From contig CDROCS010000652.1 in the NCBI GenBank assembly GCA_977020255.1, positions 1-64,000 on the forward strand: a DNA stretch of 64,000 bases. Reading direction: 5' to 3'. How positions within the stretch are numbered: the stretch's first letter is position 1; each line of letters starts with the position of its first letter. Under the pieces are notes generated by a model. That model was given only the letters and a program-made list of their open reading frames with translations. It had not been told where the DNA came from and did not search any database. The translations under genes and the position numbers were made by a program. This DNA comes from Obrimoposthia wandeli (Eukaryota). Shown here in pieces: positions 1-64,000 of the stretch.

Positions 1-60
1 TTTATAATTTCATTATAAGACCCTAAATCTAACGTGACGCTCTTTCTGCCATTCTTAAAA
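1..60 (-). tRNA. trnL1: mt tRNA-Leu(UAG)
   Basis: Minus strand AATGGCAGA D-arm and TTAGA-TTTAGGG-TCTTA anticodon arm. Confidence 0.6.
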
Positions 61-94
61 TTTTGAACCTTTTGGGCCATTCCACTGAAAAATT

Positions 95-160
95 GCCAGT
101 TATTTAGAAGTCTTCAACTTCTTTTTATTTTCAAAATAAAAATGTTATTTAAAATAACAA
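95..160 (-). tRNA. trnF: mt tRNA-Phe(GAA)
   Basis: Perfect stem AGAAG-TTGAAGA-CTTCT; ends approximate. Confidence 0.65.
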
Positions 161-920
161 AGTCCAACTTCAGTTAGACTTTTACCATGTTACGATCCTT
201 ATTTTTCAAAAAAATTGACGGCGGTGTGTATTACATAAAAATTTTAATTTCAAAAATTTCAAACTAGAAAATTTTTACTTTCGAGTCCTAAAACAAAAAA
301 ATTAAATTTGAGTTAAATGAAATCTGTCTTTAAAGTAGTGAATGAGTAATAACCAGAAAACAGCACAACGATTTGTATTTAGAGTTTTTATCTTAAGACA
401 AATCCTTAGTTTAGGACAATCGTACACTAATAAATTGCTGAAGTTTTAATTAATAGGTGTAACTTCCCTTTAAACCACACTCCCCAGAAATTTTTACTTA
501 CTGCTAAATCTTTTTTTATTTTTTAAAGAAAAATAATTCAAATATAAGCATTTATTTATAGCTGAGTACCAAATTCAGGTTTAATTTGTAAGCTTTCCCC
601 CTATTATAAATTTTAACGGTAATTAAAATAATAAATTTAACCCCAATTGTATATAAACAACAATATTGAGAAATTATAATTTATATGGTTTTTCTTCTTA
701 AATAAAAACACAATTAGGACATTAATCAAGTATAACCGCAGATGCTGGCACTTTTTTTTTCTGTACCTGACAAACTTTTATACTTGTTCTTTATTAAATT
801 AAACAAAAACGCACATCTACATGAAGGTTTAGTTAAAAACCTGCTAAAACTTTTTTATTTAATTGTTTAATGTTTTATACAAAAGCTTCGGTTTTTATAA
901 AACCAAAATCAAATTTTATA
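160..920 (-). rRNA. rrnS: mt small-subunit rRNA (copy 1)
   Basis: GTGCCAGCATCTGCGGTTATAC, TACACACCGCC(C)GTCA and CGTAACATGGTAA motifs; ends set by flanking tRNAs. Confidence 0.9.
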
Positions 921-921
921 T

Positions 922-987
922 AAATTACCAATGAGAGTTTATTAAGACCATGAATCTTACAGTTTATTATAACTTAAATTCTACTTT
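922..987 (-). tRNA. trnM: mt tRNA-Met(CAU)
   Basis: Stem TAAGA-TTCATGG-TCTTA. Confidence 0.65.
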
Positions 988-991
988 TTTG

Positions 992-1055
992 TTTTCTTTT
1001 AAAAGAGTCTTTAAATTGGAAATTTAACATAATAAATATAATAAAACAAACACCC
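992..1055 (-). tRNA. trnG: mt tRNA-Gly(UCC)
   Basis: Perfect stem TTAAA-TTTCCAA-TTTAA. Confidence 0.65.
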
Positions 1056-1059
1056 TAAA

Positions 1060-1545
1060 AAAACAAACAAATCATAAAAAATAAAAACAATAATATTAAA
1101 CAAAAAACAAGTTAAATACACTACTTTTAGAGAGTTGAACCACTCAAACATGATCTATAAGAAATTAGTGTTTCTTTTCCGATGAAGTAAGAAGTCAAGA
1201 CTTTTTATAAGCTAATAGCCCATGTGGTGTGTTTTTTTCCCAAATATCGTAGTTTTTTTTAAAACCTGCCATTTTACCTGGCAAAAATTAGGGTTTTGGG
1301 GGTGTTTTTTGGCCTGCAAGCAAGGTTAACTGTAGATTTGTTTTTCTTAATAAAAATGCCTGGTAAATTATAGTCTAATATTTTGAGGAAAAAACCCATC
1401 TAAGTTTCTTCAAAACTTTACTTTTTTTTTTAATATATTAAACGGTCAAAATCTAAAATTTAAATAAACAAATTAAAATAACAACTTGTTTTATAAAATT
1501 TAATACTAAATAAACTTTAAAATCTAAAACATAAATATAACAAAT
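1060..1545. promoter_or_regulatory. Unique part of the mt non-coding/control region
   Basis: No recognisable gene; G/T runs and a GCCTGGTAA box shared with the repeat unit; repeated at ~18790-19400. Confidence 0.55.
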
Positions 1546-4500
1546 ATACAATAGTACAAATATTTTAACCCATAATAAAACTAAAAACTAGTAAACCCCC
1601 CCACCCGCTAGATAGTTTTGGTGAATAAATAGTAAATACAAAAGTTTAACCCTTTGTGGTGTTTACCAGGCCTTTTACTTAGAATTTTTTTAGTCAGTTT
1701 TTGACCCTTTTACCAACCCTTTCAATAGTAAAGAATTTTAATAAAAAAAATTTGTATAAATTTAGGCACTAAAAATTAGAAATTACCAGGCTTAAATAAA
1801 GAATAAAAAAAATAAACACTTCTCTATATAAAGGGGTTTTTTTTCCCCATAATATACCGCAAGAATTAAAACTAACAACCTTTCATAAAAACAAAACCCA
1901 TATTCCAAACAAACTAGGTGTGATGCACACAAGTTTTATTAAAACACTATACAATAGTACAAATATTTTAACCCATAATAAAACTAAAAACTAGTAAACC
2001 CCCAACCCACTAAAAAGGTTTGGTGAATAAATAGTAAATACAAAAGTTTAACCCTTTGTGGTGTTTACCAGGCCTTTTACTTAGAATTTTTTTAGTCAGT
2101 TTTTGACCCTTTTACCAACCCTTTCAATAGTAAAGAATTTTAATAAAAAAAATTTGTATAAATTTAGGCACTAAAAATTAGAAATTACCAGGCTTAAATA
2201 AAGAATAAAAAAAAATAAACACTTCTCTATATAAAGGGGTTTTTTTTTCCCCATAATATACCGCAAGAATTAAAACTAACAACCTTTCATAAAAACAAAA
2301 CCCATATTCCAAACAAACTAGGTGTGATGCACACAAGTTTTATTAAAACACTATACAATAGTACAAATATTTTAACCCATAATAAAACTAAAAACTAGTA
2401 AACCCCCAACCCACTAAAAAGGTTTGGTGAATAAATAGTAAATACAAAAGTTTAACCCTTTGTGGTGTTTACCAGGCCTTTTACTTAGAATTTTTTTAGT
2501 CAGTTTTTGACCCTTTTACCAACCCTTTCAATAGTAAAGAATTTTAATAAAAAAAATTTGTATAAATTTAGGCACTAAAAATTAGAAATTACCAGGCTTA
2601 AATAAAGAATAAAAAAAATAAACACTTCTCTATATAAAGGGGTTTTTTTTTCCCCATAATATACCGCAAGAATTAAAACTAACAACCTTTCATAAAAACA
2701 AAACCCATATTCCAAACAAACTAGGTGTGATGCACACAAGTTTTATTAAAACACTATACAATAGTACAAATATTTTAACCCATAATAAAACTAAAAACTA
2801 GTAAACCCCCAACCCACTAAAAAGGTTTGGTGAATAAATAGTAAATAAAAAAGTTTAACCCTTTGTGGTGTTTACCAGGCCTTTTACTTAGAATTTTTTT
2901 AGTCAGTTTTTGACCCTTTTACCAACCCTTTCAATAGTAAAGAATTTTAATAAAAAAAATTTGTATAAATTTAGGCACTAAAAATTAGAAATTACCAGGC
3001 TTAAATAAAGAATAAAAAAATAAACACTTCTCTATATAAAGGGGTTTTTTTTTCCCCATAATATACCGCAAGAATTAAAACTAACAACCTTTCATAAAAA
3101 CAAAACCCATATTCCAAACAAACTAGGTGTGATGCACACAAGTTTTATTAAAACACTATACAATAGTACAAATATTTTAACCCATAATAAAACTAAAAAC
3201 TAGTAAACCCCCAACCCACTAAAAAGGTTTGGTGAATAAATAGTAAATACAAAAGTTTAACCCTTTGTGGTGTTTACCAGGCCTTTTACTTAGAATTTTT
3301 TTAGTCAGTTTTTGACCCTTTTACCAACCCTTTCAATAGTAAAGAATTTTAATAAAAAAAATTTGTATAAATTTAGGCACTAAAAATTAGAAATTACCAG
3401 GCTTAAATAAAGAATAAAAAAAATAAACACTTCTCTATATAAAGGGGTTTTTTTTTCCCCATAATATACCGCAAGAATTAAAACTAACAACCTTTCATAA
3501 AAACAAAACCCATATTCCAAACAAACTAGGTGTGATGCACACAAGTTTTATTAAAACACTATACAATAGTACAAATATTTTAACCCATAATAAAACTAAA
3601 AACTAGTAAACCCCCAAACCCACTAAAAAGGTTTGGTGAATAAATAGTAAATACAAAAGTTTAACCCTTTGTGGTGTTTACCAGGCCTTTTACTTAGAAT
3701 TTTTTTAGTCAGTTTTTGACCCTTTTACCAACCCTTTCAATAGTAAAGAATTTTAATAAAAAAAATTTGTATAAATTTAGGCACTAAAAATTAGAAATTA
3801 CCAGGCTTAAATAAAGAATAAAAAAAATAAACACTTCTCTATATAAAGGGGTTTTTTTTTTCCCCATAATATACCGCAAGAATTAAAACTAACAACCTTT
3901 CATAAAAACAAAACCCATATTCCAAACAAACTAGGTGTGATGCACACAAGTTTTATTAAAACACTATACAATAGTACAAATATTTTAACCCATAATAAAA
4001 CTAAAAACTAGTAAACCCCCAACCCACTAAAAAGGTTTGGTGAATAAATAGTAAATACAAAAGTTTAACCCTTTGTGGTGTTTACCAGGCCTTTTACTTA
4101 GAATTTTTTTAGTCAGTTTTTGACCCTTTTACCAACCCTTTCAATAGTAAAGAATTTTAATAAAAAAAATTTGTATAAATTTAGGCACTAAAAATTAGAA
4201 ATTACCAGGCTTAAATAAAGAATAAAAAAAATAAACACTTCTCTATATAAAGGGGTTTTTTTTTCCCCATAATATACCGCAAGAATTAAAACTAACAACC
4301 TTTCATAAAAACAAAACCCATATTCCAAACAAACTAGGTGTGATGCACACAAGTTTTATTAAAACACTATACAATAGTACAAATATTTTAACCCATAATA
4401 AAACTAAAAACTAGTAAACCCCCAACCCACTAAAAAGGTTTGGTGAATAAATAGTAAATAAAAAAGTTTAACCCTTTGTGGTGTTTACCAGGCCTTTTAC

Positions 4501-4670
4501 TTAGAATTTTTTTAGTCAGTTTTTGACCCTTTTACCAACCCTTTCAATAGTAAAGAATTTTAATAAAAAAAATTTGTATAAATTTAGGCACTAAAAATTA
4601 GAAATTACCAGGCTTAAATAAAGAATAAAAAAAAATAAACACTTCTCTATATAAAGGGGTTTTTTTTTTC
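1545..4670. repeat. Tandem array of a ~403-bp control-region unit, about 7.7 copies
   Basis: CCCCATAATATACC recurs at 1845, 2249, 2652, 3054, 3457, 3862 and 4265. Confidence 0.97.
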
Positions 4671-5552
4671 CTAGAATCACCACGAGAATAAAACCAAGAA
4701 TCTTCAATAAAAAAATAAACCCATGTTTCACCAAGAAGGGTTTGTTTTAACAATATATTTGAAATTGACCAGTATTCGGCAATAATAAAAAGACCTAACC
4801 AATAAAAATAAAAAAACAAAGAAAATACAACTATTGAGCAATAAAGCATTAACCCTAGACAGACTTAAAAAAAAAACTGACTTTAAACTAAAACCTAGAA
4901 ATGGGGGGAAACCCCCCAAAGAGAATAACAACAACAGTTTAAATATGTTGTTGTTTTCAACACTAACCATAAATAATAAAAAAGAGTAAATAATAAAATA
5001 AACAAGAGCTGTTATAAAAGAAACAAAAACCCCCAAAAATAAAACCAATCTTACTACAGAAACAGAGGACCAACCCAAAAAAACAATAAAGCGGTTTCTG
5101 CTTTTATTCATTTCAATTAAAGAAATAAAATAAGACAAAAAAAAAACCAAAAAAAAAAAAACTTTATGCAAACCCCCAGAATGAATGCAAATAAATATTG
5201 GAACAACCTTTTGAACCACTTTTATCAAAAAAAAACCATACCACTTCAATTTACTTAAAACACTGATTAACCACCAAGGGAATGGGAAAAACCCCATCTT
5301 TAAAAACAAGCCTAGAACAAAAAGAATATATATTTGACTAATAATAGATAGGTATAGAAAAAGAGAACTTAATATTTTAACAACAAAATAGCTTATTATT
5401 TGTGGGTTTGCGTGGTTATCTTTTCAAAACAATATTAATACTAACACACAATATAGTTTTAATTCCAAAGATAAACACAGCCACAAAAATTTATGAGATC
5501 TTATACACATAAACAGAGAGACTAAAGAAAAAAAATAAACTAGTGAAACCAT
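4671..5552 (-). CDS. nad2: NADH dehydrogenase subunit 2
   Basis: Open from ATG 5552 to TAG 4671 with TGA=Trp; KMGFFPFPWW and LGGFPPFLGF motifs. Confidence 0.88.
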
Positions 5553-5881
5553 TTGAGTAACCCTCGCCGAAGCTCCTCTAAAACACCAAGCACCAATATT
5601 AAAAAGAACAAAGCATACGGTAACATTTTTTTAAAATAAAAAAAACTACTATCATAAGGTAGTTGTAAAAGTAAGCAAATCTCAAGATCAAAAACAACAA
5701 AAATAATTAAAATAGAAAAAAAACGCAATGAAAACGGTAGCCGAGCCTTATCCTTAGAATCAAAACCACACTCAAAAGAACTTAAAGACTCTCGGTATTT
5801 TTTAAAATTATTAACCCAATAAACCCAAACAGTAAGAATAAAAAAAAAAACAATCAAAAAACCAAAAAAAAGATTAAGCAA
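5540..5881 (-). CDS. nad3: NADH dehydrogenase subunit 3
   Basis: SSFECGFD...PFSLRFF...FDLEI motif. Confidence 0.95.
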   Translation of the reverse strand: MLNLFFGFLIVFFFILTVWVYWVNNFKKYRESLSSFECGFDSKDKARLPFSLRFFSILIIFVVFDLEICLLLQLPYDSSFFYFKKMLPYALFFLILVLGVLEELRRGLLKWFH

Positions 5882-6500
5882 TATTTAAATTGATAGGCAT
5901 AAAAGAATGATTAGCCCCACAAATCTCAGAACATTGTCCATAAAAAGAACCATAATTATTTAAAGAAAAAAAAGATTGTTTTAAACGGCCTGGAACCCCA
6001 TCTAACTTTACCCCTAACTGGGGGATAGCAAAACTGTGTATCACATCTTTAGAACCAACTAATAAACGAACCAGAGAACCATCAAAAGGAAGGTTAATAG
6101 ATTTATCAACCCCCAAATTAACCAAAGAACTAACATTAGACATATAAGAATCATACTCTAAAGTTCTATCAGAAGAAATAACCCCATAACCCCAATACCA
6201 CTGGTAACCTGTACACTTAAGAGTAAAAACTGGATTTTCAATCCTGGGAAAATCAGTTAAATACAATAAGCGTAAACTGGGAATAGCCAATCTTAAAAGA
6301 ATAATACCAGGAAGAACTGTTCAAACAACCTCTACCCCCCTATCCTCAATATAATCTAAATAAAAATAACTTATAAAAAAATAAGCAACAATTAAAACTA
6401 AAACAAGAAAAGCAATTAAAACAACAACAAACATACCATGGTCATGAAAACTATCTATATAACCCATAACAGAACTAACACCTTTTAATAACACAACCAC
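5874..6500 (-). CDS. cox2: Cytochrome c oxidase subunit 2
   Basis: FHDH, GYQWYW, DVIHSF and CSEICGANHSFMP; start (GTG) uncertain. Confidence 0.96.
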
Positions 6501-6555
6501 CCCTTATAAAAATAAACTGTTTTTAAAATAAATAAAAACAAAAACCAAGGGTGGT

Positions 6556-7653
6556 TTAATAACTCTTTAAATTATAGTGGTAGTTTAAATAAACAATATA
6601 AAAATATAAAAAAAAAAAGAAAGAAGATATCTGACCAATTGTAACATATGGTGGTTCTACTGGCTTTGCCCCAATTCACATTAAAATAAAAAATTTAACA
6701 ACCCAAACTAAAAAAACCACCTGGTGAAAATATTTATATTGAAAGCCAACAAATAAATGTGAAAACCTAATAAGAGGTAATAAAAAATAAACTAAAACAA
6801 AAAAAACCAAAGCAATAACACCACCTAGCTTTTTTGGAATTGAGCGTAAAATAGCATATGCAGGTAAAAAATACCACTCGGGTTGTATGTGTACCGGGGT
6901 TGAAAGAGGTTTAGCAAGTAAAAAGTTAGCCTCATCCATAAATAAATAAGGAAAATAACAAACCAAAATAAGACCAACAATAAAAAAAATAAAAAAACCA
7001 AAAAAATCCTTAAACCTAAACCATTTATGAAAAAAAACCTTATCCCCAGAAGAACTAACACCCAGTGGGTTATTAGACCCCTTGTCGTGTAATAAAATTA
7101 CATGAACTAGTACAAAAAATAAAATTACAAAAGGAAGCAGAAAATGCAATCTAAAAAAACGATTTATAGTAACCAAACTAACTGAATAACCACCCCACAA
7201 CCATAAAACAATCTCACCACCTACATATGGAAGAGCAGAAAATAAATTAGTAATAACTGTTGCACCCCAGTATGACATTTTACCCCAAGGAAGAACATAA
7301 CCTAAAAAAGCAACAGCCATTGAAAGAACAAAAATTACACACCCAACCAGCCAAACTAAGTTTCTACGAATAAAAGAAAAATAATAAATACCGCGGAACA
7401 TGTGTAAATATAAAAAAACAAAAAAAAATGTTGCACCTTTACAGTGAATAAAACGAAAAAACCACCCATTTGATAAATCCCGCATAATAAAATCAACAGT
7501 CGAAAAAGGATCCCTAACAGAAAAAAACAAAGTTAGTAACAAACCAGAAACAATTTGAACAGCTAAAAATAAACCCAATAAACTCCCAAACCTTCAAAAA
7601 TAAGAAATATTCTTAGGAGACGGTAGTTGTAAAAAAGCATTAACTATAGTTAT
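6556..7653 (-). CDS. cob: Cytochrome b
   Basis: [10 protein letters not shown] and PEWYF; reads through TGA to TAA at 6556; start uncertain. Confidence 0.97.
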
Positions 7654-7659
7654 TTAAAA

Positions 7660-7725
7660 CAGTTTTAAAGAAAAAACTTCTTTTGGTTAACAGCCAAATA
7701 TTAAAATATAAACTATGTTTTATTA
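7660..7725 (-). tRNA. trnN: mt tRNA-Asn(GUU)
   Basis: Perfect stem TTTGG-CTGTTAA-CCAAA. Confidence 0.7.
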
Positions 7726-7772
7726 AAACACACAACCCAAAATAAAACGAACCTCTTTTTTTTTTAGTTTGT

Positions 7773-9371
7773 TTAAACTAATAAAAATAAGAAAAAAACA
7801 ACCAAAAAAAAACAAATGTACCTGAACCAGTTTAAACCCATAAAAACAAAAGAAAAAGAATTGTTTAAACCCCCAATAAAACTAGGAAAAAACAATACTT
7901 GATCAAAATATAAATAAAAAAACCACCCAAGATTAAACAAACGGTTAAAAAATCTTTTAAAAAAACCTAAAAAGAACAACTCTGAAAAATAAAAATTAGA
8001 AAATTTTTTTGTAGAAAAAAAAATACCAAAAAATATCAACACCAAAATATTAAACGCCATATTAAATGATAAATTAATAAAATAATTTAAATGGTTGGTT
8101 AAAACTAAAGAAACAAAAAAACAGCCCAAATACAGAGGTAAAAAAAGAAAGACTGAAAATTTAATAGGGCATCTAACAACCGAATTGTTATTTAAAAAAG
8201 ATAGCAACAGGACATTTACTAAACGAAAAGAATAAATAATAGTTACTACTATGGAACCAAATAATAAAACATCATAAAAAATTTTTATTGGTATTTTGTT
8301 AAGAGAAAAAACAAAAGAATCCTTTAATATATAGCCCGATAACACAGGAAAACCAGAAAGGGTTAAAACAGAAACAATTAAGTTTATCTTAACAATTGGT
8401 GTTACAACCACAGAACCCAAAGAACGTAAATCTTGGTTGTGAAAAACATTTAGCATATAACAACCAACAGATATAAACATAAGAGCCTTAAAAACAGCAT
8501 GGGTTAGCAAATAAAAAAAAAATAAATTATAAAAACCAGAGCTAAAAATTAAAAGCATAAACCCAAGTTGCCTCAAAGTAGAATAGGCCACAACCTTCTT
8601 TGAATCAAATTCAAAAAACCCGCAAATACCAGCATAAAACATAGTTATAAAAGCTAATAAAGATAAAAACCACCCAAACCCTTCAACTAAGTATTTTAAA
8701 CGAAACAAAACAAACAACCCGGCAGTTACAAGTGTAGAAGAGTGAACTAAAGAAGATACTGGTGTGGGAGCTGCCATAGCCAAAGGTAGCCAACTACTAA
8801 AAGGAAAAATAGCACTCTTAGTAAACCTAGCAAAAATAAAAACAAACCTAACAACAAACAAGTAATCTATAGTAAGAAATTTCAAAGAACCTTGTTTAAA
8901 TAACAAACAAATACCAAGTAAAAACAAAGCATCCCCAAAACGATTCACTAAAAAAGTCTTCATACCAGAAAAAAAAGACCTGTTTCTTCTATACCAGATA
9001 ACCAAAATAAACCTGGTAAAACCCAAACCATCCCAACCAACTATAAAACTAAAAAAATCTGGAAAAACAACCAAAAAAACCATAGAAACTACAAAAAGTT
9101 TAAGAACAACGCTAAAATTTTTATCTTTTTTTATATAATAATAAACAAAAAAAAAAACACTGGAAACAATTAAAAACAAAATCTGAAGAAAAGAAATCCT
9201 AAAAAAATCAAAAAACAACCAAATCTTAAAAAATTTTAGTTTAAATATAGGAGATATTTCAAAAGAACTAAAAAAAAAACCAAAAAACCTTAAAACAATA
9301 GACAAAAAAAAATAAAAAAAAGAAAAAAATAAGTTTATAAAATAAAGAAAGCCAACAAAAACCCCCAACAA
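7773..9371 (-). CDS. nad5: NADH dehydrogenase subunit 5
   Basis: GWDGLG, WLPLAMAAPTPVSSLVHSSTLVTAG and THAVFKALMF. Confidence 0.97.
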   Translation of the reverse strand: MLGVFVGFLYFINLFFSFFYFFLSIVLRFFGFFFSSFEISPIFKLKFFKIWLFFDFFRISFLQILFLIVSSVFFFVYYYIKKDKNFSVVLKLFVVSMVFLVVFPDFFSFIVGWDGLGFTRFILVIWYRRNRSFFSGMKTFLVNRFGDALFLLGICLLFKQGSLKFLTIDYLFVVRFVFIFARFTKSAIFPFSSWLPLAMAAPTPVSSLVHSSTLVTAGLFVLFRLKYLVEGFGWFLSLLAFITMFYAGICGFFEFDSKKVVAYSTLRQLGFMLLIFSSGFYNLFFFYLLTHAVFKALMFISVGCYMLNVFHNQDLRSLGSVVVTPIVKINLIVSVLTLSGFPVLSGYILKDSFVFSLNKIPIKIFYDVLLFGSIVVTIIYSFRLVNVLLLSFLNNNSVVRCPIKFSVFLFLPLYLGCFFVSLVLTNHLNYFINLSFNMAFNILVLIFFGIFFSTKKFSNFYFSELFFLGFFKRFFNRLFNLGWFFYLYFDQVLFFPSFIGGLNNSFSFVFMGLNWFRYICFFLVVFFLFLLV

Positions 9372-9430
9372 CTTTAATTTAAAAAAAAGCTTTTTAGTTT
9401 ATTACCTTTTTAATTTAATATAAAACTTTT

Positions 9431-9910
9431 TTAAAACTTTAAAGGGCGTAAAGCACCTTTAGTTCTAGATAGTAAAATTTTTATAATAAATAGAATAAAA
9501 AGTATATAAACACCCAAAAACACCAAAAATTTTGACTCCCCCAAACCACTAAAAAATTTAATAGAAAAAGAAGACTCCCAGAAAAAGAAAGAGAATTTTA
9601 AATAAAGACCAAAAAAAAAAAACCTAAAACCTAAAAAAAACTCAAAAACTCAAAATAATGTGGTAGTGTTATTCAAAAACAAGGAAGGGTTAGAGTTAAG
9701 ACCTAAGAAATATAAAAAAAGAACCAATAAACCACCAATATAAAGAAGGAAAAAAACAATTCTAAACCAAAAGTTTTTTTTTAATAGCATAACAAAAAAA
9801 ACATTTAAGGCTAGACAAAAAAAAATAAAACCTAAAAAAAAAGTTTTTAAATTTTTTAATAAAAAAAAAATTAAGCCTAAAAAAATAAAAAACAGGATAG
9901 TTATAACCAA
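9431..9910 (-). CDS. nad6: NADH dehydrogenase subunit 6
   Basis: LYIGGLLVLFLY and C-terminal GALRP; reads through TGA at 9650. Confidence 0.88.
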
Positions 9911-9918
9911 ATAAAATT

Positions 9919-10551
9919 TTAATTTACATACTGGTCAACAAGCATACTAAAAACAATTGCTTGCAAAAAACCAACAGCTAGTTCAAATAAATAATAAAAT
10001 ATTAAAAAAATAAAAACTAAAGAGCTTGACATAAAAAACACACCAACCCTTATAAGAGACAAAAAAACATGGCCTGCAGCAATTTTAACAGTTAAACGTA
10101 AAGCAAGAGTAACAGGTCGAATAAAAACACTTATAACTTCAATATAATTCAAAAAGTTAACCAAAGCAAATGGGGAACCCATCGGAGTAAAATGACCAAC
10201 TAGGTTGTTAAAATCTACAACCAAAGAATAAGCCAGTATCAGACCCCAAAAAAAAACCCCCACTAGAATGTTAAACAGAATGTGCCTAGTAACCCTGAAA
10301 GAAAAGGGGATTAGACCAAAAATATTACTAACTAGTAACAGGAAAAAAGAAACAAAAATAAAAAAAAATAAACCTTTTTGTAGTGGGTAGTTTCTAAAAA
10401 CCTTACTGCAAAATTTAATAAAAAAATTTAAAGGTTGGAAATAAAATAAACTAGAAAGTAAAAATAAAACCAAAAAGAAAACAACAAACCATGAAACAAA
10501 CAAACTAGAAAAAAATAAAACACACGAGTTATAATCAAACATAGAAAACAA
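9919..10551 (-). CDS. atp6: ATP synthase F0 subunit 6
   Basis: HFTPMGSP, IRPVTLALRL, AGH and LQAIVF. Confidence 0.93.
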   Translation of the reverse strand: MFSMFDYNSCVLFFSSLFVSWFVVFFLVLFLLSSLFYFQPLNFFIKFCSKVFRNYPLQKGLFFFIFVSFFLLLVSNIFGLIPFSFRVTRHILFNILVGVFFWGLILAYSLVVDFNNLVGHFTPMGSPFALVNFLNYIEVISVFIRPVTLALRLTVKIAAGHVFLSLIRVGVFFMSSSLVFIFLIFYYLFELAVGFLQAIVFSMLVDQYVN

Positions 10552-10566
10552 ATCTAATAGAATTTT

Positions 10567-10632
10567 ATAAAGATGGTAATGAAAAAACTTTTACCGAACT
10601 ATAAGTTAGAAGCTTATACAAAAATCTTTACT
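10567..10632 (-). tRNA. trnS1: mt tRNA-Ser(UCU), D-armless
   Basis: Acceptor AAAGAT/ATCTTT, anticodon arm ATAAG-CTTCTAA-CTTAT, T-arm GGTAA/TTACC. Confidence 0.7.
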
Positions 10633-10639
10633 AAAAACC

Positions 10640-10705
10640 TCCACAAGACAAAGAGAATCGAAGATCCCCAAAACCCACATTTTTATTAAAATATTTCTAG
10701 AAACC
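10640..10705 (-). tRNA. trnP: Possible mt tRNA-Pro(UGG)
   Basis: TGGGT-TTTGGGG-ATCTT stem with wobble pairs; weak. Confidence 0.35.
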
Positions 10706-10737
10706 CCAACACCCCCTTCTAAATTTTTCAAGAAATT

Positions 10738-10800
10738 AAAAAAAAATTTATATTAGAATCTTAAATTCTAAACATTTATCTGACACATGAAAAACATTAA
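10738..10800 (-). tRNA. trnL2: mt tRNA-Leu(UAA)
   Basis: Perfect stem TAGAA-TTTAAGA-TTCTA. Confidence 0.65.
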
Positions 10801-10897
10801 TTGTTGAGGGGGGTTAATTTTATAAAAACTGTGGAATAAAAACCCCACATCTATTGAAAGACAAACAATTATTTTATTATAAACTAAGTTTTTTTTT

Positions 10898-11056
10898 TTA
10901 ACAAAACAAAATAAAAATATTTAAGAAAATAAATATTAAAATAAATTCTCAAACCAACCCCATAAATAAATCATAACGGTAGCGTGGGAAAGCACAACGA
11001 ACCACAATAAAAAATAAAGCAAAAAAAACAGATAAGCCAATTAAAAAAATAAGAAA
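10898..11056 (-). CDS. nad1: C-terminal piece of NADH dehydrogenase subunit 1 (nad1b), about 52 aa
   Basis: FLIFLIGLSVFFALFFIVVRCAFPRYRYDLFMGLVWEFILIFIFLNIFILFC*. This carries the ND1 hallmark R..xPRxRYD.LM..xW that is missing from the main nad1 ORF. Confidence 0.88.
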
Positions 11057-11112
11057 TTAGGGTTTTAGTGTTTAAAAAAAAACTAAAACCTTAAATTCTC
11101 AGAAACTAACCT

Positions 11113-11178
11113 AAAACAAGCTATAATAAATTTTGAAAATTTATAGTTTTTTTTTTAACTTAAGCCTCTAAAAACTTT
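11113..11178 (-). tRNA. trnW: mt tRNA-Trp(UCA)
   Basis: Perfect stem TAAAT-TTTCAAA-ATTTA. Confidence 0.6.
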
Positions 11179-11335
11179 TTAAACCCTTTTTTTTTCTAAA
11201 AAAATATTTTCAACGCAAATGAAGAAGTTTAAAAAAATTTTAACTTAAAAAGAGAAAAACATTAATATGGAAAAGAAAAATCTTTTAAGATTTACTATAT
11301 CGGAGTAACCTACAAATCGCAGTCCTCATATTTTA

Positions 11336-12685
11336 CTAAATAATTGAAGGAAAAAAAACAAAGAATAAATACAAAATAGCAGAATGGAGTAATAGTTTTA
11401 AACTAAAATAATAAAGACTTGAACTACTAATCCAAAATTTAGATTTTAAAACCTTCTTCCCAAAAGAAACCAAACAATATAAAAAAATACAAAAAAAACC
11501 AGAAAAAAAAACATTAAAAACAAAAAAAACTCAAGAAAATGGCATGTTATTAACAGAAACCCCCATCAAAATAATCTCAGAAATAAGATTTAACCTAAAA
11601 GGAGCTGAACAATTACCAATACAAAGTAGAAACCAAAAAAAACATAATAGCGGTGTCACCCAATAAAACCCACGGTTTAGCCAAATATTACGAGACCCTG
11701 AAATTTCATAAAAACATTTTACACCTAAAAATAACGCAGAAGAACAAAAAGCATGAGAAAAACTAATTAAACTTGAACCAAAAAAAGACAAATACCCCCC
11801 AAACCAAATAGAAATAGAAATAAGACTCATATGTACTACTGAAGAATAAGCAACAAAAGACTTTAAATCATACTGGCGGCTACAAACTAAATTAAGAACA
11901 ACAACACCAAGCAAAAAAAAACAAACCCAAATACTAACCAAAATATTATTACCCAAATACCTAAAACTAAAAAAAGTTTGGAAAAAACGAATAAGACCAA
12001 ACACACCTAACTTTAAAAGTATGCCTGCCAAAATCATAGAGCCAAAAACAGGAGCTTCAACATGAGCCTTCGGCAGCCACAAGTGGAAACCAAAAACCGG
12101 TAACTTGATTAAAAAAGCCAAAACTCAGAAAAAAAATATGTGTCACTGTGTAGCACGCTCAAACAGATGAAACCCAACCACCAAAAAATTTTTAGCGGGG
12201 TGTTGGTATGAAAAAAAAGATCTTCTATAAAAGAAATCTGAAAAAAACATCATAATACAAAATAAAAGAGGAACAGAACCTAGTAAAGTATAAACTAAAA
12301 AATAATTAGATGCTAAAATACGCTCGGGGTTTGACCCCCAAAACAATATAAATAAAAGAATGACAACAAACCTAGATTCAAAAAATATATATAGGCGTAT
12401 CATATTACAAGAAGAGTAGAAAAAAAAAAAAACAACCAGCATATAAACAAAAAAAACATTAAACACAACAGTATTCTCTTTTAAGCAAAAAAAATAAACA
12501 AATAGTAATATGAAAAGAGAAAATAAAAAGAAAAAAGAAAAAAAAATATCATGGAATTTATTAGCAGTCTTTAAAGAAAAAAATAAAAAATAAAAATATT
12601 TATTACTAGCTAGAAAATAAACCCTAAAAGCACTAATAACAAACAAAAAAGAACACCTGTCGAAAAAAAAAACCCTAAAAACCAA
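11336..12685 (-). CDS. nad4: NADH dehydrogenase subunit 4
   Basis: The two track ORFs are in frame across TGA codons; HLWLPKAHVEAP and AYSSVVHM. Confidence 0.96.
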
Positions 12686-12960
12686 AAAAAAAACCAGACT
12701 TCACATTTTTCTTATCAAAAAAACGAACAACAAAAATTAAAACAGAAAGAGCAATAGCACCTTCACAAACAACAACACCTAAAAAAATAAAAAGGTATAG
12801 GAAGTCACCCGTTCAATTTAACTGAAACAACAAAAAAATAACTATGTATGCTATTTCAACACTAACAAAAAAATTTAACAAACGAATTTTAAAAAAATAA
12901 TAAATAAAAAAATGAAAAAACAAAAAAACAAAAACTAAAAACCCAGAATTAAATAACAAT
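12675..12960 (-). CDS. nad4L: NADH dehydrogenase subunit 4L
   Basis: VVCEGAIALSVLIFVVR; 3' end ambiguous at a poly-T run. Confidence 0.8.
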
Positions 12961-12964
12961 CTTT

Positions 12965-13950
12965 TTTTTTCTTTAGAAGTATTTTAAACACCACTTCAAT
13001 TATTAGACTACAAAACTAAAACCCAACAATTTGTAAAGAAACCCTAAAACAATTAAAAATCCTTACGTACTGCTTAATCAACATTTTAGATAAAAACCAA
13101 CCTGGTTTACACCGGTTTAAACTCAAATCATGTAAACTTTTAATAGCCGAACAGGCTAAGAACAAAAACTACTGCACCTTTTTCTAAATTTAATTCAACA
13201 TCGAGGTAAAAAACAAAATTTTCGATATGGTCTCTAAAATTTTATTTTCCTGTTAACCCTAGGGAAATTTTCCAAGTGTCAAAACTTATGAAAAATAAAT
13301 TAACGCCCCATCAAAAAATAAAAATTAAAAACTCCATTAGGGTCTTTTCGTCTTAAAGTAATATTTAGAAAAAATTTTTATTTCTAAATAAAATTAAAAA
13401 AATATAATTTTAAAACAACCTTCTTCCTAAACCCATTCAAACAATTCCACAATTAAAGGACAAATAATTATGCTACCTTTGTACAGTCAAAATACTGCAG
13501 CTATTTAGTTAAACCAGTGAGCAGGGACAATATTTTTTATAAAAAAAACAATGTTTTTAATAAACAGTGGAGAAAACTTCTGAATACAAGAATATATAAT
13601 TTTTACTAATTTTAATATATTAAAAAAAAAAATCAACTTTAAATAAATTAAAATAAAAGAACATTAGATTATTACATTGAAACTCTTTATATGAAAGATG
13701 GAGTATTTAAAAAAATTTTAAAATAAAACAAAGTACTTAATCTGAAACCACTAATTCTTAAAATCGGTGGAAAACTAACAAAAAAAATTAAAACCCGACA
13801 CAAATATCTCATAGAAAAAAATTCAATTATAATTTTTGTTAAATTTTATTATTTTTTTCTAGATCTTAAATTATTAAATCGTTTAAAAAATTACAAACGT
13901 AAAAAAACTCATCAAACCGTAATACAAAAAGTAGTAATTTAAATCTTAAC
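12965..13950 (-). rRNA. rrnL: mt large-subunit rRNA
   Basis: Plus strand shows the 16S motifs CCGGTTTAAACTCAAATCATGT, TTAATTCAACATCGAGGT and TATGCTACCTTTG. Confidence 0.92.
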
Positions 13951-14042
13951 CAGTCTAATTATTTAAATAAAAAAAATTTATACTAATAATAAAAATTAAC
14001 CTTAAAAATCAAAATTTTAAATGCAAATAACACCTGTATAAA

Positions 14043-14830
14043 TTAAATGGGACATAACAAATAAACAAAAATAAACAAAAATAATCAAACAACATCGACA
14101 AAATGCCAATACCAAAGAGCTGCCTCAAAACCAACATGGGACTGTCTAGAAAAAAAAAAGTTAAAGAAACCCCGAACCAAAAAGTAAATTATACCCAGGG
14201 TTCCCAAAAACACATGCCTGCCGTGAAGGCAGGTAGTAACATAAAAAACAGCCCCAGGAGTAGAAAAATTTACAGACATAAAACTACTTCTATACTCAAC
14301 CACTTGCACCAGTATAAACAAAAAACCAAAAATAATAGTAAGAACTAAACCAATAACAAAAAAACTGTATTTTTGAGAAAAAAGACCTCACTGAGCTAAA
14401 GAAAAAGAAAGAGCAGAATATAATAAAATAAACGAACCTAAAAACGGAATACCCCCTGCATCAACAACATTAGCGGGGAAACCCAAAGAAACATAACCAG
14501 AAGAGTTTCTAAAGTGGAAAAAAGCCCAAAAAAAACTAAAAAATAAAAAAACCTCAGAAAAAATAAATAAAACAACCGACATACGAAGACCTTGCCTTAT
14601 CTTATTAGAAAAACTTCCAACCTGTCTTTCACCTAACAAATCAAAAAACCAAACTAATACTAATACAACAATAAAAAAAAAAGAAAACTTAACATAAAAA
14701 AAACCCAATAGTTGTTTTCAAAATGCTACTAAAAAAACCAACAGGGAAAGAACCGAAACAGATAAAACTGCAGGTAAAAACCTCATAAAAACCTCATACA
14801 ATGAACAAAAATAACTCTTTTTTACCCTTA
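14043..14830 (-). CDS. cox3: Cytochrome c oxidase subunit 3
   Basis: FIFSEVFLFFSFFWAF and WYWHFVDVVW; in frame across TGA; start uncertain. Confidence 0.94.
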
Positions 14831-14869
14831 AATAATTAAAAGACTTTAAAAACATATAAGAGCTTTAAT

Positions 14870-14932
14870 TAAAATTTATTTAATTATCATTTGAATTGCA
14901 ACCAAATATTTTTTTTTTATAAACTAAAAACC
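14870..14932 (-). tRNA. trnC: mt tRNA-Cys(GCA)
   Basis: Stem TTTGG-TTGCAAT-TCAAA. Confidence 0.55.
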
Positions 14933-14964
14933 CCCAACCAATCTTGGGTTGTTTTTTTTAAACC

Positions 14965-15030
14965 TTTAAAACTAAATTTTATTCTTTAATTCCACAAATT
15001 AAAATTTTTTTTTTCTATAAACTAAAGATT
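14965..15030 (-). tRNA. trnH: mt tRNA-His(GUG)
   Basis: Perfect stem TTAAT-TTGTGGA-ATTAA. Confidence 0.65.
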
Positions 15031-15127
15031 TTAAAACAATTTAATTAAAATTAGCTAATTATAATGTTTAGCTCCCTAAAAAAAGAAAATTTTTTATGCT
15101 TAAAATACAACAAATTTTAAAAAAACC

Positions 15128-15192
15128 AAAAGTTGGAATAAAAAAAATTCCAATGTTTGGGCCGAAACCAAACTTAAAACTTTTTTTTTAAT
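15128..15192 (-). tRNA. trnR: mt tRNA-Arg(UCG)
   Basis: Perfect stem TTTGG-TTTCGGC-CCAAA. Confidence 0.65.
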
Positions 15193-15202
15193 AATATATA
15201 AA

Positions 15203-16750
<1,548 letters not shown>

Positions 16751-16852
16751 ACCTCTTGAAACACTTAATCTGCTTCTGAAAATAACTAAAATTGAAAACC
16801 TTTTTTTGTTTCAAATTGTTTTTTTTTTAAAAAAATAATTTTTTTTTTAATT

Positions 16853-17581
16853 TTAAAACCAAAGCAAAATTGTTAGAAACCTAATAAAAATAATATTCCC
16901 ATACTCCCCCAGAAACAAAAAAGCAAAACCCAAAGCACCATACTCCGTGTTAAAACCAGAAACTAGCTCACTCTCCCCCTCTGAAAAATCAAAAGGTGCA
17001 CGGTTAGTCTCAGCAACGCAAAACATAAACCAAATAAAAAATAAAAACGAAAAAACAACCCAGAAAAAAAAACCAAACATTTTAAAAAAAAACAAATTAT
17101 AATTACCAACCCAAACAACCAAAAAAAATACTAAAAAAATAAAACCAACCTCATAAGAAATAACTTGAGCTGCACCACGCAAAGAACCAAGTAAAGAATA
17201 CTTTGAATTACTACCCCAACCAGAACCTAATTTAGAGTAGACATTTAAAGAAGAAACACAAAAAAAAACCAATAGTCCAAAGTAAAATTTATTTTTTGAA
17301 TCCCCAACAGGAAAAAAAAACCAAACCGTAAATAGAAGTATAACACTAAATAAAGAAGAGGTTCAAAAAACAAATATGTTTGTTTTACCTGGTTGGAAAG
17401 AATACTTTACCAACAACTTAATAGCATCTGCCAAAGGAGTTAGAAGACCTAAAAAACCAACCTTATTTGGGCCCTTACGTATCTGAATATATCTCATAAT
17501 CTTTCGCTCCAGCATAGTAATAAAAACAACAGATAGTAAAACACTCACAACTAAAAATATATATTTAACAAAAAACAACAT
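16853..17581 (-). CDS. nad1: N-terminal major piece of NADH dehydrogenase subunit 1 (nad1a), 242 aa
   Basis: ERK...RKGPNKVG, LGSLRGAAQVISYE and ETNRAPFDFSEGESELVSGFNTEY; ends in TAA after LLWF without the PRxRYD segment. Confidence 0.95.
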
Positions 17582-17591
17582 ACAAAGATAA

Positions 17592-17655
17592 AAAACTTTA
17601 AAGTCTATCTTTTAAACGTAAATTAAAAATATTTGTTTATACTATATATCTTAAA
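17592..17655 (-). tRNA. trnV: mt tRNA-Val(UAC)
   Basis: Perfect stem TTTAA-TTTACGT-TTAAA. Confidence 0.65.
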
Positions 17656-17733
17656 AGATTTTCTGAAAAACAACAAGTTTATCTTTAAATTTACAATTTA
17701 GTATTTTTATTAAAATATTCAAAAAAGAAAAAA

Positions 17734-17795
17734 TTTATAATTTCATTATAAGACCCTAAATCTAACGCATTTATTTCTTCTGCCATTCTTAAAAT
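17734..17795 (-). tRNA. trnL1: mt tRNA-Leu(UAG), second copy
   Basis: Near-identical to 1-60. Confidence 0.6.
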
Positions 17796-17827
17796 TTTTA
17801 AACCTTTTGGGCCATTCCACGAAAATT

Positions 17828-17895
17828 GCCAGTTATTTAGAAGTCTTCTAACTTCTCTTTTTTATTTTCAAAATAAAAAATGTTATTTAAAATAA
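17828..17895 (-). tRNA. trnF: mt tRNA-Phe, second copy with an extra base in the anticodon loop
   Basis: Aligns to 95-160; loop reads TTAGAAGA. Confidence 0.45.
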
Positions 17896-18650
17896 CAAAG
17901 TCCAACTTCAGTTAGACTTACCATGTTACGACTTATTTTTCAAAAAAAATTGACGGGCGGTGTGTACATAAAAAATTTTAATTTCAAAATTTCAAACTAG
18001 AAAATTTTTACTTTCGAGTCCTAAAACAAAAAAACTAAATTTGAGTTAAATGAAATCTGTCTTTAAAGTAGTGAATGAGTAATAACCAGAAAAACAGCAC
18101 AACGATTTGTATTTAGGAGTTTTTATCTTAAGACAAATCCTTAGTTTAGACAACCGTACACTAATAAATTGCCAGTTTTAATTATTAGGTGTAACTTCCT
18201 TAAAACCACACACTCCCCAGAAATTTTTACTTACTGCCAAATCTTTTTATTTTTTAAAGAAAAATAATTAAAATATAAGCATTTATTTATAGCTGAGTAC
18301 CAAATTCAGGTTTAATTTGTAAGCTTTCCCCTATTATAAATTTTAACGGTACTAAAATAATAAATTTAACCCCAATTGTATATAAAAACAACAATATTGA
18401 GAAATTATAATTTATATGGTTTTTCTTCTTAAATAAAAACACAATTAGGACATTAACAAGTATAACCGCAGATGCTGGCACTTTTTTTTTCTACCTGACA
18501 AACTTTTATACTTGTTCTTTATTAAATTAAACAAAAACGCACATCTACATGAAGGTTTAGTTAAAAAACCTGCTAAAACTTTTTTATTTAATTGTTTAAT
18601 GTTTTATACAAAAGCTTCGGTTTTTATAAAACCAAAATCAAATTTTATAT
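17895..18650 (-). rRNA. rrnS: mt small-subunit rRNA (copy 2)
   Basis: Same motifs as copy 1; differs mostly by small indels. Confidence 0.9.
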
Positions 18651-18651
18651 A

Positions 18652-18715
18652 AATTACCAATGAGAGTTTATTAAGACCATGAATCTTACAGTTTATTATA
18701 ACTTAAATTTACTTT
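18652..18715 (-). tRNA. trnM: mt tRNA-Met(CAU), second copy
   Basis: Same anticodon arm as 922-987. Confidence 0.62.
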
Positions 18716-18721
18716 TTTGTT

Positions 18722-18785
18722 TTCTTTAAAAAAAGAGTCTTTAAATTGGAAATTTAACATAATAAATATAATAAAACAAACACCC
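18722..18785 (-). tRNA. trnG: mt tRNA-Gly(UCC), second copy
   Basis: Same anticodon arm as 992-1055. Confidence 0.62.
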
Positions 18786-19400
18786 TAAAAAACAAACAAA
18801 TCATAAAAAATAAAACAATAATATTAAACAAAAAAAACAAGTTAAATACACTAATTTTAGAAAGTTGAACCACTCAAAAATGATCTATAAGAAATTAGTT
18901 TTTCTTTTCCAATGAAGTAAGAATTCAAGACTTTTTATAAGCTAATAGACCATGTTGTGTGTTTTTTCCCAAATATCGTAGTTTTTTTAAAAACCTGCCA
19001 TTTTACCCGGCAAAAATTAGGGTTTTGGGGGGTGTTTTTTGGCCTGCAAGGGGGGTTAACTGTAGAGCTGTTTTTCTTAATAAATGCCTGGTAAATTATA
19101 GTCTAATATTTTGAGGAAAACCCATCTAAGTTTCTTCAAAACTTTACTTTTTTTTTTAATATTTTAAGCTATCAAAATCTAAAATCTATAAATATAACAA
19201 ATTAAAATAACAACTTGTTTTATAAAATTTAATACTAAATAAACTTTAAAATCTCAATAAAAATAGACCCTCTGTTTTAAACAAATCGTTTGATTATTTT
19301 TTTTACTATTAGGGTTTTTTAACCACCTGTTATGTCGGGGTTTTTTGTTTTAATTTATTAATATTAAAAAAGAAAAAAAAGGTTTTGATTTATAGTATAA

Positions 19401-22400
19401 AGTGAACACACTTCTTTATATAAAGGGGTTTTTTTTTCCCCATAATATACCGCAAGAATTAAAACTAACAACCTTTCATAAAAACAAAACCCATATTCCA
19501 AACAAACTAGGTGTGATGCACACAAGTTTTATTAAAACACTATACAATAGTACAAATATTTTAACCCATAATAAAACTAAAAACTAGTAAACCCCCAAAC
19601 CCACTAAAAAGGTTTGGTGAATAAATAGTAAATACAAAAGTTTAACCCTTTGTGGTGTTTACCAGGCCTTTTACTTAGAATTTTTTTAGTCAGTTTTTGA
19701 CCCTTTTACCAACCCTTTCAATAGTAAAGAATTTTAATAAAAAAAATTTGTATAAATTTAGGCACTAAAAATTAGAAATTACCAGGCTTAAATAAAGAAT
19801 AAAAAAAATAAACACTTCTCTATATAAAGGGGTTTTTTTTTCCCCATAATATACCGCAAGAATTAAAACTAACAACCTTTCATAAAAACAAAACCCATAT
19901 TCCAAACAAACTAGGTGTGATGCACACAAGTTTTATTAAAACACTATACAATAGTACAAATATTTTAACCCATAATAAAACTAAAAACTAGTAAACCCCC
20001 AACCCACTAAAAAGGTTTGGTGAATAAATAGTAAATACAAAAGTTTAACCCTTTGTGGTGTTTACCAGGCCTTTTACTTAGAATTTTTTTAGTCAGTTTT
20101 TGACCCTTTTACCAACCCTTTCAATAGTAAAGAATTTTAATAAAAAAAATTTGTATAAATTTAGGCACTAAAAATTAGAAATTACCAGGCTTAAATAAAG
20201 AATAAAAAAAATAAACACTTCTCTATATAAAGGGGTTTTTTTCCCCATAATATACCGCAAGAATTAAAACTAACAACCTTTCATAAAAACAAAACCCATA
20301 TTCCAAACAAACTAGGTGTGATGCACACAAGTTTTATTAAAACACTATACAATAGTACAAATATTTTAACCCATAATAAAACTAAAAACTAGTAAACCCC
20401 CAACCCACTAAAAAGGTTTGGTGAATAAATAGTAAATACAAAAGTTTAACCCTTTGTGGTGTTTACCAGGCCTTTTACTTAGAATTTTTTTAGTCAGTTT
20501 TTGACCCTTTTACCAACCCTTTCAATAGTAAAGAATTTTAATAAAAAAAATTTGTATAAATTTAGGCACTAAAAATTAGAAATTACCAGGCTTAAATAAA
20601 GAATAAAAAAAATAAACACTTCTCTATATAAAGGGGTTTTTTTTTCCCCATAATATACCGCAAGAATTAAAACTAACAACCTTTCATAAAAACAAAACCC
20701 ATATTCCAAACAAACTAGGTGTGATGCACACAAGTTTTATTAAAACACTATACAATAGTACAAATATTTTAACCCATAATAAAACTAAAAACTAGTAAAC
20801 CCCCAACCCACTAAAAAGGTTTGGTGAATAAATAGTAAATAAAAAAGTTTAACCCTTTGTGGTGTTTACCAGGCCTTTTACTTAGAATTTTTTTAGTCAG
20901 TTTTTGACCCTTTTACCAACCCTTTCAATAGTAAAGAATTTTAATAAAAAAAATTTGTATAAATTTAGGCACTAAAAATTAGAAATTACCAGGCTTAAAT
21001 AAAGAATAAAAAAAATAAACACTTCTCTATATAAAGGGGTTTTTTTTTCCCCATAATATACCGCAAGAATTAAAACTAACAACCTTTCATAAAAACAAAA
21101 CCCATATTCCAAACAAACTAGGTGTGATGCACACAAGTTTTATTAAAACACTATACAATAGTACAAATATTTTAACCCATAATAAAACTAAAAACTAGTA
21201 AACCCCCAACCCACTAAAAGGTTTGGTGAATAAATAGTAAATACAAAAGTTTAACCCTTTGTGGTGTTTACCAGGCCTTTTACTTAGAATTTTTTTAGTC
21301 AGTTTTTGACCCTTTTACCAACCCTTTCAATAGTAAAGAATTTTAATAAAAAAAATTTGTATAAATTTAGGCACTAAAAATTAGAAATTACCAGGCTTAA
21401 ATAAAGAATAAAAAAAATAAACACTTCTCTATATAAAGGGGTTTTTTTTTCCCCATAATATACCGCAAGAATTAAAACTAACAACCTTTCATAAAAACAA
21501 AACCCATATTCCAAACAAACTAGGTGTGATGCACACAAGTTTTATTAAAACACTATACAATAGTACAAATATTTTAACCCATAATAAAACTAAAAACTAG
21601 TAAACCCCCAACCCACTAAAAAGGTTTGGTGAATAAATAGTAAATAAAAAAGTTTAACCCTTTGTGGTGTTTACCAGGCCTTTTACTTAGAATTTTTTTA
21701 GTCAGTTTTTGACCCTTTTACCAACCCTTTCAATAGTAAAGAATTTTAATAAAAAAATTTGTATAAATTTAGGCACTAAAAATTAGAAATTACCAGGCTT
21801 AAATAAAGAATAAAAAAATAAACACTTCTCTATATAAAGGGGTTTTTTTTTCCCCATAATATACCGCAAGAATTAAAACTAACAACCTTTCATAAAAACA
21901 AAACCCATATTCCAAACAAACTAGGTGTGATGCACACAAGTTTTATTAAAACACTATACAATAGTACAAATATTTTAACCCATAATAAAACTAAAAACTA
22001 GTAAACCCCCAACCCACTAAAAAGGTTTGGTGAATAAATAGTAAATACAAAAGTTTAACCCTTTGTGGTGTTTACCAGGCCTTTTACTTAGAATTTTTTT
22101 AGTCAGTTTTTGACCCTTTTACCAACCCTTTCAATAGTAAAGAATTTTAATAAAAAAAATTTGTATAAATTTAGGCACTAAAAATTAGAAATTACCAGGC
22201 TTAAATAAAGAATAAAAAAAATAAACACTTCTCTATATAAAGGGGTTTTTTTTTCCCCATAATATACCGCAAGAATTAAAACTAACAACCTTTCATAAAA
22301 ACAAAACCCATATTCCAAACAAACTAGGTGTGATGCACACAAGTTTTATTAAAACACTATACAATAGTACAAATATTTTAACCCATAATAAAACTAAAAA

Positions 22401-23455
22401 CTAGTAAACCCCCAAACCCACTAAAAAGGTTTGGTGAATAAATAGTAAATACAAAAGTTTAACCCTTTGTGGTGTTTACCAGGCCTTTTACTTAGAATTT
22501 TTTTAGTCAGTTTTTGACCCTTTTACCAACCCTTTCAATAGTAAAGAATTTTAATAAAAAAATTTGTATAAATTTAGGCACTAAAAATTAGAAATTACCA
22601 GGCTTAAATAAAGAATAAAAAAAATAAACACTTCTCTATATAAAGGGGTTTTTTTTCCCCAAAAAAAAACCGAAAAAATAAAAACTAACAACCTTTCATA
22701 AAAACAAAACCCATATTCCAAACAAACTAGGTGTGATGCACACAAGTTTTATTAAAACACTATACAATAGTACAAATATTTTAACCCATAATAAAACTAA
22801 AAACTAGTAAACCCCCAACCCACTAAAAAGGTTTGGTGAATAAATAGTAAATACAAAAGTTTAACCCTTTGTGGTGTTTACCAGGCCTTTTACTTAGAAT
22901 TTTTTTAGTCAGTTTTTGACCCTTTACCAACCCTAACAAGAGTAAAGAATATTAATGAAAAATATTTATATAAATTTAGGCACTAAAAATTAGAAATTAC
23001 CAGGCTTAAATAAAGAATAAAAAAATAAACACTTCTCTATATAAAGGGGTTTTTTTTTTCCTAAATACCACAAAATTAAAACTAAGAACCTTCAATAAAA
23101 AAATAAACCCATATTTCACCAAACTAGGTGTGATGCACACAAGTTTTATTAAAACACTATACAATAGTACAAATATTTTAACCCATAATAAAACTAAAAA
23201 CTAGTAAACCCCCAACCCACTAAAAAGGTTTGGTGAATAAATAGTAAATAAAAAGTTTTACCCTTTTGGGGTTTTTACCGGCCTTTTTATTTAGAATTTT
23301 TTTAGTAATTTTTTGCCCCTTTACCAACCCTTTCAATAGTAAAGAATTTTAATAAAAAAAATTTGTATAAATTTAGGCACTAAAAATTAGAAATTACCAG
23401 GCTTAAATAAAGAATAAAAAAAATAAACACTTCTCTATATAAAGGGGTTTTTTTT
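19401..23455. repeat. Second tandem array of the ~403-bp unit, about 10 copies; last units garbled
   Basis: Unit essentially identical to that of 1545-4670. Confidence 0.96.
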
Positions 23456-24217
23456 CCACCACGAGAATAAAACTAAGAACCTTTCAATAAAAAAATAAAC
23501 CCATATTTCACCAAGAAGGGTTTGTTTTAACAATATATAAATTGACAAACCGGCAATAATAAAAAAGAAACCAATAAAAAAAAAACAAAAAAATACAACT
23601 ATTGTAAAAAACCCTACTAAAAACTTTTAAACAAATAGTAAATAACAAAACAGTTTAAAGCGGTTTTTTTATTTTTTAGTTGTTTTTTCACAACCTTTCA
23701 ATAGTAAAGAATAATAAAAAAGTATAAATAATAAAAATAAACCAAGAGCTGTTAAATAAAGAAAAAAAAAAAATAAACACCAATCTTACTATATAAAGCT
23801 TTTTTTTATTTCAATTAAAGAGAATAAAATAAGAATCAAAAAAAAAAAAAAAACCCATATTTCACCCCCAAATGAAGGGAACAACCTTTTGAACCACTTT
23901 TAAAAAAAAACAATACCACTTCAATTTGAGATTAACCACCAAGGAAATGGAAAAAACCCCATATTTAAAAACAAGCCTAAGACAAAAAGAATATATATTT
24001 GACTAATAATAGATAAATAAAGAAAAAGAGAGCTTAATATTTTAACAACAAAATAGCTTATTATTTGTGGGTTTGTGTGGTTATCTTTTCTAAACAATAT
24101 TAATACTAATACACAATATAGTTTTAACTCCAAAGACAAACACAACCACAAAAATTTATGAGATCTTATACACATAAATAGAGAGACTAAAGAAAAAAAA
24201 TAGACTAATGAGACCAT
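23455..24217 (-). pseudogene. nad2: nad2 second copy; 3' half shortened and scrambled
   Basis: 5' 98 codons align to copy 1; 23455-23935 is shorter and interleaved with repeat-unit fragments. Confidence 0.85.
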
Positions 24218-24544
24218 TTAAGCAACCCTCGCCGAAGCTCCTCTAAAACACCAAGCACCAATATTAAAAAAAACAAAGCGTAAGGTAACATTTTTTTAAA
24301 ATAAAAAAAATTACTATCATAAGGTAGTTGTAAAAGTAAGCAAATCTCAAGATCAAAAACAACAAAAATAATTAAAATAGAAAAAAAACGCAATGAGAAT
24401 GGTAGCCGAGCCTTATCCTTAGAATCAAAACCACACTCAAAAGAACTTAAAGACTCTCGGTATTTGTTAAAATTATTAACCCAATAAACCCAAACAGTGA
24501 GAATAAAAAAAAACAATCAAAAAACCAAAAAAAAGATTAAGCAA
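24205..24544 (-). pseudogene. nad3: nad3 second copy, frameshift near the 5' end
   Basis: Aligns to 5540-5881; shorter poly-A run. Confidence 0.9.
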
Positions 24545-25162
24545 TATTTAAATTGATAGGCCTAAAAGAATGATTAGCCCCACAAATCTCAGAACATTGG
24601 CCATAGAAAGAACCATATTTATTTAAAGAAAAAAAGATTGTTTTAAACGACCTGGGACCCCATCTAGCTTTACCCCCAACTGGGGGATAGCAAAACTGTG
24701 TATAACATCTTTAGAACCAACTAACAAACGAACCAAAGAACCATCAAAAGGAAGGTTAACAGATTTATCAACCCCTAGGTTAACCAAAGAACTAGTGTTA
24801 GACATATAAGAATCGTACTCTAAAGTTCTATCAGAAGAGATAACCCCATAGCCCCAATACCACTGATAACCTATACACTTTAGAGTTAAAACTGGATTCT
24901 CAATCCTAGGAAAATCAGTCAAATATATTAAAAGTAGACTGGGAATAGCCAATCTTAAAAGAATAATACCAGGAAGAACTGTTCAAACAACTTCTACCCC
25001 CCTATCCTCAATATAATCTAAATAAAAATAACTTATAAAAAAATAAGCAACAATTAAAACTAAAACAAGAAAAGCAATTAAAACAACAACAAACATACCA
25101 TGATCGTGAAAACTATCTATGTACCCCATAACAGAACTGACACCTTTTAATAACAAAACCAC
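24537..25162 (-). pseudogene. cox2: cox2 second copy, frameshifted
   Basis: 1-nt deletion at ~24630; about 33 substitutions in 420 bp versus copy 1 (manual alignment). Confidence 0.92.
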
Positions 25163-25215
25163 CCCTTATAAAATAAACTGTTTTTAAAATAAATAAAAAC
25201 AAAAATAAGGGTGGT

Positions 25216-26310
25216 TTAATAACTCTTTAAATTATAGTGGTAGTTTAAATAAACAATATAAAAATATATAAAAAAAGAAAGAGGACAACTGACCAATAGT
25301 AACATACGGTGGTTCTACTGGCTTTACCCCAATTCACATTAAAATAAAAAAGTTAACAACCCAAACTATAAAAACCACCTGGTGGAAATATTTATATTGA
25401 AAACCAACAAATAAATGTGAAAACCTAATAAGGGGTAATAAAAAATAAACTAAAACAAAAAAAACCAAAGCAATAACACCACCTAGCTTTTTTGGAATTG
25501 AGCGTAAAATAGCATATGCAGGTAAAAAATACCACTCAGGTTGTATGTGGACTGGGGTTGAAAGAGGTTTAGCAAGTAAAAAGTTAGCCTCATCCATAAA
25601 TAAATAAGGAAAATAACAAACCAAAATAAGACCAACAATAAAAAAAATAAAAAAAACAAAAAAATCCTTAAACCTAAACCATTTATGAAAAAAAACCTTA
25701 TCTCCAGAAGAACTAACACCCAGCGGGTTATTAGATCCCTTATCGTGTAATAAAATCACATGAACTAGGGAAAAAAATAAAATTACAAAAGGAAGCAGAA
25801 AATGCAATCTAAAAAAACGATTTATAGTAACTAAACTAACTGAGTAACCACCCCACAACCATAAAACAATCTCACCACCTACATAGGGGAGGGCAGAAAA
25901 TAAATTAGTAATAACTGTTGCACCCCAGTATGACATTTTACCCCAAGGAAGAACATAACCTAAAAAAGCAACAGCCATTGAAAGAACAAAAATTATATAA
26001 CCAACTAGCCAAACTAAATTTCTACGAATAAAAGAAAAATAATAAATACCCCGGAACATATGTAGATATAAAAAAACAAAAAAAAAGTTGCACCTTTACA
26101 GTGAATAAAACGAAAAAACCAACCATTTGATAAATCCCGTATAATAAAATCAACAGTCAAAAAAGGATCCCTAACAGAAAAAAACAAAGTTAATAATAAA
26201 CCAGAAACAACTTGAACAGCTAAAAATAAACCCAATAAACTTCCAAACCTTCAAAAATAAGAAATATTCTTAGGGGACGGTAATTGTAAAAAAGCATTAA
26301 CTATAGTTAT
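25216..26310 (-). pseudogene. cob: cob second copy, frameshifted
   Basis: Split into two frames at a poly-A run near 26075. Confidence 0.92.
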
Positions 26311-26319
26311 TTAAAACAG

Positions 26320-26385
26320 TTTTAAAGAAAAACTTCTTTTGGTTAACAGCCAAATATTAAAATATAAACTATGTTTTATTAAAAC
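26320..26385 (-). tRNA. trnN: mt tRNA-Asn(GUU), second copy
   Basis: Same anticodon arm as 7660-7725. Confidence 0.62.
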
Positions 26386-26421
26386 ACACACCCCCAAATA
26401 AAATGACCCCTTTTAGTTTAT

Positions 26422-28010
26422 TTAAACTAATAAAAATAAGAAAAAAACAACCAAAAAAAAACAAATATAGCTAAACCAGTTTAAACCCATAAAAACAAAA
26501 GAAAAATAATTATTTAAACCCCCAATAAAACTAGGAAAAAACAATACTTGGTCAAAATATAAATAAAAAAACCACCCAAGATTGAACAAACGATTAAAAA
26601 ATCTTTTAAAAAAACCTAAAAAGAACAACTCTGAAAAATAAAAATTAGAAAATTTTTTCGTAGAAAAAAAATACCAAAAAATACCAACACCAAAACAATA
26701 AACGCCATATTAAATGATAAATTAATAAAATAATTTGAGTAGTTAGTTAATACCAAAGAAACAAAAAAACAACCCAAATAAAGAGGTAAAAAAAGAAAGA
26801 CTGAAAATTTAATAGGGCCTTTAACAACTGAATTATTATTGAAAAAAGATAATAGTAGTACATTTACTAAACGAAAAGAATAAACAATGGTTACTACTAT
26901 AGAACCAAATAATAAAATATCATAGAAGATTTTTATTGGCATTCTGTTAAGAGAAAAAACAAAAGAATCCTTTAATATATAACCCGATAATACAGGAAAA
27001 CCAGAAAGAGTTAAAACAGAAACAATTAAGTTTATCTTAATAATTGGTGTTATAGCCGTAGAACCCAAAGAACGTACATCTTGGTTGTGAAAAACATTTA
27101 ACATAGAACAACCAATAGATATAAACATAAGAGCCTTAAAAACAGCATGGGTTAACAAATAAAAAAAATATATAAAAACCAGAGCTAAAAATTAAAAGCA
27201 TAAAGCCAAGTTGTCTCAAGGTAGAATAGGCCACAACCTTCTTTGAGTCAAATTCAAAAAACCCACAAATACCAGCATAAAACATGGTTATAAAAGCTAA
27301 TAAAGATAAAAACCAACCAAACCCTTCAACTAGATAGTTTAAACGAAATAAAACAAACAACCCGGCAGTTACAAGTGTAGAAGAGTGAACTAAATAAGAT
27401 ACTGGTGTGGGAGCTGCCATAGCCAAAGGCAACCAACTCCTAAAAGGAAAAATAGCACTCTTAGTAAACCTGGCAAAAATTAAAAAAAACCTAACAATAA
27501 ACAAGTAATCTATAGTAAGAAATTTCAAGGAACCTTGTTTAAACAACAAACAAATACCAAGTAAAAACAAAGCATCCCCAAAACGATTAACCAAAAAAGT
27601 CTTCATACCAGAAAAAAAAGACCTGTTCCTACTGTACCAGATAACCAAAATAAATCTAGTAAAACCTAAGCCATCCCAACCAACTATAAAACTAAAAAAA
27701 TCAGGGAAAACAATCAAAAAAACCATAGAAACTACAAAATGTTTAAGAACAACACTGAAATTAATATTTTTTTTTATATAATAATAAACAAAGAAAAAAA
27801 CACTAGAAACAATTAAAAACAAAATCTGAAGAAAAGAGATCCTAAAAAAATCAAAAAACAACCAAATCTTAAAAAATTTTAGTTTAAATATAGGAAAAAT
27901 TTCAAAAGAACTAAAAAAAAAACCCAAAAACCTTAAAATAATAGACAAAAAAAAATAAATAAAAGAAATAAATAAGTTTATAAAATAAAGAAAGCCAATA
28001 AAACCCCCAA
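26422..28010 (-). pseudogene. nad5: nad5 second copy, at least two frameshifts
   Basis: Three ORF pieces align to copy 1. Confidence 0.92.
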
Positions 28011-28067
28011 CAACTTTAATTTAAAAAAAAAGCTTTATACACCTGTTTAATTTTTACATAAAACGTT

Positions 28068-28529
28068 TTAAAACTTTAAAGGGCGTAAAGCACCTTTAGT
28101 CCTAGATAGTAAATTTTTTATAATAAATAGAATAAAAAGTATATAAACACTCAAAAACACCAAACATTTTGACTCCCCTAAACCACTGAAAAATTTAATA
28201 GAAAAAGAAGATTCCCAGAAAAAGAAAGAAAAATTTAAATAAAGACCAAAAAAAAAACCTAGAACCTAAAAAAAACTCAAAAACTCAAAATAAAGTAGTA
28301 GTGTTATTCAAAAACAAGGAGGGGTTAGAATTAAGACCTAAGAAATATAAAAAAAGAACCAATAAACCGCCAATATAAAGAAGGAAAAAAACAATTCTAA
28401 ACCAAAAGTTTTTATTTAATAACATAACGAAAAAAACATTTAAAGCTAGACAAAAAAAAATGTTTTTAAATTTTTTAATAAAAAAAAAATTAAGCCTAAA
28501 AAAATAAAAAACAGGATAGTTATAACCAA
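28068..28529 (-). pseudogene. nad6: nad6 second copy with an internal deletion
   Basis: Aligns to 9431-9910; deletion near 28455. Confidence 0.88.
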
Positions 28530-28539
28530 ATAAAATTTT

Positions 28540-28572
28540 AAAAATACACAATTCAGTTTTGGCGCAACTCAT
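28540..28572 (-). pseudogene. First 11 codons of the Polinton major capsid protein, truncated by mtDNA
   Basis: MSCAKTELCIF resembles the CxKSELDLF N-terminus of Polinton MCP and directly follows the pX-like gene (overlapping ATGA). Confidence 0.7.
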
Positions 28573-28946
28573 TTTGCAAATATTGTTCCTTCAACTTTCT
28601 TACGTTTGTTTATATTGATTTTTTGCTTCTTTTTACTTTTAAATCCACTACCTCTTTGGCTTTTATTTGATTTACGTTTTCTAATCAAATTAGCAACTTC
28701 AGGTAAAACATTATCAAGTTCATCAAGCGCATGCTTCTTAAAAGTTGGTATTAGTTTATTGTCCTTAGATGAAAGGTAATCCTTTCCTAATTTAGATATA
28801 AATCGCCCGAGTCTCTTTAAAAGAGGAAAGGCAAATCTACCTAATGTTCTAAGCCAGCCAGATCCATATTGTTTACCAACAAAATATGGTAATTCTCCAC
28901 CTTGTTGGCTTTGGCTATAAGCTTCAATTATTGCTGGATTCGCCAT
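28569..28946 (-). CDS. Small basic pX/GasderminX-like Polinton protein
   Basis: QYGSGWLRTLGRFAFPLLKRLG amphipathic motif, QRGSG and a Lys-rich tail; position between penton and MCP. Confidence 0.7.
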   Translation of the reverse strand: MANPAIIEAYSQSQQGGELPYFVGKQYGSGWLRTLGRFAFPLLKRLGRFISKLGKDYLSSKDNKLIPTFKKHALDELDNVLPEVANLIRKRKSNKSQRGSGFKSKKKQKININKRKKVEGTIFAK

Positions 28947-29987
28947 TTTGTTTTCTTAAATGTATTGTTAAACTTGTCTTGGCCCCGTACGTGAAATCTA
29001 TTAGTTGTCCGGAATCATCTCTAATATTTACTTTAATATTGTTTATAGAAAAGAGAGAAACTGGAAGATACATTGGTTGATCTATACACATACCGACAGC
29101 GTCCCCATCTCTAGTTTCATTTTTAGATATCCATATTGTTCTCAAAAGTGGAACTCTCTGTCCTCCTACAAGCGTTAGTTCTATTAAATTAGTATAAATA
29201 TATAAATGATTAACAGCATTTAAAGGTTTTGCCTTATTTTTAGCTTTTATGGTTTTTATTGTATGGGTTTCAAAGGTATTACTGTTTAAACCAAGGTTTT
29301 TAGCGAATTTATCATCAAATAAAACTCGTATTATATTGCTCTTTACTGTAAACGTTATTTTACCATTTTTTAATGTTACACATTTATCGAAATATTCACT
29401 ACATTCCTTCTGTATTAATTTACAGAAATTCACTTCACTATCTAATTTATAATCTTTAGAAAACATTTTCAGTTCCACTACATACTTTGGTCTCGTTTCA
29501 ACTAAGAACACTTTTGTTACTCTATCAGGAACATTTTTAAACGATTTAGATGAGGCTATATCAGATCTCTTCATACCTACTACATGTTCACTGTCAAAAC
29601 CGAATTGAAGAGCTTCTCTATCAGATCCAAATATAATTTGAATAGGTTTTAAAAAATGTTTTAGTCTATTTTTAAATCTGACTTTGTTTTTTCATATATT
29701 ACTTTCACTTCTTTATCTATACAATTGTAATAGAATTTTCCTTTACTATCAAACCCAATCACAACTTCAATTGATTTTTCATGGTCAACTTCTTTTGTAA
29801 ACGAAATATGTGAGTTTTTTCTGATAGTAAATGGAGAATAATAAAAGGAAAATTCTGTTAAAGCCGCTTCCCATTCTCCTTGGAGATTTATAGGATTTTC
29901 CCAATCGATAATAAAGCTACTAGCGTAATTATATGGTTGAGTCTTCGGACATCCGTTCCTAGGTAAAACCATATACATAGACTTCAT
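28924..29987 (-). pseudogene. Polinton minor capsid protein (penton), one frameshift at ~29660
   Basis: N-term LP.N...PINLQGEWEAAL; C-term YIYTNLIE...PLLR...P.YLPV...IRDDSGQLIDF. Confidence 0.85.
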
Positions 29988-31013
29988 ATTATATTAGATG
30001 CTGATATCCAAGTTGAATCTGAATAACCATTCCATTTAACATAGTATTGTTTATGTTTACCGGCACCCTTAGATTTAAATATTTTTTGAATACGGAAAAC
30101 GCTAGGTTTATTTGATATTACTTGTAGTTCTTGCTCGTAAAATTTACCGTGAACGATATTATTGTCAGCATCTTTAATAGTATACATTATTGGATTACTC
30201 TTTTGATCAATTTTACTTATACAAAATATTTCATCGCTCCAATTCTGATCAAAGTTTTTAATAAATGGAGTAGAGCTAATTTTCGAAATTCGGACATATT
30301 CGTTTTTCTTATATTTAGCTTTTTTAATATTTTCTATTTTATTCCTGTTCATCCAAATATCCATAGAATATTTATTAGTAACATCAACAGGTCTCATTTT
30401 CTTGAGACCTCTATGTTCCTAGTGATTATATGCATGTATTATTTTAGGTAAAACTTGGATCCATTTTTTATTTCCTTCTTTTGTGAAATACTTTTTTATT
30501 CGATCTCTTAAAGTACAATTAAATCTTTCTACTACTGCTGCTTTATACTGTGAAAACACAGAGTAGTGATTTATATTATTTTGTTTAAATAAAGATTGAA
30601 CTTGCTTATTATAAAATTATTTTCCTAAATCAGTTTGCACATTTTGTGGAATGTCCTCTTTTAATATTTCTTTAATGGCTTCAAGCATAGCTATTGAAGA
30701 CTTTGCTTTAACTGGAATTGCACGAGCAAACCTGCTAAATACATCAATACATGTTAAATATATATCGATATCCCTTATTAATGGAAAAATATGGGATCAT
30801 CTCCATCAAATCCATTTGCCATAAATTATTAGGACCGCTGGTTTTGTAAGCTCTAGTTGGAAACCTTCTTCTCATCAGCTTGTTCAGACTGTAGGCTAAC
30901 TGGTTACTCAGCCATTTCTGCGTTTTCTTATATTTTTGTTTTGTTCTTTTTGCTAATTTTGAAACTCCGGTGTAGCCAATTGGATCTTTTGGGTTGAACC
31001 ATATCTTCTCCAT
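29984..31013 (-). pseudogene. Polinton retroviral-type integrase with C-terminal chromodomain
   Basis: WQMDL, QTDLG and VVERFN (DDE); WSDEIF, G.FYEQEL and YYVKWNGY; frameshift at ~30760 plus stops. Confidence 0.92.
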
Positions 31014-31099
31014 TACAACAATTTGAATAGAAAGATAATTTAAATTTAGGTAAAGAAGGGTTAGCACCCATATCTTTAACTGATTTTATAAATAATTGT

Positions 31100-31431
31100 C
31101 TATGGACGTGTCGCAGCTTTAATACTACTGATAATTGAAGCAACAACTGGAATAACAGCCCCTATGAAACCACCATTATGTTTAAGAATAATATTTCGTT
31201 TCCTTTTTTTACTTTTTACATTAGCAATATCTAGAAGAGTTTTTTCTATATTTCTTTAATATATTTTTCTGATTTCCAACTTTTACTCGACCCAAAACTA
31301 TATTATACAAAACTTCCAATAAATCATCTACAACAAAAGATGGAAATGCTTTAAGAATAATCATTCTCTTATGAGAAGAGGCTTTGACTAAAGCTTTAAA
31401 AAAGGGTATGCTTCTTTGTATTTTTCTTCAT
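31100..31431 (-). pseudogene. Basic core-protein-like Polinton gene, frameshifted
   Basis: MKKNTKKHTLFKAL...ILKHNGGFIGAVIPVVASII; the GGF motif is typical of Polinton core proteins. Confidence 0.55.
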
Positions 31432-31496
31432 TTTAATAAAAAAGGTTCAATTTAAATATTGTTTATATTCGAAGCCATTTAAGTTTTTTTTTATTT

Positions 31497-32114
31497 CTAA
31501 CTACAGATTTGATTAATTTTTTCACTGTCGGTTAAAACACGTAAATCATCTGGGCAAGCTTGTGTAAAGTCAATAAATATATACCCATGTGCTTGTTTAG
31601 CAGCATCGTGGAATGAATCAACTAGAAAGTTCTTATTTTGGGGAAATGCCTGTCTGGTAACGAAATCAACAACTGTTTGATCTCTAGGATTTTTAAATAA
31701 AACTAAGTAATGTACATTAATATTTCTTGTTCTATGGTGACCTCCTTGGTGAAAAAGATTTTGAGTGATAAATATAACTGTTACTTCACGATGTCTTGCA
31801 ATCTTTGTAAATAAATTATTAAAGTCCGATTCCTTGTTAGCCTCCTCATACAAATCATCAATTATTATTACATCTTCTTTTTTCAATCTTTCACACCAAT
31901 TTGGATCAAATCCTTCAATAAATTGTATTCCCTTCAACTTGCAAACTTCTGTTTTGGTTAATCCGCTTTCCCCTCCTCCACCATGATGCCAATAAATATT
32001 TTTGAAACTAGATTTGAAAATAGATTCATTTTGCAACAATTTACATACGAAATGTGTCTTTCCACTTCCCCTGGGACCAACTATTTGAAATACAGCATTA
32101 TTATTTAGCTCCAT
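31497..32114 (-). CDS. A32/FtsK-like genome-packaging ATPase
   Basis: Walker A GPRGSGKT, Walker B VIIIDD, ARH, ITQNLF and LVLFKNPRD. Confidence 0.93.
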   Translation of the reverse strand: MELNNNAVFQIVGPRGSGKTHFVCKLLQNESIFKSSFKNIYWHHGGGGESGLTKTEVCKLKGIQFIEGFDPNWCERLKKEDVIIIDDLYEEANKESDFNNLFTKIARHREVTVIFITQNLFHQGGHHRTRNINVHYLVLFKNPRDQTVVDFVTRQAFPQNKNFLVDSFHDAAKQAHGYIFIDFTQACPDDLRVLTDSEKINQICS

Positions 32115-32436
32115 TGCATATACTCTTTCATTTAATATTGTTTATATTATTATAGAAGTTTCCTTATTGAAATGTACAATGTTAGAGCTATTGTAGATGA
32201 AATACAAAAATGAATTAATGAATATTTGGCTATAATTTTATTTATTTGTGTACGATTTCTAAATTCTCGAATAACGTGTTATCTAACCAATATTTCAATG
32301 TTATCTCTTGTTATATCATTATTTTTTAATTCTGATAAAATTTCTTTACCCCTTATTTTTCAAGAAAATATTTCGTCGGCAAGACGATCCACTTCATTGT
32401 CTCTATTTATAGTATTATTCATTTGAAACAATAAGT

Positions 32437-33030
32437 TTAAACAGGTTTGTTTATAGAAAAAGATAACAAGATGTAATAAGATATATTATCTAAAATCAAA
32501 TCAACAATGTCTGGATAATCAAAATTTTTCAATCCCAATATCATAAGTTTACCACTGGAAAATATATTTACACATAGCGGTTTAAACTTCAAATAACTGA
32601 GAGCAGGAAAAATTTCTGGTTCATACATGCATTCTTCTTTCATTTTCTCTGCAGTTTTAAAAAGATTTATCAGTTTCCCAAGATTAGCCGAAATCGTGAT
32701 TGATTGTATTGCAGTGATTCGAATTCCAAATGGCAAATTGAACCCAAGCATTGGTATTTTGCATCCCATAACACGACAATTTCCTAAAAGAATTCAATAT
32801 GAAAATAAATAAACTAACCTGTATGAAAAATAACAACTGTGAAATTGTCAAACTTTTCCACATATTGTCTCGGCTTCCATTCATTGAATGGTAAGTATGA
32901 AACATCATATTCTTCTTTATATATTTCTGAACCTGCTTTTTTATTGCACGTTTCTTGTAATTATCTTGCAAACCTATTATAATTGGATGATATATTTAGT
33001 CCAATCAAATTCAATGCGTTTGTTATATTA
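32437..33030 (-). CDS. TATA-binding-protein-like gene with a 35-nt intron (32784-32818); 5' end uncertain
   Basis: Repeat 2: YEPEIFPAL...PLCVNIFSSGKLMILG. Splicing restores repeat 1: TVVIFHTGNCRVMGCK. An in-frame TAA lies near 32960. Confidence 0.75.
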
Positions 33031-33034
33031 ACCA

Positions 33035-33550
33035 ATGAGATTCATGTTTTTGTTAGAAATTAGTATAAAAGAATGGGCCATTGGAGGACAAATCACAGTA
33101 AATGCATTCATATCAAGACAATTATCAACGATGGAGGATAGCCAACGGGTATTAAGCGGTGACGAAGATTCGGAAATATTTGAAGAATCGGATAAGGATA
33201 TGTATGAAGAAGTGAAACAATATTTCAAATACAAAGTCAGATTCTTGAAGAAGGCTCAACTGATTGCTTTAGTAAATCCTGTGACAATTGAAAGAAGAAA
33301 GTTCAGCTACTATCTATCAAATATTCAAAAACCAGATTTTCAATATCTTAAACAGAAAATTGAAAAGGCAGTTCCGAATTTTACTTTCAATAAGAACGAA
33401 TTTTATATCCGAGGACACGATGAAGCATTTCTAGATGACTATGGAAGATATGTTGATATTGATGCGTTTCCGAAAAAGAAGCAAGGGACTGTAACAATTC
33501 GACTTTATGGTTACAAAAAAGATGAAATTAGAACAAAGTTGCCTATGTAG
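33035..33550 (+). CDS. Hypothetical 171-aa protein divergent from the TBP-like gene
   Basis: Open ORF with an acidic patch; no family recognised. Confidence 0.5.
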   Translation: MRFMFLLEISIKEWAIGGQITVNAFISRQLSTMEDSQRVLSGDEDSEIFEESDKDMYEEVKQYFKYKVRFLKKAQLIALVNPVTIERRKFSYYLSNIQKPDFQYLKQKIEKAVPNFTFNKNEFYIRGHDEAFLDDYGRYVDIDAFPKKKQGTVTIRLYGYKKDEIRTKLPM

Positions 33551-35029
33551 AAAATTGAAGGTGCTCATATCCCTATGTTTTAACTATTTATTTTCCTTTT
33601 ATTTTGCATGTAATAAATTGTAATCGGTTTTATTCATTTTATTCGCTGAAGGTTTGATGCTCCGGGAGTCTCTTGAAATAGAAAATATTTAGGCTTCATT
33701 GGTTTATCTCCAAATGGCGAACAAATCATACTTCCACCTAAAGACTGGTAGTGAGACCTTAGCATGCACGCACAAACCAGTCCTCATTACGGCTACACAA
33801 GAAAAGGACAAGAGGGATTCTAACTTTTTGTTAGAGTTTTTGGGGGTTTTAAAACGTTTGCTACTTACTACTTAAAGCAACATATACTTGTAAAATTTAA
33901 TTCCAAATTTTATTTAACTACTTATCAACATAAGTAGTATATGTTTTACTGAACTTTATTAAACTATCTACTTATCAATTGTTTCTTCTTCACAAATTTT
34001 TACCTCTAACGTATTTTCGATAAAACCTTTTGATCTTCAAAATTTTTACGTTTAACATATTTTCTCTATTAAAGTTATATTTAATTTTTTGTTGTGGTTT
34101 TAATTCATCAATTTCAATACGCGCAAATTCAAAATTTTAATTCTAAATACATGTTTGTTCCGGTTACGAGTATTTAAAAAGTGATTTTACTGCATCATAA
34201 AATAAAATAACAAGATAGTTTCAATTATTTAAGCGTACTACAATTAGGGCATAACTTCATCTTTCAAAATACATCTCATATTTTATCTTATCTCCTCATA
34301 ATAAATTGCATAACTTCCTCACCTCTCCATATATCCTTCAACATAATATAAGACTGAACATAAGCTTTCTAAAGAAACTTGTACAAAACTATATTATGAC
34401 ATCTTCAATTGCATAGATGTTAAACTGAAATTATAGATTTTTCATACATTAATCATGAATATTCTACATGTTATTGATTATTATACAAATAAATTTTCAC
34501 CAATTATTACAGTCATTAAATCTCAAGAACTTAAAAGTCAATCATTGTTAAAGCAGTGATATTTCTAATGTAGAAATAAAAGTGATGTTTGGAAGATAAA
34601 TTAACAAGATTTAAATTGATTAAGAATTGAAATTAAAGCATAGAGGATATATTAACGTTATGTTTAGATAGTTTAAAGGTTAAAGGATGCGTTCAAAATG
34701 TTTCAGAAGAGGAGAAGGGTTTAGAGGGAAATTTAGAGGCGGTTTATAAGATAAATTTTTACATAGAAGGGTCTTGAGCAGTATTATAGAGAATACCATA
34801 TTATTATAGTCTCTGTGTTCTATTTCCTTGCTCTATTCAAAATTATTTTGCAAATTTTTGCATTAACCAATCAGAACACATTTAAACTCTATTCTAATTT
34901 ACTTAATTCGCTGTGGATTACTAAGTTTTTGCTGCAATTGCTCCATCTAATCGCCCTCCCAAGTATATTTACTATATTTAAAACCCATTACTATACGTTA
35001 CCTTTGAAAAAATGAATTATTCCCCCAAA

Positions 35030-35600
35030 ACTTGGATATCAGTATTATATTTAAATACATTAATACTCTAGTTATTTATGTGTTCATATCTTGATATCAC
35101 ACTTGACATTTATTCCATAATACTGCAATTCATTTAAAAAAGAGTGTATTTACTGAACACGCTATCTGTTTTCAGTAGTTACATCCATTTTGAAGATGAA
35201 CAATACGCTATACAGGAAGAAAAGGTTATCAATGTTTTGTACGTTAACAATTGAATGTGAAAGTTAAAGATATATATGTGAAGGAATGTATGAAATCCCC
35301 GAAACATAAATCATATCAATGAATTTGTTAAAACAAAGCTAACATCGTAAATTCTAACTAGAGTCCATCCACTACTTAACTCGCTATAACTAGCAATTTT
35401 TTCATATAAATTTCTTCCAATCTCAGTTGCAATGTTATTGTAAAAACTGTAGTTTCATGTGAAATTGCCTAAGTTTTAGTTTCCCCATTTTCAAACTGCA
35501 CTGCACAAATCTGAACCTTAGCATGTCTAATTTATTCACTTCTGATTTAAAAAAAATCTCAATATTTGAATCCACATCTACGTTTAATAAAATTTTATTT
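35030..35600 (-). pseudogene. Protein-primed DNA polymerase B N-terminal remnant
   Basis: YSELSSGW and SIVNVQNIDN.FFLYS; paralogous to 57100-57300. Confidence 0.72.
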
Positions 35601-35644
35601 CCCATGGGTACCTTAACTATAACATGTTTGTTTTAGATGATACT

Positions 35645-36560
35645 CTATAGTAGCATCGTTTCCCAACGTTTTTTTGGTGGGTCCTTATTAAGAAATTGGC
35701 CTCGCCTCTTTCTTTCCACTGTTGCCGACAAATCTCCCCCTAATTGAATAAGAAGACAACTAATTTCATTTACAAATCCTGCTTCATTTGTTGATGGTGC
35801 TACTGAAGTTGAAGCTGAAAATGCAGTTTTGCTGCTGATGTCGATGGAATGAATGTAGATATTGTAAATGAATCTGAGGCAATTGTAGGTGATGTGCATG
35901 TTGAGGAAGTATAAGTGGCTGGAGCCATCCCGAATCCAGAAGCTGCTGATGTCACCACTGATAGTGATGACGTTGAAGATGAAGTTGTTAAAATATCAAT
36001 AAATATATTAAATAATTAATAATCAACCTCTGAAGTCGGTTAAAGGTGATACTGGTGCCATCATCAATGAATATGGCATTGCCGTCGAGGAAAAACGCGA
36101 TGAGACTCTTGTGGAGGCCGATGAAGCATATGTTGAATCAAATATATTAAGTAAATTATATTTATTTTAAGCATTACCTCTAAGGCGTGCAAACATTGAT
36201 GTAAGCACTCGCGCTGAAGGGAGTATTTCTTGTCTCAAGGAATTTCCTGATAAAATAAATAATATTAAATAAATCATATCATTTTTTTTAATCATAACAA
36301 ATAATAACCTTTAAAACATGACATATTTAATTTATATGTAAAAAATCCTAACAAGAATTACCTTATGAAGCCGATCCAAATGCAACTAGTTGGAAGTCTT
36401 CTTCGTCGACAGCATCCATCAAGCTGTCATCAGTTAGCTGGAAATATGATTAGTCGATTTCGTCTTACTAGCTGTTGTCACTCCACTGAGGATGCTCCAT
36501 CTCGAAATATGACTGGATGATTTGATCCATCCAGTCATCCAGGTAGCAATAAGTTTGATT
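35645..36560 (-). pseudogene. Degenerate spliced gene with Ser/Thr-rich exons
   Basis: GC-richer exons separated by short AT-rich GT-starting introns (36247-36308 is canonical GT-AG); internal stops. Confidence 0.45.
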
Positions 36561-36605
36561 TAGCCTCCCTGCAATTGTGACTGAGAAAGTAGACGTCAGG
36601 AGAAT

Positions 36606-37250
36606 TGATCCATTTTTACTTTATAATAAAGTATTGAAGAACCTGTGTTACAGTGACCTATATTTGCTTCACAAAATGGAATTGTTACCATTGTGTTTGT
36701 GGAAGGGTCGAATGTTGCTTTGAAAGTTCTTAATTCGACTTCAAAAATTTTAATAACTACTAAACCACTTTGCTTAACTCCCATTACGACATAAGTTCTT
36801 CTTGTACATGCACTATCAGATTTAATCGTACCTACAACTGATATAATTTGTTGAATTATTTTTCGTTGCTCGGACTTTAATTTCTATATATATTCTCAAT
36901 TTTCCTGTTGCGAAAGCATCTTTACAATTTAAGGTGTCAACTATTAATGGTGTTTTTCCTAGTGTAGGTTTTACTATTGAATTGTGACTATGTTGTCCAC
37001 AATATGTTATAAATGTCTCTACGTGTACTCTGCATTCAAAAACTTCTACATATATAAAATCTGTTTCCTAATATACTTGATATAACTCAGTATTTTTGAT
37101 TTTTACCTCATTTGAGTCAGCGTCTGCACATTGCTGTAAGTCCATTAAACAATTTTTATTTAGAATTTTATATTTTGAACAGTCATATGCTTCTAAAGCA
37201 TTAATTGGTTTTATCGTGTTATTAATTAAACATATTGTTAATATAATCTA
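36606..37250 (-). pseudogene. Chuvirus-like glycoprotein (env), N-terminal fragment
   Basis: Signal-like peptide then LEAYDC, FECRV, YCGQHSHNS, C.D.F.TG and FCEANIGHC, the Cys pattern of Jingchuvirales G. Confidence 0.7.
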
Positions 37251-37768
37251 AATAATTTTCCATAAATTCTGTATTATTTTATTGAAATTATTTATTTTTA
37301 AAGATTTTGGATTTGTGTTTTTTTTGTGTTTTTCGTTTTTTTATGTTTTGCTTTCTTTTTTTGTGTTTGAGTAGTTTGGTTTGTTTTTGTTATTGTATAT
37401 TTATTCTTTTGCAATGCGAGGAACCAAATTTTAAAAGAAAATTATAGAATGGAACATGACTATGTTTTGGAAAACAAAAAGTATGTTTGATCTTACAAGG
37501 CTTGTGCGCAAAGCTACAAACACCTCAACTCCAAAAATAAACTGTATGTTATCAATACGCAAAATAAATTAAATCAAAATGTAAAATATGTTTAATTTTT
37601 AACTATTAATTTGTTAAAATATAGGGCTTAGTCAATAAACAATCAAAATATCAAAAAAATAGAGTACCTAATGCGTAAATTAATTATGATTTGTAAAACT
37701 GAAGAGCCTAATCAATAATCAATTTTGACTTAAAAATTTAAATTAAGAATTTTAAACAAACAATATAT

Positions 37769-37816
<48 letters not shown>

Positions 37817-38030
37817 CAACTTTTAAATTATTAATTTTCCTCAAGTTTGATAATATTTAAAATTTTAAAAAAAAATGTAATCAATTAAGAATTATTCAAA
37901 ATGTAAAATACAGAGTGTATTAAGAAAGTTAAATAATATAAAATATAAGACACAAATCGATACGATAATATAAATCACTGTAACGAAATTTTAATAAATA
38001 AATGACTTTGTTTTGTTGTCCGGTTCCTTT

Positions 38031-38044
38031 GTCGGAGCTCACCA
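38031..38044 (-). promoter_or_regulatory. Primer-binding site, tRNA-Trp-like
   Basis: TGGTGAGCTCCGAC, 2 nt after the LTR CA end; imperfect match to TGGTGACCCCGAC. Confidence 0.6.
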
Positions 38045-38046
38045 AA

Positions 38047-38317
38047 TGTTAATAATAGTTAAATCAAATAAATAAATTCTCCAATAAAATTAAATTGTTC
38101 GTTGATCCAAATAAATAAATTTTGCAATGAAATTTAAATTGTTGGTTGAGCTTTCTTCTTCTTTTGGTTAAATCAAAAATAATCACAAATTGTTGAATAA
38201 TAAAACAATTAAAATTATGTATTCCCAAAATCCAAATTAATTTTTAATCATGTATTTTCAATATCAAATTTTCCCTAATTCTATATTAAATAGATGTCTA
38301 GATTTATATATACAACA
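38047..38317 (-). mobile_element. 5' LTR (~270 bp)
   Basis: TGTTGTATA...TTATTAACA termini, followed by the PBS. Confidence 0.7.
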
Positions 38318-39107
38318 CTGCAGGAAAATGCACTTATCCAATCTGGCATACACAATCTCTCTGCACAATCATTTGTGCAACAAACACACACATTAATAGA
38401 AGGAGAATCAAAGAGAGTGCACATATAGAATTAAGAAAGATAGCTAGCAATAAGTCTGATTTAGCCTAACCTGCAATTGCGACTAAGAAAGTAGACGTCA
38501 GGAAAATTGAGAGATTTCCAACGGATAGTGAAGCTGCGGTCACGTTGTTGTGATAGGGTAGAGTGACTGCTTGTCATCAGTTGGATCCGGGTAGAGAGGG
38601 ATGTAAGAGGAGTGAGCATCAGAGGATTTCACTGTACTGGATGGATGATGGAAGAGGATGATTGTCACGGGTTTGGGAAAACAGCGACCGCTAAAGATGC
38701 TGCTAAAGAAATTGTCACTTTTAAGCCGTCTTACTGATGAGCCTGGCAAGGCGAAACGGCGATTTTACCCCGTCGGAGGCTGTTAAAGAATACCTCCCTG
38801 ATTGTGGGCATTTCAGTAAAATGTCAATTTAAATTGACTTAAATTAATTTTTAATTCGTTTTAAATTTCACCAATCCTATGAAGGTAAATAAAGTCAGAC
38901 TTCTGAAGTTCAAAACAAAATAAAAAAATCCCATTTAGCACATGGCTGTCAAACGTGATTTTAATTAAAATAAATTACTCAAGTCTGTTAAGGTAATTTT
39001 AAAAAAATAAATAAAACATCAAATTTTAATACTTTTCACATCTGCAAGCAAAAAGACATTTGTTGTATGATGCATATAATAATAAGAGTATAAAATTTCT
39101 TACTACA

Positions 39108-39700
39108 CTATAGGTTGTCCTCGGAATCAGATGAGCAAAGGTATATCACTTCAGGCAGACTAGTATTGCCAATGCATGGGAGAGAGACCGTCAATCCGCA
39201 TTTTCCTATTAGCTCCTGCTCTCTATGGAGGAATTTTTTTTGGCTCCATTGTGTGTCCACGAGGTTAGAGTTGGTCACTATTTGTATATCTTTATTGAAA
39301 TACCACGAGACCATTCGAGCGAGTCCAGTTTGTTCTCAACGATTCATTTCTAATTGAACGATCTGTGTTGACCCTAGGTCCACTGTGTGCGAAAAATCGT
39401 TTTTCTGCAGTTCTAATACCTTGAGGTAATTATTTATTACTGTTCCTACGAAAATGTTGTCTCTTAGTATGAACTGAACGTGTTGTAATACTTCAACATA
39501 ATCAGGTTGGTTCCTTAACTTACGCTCGTCGAGGCCCGTTATTTTTGTTACGTAAATCCTGAATCTGTCTCTGCTGTTTCATTTTGTATCCAAAACGATT
39601 TGTCCGCTTTTATTCATTATGGTAATGCTGGTAAAGGTGGGTATTTATTCATTTTCACTGCCATTTCACAATCGACAAAGAATATTTGAGGATTGTTGGG
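39108..39700 (-). pseudogene. DEDDh 3'-5' exonuclease, REX4/ISG20-like
   Basis: FFVDCEM, ITIMNKSGQIVLD, YVTKITGL, ILRDNIFVG, FNKDIQ and NSNLVDT; frameshift and stops. Confidence 0.72.
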
Positions 39701-39810
39701 GGTGATTGTCAACTGGCAGACTTGAACGGGACTAGGCGGATATTTTGTTCGATGAATAACATATTATGTCCACCAGATAGACGAATTTTTAAATCTGGTG
39801 TGACTTGATG

Positions 39811-40224
39811 CTATTTTACCCTATATGAATGATTTTGCAGTAAGAGGATGCTAGATTTTCTAAGCTCCAGAAATCCATGGCCCTTCGCTATATGGATCTC
39901 GATATCCGCACAAGTAGGTAGGGGTTTTATTATTTCCAACATTCTTTGTTCTGTTAGTTTTCTCTGATTATAATTAAGAATAATGCTTCTTCTATTTGTA
40001 TTTCTTAATTTGATGCTATTAGGAAGCTGGGTCTGATTTATTAAAATCTTCATTCCGTAATAGCTATGGAAATATCTTGTTCCAAACTGCCTTATTTTTC
40101 CATAAAGGAACTTACCCATTTTTGCCTTTTCAGGACGTTGTTCTGTTAATTGGACTGACTTCTCTCTCTTACCCCATGGCACAACCTGCCAGTTCGAGTG
40201 AGGGTTTGTACTTGTCGATTCCAT
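39811..40224 (-). CDS. Hypothetical 137-aa ORF, possibly the N-terminal domain of the exonuclease gene
   Basis: Open ORF directly upstream of the exonuclease on the same strand. Confidence 0.35.
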   Translation of the reverse strand: MESTSTNPHSNWQVVPWGKREKSVQLTEQRPEKAKMGKFLYGKIRQFGTRYFHSYYGMKILINQTQLPNSIKLRNTNRRSIILNYNQRKLTEQRMLEIIKPLPTCADIEIHIAKGHGFLELRKSSILLLQNHSYRVK

Positions 40225-41189
40225 ATGTAGGGTATACAGATATAGTAAAAAAATGTTGATTATTCATGCAATTATACAAAATGTCAAATGTTATAAAATG
40301 AAATGTTTGTGTCAAATTATTTGTCTATTTATTCATCAAATGTCTATAAATCTTTTTAGTTTTTTGATGTAACATGCTCTATAATTTTTTTACTTCATAT
40401 TCTGGTTACTTTTATTATCAATATTAATATATACATATTTATATAAATATATGCGTTTTACGTATTCTTAATTTTATTATGACCATTTTAACTAAAGTTA
40501 ACAAACATTAATACTTATTTAACAAACACATTTTCTTTCCAAGTCATGCCGTAAGTTCGATCTCATTCTCTATTTTCTTTTAATTTATATTTTAATTTAC
40601 TCATTGGGAATTTTATTAATTCTCACACCCGGAATCATCGCTTTCTTCAGGTTGAAATCCCATTAAACGATTTATTACTGATCTCAATGATACAGGGAAG
40701 TTTAAAACCTATCTGAAAATTCGTACTAATAGTTTCTGATTTGTTTTGACTATGTTCTAATCTTTCAATTGCAACGTCAAAAGCATTATTCATTCGCTCA
40801 CATTTCATTTTCTTGTCTTTCAGATGCGATCTCAGATTTATATTTTCGATCAACAATTTATTTTCCCATTTCTTCTGTCTCTTATATCTTCTTCGATTAT
40901 TTTGTACTATTTTTGAATTTTTCATTTCTAAAATTTTAATAAGTAATAAGGTATAATAGATGTCATAAATGGGCCATGAGGTTCAAAATATTTAGTCCAA
41001 TGTTGTTTTTTGAAAATTGTATTATTTTCTAATTTAATGATATTCCATGATAAATGTAAATATTTCGATTATTATGATTTTTACTAAGGATTCTTTGTTA
41101 TTTTTCTTTTTTAAGTATTTTTGTCTACCATAGTGTAATTTTAGACTTCCATTAAATGATTTATATGGTATTGTTTCTGTTTTCTTTTA

Positions 41190-44100
41190 TTTTCAGTTAT
41201 TTTTTGTATTTTCTGTAATATTAATTTGATTAGTAATTTCATAAGTCTTTGTTGTGAATGTTGTAGTATGTAGTATTTGTTTTATATTTGTTTCTTTGAC
41301 ATATTCTTTAATTGTAATTACTGACCAATGGCCACAAAAAATCGTAGGTTGGTATAATTTGGATATTTTATTTCCTAAAATCACTAAGTTTGATAGATTT
41401 CTACAAGTCTCAAACTTTTGTCCCCATTGTCTATACATCATTAGTTTATTAGTGATTACACATTCTCTATTATCCATAATTATTTTATCGGGATATCTTA
41501 TATTTTCTATGGTTAAATTTGTTTTGATTTGTGATTTTTCTAATTGTTTTTCCGTGTCTTTCCAAAAATGAGCATTATGTCCTATATATCTAATTCTAAC
41601 GAGGGCTTTATCTAAGTTATCTATTTTTAGTTGAAATTCCCATTTTATCATGATTTTATGTTTTGTTATATAATTTGCTGTTGTTTTTAATATTGATGCT
41701 AAGTATATATGAGTTTCTATAATTCTTTCATAGAGTTTAATAATTTTTAAATTCGACTTAACTCTGATTTTGATTTGTGTTTATGTTCTTAAAAATGGTA
41801 TTATATAATTTTTTGATTCAATTTTGTAAATATTTATGATTTGATTTTTTTCAGATTGTATTATTTGAATTTTTCCTAATTATCTTGTAAAGAGTCATAT
41901 TTTTAACTTTATTGATGTGATTTCAGGTATTATTGTAATTAATCCAAAAAAATTTATGATATGTTTTGATGAGTCGTATTTATTTGTTTTTGGTTTTGTA
42001 ATTAATGGATTTTCATTCGGGTTTGTTCCATTTACTTTCAGTATGTTATTTTTTATTGTAAAATATATTACCAATAACATCATTATTTTACAAATTTAAT
42101 TTATTGACATTTTTATTGTATTTCTGATCTGATGACTTAAAATAATCTTGTTTTGTTTTTGTGAGTTTTTTATTGTTAACATTTGTAGAACAGTATTATC
42201 GCTAGTTGATCTTAAGTTATATTTGTGACTTTTTACTTTTGTATTTTCCTCAGGTACTTCTCAACATCGGTTTATATGTGTTCTTATTTCTTTTGATTTT
42301 GGTTCATTATCGAGTTTAGCTGTTATGTTGGTTTCGTTGGTACTAATAACTGTATATAGTCCTTTGTATGGTTTTGATAGTTTGTGTGACAGTCCTACAT
42401 TAATTTGTGGATTGTGAATCATCACTTTACTTCCGCTTTTTTTATTTGATGGCTTAGTTTTTCTATCATAATATTCTTTGTAATTTTATTGTATGTTTTT
42501 TACAAATGATTAGCATTATTAAATGCTAATTTTATTCTCTTTCTAATTTCTATTTTATATTCAGGTATTTCTAAGTATTGTGAAGTAGGTTGTGGTAATG
42601 TTATGTTAATAGGCATTTAAGGATATCTGAGGAACATAAGGTAAAAAGGTGGTTCTTCTGTAGATGCATGTCCTGATGTTTTATATAAAAAAGGCATGGA
42701 TGTATATGTAAATCCCAATCTGTTTGGTTGTTGTTGTGTATGATGCCATCATATCTTCAAGGGTTCTAATAAATCGTTCTACTAATCTGTTGGTTTGAGG
42801 GTGATATGGTGTTGTATTAATCTTTTTTATATGAAATATTTCTGCTATTGACACTAGTATGTTATTTATGAATTCAGGACCCTTGTCGGTTAATACTTTT
42901 CGGGGTGCACCGAAAGTAAAATTAATTTTTTTCGACTTAAACCTTCGCGATGGTTTCAGCCTTATGGTCATGTGTTGGGAAAGCCTCTGACCATCTTGTA
43001 AACTAATCAGAAAATACAATTATATATTGATTTCCTCAGGGTGTTTCAGGTAATGGTCACATTACATCCATGGCAACAGTTTCCATGGGAGGTGCTGGAT
43101 AAGGTATCGGTCTTAAAGGTATTTTTGTGGTACGTAAATTTTTTTTTGTTTAAGACATATTTTACATATTTTACATATTCTTTCATGTCGATCCAAAAGT
43201 ATTTTAAGTTTAATCGTGAATGTGTCTTTTTTGGTGATAAATGTCCTCCTAGGTCTCCATTATGATATTGAAGAAGTAATTGACATTGAATTTCCTTGTG
43301 AATATAAATTTTTGTAATTTAAATAATATACTATTTCGTTACTATATTTGTATCATGATTCATGAATATATAAATGTTTTCTTATTTTTTCATCTGTTGG
43401 TACTTTATTTATGGTAATGTATTTAGTTATTTGTTAAATTTCATTATCTTTGCTTTGAAGTTTAGTAAATATTTTTTCGTCATATTTAGCTTCAATCATT
43501 GTGAAAAGGTTTAATTCTATGTCGTCTGTAGTTATTTCGTTTATTTCTATTATGTTTTATCAAATTTGTTCGCCTTAGATCGTATTCATTTTTTGCGAAT
43601 ATTACATCATATTTTTCTGTCAAACCTTTAAGTTTTGATTTTTCATAATCATTTAATTTGATATCGTTAAAATTGATTGTAGATTTATCTTCTATTTTTT
43701 ATTATTTATTACTTCAATATTTTCAATAACACTTATTTTTCCTAGGCGTACACCTTCCTTGAGATGAATTTCATTAATATCTGCCTTTATGATTCTGACT
43801 GGTATTGTGTTGTTTTTTATTTTACAAATTATATTTTGTAAATCGTAGTTCAACGTTTCTTGTTGATATCTATAAGGTTCAAATAATACTTCCTTTTCTG
43901 TGATTATGTTGGTTTCTAGCTGTAACATTGTTTCTGTTCTTGGTTGAAGAATGATATCTCCTTTTATTTCTAACTCGTATTCATTTTTAGCGTTAGGTTT
44001 ATAAATGTATTTTATTTTATTTTTAACGAAATCACAATCGAAATTATTTCCTAATTTTCTTAATGTGTTTTTTGGCAAGGAGAATTTTTCATGATTCTTG

Positions 44101-44570
44101 TAGGTATTTTTATGAATTTATCTTCTATTTTAAAAACACAGTCTAATTTTCTTATTATATTTAAGGGTTGACTGTATGCTGCTTTGACTTGACTATTTTC
44201 CTTAAGAAGAAGTAATTTTTTATGTGTTTTTAAGAAGGATTCATCTAAAACTGTTACTCTTCATCCTGCGTCAATCAAAGTTTAAAGTTTATATTCGGAA
44301 ATTTCTACTTTTACATATGATCTTTTGTCATTATCTTTTTGATTTATTGTATATATTGTTGGTGCAGTTGGATTTTGTATAGTTGTTTATCTATATATTT
44401 TTCTAAATCAGGATATTGTGAGGATTCCGCTTTTTCTGTATCTTGTACTTGTATCTCGGTACTTGTAATTTTTTGTATATTTGTTTCTCGCATTTCATTT
44501 GATAATGCGTTTACAGTGTTTTGATGATGATTAAAAATAAGAAATTTTACAAAAAATATAATTTCCATTT
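41190..44570 (-). mobile_element. Ty3/Gypsy LTR-retrotransposon remnant: protease, integrase and an env-like ORF, with RT/RNase H missing
   Basis: LIDAG..VTVL protease (44240-44330), EKYDVIFAKNEYDL pre-RT motif, integrase LTDKGPEF...TPYHPQTN.LVERF (42681-43019), signal-peptide-like ORF at 42083. Confidence 0.85.
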
Positions 44571-44579
44571 AAATCCACC

Positions 44580-45970
44580 AACTTTATAAATGTAGTATGT
44601 TGTTAAAATTTGACTTAGTAGAATTTTAAAACAAATTAATAGAGCATATATTCCAACTAATTCAGAAAATGTTTAAATGTGTTAAAAAGTATGATTCTTG
44701 TGATTGGTTCTAGAAATAATGAATGATTTTTGTAAGAAATTGGTAATTCTTTTGTACATTTTGGGTGATTTCTTAAGTTAATTATTACTTTTTGACATTA
44801 ATAAGTATATAACACTTCTCCCATTACTCTTCTAAAAGCACTGTCTGCTAATGGAAAATAATGGTGTTATTAATTCTATGTTAGTAGTAATAATTGTCAA
44901 TTTTGTTTTTAATTTTTCTTGATTTAATTTACAATCATTCATTATGGTTTCTCTATATATTGCTTCTATTGTCATTAGTCCTTTGTGATAAAAATAATCT
45001 AATTTATTGTTAAAATAATCATAATTTTAATATCAAATTTAGTTGGTGTCGTTTTTGCATTATGTTTTTTTTATTACTTAAATATATTACTTTATAATTA
45101 GTTGTATAAACAGAGTGTCTACATCAGGACGACTCTTTATTTTTGATAAATCGCATTCCTGAACCTTGTTCAATGGACATTAATATAGTTGAAGTTGATG
45201 TTTTTCGAAATTTTTTGAGTTTTATATTTTTTACGTATGTCTTTTGGAATTTGTTGATCTAGTTCCTAAATCTTATTCCTTGAATTATTTAAACATTTTC
45301 TGATTTTAGATGTACTAATTTCCATTGATCCATTTTTACTTTATAATAAAGTATTGAAGAACCTGTGTTACAGTGACCTATATTTGCTTCACAAAATTGA
45401 ATTGTTACCATTGTGTTTGTGGAAGGGTCGAATGTTGCTTTGAAAGTTCTTAATTCGACTTCAAAATTTTTAATAACTACTAAACCACTTTGCTTAACTC
45501 CCATTACGACATAAATTCTTCTTGTACATGCACTATCAGATTTAATCGTACCTACAACTGATATAATTTGTTGAATTATTTTTCGTTGCTCGGACTTTAA
45601 TTTCTATATATATTCTCAATTCTCCTGTTGCGAAAGCATCTTTACAATTTAAGGCGTCAACTATTAATGGTGTTTTTCCTAGTGTAGGTTTTACTATTGA
45701 ATTGTGACTATGTTGTCCACAATATGTTATAAATGTCTCTACGTGTACTCTGCATTCAAAAACTTCTACATATATAAAATCTGTTTCCTAATATACTTGA
45801 TATAACTCAGTATTTTTGATTTTTACCTCATTTGAGTCAGCGTCTGCACATTGCTGTAAGTCCATTAAACAATTTTTATTTAGAATTTTATATTTTGAAC
45901 AGTCATATGCTTCTAAAGCATTAATTGGTTTTATCGTGTTATTAATTAAACATATTGTTAATATAATCTA
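44580..45970 (-). pseudogene. Chuvirus-like glycoprotein (env), longer copy
   Basis: Same N-terminus as 36606-37250, plus CRHSVYTTNY, GEVLY..C.KV and CTKELPISYKN.SLFLEPITRII. Confidence 0.78.
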
Positions 45971-47551
45971 AATAATTTTCTATAAATTCTGTATTATTTT
46001 ATTGAAATTATTTATTTTTAAAGATTTTGGATTTGTGTTTTTTTTGTGTTTTTCGTTTTTTTATGTTTTGCTTTCTTTTTTTGTGTTTGAGTAGTTTGGT
46101 TTGTTTTTGTTATTGTATATTTATTCTTTTGCAATGCGAGGAACCAAATTTTAAAAGAAAATTATAGAATGGAACATGACTATGTTTTGGAAAACAAAAA
46201 GTATGTTTGATCTTACGAGGCTTGCGCGCAAAGCTACAAACACCTCAACTCAAAAATAAACTGTATGTTATCAATACGCAAAATAAATTAAATCAAAATG
46301 TAAAATATGTTTAATTTTTAACTATTAATTTGTTAAAATATAGGGCTTAGTCAATAAACAATCAAAATATCAAAAAAATAGAGTACCTAATGCGTAAATT
46401 AATTATGATTTGTAAAACTGAAGAGCCTAATCAATAATCAATTTTGACTACAAAATTTAAATTAAGAATTTTAAACAAACAATATATACACACATATATA
46501 TATATATATATATATTGTTCAACTTTTAAATTATTAATTTTCCTCAAGTTTGATAATATTTAAAATTTTTAAAAAAATGTAATCAATTAAGAATTATTCA
46601 AAATGTAAAATACAGAGTGTATTAAGAAAGTTAAATAATATAAAATATAAGACACAAATCGATACGATAATATAAATCACTGTAACGAAATTTTAATAAA
46701 TAAATGACTTTGTTTTGTTGTCCGGTTCCTTTGTCGGAGCTCACCAAATGTTAATAATAGTTAAATCAAATAAATAAATTCTCCAATAAAATTAAATTGT
46801 TCGTTGATCCAAATAAATAAATTTTGCAATGAAATTTAAATTGTTGGTTGAGCTTTCTTCTTCTTTTGGTTAAATCAAAAATAATCACAAATTGTTGAAT
46901 AAAAAAACAATTAAAATTATGTATTCCCAAAATCCAAATTAATTTTTAATCATGTATTTTCAATATCAAATTTTCCCTAATTCTATATTAAATAGATGTC
47001 TAGATTTATATATACAACACTGCAGGAAAATGCACTTATCCAATCCGGCATACACAATCTCTCTGCACAATCATCTGTGCAACAAACACACACATTAATA
47101 GAAGGAGAATCAAAGAGAGTGCACATATAGAATTAAGAAAGATAGCTAGCAATAAGTCTGATTTAGCCTAACCTGCAATTGCGACTAAGAAAGTAGACGT
47201 CGGGAGAATTGAGAGATTTCCAACGGATAGTGAAGCTGCGGTCACGTTGTTGTGATAGGGTAGAGTGACTGCTTGTCATCAGTTGGATCCGGGTAGAGAG
47301 GGATGTAAGAGGAGTGAGATCAGAGGATTTCGCTGTACTGGATGGATGATGGAGGAGGATGTTTGTCACGGGTTGGGGAAAACAGCAACCGCTAAAGAGG
47401 CTGCTATTGGTCGGCGGAAAAATATATGTGGTCAAAATTGCCACTTTTATCAAGCCGCCTTCCTGATGAGCCTGGCAAGGCGAAACGGCGTTTTTACCTC
47501 GTCGGAGGCTGATAAAGAATACTTCCCTGATTGTGGGCATTTCAGTAAAAT
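45324..47551. repeat. Segmental duplication, copy 2
   Basis: Aligns to 36604-38822. Confidence 0.93.
46733..47019 (-). mobile_element. 5' LTR (46749-47019) plus PBS (46733-46746), second copy
   Basis: Same structure as 38031-38317. Confidence 0.7.
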
Positions 47552-49929
47552 TTGTTTAGATGCTCAATATAGAAACTTATACATTCAAAACCACGCACAG
47601 ATTTAAGTACGTACTCACTTTCACAACGTATTCATAATTTGTTCACTCAAACTCTCATTACCATTAGATAGTCACCGCCCGGGATTAATTTTAAATTCCA
47701 CCAATCCTATGCGGGTAAATAAAGTCTGAAGACCTCTGAAGTTAAAATTTTAAATCCCAAACGTTCTTTGTTTTTCCGGTGAAAATGTTCAAACAACGAC
47801 CTAATGACAGTGTTATGTTCGACACACCCATCTGGGCTGTTTATTCTTTTTTATTTCTACTGAGCAGGTTACCTGTGTAGACCCAGTACAGTAGTTGCGT
47901 GTTTAGGATCTTGGCGAATATTCTATACGTGTCCAGGGTGGCAATGGGTTTCCACGATGAAGATTAGTAGGTGGATATGATGACTCTTGGGTAGGGGACC
48001 CCCATAGGACAAAGTCCATCTGCCAAAGTTCATGAGAGACAACTGATGAGTGACATCGAGCACACAGGTCCAAAGTCATCACACTAATCATACAAACTCA
48101 AACCAATCATTACGTAACATTCCAGTAAATATGTCACAAAATAATGTCCCATTGACTGTTATATGATGAACTGATTAGTTGAACTTTAGCAAGACCAAAG
48201 TCCATCTGACTTGACGTTTGGCACTGGTAAGGTTAAGCTTATCAGCTCATCAAGCCACAGCTCATAAAGGCGGGTATGCTGTGTCAATGAGTGAGAAAGA
48301 ACACTTTACAATTATGATGTTAGAAGATGTAAAGCGAATCTCCCCGAATCTCGCAATACCCAGGAAAGGGCAATTGCAAATGTACTGTTATTACAACCAA
48401 CGTATATTAAAAATAATTTTTGACTGAGCGATTTTAGAAAAACAACTTTATTCTTTATCGACTGACAACAAGTAACATAAATCATCATGCCATTGTTTTA
48501 AAATTTATCTAGTCCTCTTGCCTCTGTTGCATTAAGAAGATATTCTGTATTCAGTTCTCAAACTAATACTGTAAAAGATACCTGCCTAATTTGAATACGT
48601 TTTCAAATCTCCAAACCAAAAATGAAATATAAATTCAAATTCAAAAGCATCTTGGTTCTAAAATGTATCATAAAGCTTTGAGTTTTCATAATTTGTATAA
48701 GTTGAATTTTATTTGTCTTTACATCGATTTTTAAACAATTTTGTTATGTTTTAAAATGCTCATACTCTTTCAATTTTTAAATATATAAATGCTAAAGTTG
48801 TAATGTGTGGATTATCAGCCCAAAATCTGAAGGTTAATTTCGTTAGTTGCCGTTTTTAAACCAATGTGACAAAAGCAATTTAGTAAAAAAAAATTTAATA
48901 TATAAACATAAATCCATATCTTTAATTACAATTAACAATTAACCCAAAATATGCATAGCTTGCTAAAAATAGCGATATCAAATCCAAGGAGTGAAGAACA
49001 TCGACGGTATTCAGAAAGAAGTCAACAATATAGCATCTTGATCAATCAGAGCGATAGAAGTCACAGCTTGAACCATTCACCTTTGCGACATTTATATTTG
49101 CTTTTGAAATCACAATACATTTTATTAGCGTATTTCTCCGATTTTCGAGGACACTGAACCGTGAGGCCCATGAATGAGCAGTTACGCAGGGGTAGAAAAT
49201 AGTCTGCATCGTGAACTGGTGCCTCCGATATGTTATCAAAGAATCCTTCGTCCGAAACCTGTAATTCAAAATTTATTCAAAATCTCAGTCTAGGTAAATG
49301 AGAAATTTATCATAAGTTCTGCTACTTACACTTACAAAGTAGATTATATTTATCATATCAATTAATTGTTATTCGTACCATGAAACGGCCGTCTTTGAAA
49401 TGGAAGTCATATAAAAAGATATCTATGCGCTTGTTACTAGAATAGAAGACGCGGGCCAGGGGTCCACAGAATGCGCAACCATCCACATGGGACGTCACAG
49501 AATTTCCTGAGCAGTCAAGACGGGGACCGTTGTATGGGCAATGAGGTCCAGGGCGCACCACAATGTTGATCTGATGTAGAAGGAGAGAATTGTGGGTTCA
49601 GTACAATCTGGAACCCAAAGAGCACAACTAGAACTAGAAAGTATTTATAAGACATGATATTAAAGAACCATTAGCTTTATCTACTTTTGGTTGTTCAAAA
49701 TTATCATTGAGTAAAAGTGAATGAAATATTTAGCTGAATAGTTTCTAAATCACTTTAATTTTTTTTTCGAGATCTTTTTCGAAGAAATAAACCATATTTT
49801 TAGGTATTTGCATTTAAGCTTTACAATAGTTTATCATTAACATAATCAAAGTATGATAATATTGAAGAATTCAAGAAATATATCAAGACGTTCCTGAGCA
49901 CGAGCGTTGCTGGGACTTTTTCAGTAGTA

Positions 49930-51400
49930 TGTGAAATCATCGAAATACTCCATTTAGGGCACTTGCTGACCACATGTTTTCAAGATGTGATGGAGATCGT
50001 ACCCTCTCAGTTTATGAAACATCACTGGGATATCACATCTCAGACGTCTGGATAGATTGAACTTACTGTGAGCAGCTCCAAGGTACTTACCCGACATATT
50101 GTCTCGGTTTCGTACCTTTTTAATGCATATCTTATTACAAATGTAACAACTAGAAGCCACTTTGAAACTAGCTACTTGCTCAATCATAAGAACTTGCATA
50201 ACTTCCACTACATGTTTCTTATACCAAGGCAAAACAATTTACTTCACCAACATCTCAAGCTTGGATAGGAATTAAACAACACATGTTTCACTAATGAAAA
50301 GTGAATAATCTTGAGTGAATCATGTTGCAGCAATTGGAGACATTAACATACCGGTTGCAATGGTGAGATTAATTTGATGATGAATACCTTGGAGTGGAAG
50401 CTGCTTCAAAATCTCCATAAACATCAAATGGCTGTGAAATCGTATTTGAAAAATCTTTGAATTGAATATACTTGTCTTCTGGCATCTGGTATAGTGTATT
50501 ATGTTCCATATTCATCATACAAAGAGGTTTATGCTTCTTAAAACTTATTTCCCATTAAAATCCATGAAGACATTTATGACACCATTCATATCAGATTCGA
50601 GTAGAACCTTCGTTGTTATAAGAGTTTAGAAGCCTACTAAGATTTGGAACTGCGACATAGTGATTTCTCTATCATTCTTCCAATAGAATTAGATTAACCT
50701 GATTGACTTCAGAATTGGTGGTTCGATATAATGTATAAATATATATTTTTTAAAAATATCCTGATCCGGAGTAGGAATGGTGCCGAGGTTATTGTAAATG
50801 AATACATTGATTGATGACGATGAAATTTCTCTTTCGAAACAAGAAATATCAGCTAATCTCATAGGCATGTCGTTTAAAGAGTATATCAAATTTCCTAAAT
50901 ATGGATAATATTGTGAGGCTATATACCTATGCTGATAGATAATATCGTACTTTAGAATAGCAAGTATGCTATAGATAAAACACAAAACACCTGTATTTTG
51001 AACATTCACAACAGAATTGTGAAGTTCGTTGGGAGTAGCAATATATGCTCTTTCTAGGAGATAATTAATTTCCATGGTTTTAATGATAATGAAATTTATC
51101 TCCAGGATATATTTGAGTTGCCAATTACTGGCATTCTGTGAGTACTTCTCAATCTTAGCATTGAGACACTCTATATTCCGATCGATGAATTCGGATGAGA
51201 AGAGAGTAGCTGTGTTTGAAATATTCCATTGTTTCACACAACTATATTTCTCAAACTCCACCCGAGCTCCGAATTACAGCTTACAAGTGGCAAATTCTTC
51301 AACTATTGTTCTTATAAAGTCGATAAGTACTACAGCACAGCTAATTCAATAACATTATCGCTAGTCAAATCCAGAGATAATGTCACGTATGACCCTCATA
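49930..51400 (-). pseudogene. Polinton pPolB remnant with an endonuclease-VII-like insert
   Basis: SNWQL..I.EI, VVNVQN...CFIYSILA, SINVF, CYIC...VRNRD...GKYLGAAH and FHKLRGYD.H. Confidence 0.88.
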
Positions 51401-51850
51401 GTCCTCTCTTTTCTCTAATAACACTTAATCTCGCAGTCTTAGTCACATATACACCACTTGTTAATTAGCTGGATTAAATAACTATAAGGTATGATTATCT
51501 TCTCTTTATTAAGGGAATAACCAACATAAATCTGGTTAACATAAACTTTCATAAAACTTTTTACAATCTCTTTTTAATTTTTTGGCTGCTGAATCATAAT
51601 CAATTAATTCAAACTTTTAATTCAAACCGTTTTCAATTTTTCAATTTACAAACTTTATTGTTTACTAAATAATTAATTCTTCAACATTCTCCCCCATTTG
51701 ATCAGACTAGATCAATCTACGACTTAATTATATTCTATTTAACTTACTATTATTCCTCACACTCTTTACTCATCATTATCATCTAATCACATGCTTACTT
51801 TCATTATTCAGCATTGACATAATGATAAAAATGAGCAAATTATAGGCAGC

Positions 51851-53340
51851 TCAAAGGACCCAATCTAATCTACATACGCTATGTAGCGCTCTAACTATAA
51901 ACGTATTTCCCACCCTAATTTTTGCTACTCTCACCTTGCCATTCTCTCCGGTCTCTAATTTGTCCACTCTACATAATTTCCATTTACCTCTCTCCTCTTG
52001 CTTCTCTATTATCCACACGATGTCATCGATCAGTAACGGTGTCCCCTCATGCCACTTTTGTCTCGATTGTCTCGGGTACAATCAACTCCATCCATCGCTT
52101 CCATAGCATACTGCTTAACGTTTGGAAAAAATTCCATCTGTGCTTCGATTTTAATTCATCACTCCTAAACTTCATCACGGCATACGTCTGATTTATTAAA
52201 AAATAGTTGAGTGTAAGCGCCTCATTTTCCTTCGCATCCATCTTCTTAACATTGGAGTTAATTAACATTGGGTCTAGAATTTACAAGTCTTTCGATGAAT
52301 ACTGATTGTAATTCTTCGTCAGTCACTTTGGTTCCTCTTAGTATCCGGTATATAGCCCTCTTGGCACATTTTATCATGATCTCAAAGTACCCTCCAAAAG
52401 TACCCAACGTATGTCCTCATTTACTAACTCCATTTGAATCCGATAAACGTCCCGTACCAAGTCGCTCACTTCATTCACCGCCCTCACAAAATTTGTGCCA
52501 TTATCCGATATTATCATTCGTGGTCTCCCTCTTCTTCCTATGAATTTTTTTTAATGCCCTAATAAACCCATCGACATCCAAACCATAAGCCATTTCTAAA
52601 TGAATGGCCCGTGTTTGCAGGCATGCAAAAAGGCAAAGGTATATCTTAATACTCACTCTTCCCTGTCCTTGTTTTGTGATGAATGGTCCTGCAAAGACCC
52701 TTAACAGTTGTTCAAATCTGGATCCCGGTAAGGGATCCATCTCTTCGACCATCCCTGCGGCTTTACATTTATTGCAGTCGAAGCATTCTCGCTCTATTTC
52801 TTTGATTACTCTTCGTACTTTAGGAATGCAAGTGGCGTCAAATTTTCCCATCGTTATCCTCAATTTACTTATCTAACTGGTGCAGATCGATATACTTAGC
52901 TTCTATCAAACCATAGACAGTACTATTTTCCCCTAACCATGGAAAATTAACAAACTTTATGTGCGGTCACATTCTACACTTTAACTCTCAATTAACTACA
53001 TGTACGTCACCTGTAACCTCCTTAACAACTAACGCTCTGAACTCTTTATAAAATTATTTTATTCGCACGGTCTAATTCTCATTTTACAGTAGTCATCATC
53101 CATTAGCTTCTCCATCAAATGATATCCACTGATACTAACTCGGCCGTTCCTCCTAATACCAACTCTTGTGCTACTCGTTCATTTACATAGCTCGTTGTAC
53201 TAGCATCGTTTAGCAAGGCGTTCACTCTCACTGACTCATTGTCATTTGACAACACAACTGAAACTGTTTATAGTACTACCACAGTTTGCCTATTATGATT
53301 TTTGTCAGACTGTAACTCTCAAACATCACATCTCAGTCAT
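51851..53340 (-). mobile_element. Bel/Pao LTR-retrotransposon remnant (peptidase, integrase, C-terminal domain; no RT seen)
   Basis: ALLNDASTTSYV peptidase-like; C..C...MDPLP..R, FAGP, LFACLQTRAIHLE, SDNGTNF; C-terminal W.L.RV...G..G.VRVA. Confidence 0.88.
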
Positions 53341-54299
53341 CCTTGTGTTATGATACAGGAACCATTAAATATAAATATTAAATAAGGACATTAAATCGTT
53401 TTTAGAAAATCGTTAAGTAAATTAAAAAATTCGATTTGGATCTATATTAATAATTATAAAAAATCAAATTAAATGTGAAAAAACAAAGTGAAACTTGTGA
53501 AGAAATGATGACTTTAATAGGAATGGAGAAAGTGTAAAAAAAAGTATAAAAAAGGAACAACGAAGAAAAGATAAAACTGAAAAAATAACGTAAAAGCAAC
53601 AATTTTTTTTTCTACAGATACCGACACCAAAAAATGTTGTAGATTAAACATTTCTAAAATCATTGTATTGTCAATGAATTGAAACTTGTGAACTATATAG
53701 TTTCCATGATTTTCCTAATCTTTTGAAAAGAATTTATATTATTTCTGATAGTTTTTAAATCCGTTTCTTATGATCCTCTAGAGGTTTTTGATTTTTCTAG
53801 TTTTTGACTTATAATGTGTGTCTTGTGGTATGTGCAAAACATTTATTCAAATAAACATATTACCAAGAGATTATGTAGGACTAACTGTTAAGCCGATTAA
53901 GTTGATACATTTGTACTTGAAATATGGCATGGGAAGAGTCAGCGACTAACGATGAAGCCAGTATCAAAATTAGCGAGGGATTGTAATCCTACTCAATTGG
54001 CCAAGGAGTATTTAGGTGTACTTTGTCGAGGAGTGAGTCTCATGCTGCTATTTTAAATGTATTGATTATATCGACAGCAGTAAGGTACGCAACTGAATAC
54101 ACTAAGTAACCTAAAATCAGACAGTGATAGGTTAAATTCAATGTTATATTAAATCATTCAAACAGTTTTTAATATAGTTAATGGTACAAAATTTACGAGA
54201 ATTAAGGAGTTCTGAAAATATTGCGAATATTACAACTAACTCTGAGGCTAGTGACAAATACAGGTTAAATACTTTGTCTATTGATGATGATGTCCTAAC

Positions 54300-55560
54300 T
54301 AAAATTACTAGGTTATGCTACAGTACAGTTCGATGTTTAAGTTTGTTAATAAGCTTTTTGGTAGGGTTCCTCAATATATTGGTTCTGCTTGCAATCTGCA
54401 CTGCCCCATTTTTGGCTCCGTGGGACTTGTGGTTTGGTCTACTGTTCCTGTTATTGTGGCTTTTATACTCTTTATTATCATGAAATATTCTCAGCGAGTA
54501 AGGCAAGCACATCTGCATATGCTAGGATAGCAAATTGTGTAGAACTAAGTTTGAACTCAATGTTGGATACTCTGTTCACTGCCTCAATGACGGGATTAAA
54601 AAAGAGATTAAATATAATCATAGACAATGGAAAACCTTGGCGTACAGCCTTCTTAATGGGTATATCTTAAATCTTAGTTTCTCCACATTGGATGTCGGGT
54701 TTGTTCTCTTCGTAGATACTGTGTACAAGTTTACACATTTTCTCAAAAATTTTAACTTTCAACATCATTCCCACGATGAAGTCTATGAGCACTGATCCAA
54801 AGGCATCGGCAATATTCAAGAAAGCGACAAGACATGATCTTTTGTTTCTGCGACACTCATTGGTGACGAGATTGAGTACTGCATTGTGGTCAAAACAGCC
54901 CTCAAATCTAACGATGCTCTTTTGGGATGAATGTAGAGGTTTTTCTTTCCATGACCAGTTTCGTTGATCAGAAGCAGTTACACTTTCCAGTACACTATAA
55001 AGGAAATTCATACCCGCAATCGGTCTCTCGAAATGTCGCTGTAAGAATCTTTTCTCGCCTTTGGAATAAACTTCATCCTGAAGGTTTGGTACTGGCTTCC
55101 AGTATCTTGTTAAACAAGGACGTAATCTCATTGCAATTTGGGTCCTCATTCCTGATGTCGGAGTATGTTATCCCATCAGGCCCTGTGGTACTGACATAAG
55201 CTTTCTTGATAGTGAAACTTACAATATTTGCAGTAACAATATGGCACTTAAAGGTACTTTATCCTCTCCCGAAAAAGGTCATCGGGTATTGTACTCCAAT
55301 CCGTCGGTATAGGTTCTGACATCTTAGTCTCAAAGAAACCAAGTATGTTTCCTCTGTCCGATGTACTATGAATATCAATATTATCGATCATAATCTGATT
55401 GATTTCTTCATTGGAATTTACACAATACAATTTCGGGATTTCGGGATTTCGGGATTTGTAATGTCTGTCTTTAGCATTCTCATGCTTTAATACAAACTGT
55501 TTCTCCACAAATTTACGTTCGATGTGTTATCTCGATCATGTTCACAGATTCTACAGTTCT
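54300..55560 (-). mobile_element. Non-LTR retrotransposon RT fragment (R2/NeSL-like RLE group)
   Basis: GCFDHN..L, FLNIADAFGSV, VRQGFPLS..IFNL and ILAYADV. Confidence 0.85.
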
Positions 55561-56059
55561 CCAACTAAAGGAGAGGTTACTACTCCGCATATTGTAGATG
55601 TTAACAACGACTTTAGCATCTTCAACCCTCTTCAATGCTGAACATACTAGTTTAAAAATATTTTAAAACATACTAACATACTATTAAAAGGGCTTCAAAA
55701 GGAAGAAACGAGAAATAGCCAAAATAGAAATTAAGAGAGATTCCAATTAAGAAACGTTGAAGAAAGGTTGGCTAATTAAGAAGAAGAAAAACTCATTAGC
55801 TATGGTGGGAAAGGACAAACTACTCGTCGGAGGACAACATTAGTAGAGCAAGATCCAGACAATCGTAGTGGAAAGCAAGCAGTCGGCATCTCATTGAAGG
55901 TAAGAAGCACTTAGCTAAACTGATACTTAATTAATTCCTTTTCCATTAAGGAAATCCAAGTTGCTGAGAAGACGCCTCTTAAATAAACGAAGACGATTCA
56001 TCTCTAAATTCAGTAGGGAAATGTAATTAAAAATTGAATTAATAGATTATTCTCCCAAA

Positions 56060-57420
56060 ATGTACGGGTCTCATTATAGTCTTGAAGATTTACTCCCCTC
56101 AAATTCAATTATGAGTGGGATTTCTGTTGTATTTTGTAAATCTGCGAATGTTTTTGCAAATTTATATGGAAAAATCCCATTATCATTAACCGATGCTGGG
56201 AACACTGACTGTGTAATTGGCCATACATTTAAAGATGCCGTTAAATTTTTAAAAGACCTGCTCAAAAACTGCAGAGAATCTATAAATCTCAAACTGCAGA
56301 ATTCAGTATATGCAGTTAAAGATAAATATTTCTCTGAAGTTTAAGGTATACGTGAAATTTCCTAAGAGCGTAATGTACCCAACGCGTATTTAAGTATATG
56401 ATGCAAATCATATCCTTTGAGGTTATGAAACACGATGGGAATGCATGGTTTTTTAAAGAGTCGACAGCCAAGGTTAAAGAGGTTGCACGCCGCTCTCAAG
56501 TATCGCCCCGTAACATGATCGTGATCTCTGACTAACTTAGACTGGGTACCACACAAATAACATGATCTACTAGAATTAAAATTAACCTAGTCTATGCTTG
56601 CCATGATCATTGCTTGGTGAGCATTAAGATCATATACAGGTTTGACAATTGTGGTTCCTAATTCTTTTAATTTTAACATAAAATTTAAATTTAAATTTGA
56701 ACCGAAAAATTCTAGATACTGAGTTATATTGGGTCCTAAGAATAATAGTCCTGCCGAATCCGGTAGGTGAATACTTTCATTTGATCGTGCAATGCTAGAA
56801 TTAACTCCAAACAGCATACACCCTGAATTCCACGGGTATGCATTTTGCCCAATTCCTGAATTTTAAATTCTTATCCTTAGGCATGCTATATAGCGTATTG
56901 TCATCAGGATTCAGTGTACATAATGTCATATGTTTGCTGTAAGAGAGCTGAAATCGGAATCCATGCAAACATCTATGACACCACTTACACCTTATCCTAA
57001 TCGGTAAGGCTCCATTATCTAAATTTAGAAGACGATCTAAATTGGGAATAGCATCATAGTTGAATTTCTTATTATATTCAGCAAAATTAAGTTGACCGGA
57101 GTCCACATCTACTACTTAACTCGTTATAATTAGTAAATTTTTCCATCTAAATTTCTTCCAATTTCAGTTACAAAATTATCATAGAAAACAGTTGCTTTAT
57201 GTGAAATTACCCAAGTTTTAGACATCTCATTGATATTTTTAAACTGCACTGTTGCGCCGAATTGAACCTTAGCCTGTCCTAATTTGGTCACATGCTCTTA
57301 TCTTATTGGATGATTATTTTCCTCAAATGAGAAGAATTGTTTATCTGTTATTGGTTGATAATATTAAATTTCAAATATTGTATTTCTCCAATTAGAAGTA
57401 TTGTTTATCTACATGTCAAG
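56060..57420 (-). pseudogene. Polinton pPolB remnant (arm A)
   Basis: CHRCLHGF...H..LC, MPK...LKFRN, VRDHDHVTGRY..AAC, FHNLKGYD.H, RFIDSLQFL and GIFPY. Confidence 0.92.
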
Positions 57421-57426
57421 TTATAG

Positions 57427-57891
57427 TTAGATAGACTTAAACATTTTTTTATATACGCAATGGTCACCATGATCACGATATGGACAGAAAATGTTTCGTG
57501 GAATTTTTAATATATTATCACGCGAAATATCTAAGGTATTCAATCTCAATTTTGGAAAATAATTTTTTAAAGACTTATACTTTTTGCCATCCATTTCATC
57601 TAAAACATAAAAATTATTTGTCATTATCAAAATTAGATTTTATTGTATCGAAAATACATATTTCACAAAAAGCCTTATGTCTTTCTTTCCATTTTAATAA
57701 ATGAAAATAATAAGTGAGATATAAATTAGTAAATTTTTTCTTATAATCTAAATTCCTAGACGGTATATTTATATTTATATGAAATACAAAGGATGAAAAA
57801 CGTCACATATATCCATAATACATAATTATTTTATAATATAATCTTCATTTTTGTTAATGAAAACCTCAAAGTCTATGATATATTCTTGCAT
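57427..57891 (-). pseudogene. Small DEDD-exonuclease-like gene upstream of pPolB (arm A)
   Basis: MQEYIIDFE...IIK.LCI...HPL and C-terminal CPYRDHGDHC; frameshifts. Confidence 0.55.
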
Positions 57892-57959
57892 AATTACCCA
57901 AATATGTAGCAAATCCCTTTGTTTATAACTAATGAAAATAAAAAACATTAAACAAAATT

Positions 57960-58341
57960 TATTAAAATATCAAAGTTCTCAGAATTCATTTTTATCGTTA
58001 AGATTGGTACATATTTTCAATTTTCCTATGAATATTAAAAGTTATTACATTAAATGTAAACCTACCTAAATATTTTGAAAGTAAATTACATATTTTATCA
58101 GTAACAATTTCCGGAGTATCAGCAGAGGTACAGCAGATGTAGATGGCCCCGTCGACAAAGTTGTAGGTTTTGTAGCCTTCCTCTTCCGCGGAGCTTTCTT
58201 CAGTTTCTCCTCCTTCTCACGCTGAAGTTGACGTAAGACTGCATCATGCTGCCCTCGCGAATCTAAAAGCAATGCCAGTTGCGGAGTATCTAGTTCCGCC
58301 AAGAATTCAGCCAATCCAGCTTCATCCCAGGCCCTCTTCAA
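57960..58341 (-). pseudogene. Spliced hypothetical gene of arm A (40-nt intron 58026-58065)
   Basis: DTPEIVTDKICNLLSKYL|GKLKICTNLN; conserved with 62840-63080. Confidence 0.45.
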
Positions 58342-61300
58342 GTATCATTAATTTCTCATATCATAGGTTTCCTGAAAATAACTTTCTAGAAGCATTCTAT
58401 AACCTCTTGCAAACAATATGTTAATGAGTTAATTTAGAAGTATTCTAGGATCATCTAATTCACCTGGAATACGACTTCCATCAGTAGCTTAATTTCTTCT
58501 AATTGGTGAGATAAAGATTGTCAATCAGAGTTAGTAAATACCTTCAAGCAGAATCTTGGTACCAGTCTTTTAGCTAAAGTGCTTGTACATGTAAAATAAT
58601 ATATTATCTTATAGATGTATCCATTTTGATACAAATATATTGATACTTTATCCACCATATTGATCTTCTCATTTGTTATCTCATTCAGAAAACTTTTAAA
58701 GTACTGAAGACACACTCCATCTATGTGGTAACAAGCTCACATAATTTCTGAATAGCACAAATTTATCCCATTGAATTAATAAATTTCACTTGTTAATTTC
58801 TCTTCATCCCAATAATATCTCCTCTGAAATATATTATATGTCATTTTCTAAATTATCAATATCTATGCATTCCTTCCAGCCATGATTCCTAACAAATCAA
58901 TATTAATCAATAATTTCCAGAATACATCAATACTTTAGAACATAATTAGTAGATATAATTCTTCGATATTTATCAGAAAGCTATAGTTGTTATTATTAAC
59001 AATATGGAATTGAAAAAGATAGAGAAATGTTTTATAATTAGATTTTTGTATATACCTTGTACATATTTTGTGAGTATTGTATTTTTTTATGTATTCACAT
59101 ACATACACACACACATTTTGTAAGTATTCACACACATACATACACACACAATATTACTATAGTCTATTTCCTTGCTCAATCAACTTGAAAATTTTTATGC
59201 ATATATTTTTTGAAGTACACATGCAGGCATACTCAATATTACTATTTATTATATTTCCTTGATCAATCAACTTACAAATCAGTTGTCAATCCAATGAATT
59301 ACTATATTCCAATTTCTCTGAGGTATGTTCAATATATTTGTTATACGTTGTCATAAATGCCCCATGGATAATTTAGATGATTACTTTAGTATCTACTTTA
59401 GCTATAATTTTCTTATGATAGAAACACATAACACTTTGTAACAATGATAAAATCAATGAATGCAAGCTCTATTGATAAAATATTATGAATAACTTTAATA
59501 GTCTTATGATATATTTATATATTCCAAGTTTCAATTCTACATTAGAAATATCAACAATAATCAATTCTTGAGATTTACTAACTGTAATCAATAACATGTA
59601 GAATATTCATGATTGATATATCGTTAATTTCAGTTTAACATATATCTAAGATTTCATAATATAGTTTCTTTAAAAAGCATATTATGTTGAGATGAGGAGA
59701 TAAGATGAAAAGATGCCCACTTACGCTTAAATATATATATATATATAGACATATATATATATTTTATTATTTCATGATGCAGTAAAATCACAAATACTCG
59801 TAACCATAACAAACATATATTTGAATTTGTGAAAAATGAAATTGATGCATTAAAACAACTTTTTTGTAGGGAAATCACTATACATGACCAGCTTTACACA
59901 CGTAATTACATAACTGATAATATAAATAAACTGTATTAAACACATACAAACACACACATACATACATTCACGATTAAGCTTTATTAAACACACGGATATT
60001 GTTCATCTTAGATACAAACAACATTTAGTTCCAACATATGTGCAAGTGATGTTATGTAATGGGTTTGTTAATCTACTAGTAATTAAATACATTCACATAC
60101 ATATATTACAAGATACATACATTTGATTTTATAAGTTCTTTTATAAAATCAAAGTAACTATATATTCTTGATTTATTTTAGTTAATTATAAAAATGAACA
60201 AAACTATTTTTTAAATTACTTTGATATTATTAATAATTTAGATTTTAATAAACTTAAATTTAGCTAGTTATAAAAGAAAGTAATAAATTATTTATCTTCT
60301 ATACTCTTCCTAAATTAATTTTATTGATGTAGTAATGTTCTTTTAATTAACAATTGATAATATTATAAAATTAAATAAAATACACATGATATATAATAAC
60401 ATAGATACATTGGACTGATTAAAATTATACATTTAGTTAAATGAGTTTAAATAATTTGAAATTGATATATTGTAGTAATAATTTTAAATTATCTACTTTG
60501 AATTTAAAAATTAAAGTAGTTTAAATTTTGATAATATGTATTCAAGTGACAACATATATCTAATTATTTACACACATGATGTATCCAAGTGGAAAACATA
60601 GAAACTAATCAGAGGGAATTTACAGCATCATCATTTTATTGATGCAGTAAAACAAATTATATTTTAATTAATAATAGATAATAACATTTCAAATTAAACA
60701 CATGATATATAATAACCTAGATACAATCACCTAATTTATATTATACATTTAATAAAAAGACTTTAAATAATCTTATTATGAAATTGATGTATTTAAACAA
60801 AATGTCTTTATGATGTCTTTATGATGAATAGTTCCAACACCTACTAGAACGTTTAAATAAATTCAGGAAATTATATAATGATTATAGCTTAATTTAGTTA
60901 ACTAATTTTTGTAAATTTTTATTACTTTATTTTAAAAGTTATTAATTTCGAAGTAATAAACTATAATAAACTTTCTGGAAAAAATAAATGTTTAAAGATT
61001 TTTTACTTTTGAAGGTCAACCCTCGACGGTCTAACCAAGTTTTGACCAAACCTATTATATATAACTTTGAAAGGTAAAAAAAATAAACTTTAGAAGAAAA
61101 TAAAGTTTTAGAAAATAAAGTTTTGAAGAAAACATTTCATACGCAAACATTTTCATGTACAAAAGATTTTTGGTAAAAATGATGTATTATGTGTGTGTGC
61201 GACCAATGGAAGAAGTTGATGCAGGAATCACATCAGTATTGACGATGGATTTTGTAATGTTGCTGCTGCAGTGATAATTCAGGGACAGTCCATTTATTGT

Positions 61301-61499
61301 GTTTTTCAAACATTATTGGAATAATCATCGTACGTGTAGCGAGCTATGTGTTTTATGGACATCATATTTAGACTATTGCTATGATACTAATTAGCCAAAT
61401 AGCAAAGTTTGATGTTCTATGAAGGAAATATGGTGCCACGTCATACACGAGGAGAGAAAATATTGTCTTATGAATGACTGATGTGAGGTGTATCTTTCA

Positions 61500-61940
61500 A
61501 GACAAAGTCTTAAGCTCATAGTCAGCTCATGAGCTCATGACCTAGACCTTGACCTTATGATAACTTTGAGCTCATAGTAAGAACGAGCTCAAGTGATGAG
61601 TGCACTATAGTAGAATAAAGGATGTGAGGTGTCCTTGAGCTCATGGTGAGCACATGAGCTCATGAAGTCACGTGATGAGTCATGGTCTTTGTTCTCAAAA
61701 TTTAAATATCATGTGTACTCGAGAGAAATGTGACCTACTTATGACGTAATGTGACCTCATGAAGTCACATGACCTTGACATACTTATGATACCATGTTAC
61801 CTTGAGCTCACATGACCTCATGTGACCTACATCACATGACCTTTAAAAATCATGTGTACTTGGGAGAAATATGACCTACATCCCATGAACTTGGCCTACT
61901 TTTTGACCTCACATGACCTCATGATGACCTTAACTTGTCC
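61500..61940 (+). promoter_or_regulatory. Dense array of TGACCT and GAGCTCA motifs at the start of Polinton arm B
   Basis: 12 same-strand TGACCT hexamers in 61539-61930, plus an internal ~140-bp duplication. Confidence 0.5.
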
Positions 61941-61993
61941 TCAAATCCCCCGGGGGCTTTGTCCCAGAAGTCACACATCTACCTACTCACCTC

Positions 61994-62188
61994 ATGTCAA
62001 AACCCCAGAAAGTGGCAATTGCTGCACAACAACCGGTGCAGCCAAAGAAGAAGCCCGATCGACCAAAGAAGAAGGAGCCAGTGCCGCTTTCTCCAATTCC
62101 ACTTAGTCGGAGGGATATTACAAGGAATATATTGATGAAAATAATCCCAATTATGACTTCGTTAAGTGTTTTAGAAAAAAAATTATAA
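61994..62188 (+). CDS. Small Lys/Pro-rich hypothetical protein
   Basis: MSKPQKVAIAAQQPVQPKKKPDRPKKKEP..., directly after the motif array. Confidence 0.35.
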   Translation: MSKPQKVAIAAQQPVQPKKKPDRPKKKEPVPLSPIPLSRRDITRNILMKIIPIMTSLSVLEKKL

Positions 62189-62839
62189 AAAATACTTATA
62201 TGTGTTGTGTTTTTATTTTTAAATTTTCTTAACTTCAATTTTAAAAGATAAATTTAAAATTAATTAAGTAAAAGATAACAGATTTTTTTATGAATTTAAT
62301 ATATATTAAATCGCATTGATTACTTATAGTTTTATTCAATTATACTAGAGATAAACACTTATTTGTTAAAAAATATACCCCTTACTTGATTAAAAATATT
62401 TCCAATTTATATAAATAGGTTCAAATTTATCTATCTCTTCATTATTTAAAAATATAATTTACTAAAATGCAAAATCTCATAACGAAAATAGAAGAAATTC
62501 GAAGAAAGAAGACCTACGAAAGAAGATCTTAAATCAAAATGTGTATGCTGACGTCGCGACCGAGTGGAATCAAAGGGTGGATTTTCAAAACAGGCGGCTA
62601 GCTGAATGACGAAGGATCCTGGACTGGAATAGGAAGGTGGAATTGGAAAAAAAGTAACTGTCTGAAAATGAAAGAGTGGAGATGGAGGAAAAATACCGAG
62701 CTGCAAGAAAGAGAATCCTCCAGATTAAACCTGAATAATTTTTCTTTTGATTTTATTGATTATTTACAGTGTTAAATTTTAAATATTTTACATATCCTTA
62801 TTAAATATAAACAATTTTATATATAATGTTTTTATAAGA

Positions 62840-63080
62840 TGGATGATAAAATAAATTTGAATAAATTATACATTAAAATTATCTCCAGATTTAATGGAAA
62901 ATTACGAAAAAATATTTCTAAAAAAACGATACTCCGGAAATTGTTGCAGATAAATTATGCAATTTACTTTCAAAATATTTAGGTAGTTTTACATTTTATA
63001 TAACTTATTTTAATATTCATAGGAGAATTGAAAATATGTACCAATCTTAACGAGAAAAAATGAAATCGAAGTACTTTGAT
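62840..63080 (+). pseudogene. Spliced hypothetical gene of arm B (40-nt intron 62983-63022)
   Basis: DTPEIVADKLCNLLSKYL|GELKICTNLN. Confidence 0.45.
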
Positions 63081-63150
63081 ATTTTAATAAATTTTGATTA
63101 TTGGTTTTATTTTAATTCGTTAAAGGGATTGGCGACATATTTGGGTAATT

Positions 63151-63600
63151 ATGCAATAATATATCATAGACTTTGAGGCTTTCATTGACAAAAAATGAAG
63201 ATTATATTATAAAAGAATTATGTATTATGGATATATGCGACGTTTTTCATCCTTTGCATTTCATATTTCATGTAGATATCCCGTTTAGGAGTTTAAATTA
63301 TAAGAAAACATTTACTAATTTATATCTCACTAATTATTTTCATTTATTAAAATAGAAAGAATAAAATATGGCTTTTTGTGAAATATGTATTTTCGATACA
63401 ATTAAATCTAATTTTGATATAGAAAATGGATTTTTTAATGTTTTAGATGAAATGGATGGCAAAAAGTATAAGACTTTAAAAAATATTTTTCAAAATTTAG
63501 ATTGAATTCCTTAAATATTTCGCGGGAAAATCTATTAAAAATTCCACGAAATATAATGCTGTCCATATCGTGATCATTGCGCATATAAATTTTTTTTAAG
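63151..63600 (+). pseudogene. Small DEDD-exonuclease-like gene (arm B)
   Basis: IIDFEAF...YIIKELCIMDICDVFHPLHFIF; inverted paralogue of 57427-57891. Confidence 0.55.
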
Positions 63601-63619
63601 TATATCTTATTATTACTTG

Positions 63620-64000
63620 ACATATAGATAAACAATTCTTCTAATTGAAGAAATTCGTTATTTACAAAATAAAATTTTCAACCAATAACAAAATACCTAA
63701 ATCAAATGAACAATCTTTTTAATCGGAGGAATAAAATATTTAAAAATTAATATTATCAACCAATAACAGATACACAATCCTTCTCATTGGAGGAATAAAT
63801 TCAATATTATCATCCAATAAGAAAATGCATGTGTGCATAAAATTTACTATATAAGCTCACACATTTTTTCATTTCAATCCCCGATTTTAGAAATAATGAA
63901 TATGGTAAGAACCTTTATTTTTTATTCTTATTAATATTTATTATTTCAGATTACTTGTAACCTGTTTCCAGCATATTGTGGTGCTTTGGCTCCACATGGA
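63620..64000 (+). pseudogene. 5' region homologous to the pPolB start of arm A
   Basis: Aligns with 57290-57420; a 45-nt GTAAG...TTTCAG intron-like segment lies at 63905-63949. Confidence 0.45.

Follow-up and report, generated by a model that had tools for sequence, protein, structure and literature searches.

A gene of the TBP family in Maverick/Polinton elements and its predicted role in element transcription

A clade of Maverick/Polinton elements of the adintovirus type carries a gene of the TATA-binding protein (TBP) family. The intact product of this gene probably serves the element as a promoter factor of its own and is expected to bind the box TATAAAC and to recruit host TFIIB and RNA polymerase II (Pol II). 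A broken copy of the gene lies on the minus strand at positions 32437-32913, inside a decayed Maverick/Polinton, in the 64,000-nucleotide stretch of Obrimoposthia wandeli DNA analyzed here (contig CDROCS010000652.1 of assembly GCA_977020255.1, hereafter the window). A reading of the window made from the sequence alone had proposed that a Polinton/adintovirus element encodes a TBP-like protein, and both the Pfam match of the window copy (E value of 6e-12) and the TBP fold of a modeled relative bear this out.

The TBP-like gene in the window

The two peptides from which the TBP relationship was originally recognized are both present on the minus strand, in different frames that are separated by a 35-nt GT..AG stretch (32818-32784). 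The downstream frame (32440-32793) accounts for the match to the Pfam TBP family (PF00352; 45.7 bits, with a cut-off of 22.9) and, among 38 PDB sequences listed up to an E value of 10, matches 35 TBP sequences at E ≤3e-7, the best at 5e-16. We considered a chance match as a reading of the gene and rejected it. The upstream remnant alone gave no TBP match in the Pfam scan, only a weak match to Hfq (E 0.008); we assign it to the first lobe because intronless relatives are colinear with it and because of the structure model described below. Exon 2 (32437-32783) is open, with 114 codons after a split codon, plus the stop, and encodes the end of the N-lobe and the complete C-lobe with an E-P-E-I-F stirrup. 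Upstream of it lie a putative 35-nt phase-1 GT..AG intron (32784-32818), predicted by genomic comparison, and the remnant of exon 1 (32819-32913), which encodes N-lobe strands and has no start codon. Comparison with a full copy places the junction of a 63-nt deletion, private to the window copy, at 32913-32914; the deletion took away the initiator-like site, the start codon and the first strand, and its junction occurs once in the whole assembly. The host-type TATA box of the TBP-like gene (TATATAAAG) is located at 32915-32923, on the same strand. Because of this deletion, the gene region is confined to 32437-32913, and positions 32914-33030 are noncoding, promoter or intergenic sequence. The window copy is a dead pseudogene, which corrects the sequence-only reading.

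In 25 of the 28 copies measured in family A, one of five Maverick families of this genome that carry the gene, the interruption has GT..AG ends and a length of 34-39 nt. Family C (37-39 nt) and a single metagenomic locus (40 nt) show an interruption at this codon as well; 29 other scored metagenomic loci are colinear without an intron. From these comparisons we infer an intron of 34-40 nt in the TBP-like gene. An assembly frameshift in place of the intron was rejected given that the ends are conserved though the length varies, with the same codon split in two families and the metagenomic locus.

The decayed Maverick and its surroundings

The Maverick fragment extends over 28540-33589, is 94-97% identical to full-length copies elsewhere, lacks terminal repeats and is decayed, with its capsid gene truncated by mitochondrial-type DNA. 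Contrary to the original description of the TBP-like gene as directly upstream of the packaging ATPase, a small ORF of about 90 codons (32150-32422, minus strand) lies between the two; it has two premature stops here and no Pfam match, and a TATAAAC box (32449-32455) inside the tail of the TBP-like gene is located 34 nt before it. The A32-like packaging ATPase gene (31497-32114; PF04665, E 8e-6), from which some 140 nt are gone near the 3' end at 31526, is preceded at 32 nt from its start by another TATAAAC box (32140-32146), and a further box (31461-31467) precedes a basic, core-protein-like ORF (31121-31431), which is frameshifted here and encodes about 110 aa in full copies; a homologue of the latter shows a weak Adeno_PX match (E 0.017). 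These are followed on the same strand by a broken retroviral-type integrase gene with a chromodomain (29984-31013), a frameshifted gene (28924-29987) that gave no Pfam match and is presumably that of the minor capsid (penton) protein, judging by its position and a motif, a small conserved ORF (28569-28946) ahead of the major capsid gene, with a TATAAAC box within it (28608-28614), and the first codons of the major capsid gene itself (28540-28572), cut by the mitochondrial-type DNA; a homologue of this capsid protein folds like double jelly-roll capsids. A divergent ORF on the plus strand (33032-33550), about 158 aa in full copies, is a frequent neighbor of the TBP-like gene and offers a weak lead to viral ssDNA-binding proteins. 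Altogether, five TATAAAC boxes are retained in the window fragment, and PolB is not adjacent to the TBP-like gene in this copy.

Positions 1-28540 hold mitochondrial-type DNA, about 1.5 units in tandem, in which frameshifts are numerous and a repeat of about 403 bp forms two arrays; the cytochrome b gene in this DNA reads naturally with genetic code 9, and this code, taken with introns of 34-40 nt, would fit a flatworm as the host. The abutment of this DNA on the Maverick capsid gene at 28540 represents either a chimeric join or a NUMT of large size. An LTR element has left pieces at 36599-36883, 42684-43318 and 45292-45603, which contain integrase domains and weakly match a viral fusion glycoprotein family, and more family-A pieces, comprising PolB and an exonuclease-like gene, are located at 56046-57929 and 62388-64000 as an inverted pair about 5 kb apart.

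Maverick families carrying the gene

The first search of the genome with the TBP-like gene returned 150 scored matches at 92-100% identity. A 26-mer of family-A exon 2 has 7,834 exact matches in the 1.35-Gb assembly, a count possibly inflated by haplotypes, and none for the reversed control. If many of these matches sit in full elements, which in family A are about 17.6 kb long with terminal repeats that start with AGTAG, family A could fill up to approximately a tenth of the assembly. Mavericks/Polintons are defined by terminal inverted repeats starting with AG and by a 6-bp target-site duplication. Both features are present in three of the four family-A copies examined (the fourth has the repeats and no clear duplication) and in the single family-E copy. 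Full family-A copies encode PolB (PF03175, E 5e-29), an integrase (rve, E 2e-12 in a homologue), the ATPase and a protease (PF00770 in a homologue; family-A counterparts were matched by tblastn). A capsid homologue that is 43% identical to the family-A protein yielded a model (pLDDT 66) that matches the capsids of Sputnik, PBCV-1 and mavirus with E values down to 3e-13.

The TBP-like gene is intact in 19 of 33 family-A copies, a biased sample picked mostly by similarity to exon 2, with a start codon, open exon 1, GT..AG ends and open exon 2, and a product of about 158 aa; the other 14 are broken. Family A and four more Maverick families of this genome carry the gene in open, conserved form, at 42-55% identity to family B. 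The gene is also present at all four genome loci that were fetched by capsid similarity, out of 101 listed. Family C has the TBP-like gene located between genes for an IAP (BIR plus RING) and a dual-specificity phosphatase (L095:201-2945). In a subgroup of family A (L021:7302-8000, L024:7176-7874 and L010), the TBP frame has no stop and continues into the downstream ORF of about 90 aa, which ends in a hydrophobic stretch; this read-through could reflect either a fused variant of the gene or its decay.

In gene content and organization, these elements resemble the Mavericks/Polintons and alpha adintoviruses described in the available text of two earlier studies (PMC8502044, PMC6431247), with which they share a protein-primed PolB (PF03175), an rve integrase, an A32-like ATPase, an adenovirus-type protease, a double jelly-roll capsid protein, terminal inverted repeats and a size of 15-25 kb. 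They differ in the TBP, which is not among the conserved genes named in that text, including the list of usual Polinton genes in PMC6431247. With respect to the alpha adintovirus criterion, a pfam03175 PolB with an N-terminal OTU domain (PMC8502044), a Pfam scan detected pfam03175 and no OTU domain. The suggestion that the TBP-like module was undescribed was too strong, given that a TBP label appears in the Fig. 5 legend of the 2021 adintovirus paper (PMC8502044), where the element marked may or may not be the present family; the text of the supplement, as available, contains no match to TBP. A full-text search of a literature set with few subscription journals turned up no description of the truncated TBP architecture or of the TATAAAC box. 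The truncated TBP is therefore a variant on a known theme, viral TBPs being known and a TBP label having been published once for such elements.

Relatives elsewhere and phylogeny

Relatives of the protein extend well beyond this genome. A database search retrieved 24 proteins at 44-55% identity, and a profile search of 1.84 billion representatives yielded 57 clusters (at 50% identity) at E ≤1e-30, and 800 clusters, cellular TBPs among them, at E 1e-10. Scans of IMG/VR with the TBP alignment, the capsid, the ATPase and the ATPase alignment detected no relatives. Among 48 metagenomic loci, 19 contain a Maverick core gene, a number that rises to 32 when accessory genes are counted as well; for the 26 contigs of at least 2 kb, these numbers are 18 and 25, respectively. 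Thus, the linkage of homologues to Polinton ATPase, integrase and capsid genes, which had been put forward as a check, is seen in many elements. The gene order varies, with at least two arrangements, in which the TBP-like gene precedes the ATPase or follows the capsid, protease and exonuclease genes. Genes for a ubiquitin-conjugating E2 enzyme or for leucine-rich-repeat proteins lie near the TBP-like gene in some metagenomic relatives (L052:222-719; L078:2303-3109; L069:1918-3327).

In both a quick 95-row tree and a careful 36-row tree, the element-type proteins make up one side of a branch with 100/100 support, and a clade that unites them with two host TBPs is rejected in the 36-row data set (AU p 0.018; LG+G4, with the group named after the first tree); both trees were built without named giant-virus TBP sequences. 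The library protein P0094 groups with the element type. The distant relatives P0122-P0173 branch outside the minimal group, and their N-lobe looks longer and may keep part of the helices, so these proteins could be intermediates. The host has at least five separate TBP-family loci (L089-L094), namely two head-to-head TBP genes on C238, one on C968, and two near-identical divergent loci on C60 and C1092. These separate genes and the distinct branch led us to reject a host TBP or TRF paralogue as the identity of the element protein; the sequence-only reading was right on this point, and the phylogeny it called for indeed does not nest the element proteins within the host TBPs.

A TBP with a reduced N-lobe

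The evidence for the fold comes from an intronless family-B protein of the same genome rather than from the window copy itself. The AlphaFold2 model of this protein (pLDDT 91.5) has TBPs as its top five VIA-align matches (Z 10.8-12.2, with 145-149 of 154 residues aligned), the next fold scoring Z 7.0, and five relatives match PF00352 with 45-65 bits. Cellular and archaeal TBPs (PF00352; PDB 1mp9, 5fur_A, 7o4i_O) share the same saddle fold over the full length, with Z about 12 and rmsd 2.8-3.4. Of the original claim that both saddle repeats are present, the two-lobed fold and the complete C-lobe stand, but the first repeat is not full: in the model, the N-lobe keeps its strands and has no long helix, with both helices 1 and 2 absent. 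Two N-lobe spacings are shorter than in the host TBP by approximately 10 and 12 residues (medians of 37 vs 47 and 19 vs 31; n=71). The stirrup motif E-P-E-[LI]-F is found in 75 of 81 family members, a set filtered on other motifs and not on this one.

Like cellular TBPs, the element protein has a complete C-lobe with the TFIIB-contact glutamates and keeps the Phe before the last strand in both lobes. It differs from them in its length of only about 145-160 aa, in the predicted lack of the two N-lobe helices, in an identity of 22-24% and in being carried by a mobile element. Furthermore, the cellular C-lobe residues Q-N-I-V and L-I-F, which we take to face DNA, are replaced in the element protein by Q-S-x-T and N-[IVL]-F, respectively. 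Of the four DNA-wedging phenylalanine positions, one, which we take to be that of the first N-lobe stirrup, is variable in the alignment, and tight DNA binding by the protein alone is therefore not assured. One study identifies two stirrup glutamates as the contact for TFIIB, notes that other viral TBPs have diverged at these residues, and locates the binding surface for TFIIA, TAF1, Brf1/2 and Mot1 mostly on N-lobe helix 2 (PMC7221094). The element protein thus appears to keep the activating dock without the regulatory surface.

Virus-encoded proteins of the TBP fold are known from large DNA viruses, including the TBPs of Nucleocytoviricota, asfarvirus B263R, gammaherpesvirus BcRF1 and poxvirus VITF-3, and structural matches to such proteins were found in BFVD. 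In the late system of beta- and gammaherpesviruses, a viral TBP mimic reads a TATA variant together with host Pol II, and this system may be the closest working analogy for the element TBP. The element protein differs from the large-virus TBPs in being much smaller and stand-alone, and also in keeping the cellular TFIIB glutamates that are diverged in viral TBPs according to PMC7221094. The element systems also differ in gene content: no element-encoded TFIIB was found in Pfam scans of the element ORFs or in a genome-wide TFIIB search, and there is no RNA polymerase gene among the mapped element ORFs. The genome-wide search gave 12 TFIIB matches from 29 candidates, too few for a Pfam-detectable TFIIB carried by a high-copy element.

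A TATAAAC box upstream of the packaging and virion genes

A search for a motif shared by the upstream regions of the structural genes, as originally proposed, had a positive outcome. In motif classes that were chosen post hoc, after looking at the data, TATAAAC is located 25-60 nt upstream of 33 of 40 starts, belonging to the ATPase (11/12), exonuclease (9/11), major capsid (6/8) and core (7/9) genes, whereas shuffled sequences averaged 0.47 and never exceeded 4 of 40; because the elements are related, the motif counts are not independent. The start set was cleared of near-duplicates and of five wrong start calls (three core, one TBP and one minor capsid). At the same distance, the box is absent before the TBP starts (0/32) and before those of the integrase (0/9), minor capsid (0/6), small pre-capsid ORF (0/5) and protease (0/2), with counts of 0/2 for the PolB-region ORF, 0/3 for the divergent ORF and 1/3 for the small ORF. 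A canonical TATA is commoner before TBP genes (16/32 vs 3/40), as is an initiator-like word (19/32 vs 5/40), although the former is missing at half of the TBP genes and only 11 of 28 family-A copies have the latter. The box also precedes the exonuclease-like gene, which need not be late. One full family-A copy contains 12 TATAAAC sites, of which 5 lie ahead of ORFs of at least 90 aa.

Where the box falls within the tails of three unrelated upstream genes, it uses identical codons; Ile-Asn pairs elsewhere spell the box in 6 of 37 cases. The C that ends the box is conserved in diverged elements and within coding tails, in contrast to the variable host-type TATA boxes of these elements. For a distant Polinton lineage of this genome, the gene cluster (10 regions) gave no match to the TBP profile, and none of its six copies with a visible ATPase start has the box before it, the control being a single decayed family with undefined ends and capsid gene.

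Proposed mechanism and alternative explanations

The scenario that we favor is an early-to-late switch of element genes. Host factors would begin by transcribing the TBP-like gene, whose promoter is of an ordinary kind with TATA and initiator. The product of this gene, a mini-TBP with changed DNA-facing residues, would then bind TATAAAC and dock host TFIIB through the stirrup, bringing Pol II to the packaging, core and capsid genes. The lack of N-lobe helix 2 would let it escape from TFIIA, TAF1, Brf1 and Mot1, and such a protein would therefore work outside TFIID and only with Pol II.

TATAAAC is only one base away from the canonical TATA, so host TBP may read the box. Hence a different, though in our judgment unlikely, explanation, under which the near-canonical box is served by host TBP/TFIID and the element protein is a decoy that soaks up TFIIB or blocks TATA promoters, shutting down host transcription or damping the early element genes. 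A TFIIB stirrup that is the best-kept feature, together with a stripped N-lobe, would also fit a dominant-negative protein, and in family C the gene has other host-modulating genes, those of the IAP and the phosphatase, beside it. Such a role does not readily explain why the final C is kept across diverged elements and coding tails when host-type TATA boxes vary, why the box never precedes the TBP gene itself, or why the TBP-less lineage in the same host has no box before its ATPase. We further regard as quite improbable that the box derives its role from a large DNA virus acting as helper, whose late promoter it would be, with the TBP homologue adapting to, or competing within, the machinery of that virus rather than acting with host Pol II. 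Virophages share a late promoter with their giant virus, which provides a precedent; viral TBP-like proteins are structural neighbors of the element protein, and the product of the divergent neighbor ORF weakly resembles some Nucleocytoviricota proteins (score 0.84-0.86), which is no more than a lead. The putative intron of the spliceosomal type, present in family A, family C and a metagenomic locus, and the integration into nuclear DNA with 6-bp target duplications both point to nuclear Pol II transcription instead. In addition, the stirrup is of the cellular type, and the identity to viral TBPs in BFVD is 9-21% (25 matches at E ≤0.001).

Two further explanations dispense with a promoter function. 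The protein might bind AT-rich element DNA for a non-transcriptional job, such as compaction, packaging, replication or integration, with the promoter box unrelated to it. Its gene often adjoins those of the packaging ATPase and of a putative ssDNA-binding protein, and a protein that has lost two helices could be a DNA-bending module put to a new use; yet the TFIIB-contact motif, kept in nearly all members, has no known use outside initiation, and the gene occupies other positions, after the capsid, protease and exonuclease genes, in other elements, which makes this explanation, too, rather improbable. Finally, a captured fragment of a host TBP that persists as a passive passenger would agree with the broken state of the window copy and of 14 of the 33 examined family-A copies, but we find it very hard to reconcile with the open, conserved genes in five families, with the 57 clusters that match the family profile, or with the fully supported separate branch and the rejected host clade, and consider it highly improbable.

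Implications

Taken further, the reading of the element protein as a dedicated promoter factor leads to a broader proposition that we put forward tentatively, as a realistic possibility: a widespread clade of animal Mavericks might combine a minimal, one-helix-pair TBP with a dedicated TATAAAC promoter in an early-to-late cascade that runs on host Pol II, having shed the surface for TFIIA, TAF1, Brf1 and Mot1 and kept the TFIIB dock. If true, one viral protein would stand in for TFIID, and Polintons would have a transcription programme that is defined.

The timing of capsid and packaging gene expression in Mavericks/Polintons bears on whether virions form, and a named factor with a seven-base box makes late-gene timing in these elements directly testable. 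If initiation works without N-lobe helix 2, this natural minimal TBP would show which parts of TBP are needed for Pol II initiation. The genome contains many intact genes, and a fragment of the gene recurs in it about 7,800 times as an exact match, so the host itself may be exposed to an extra TBP-like factor.
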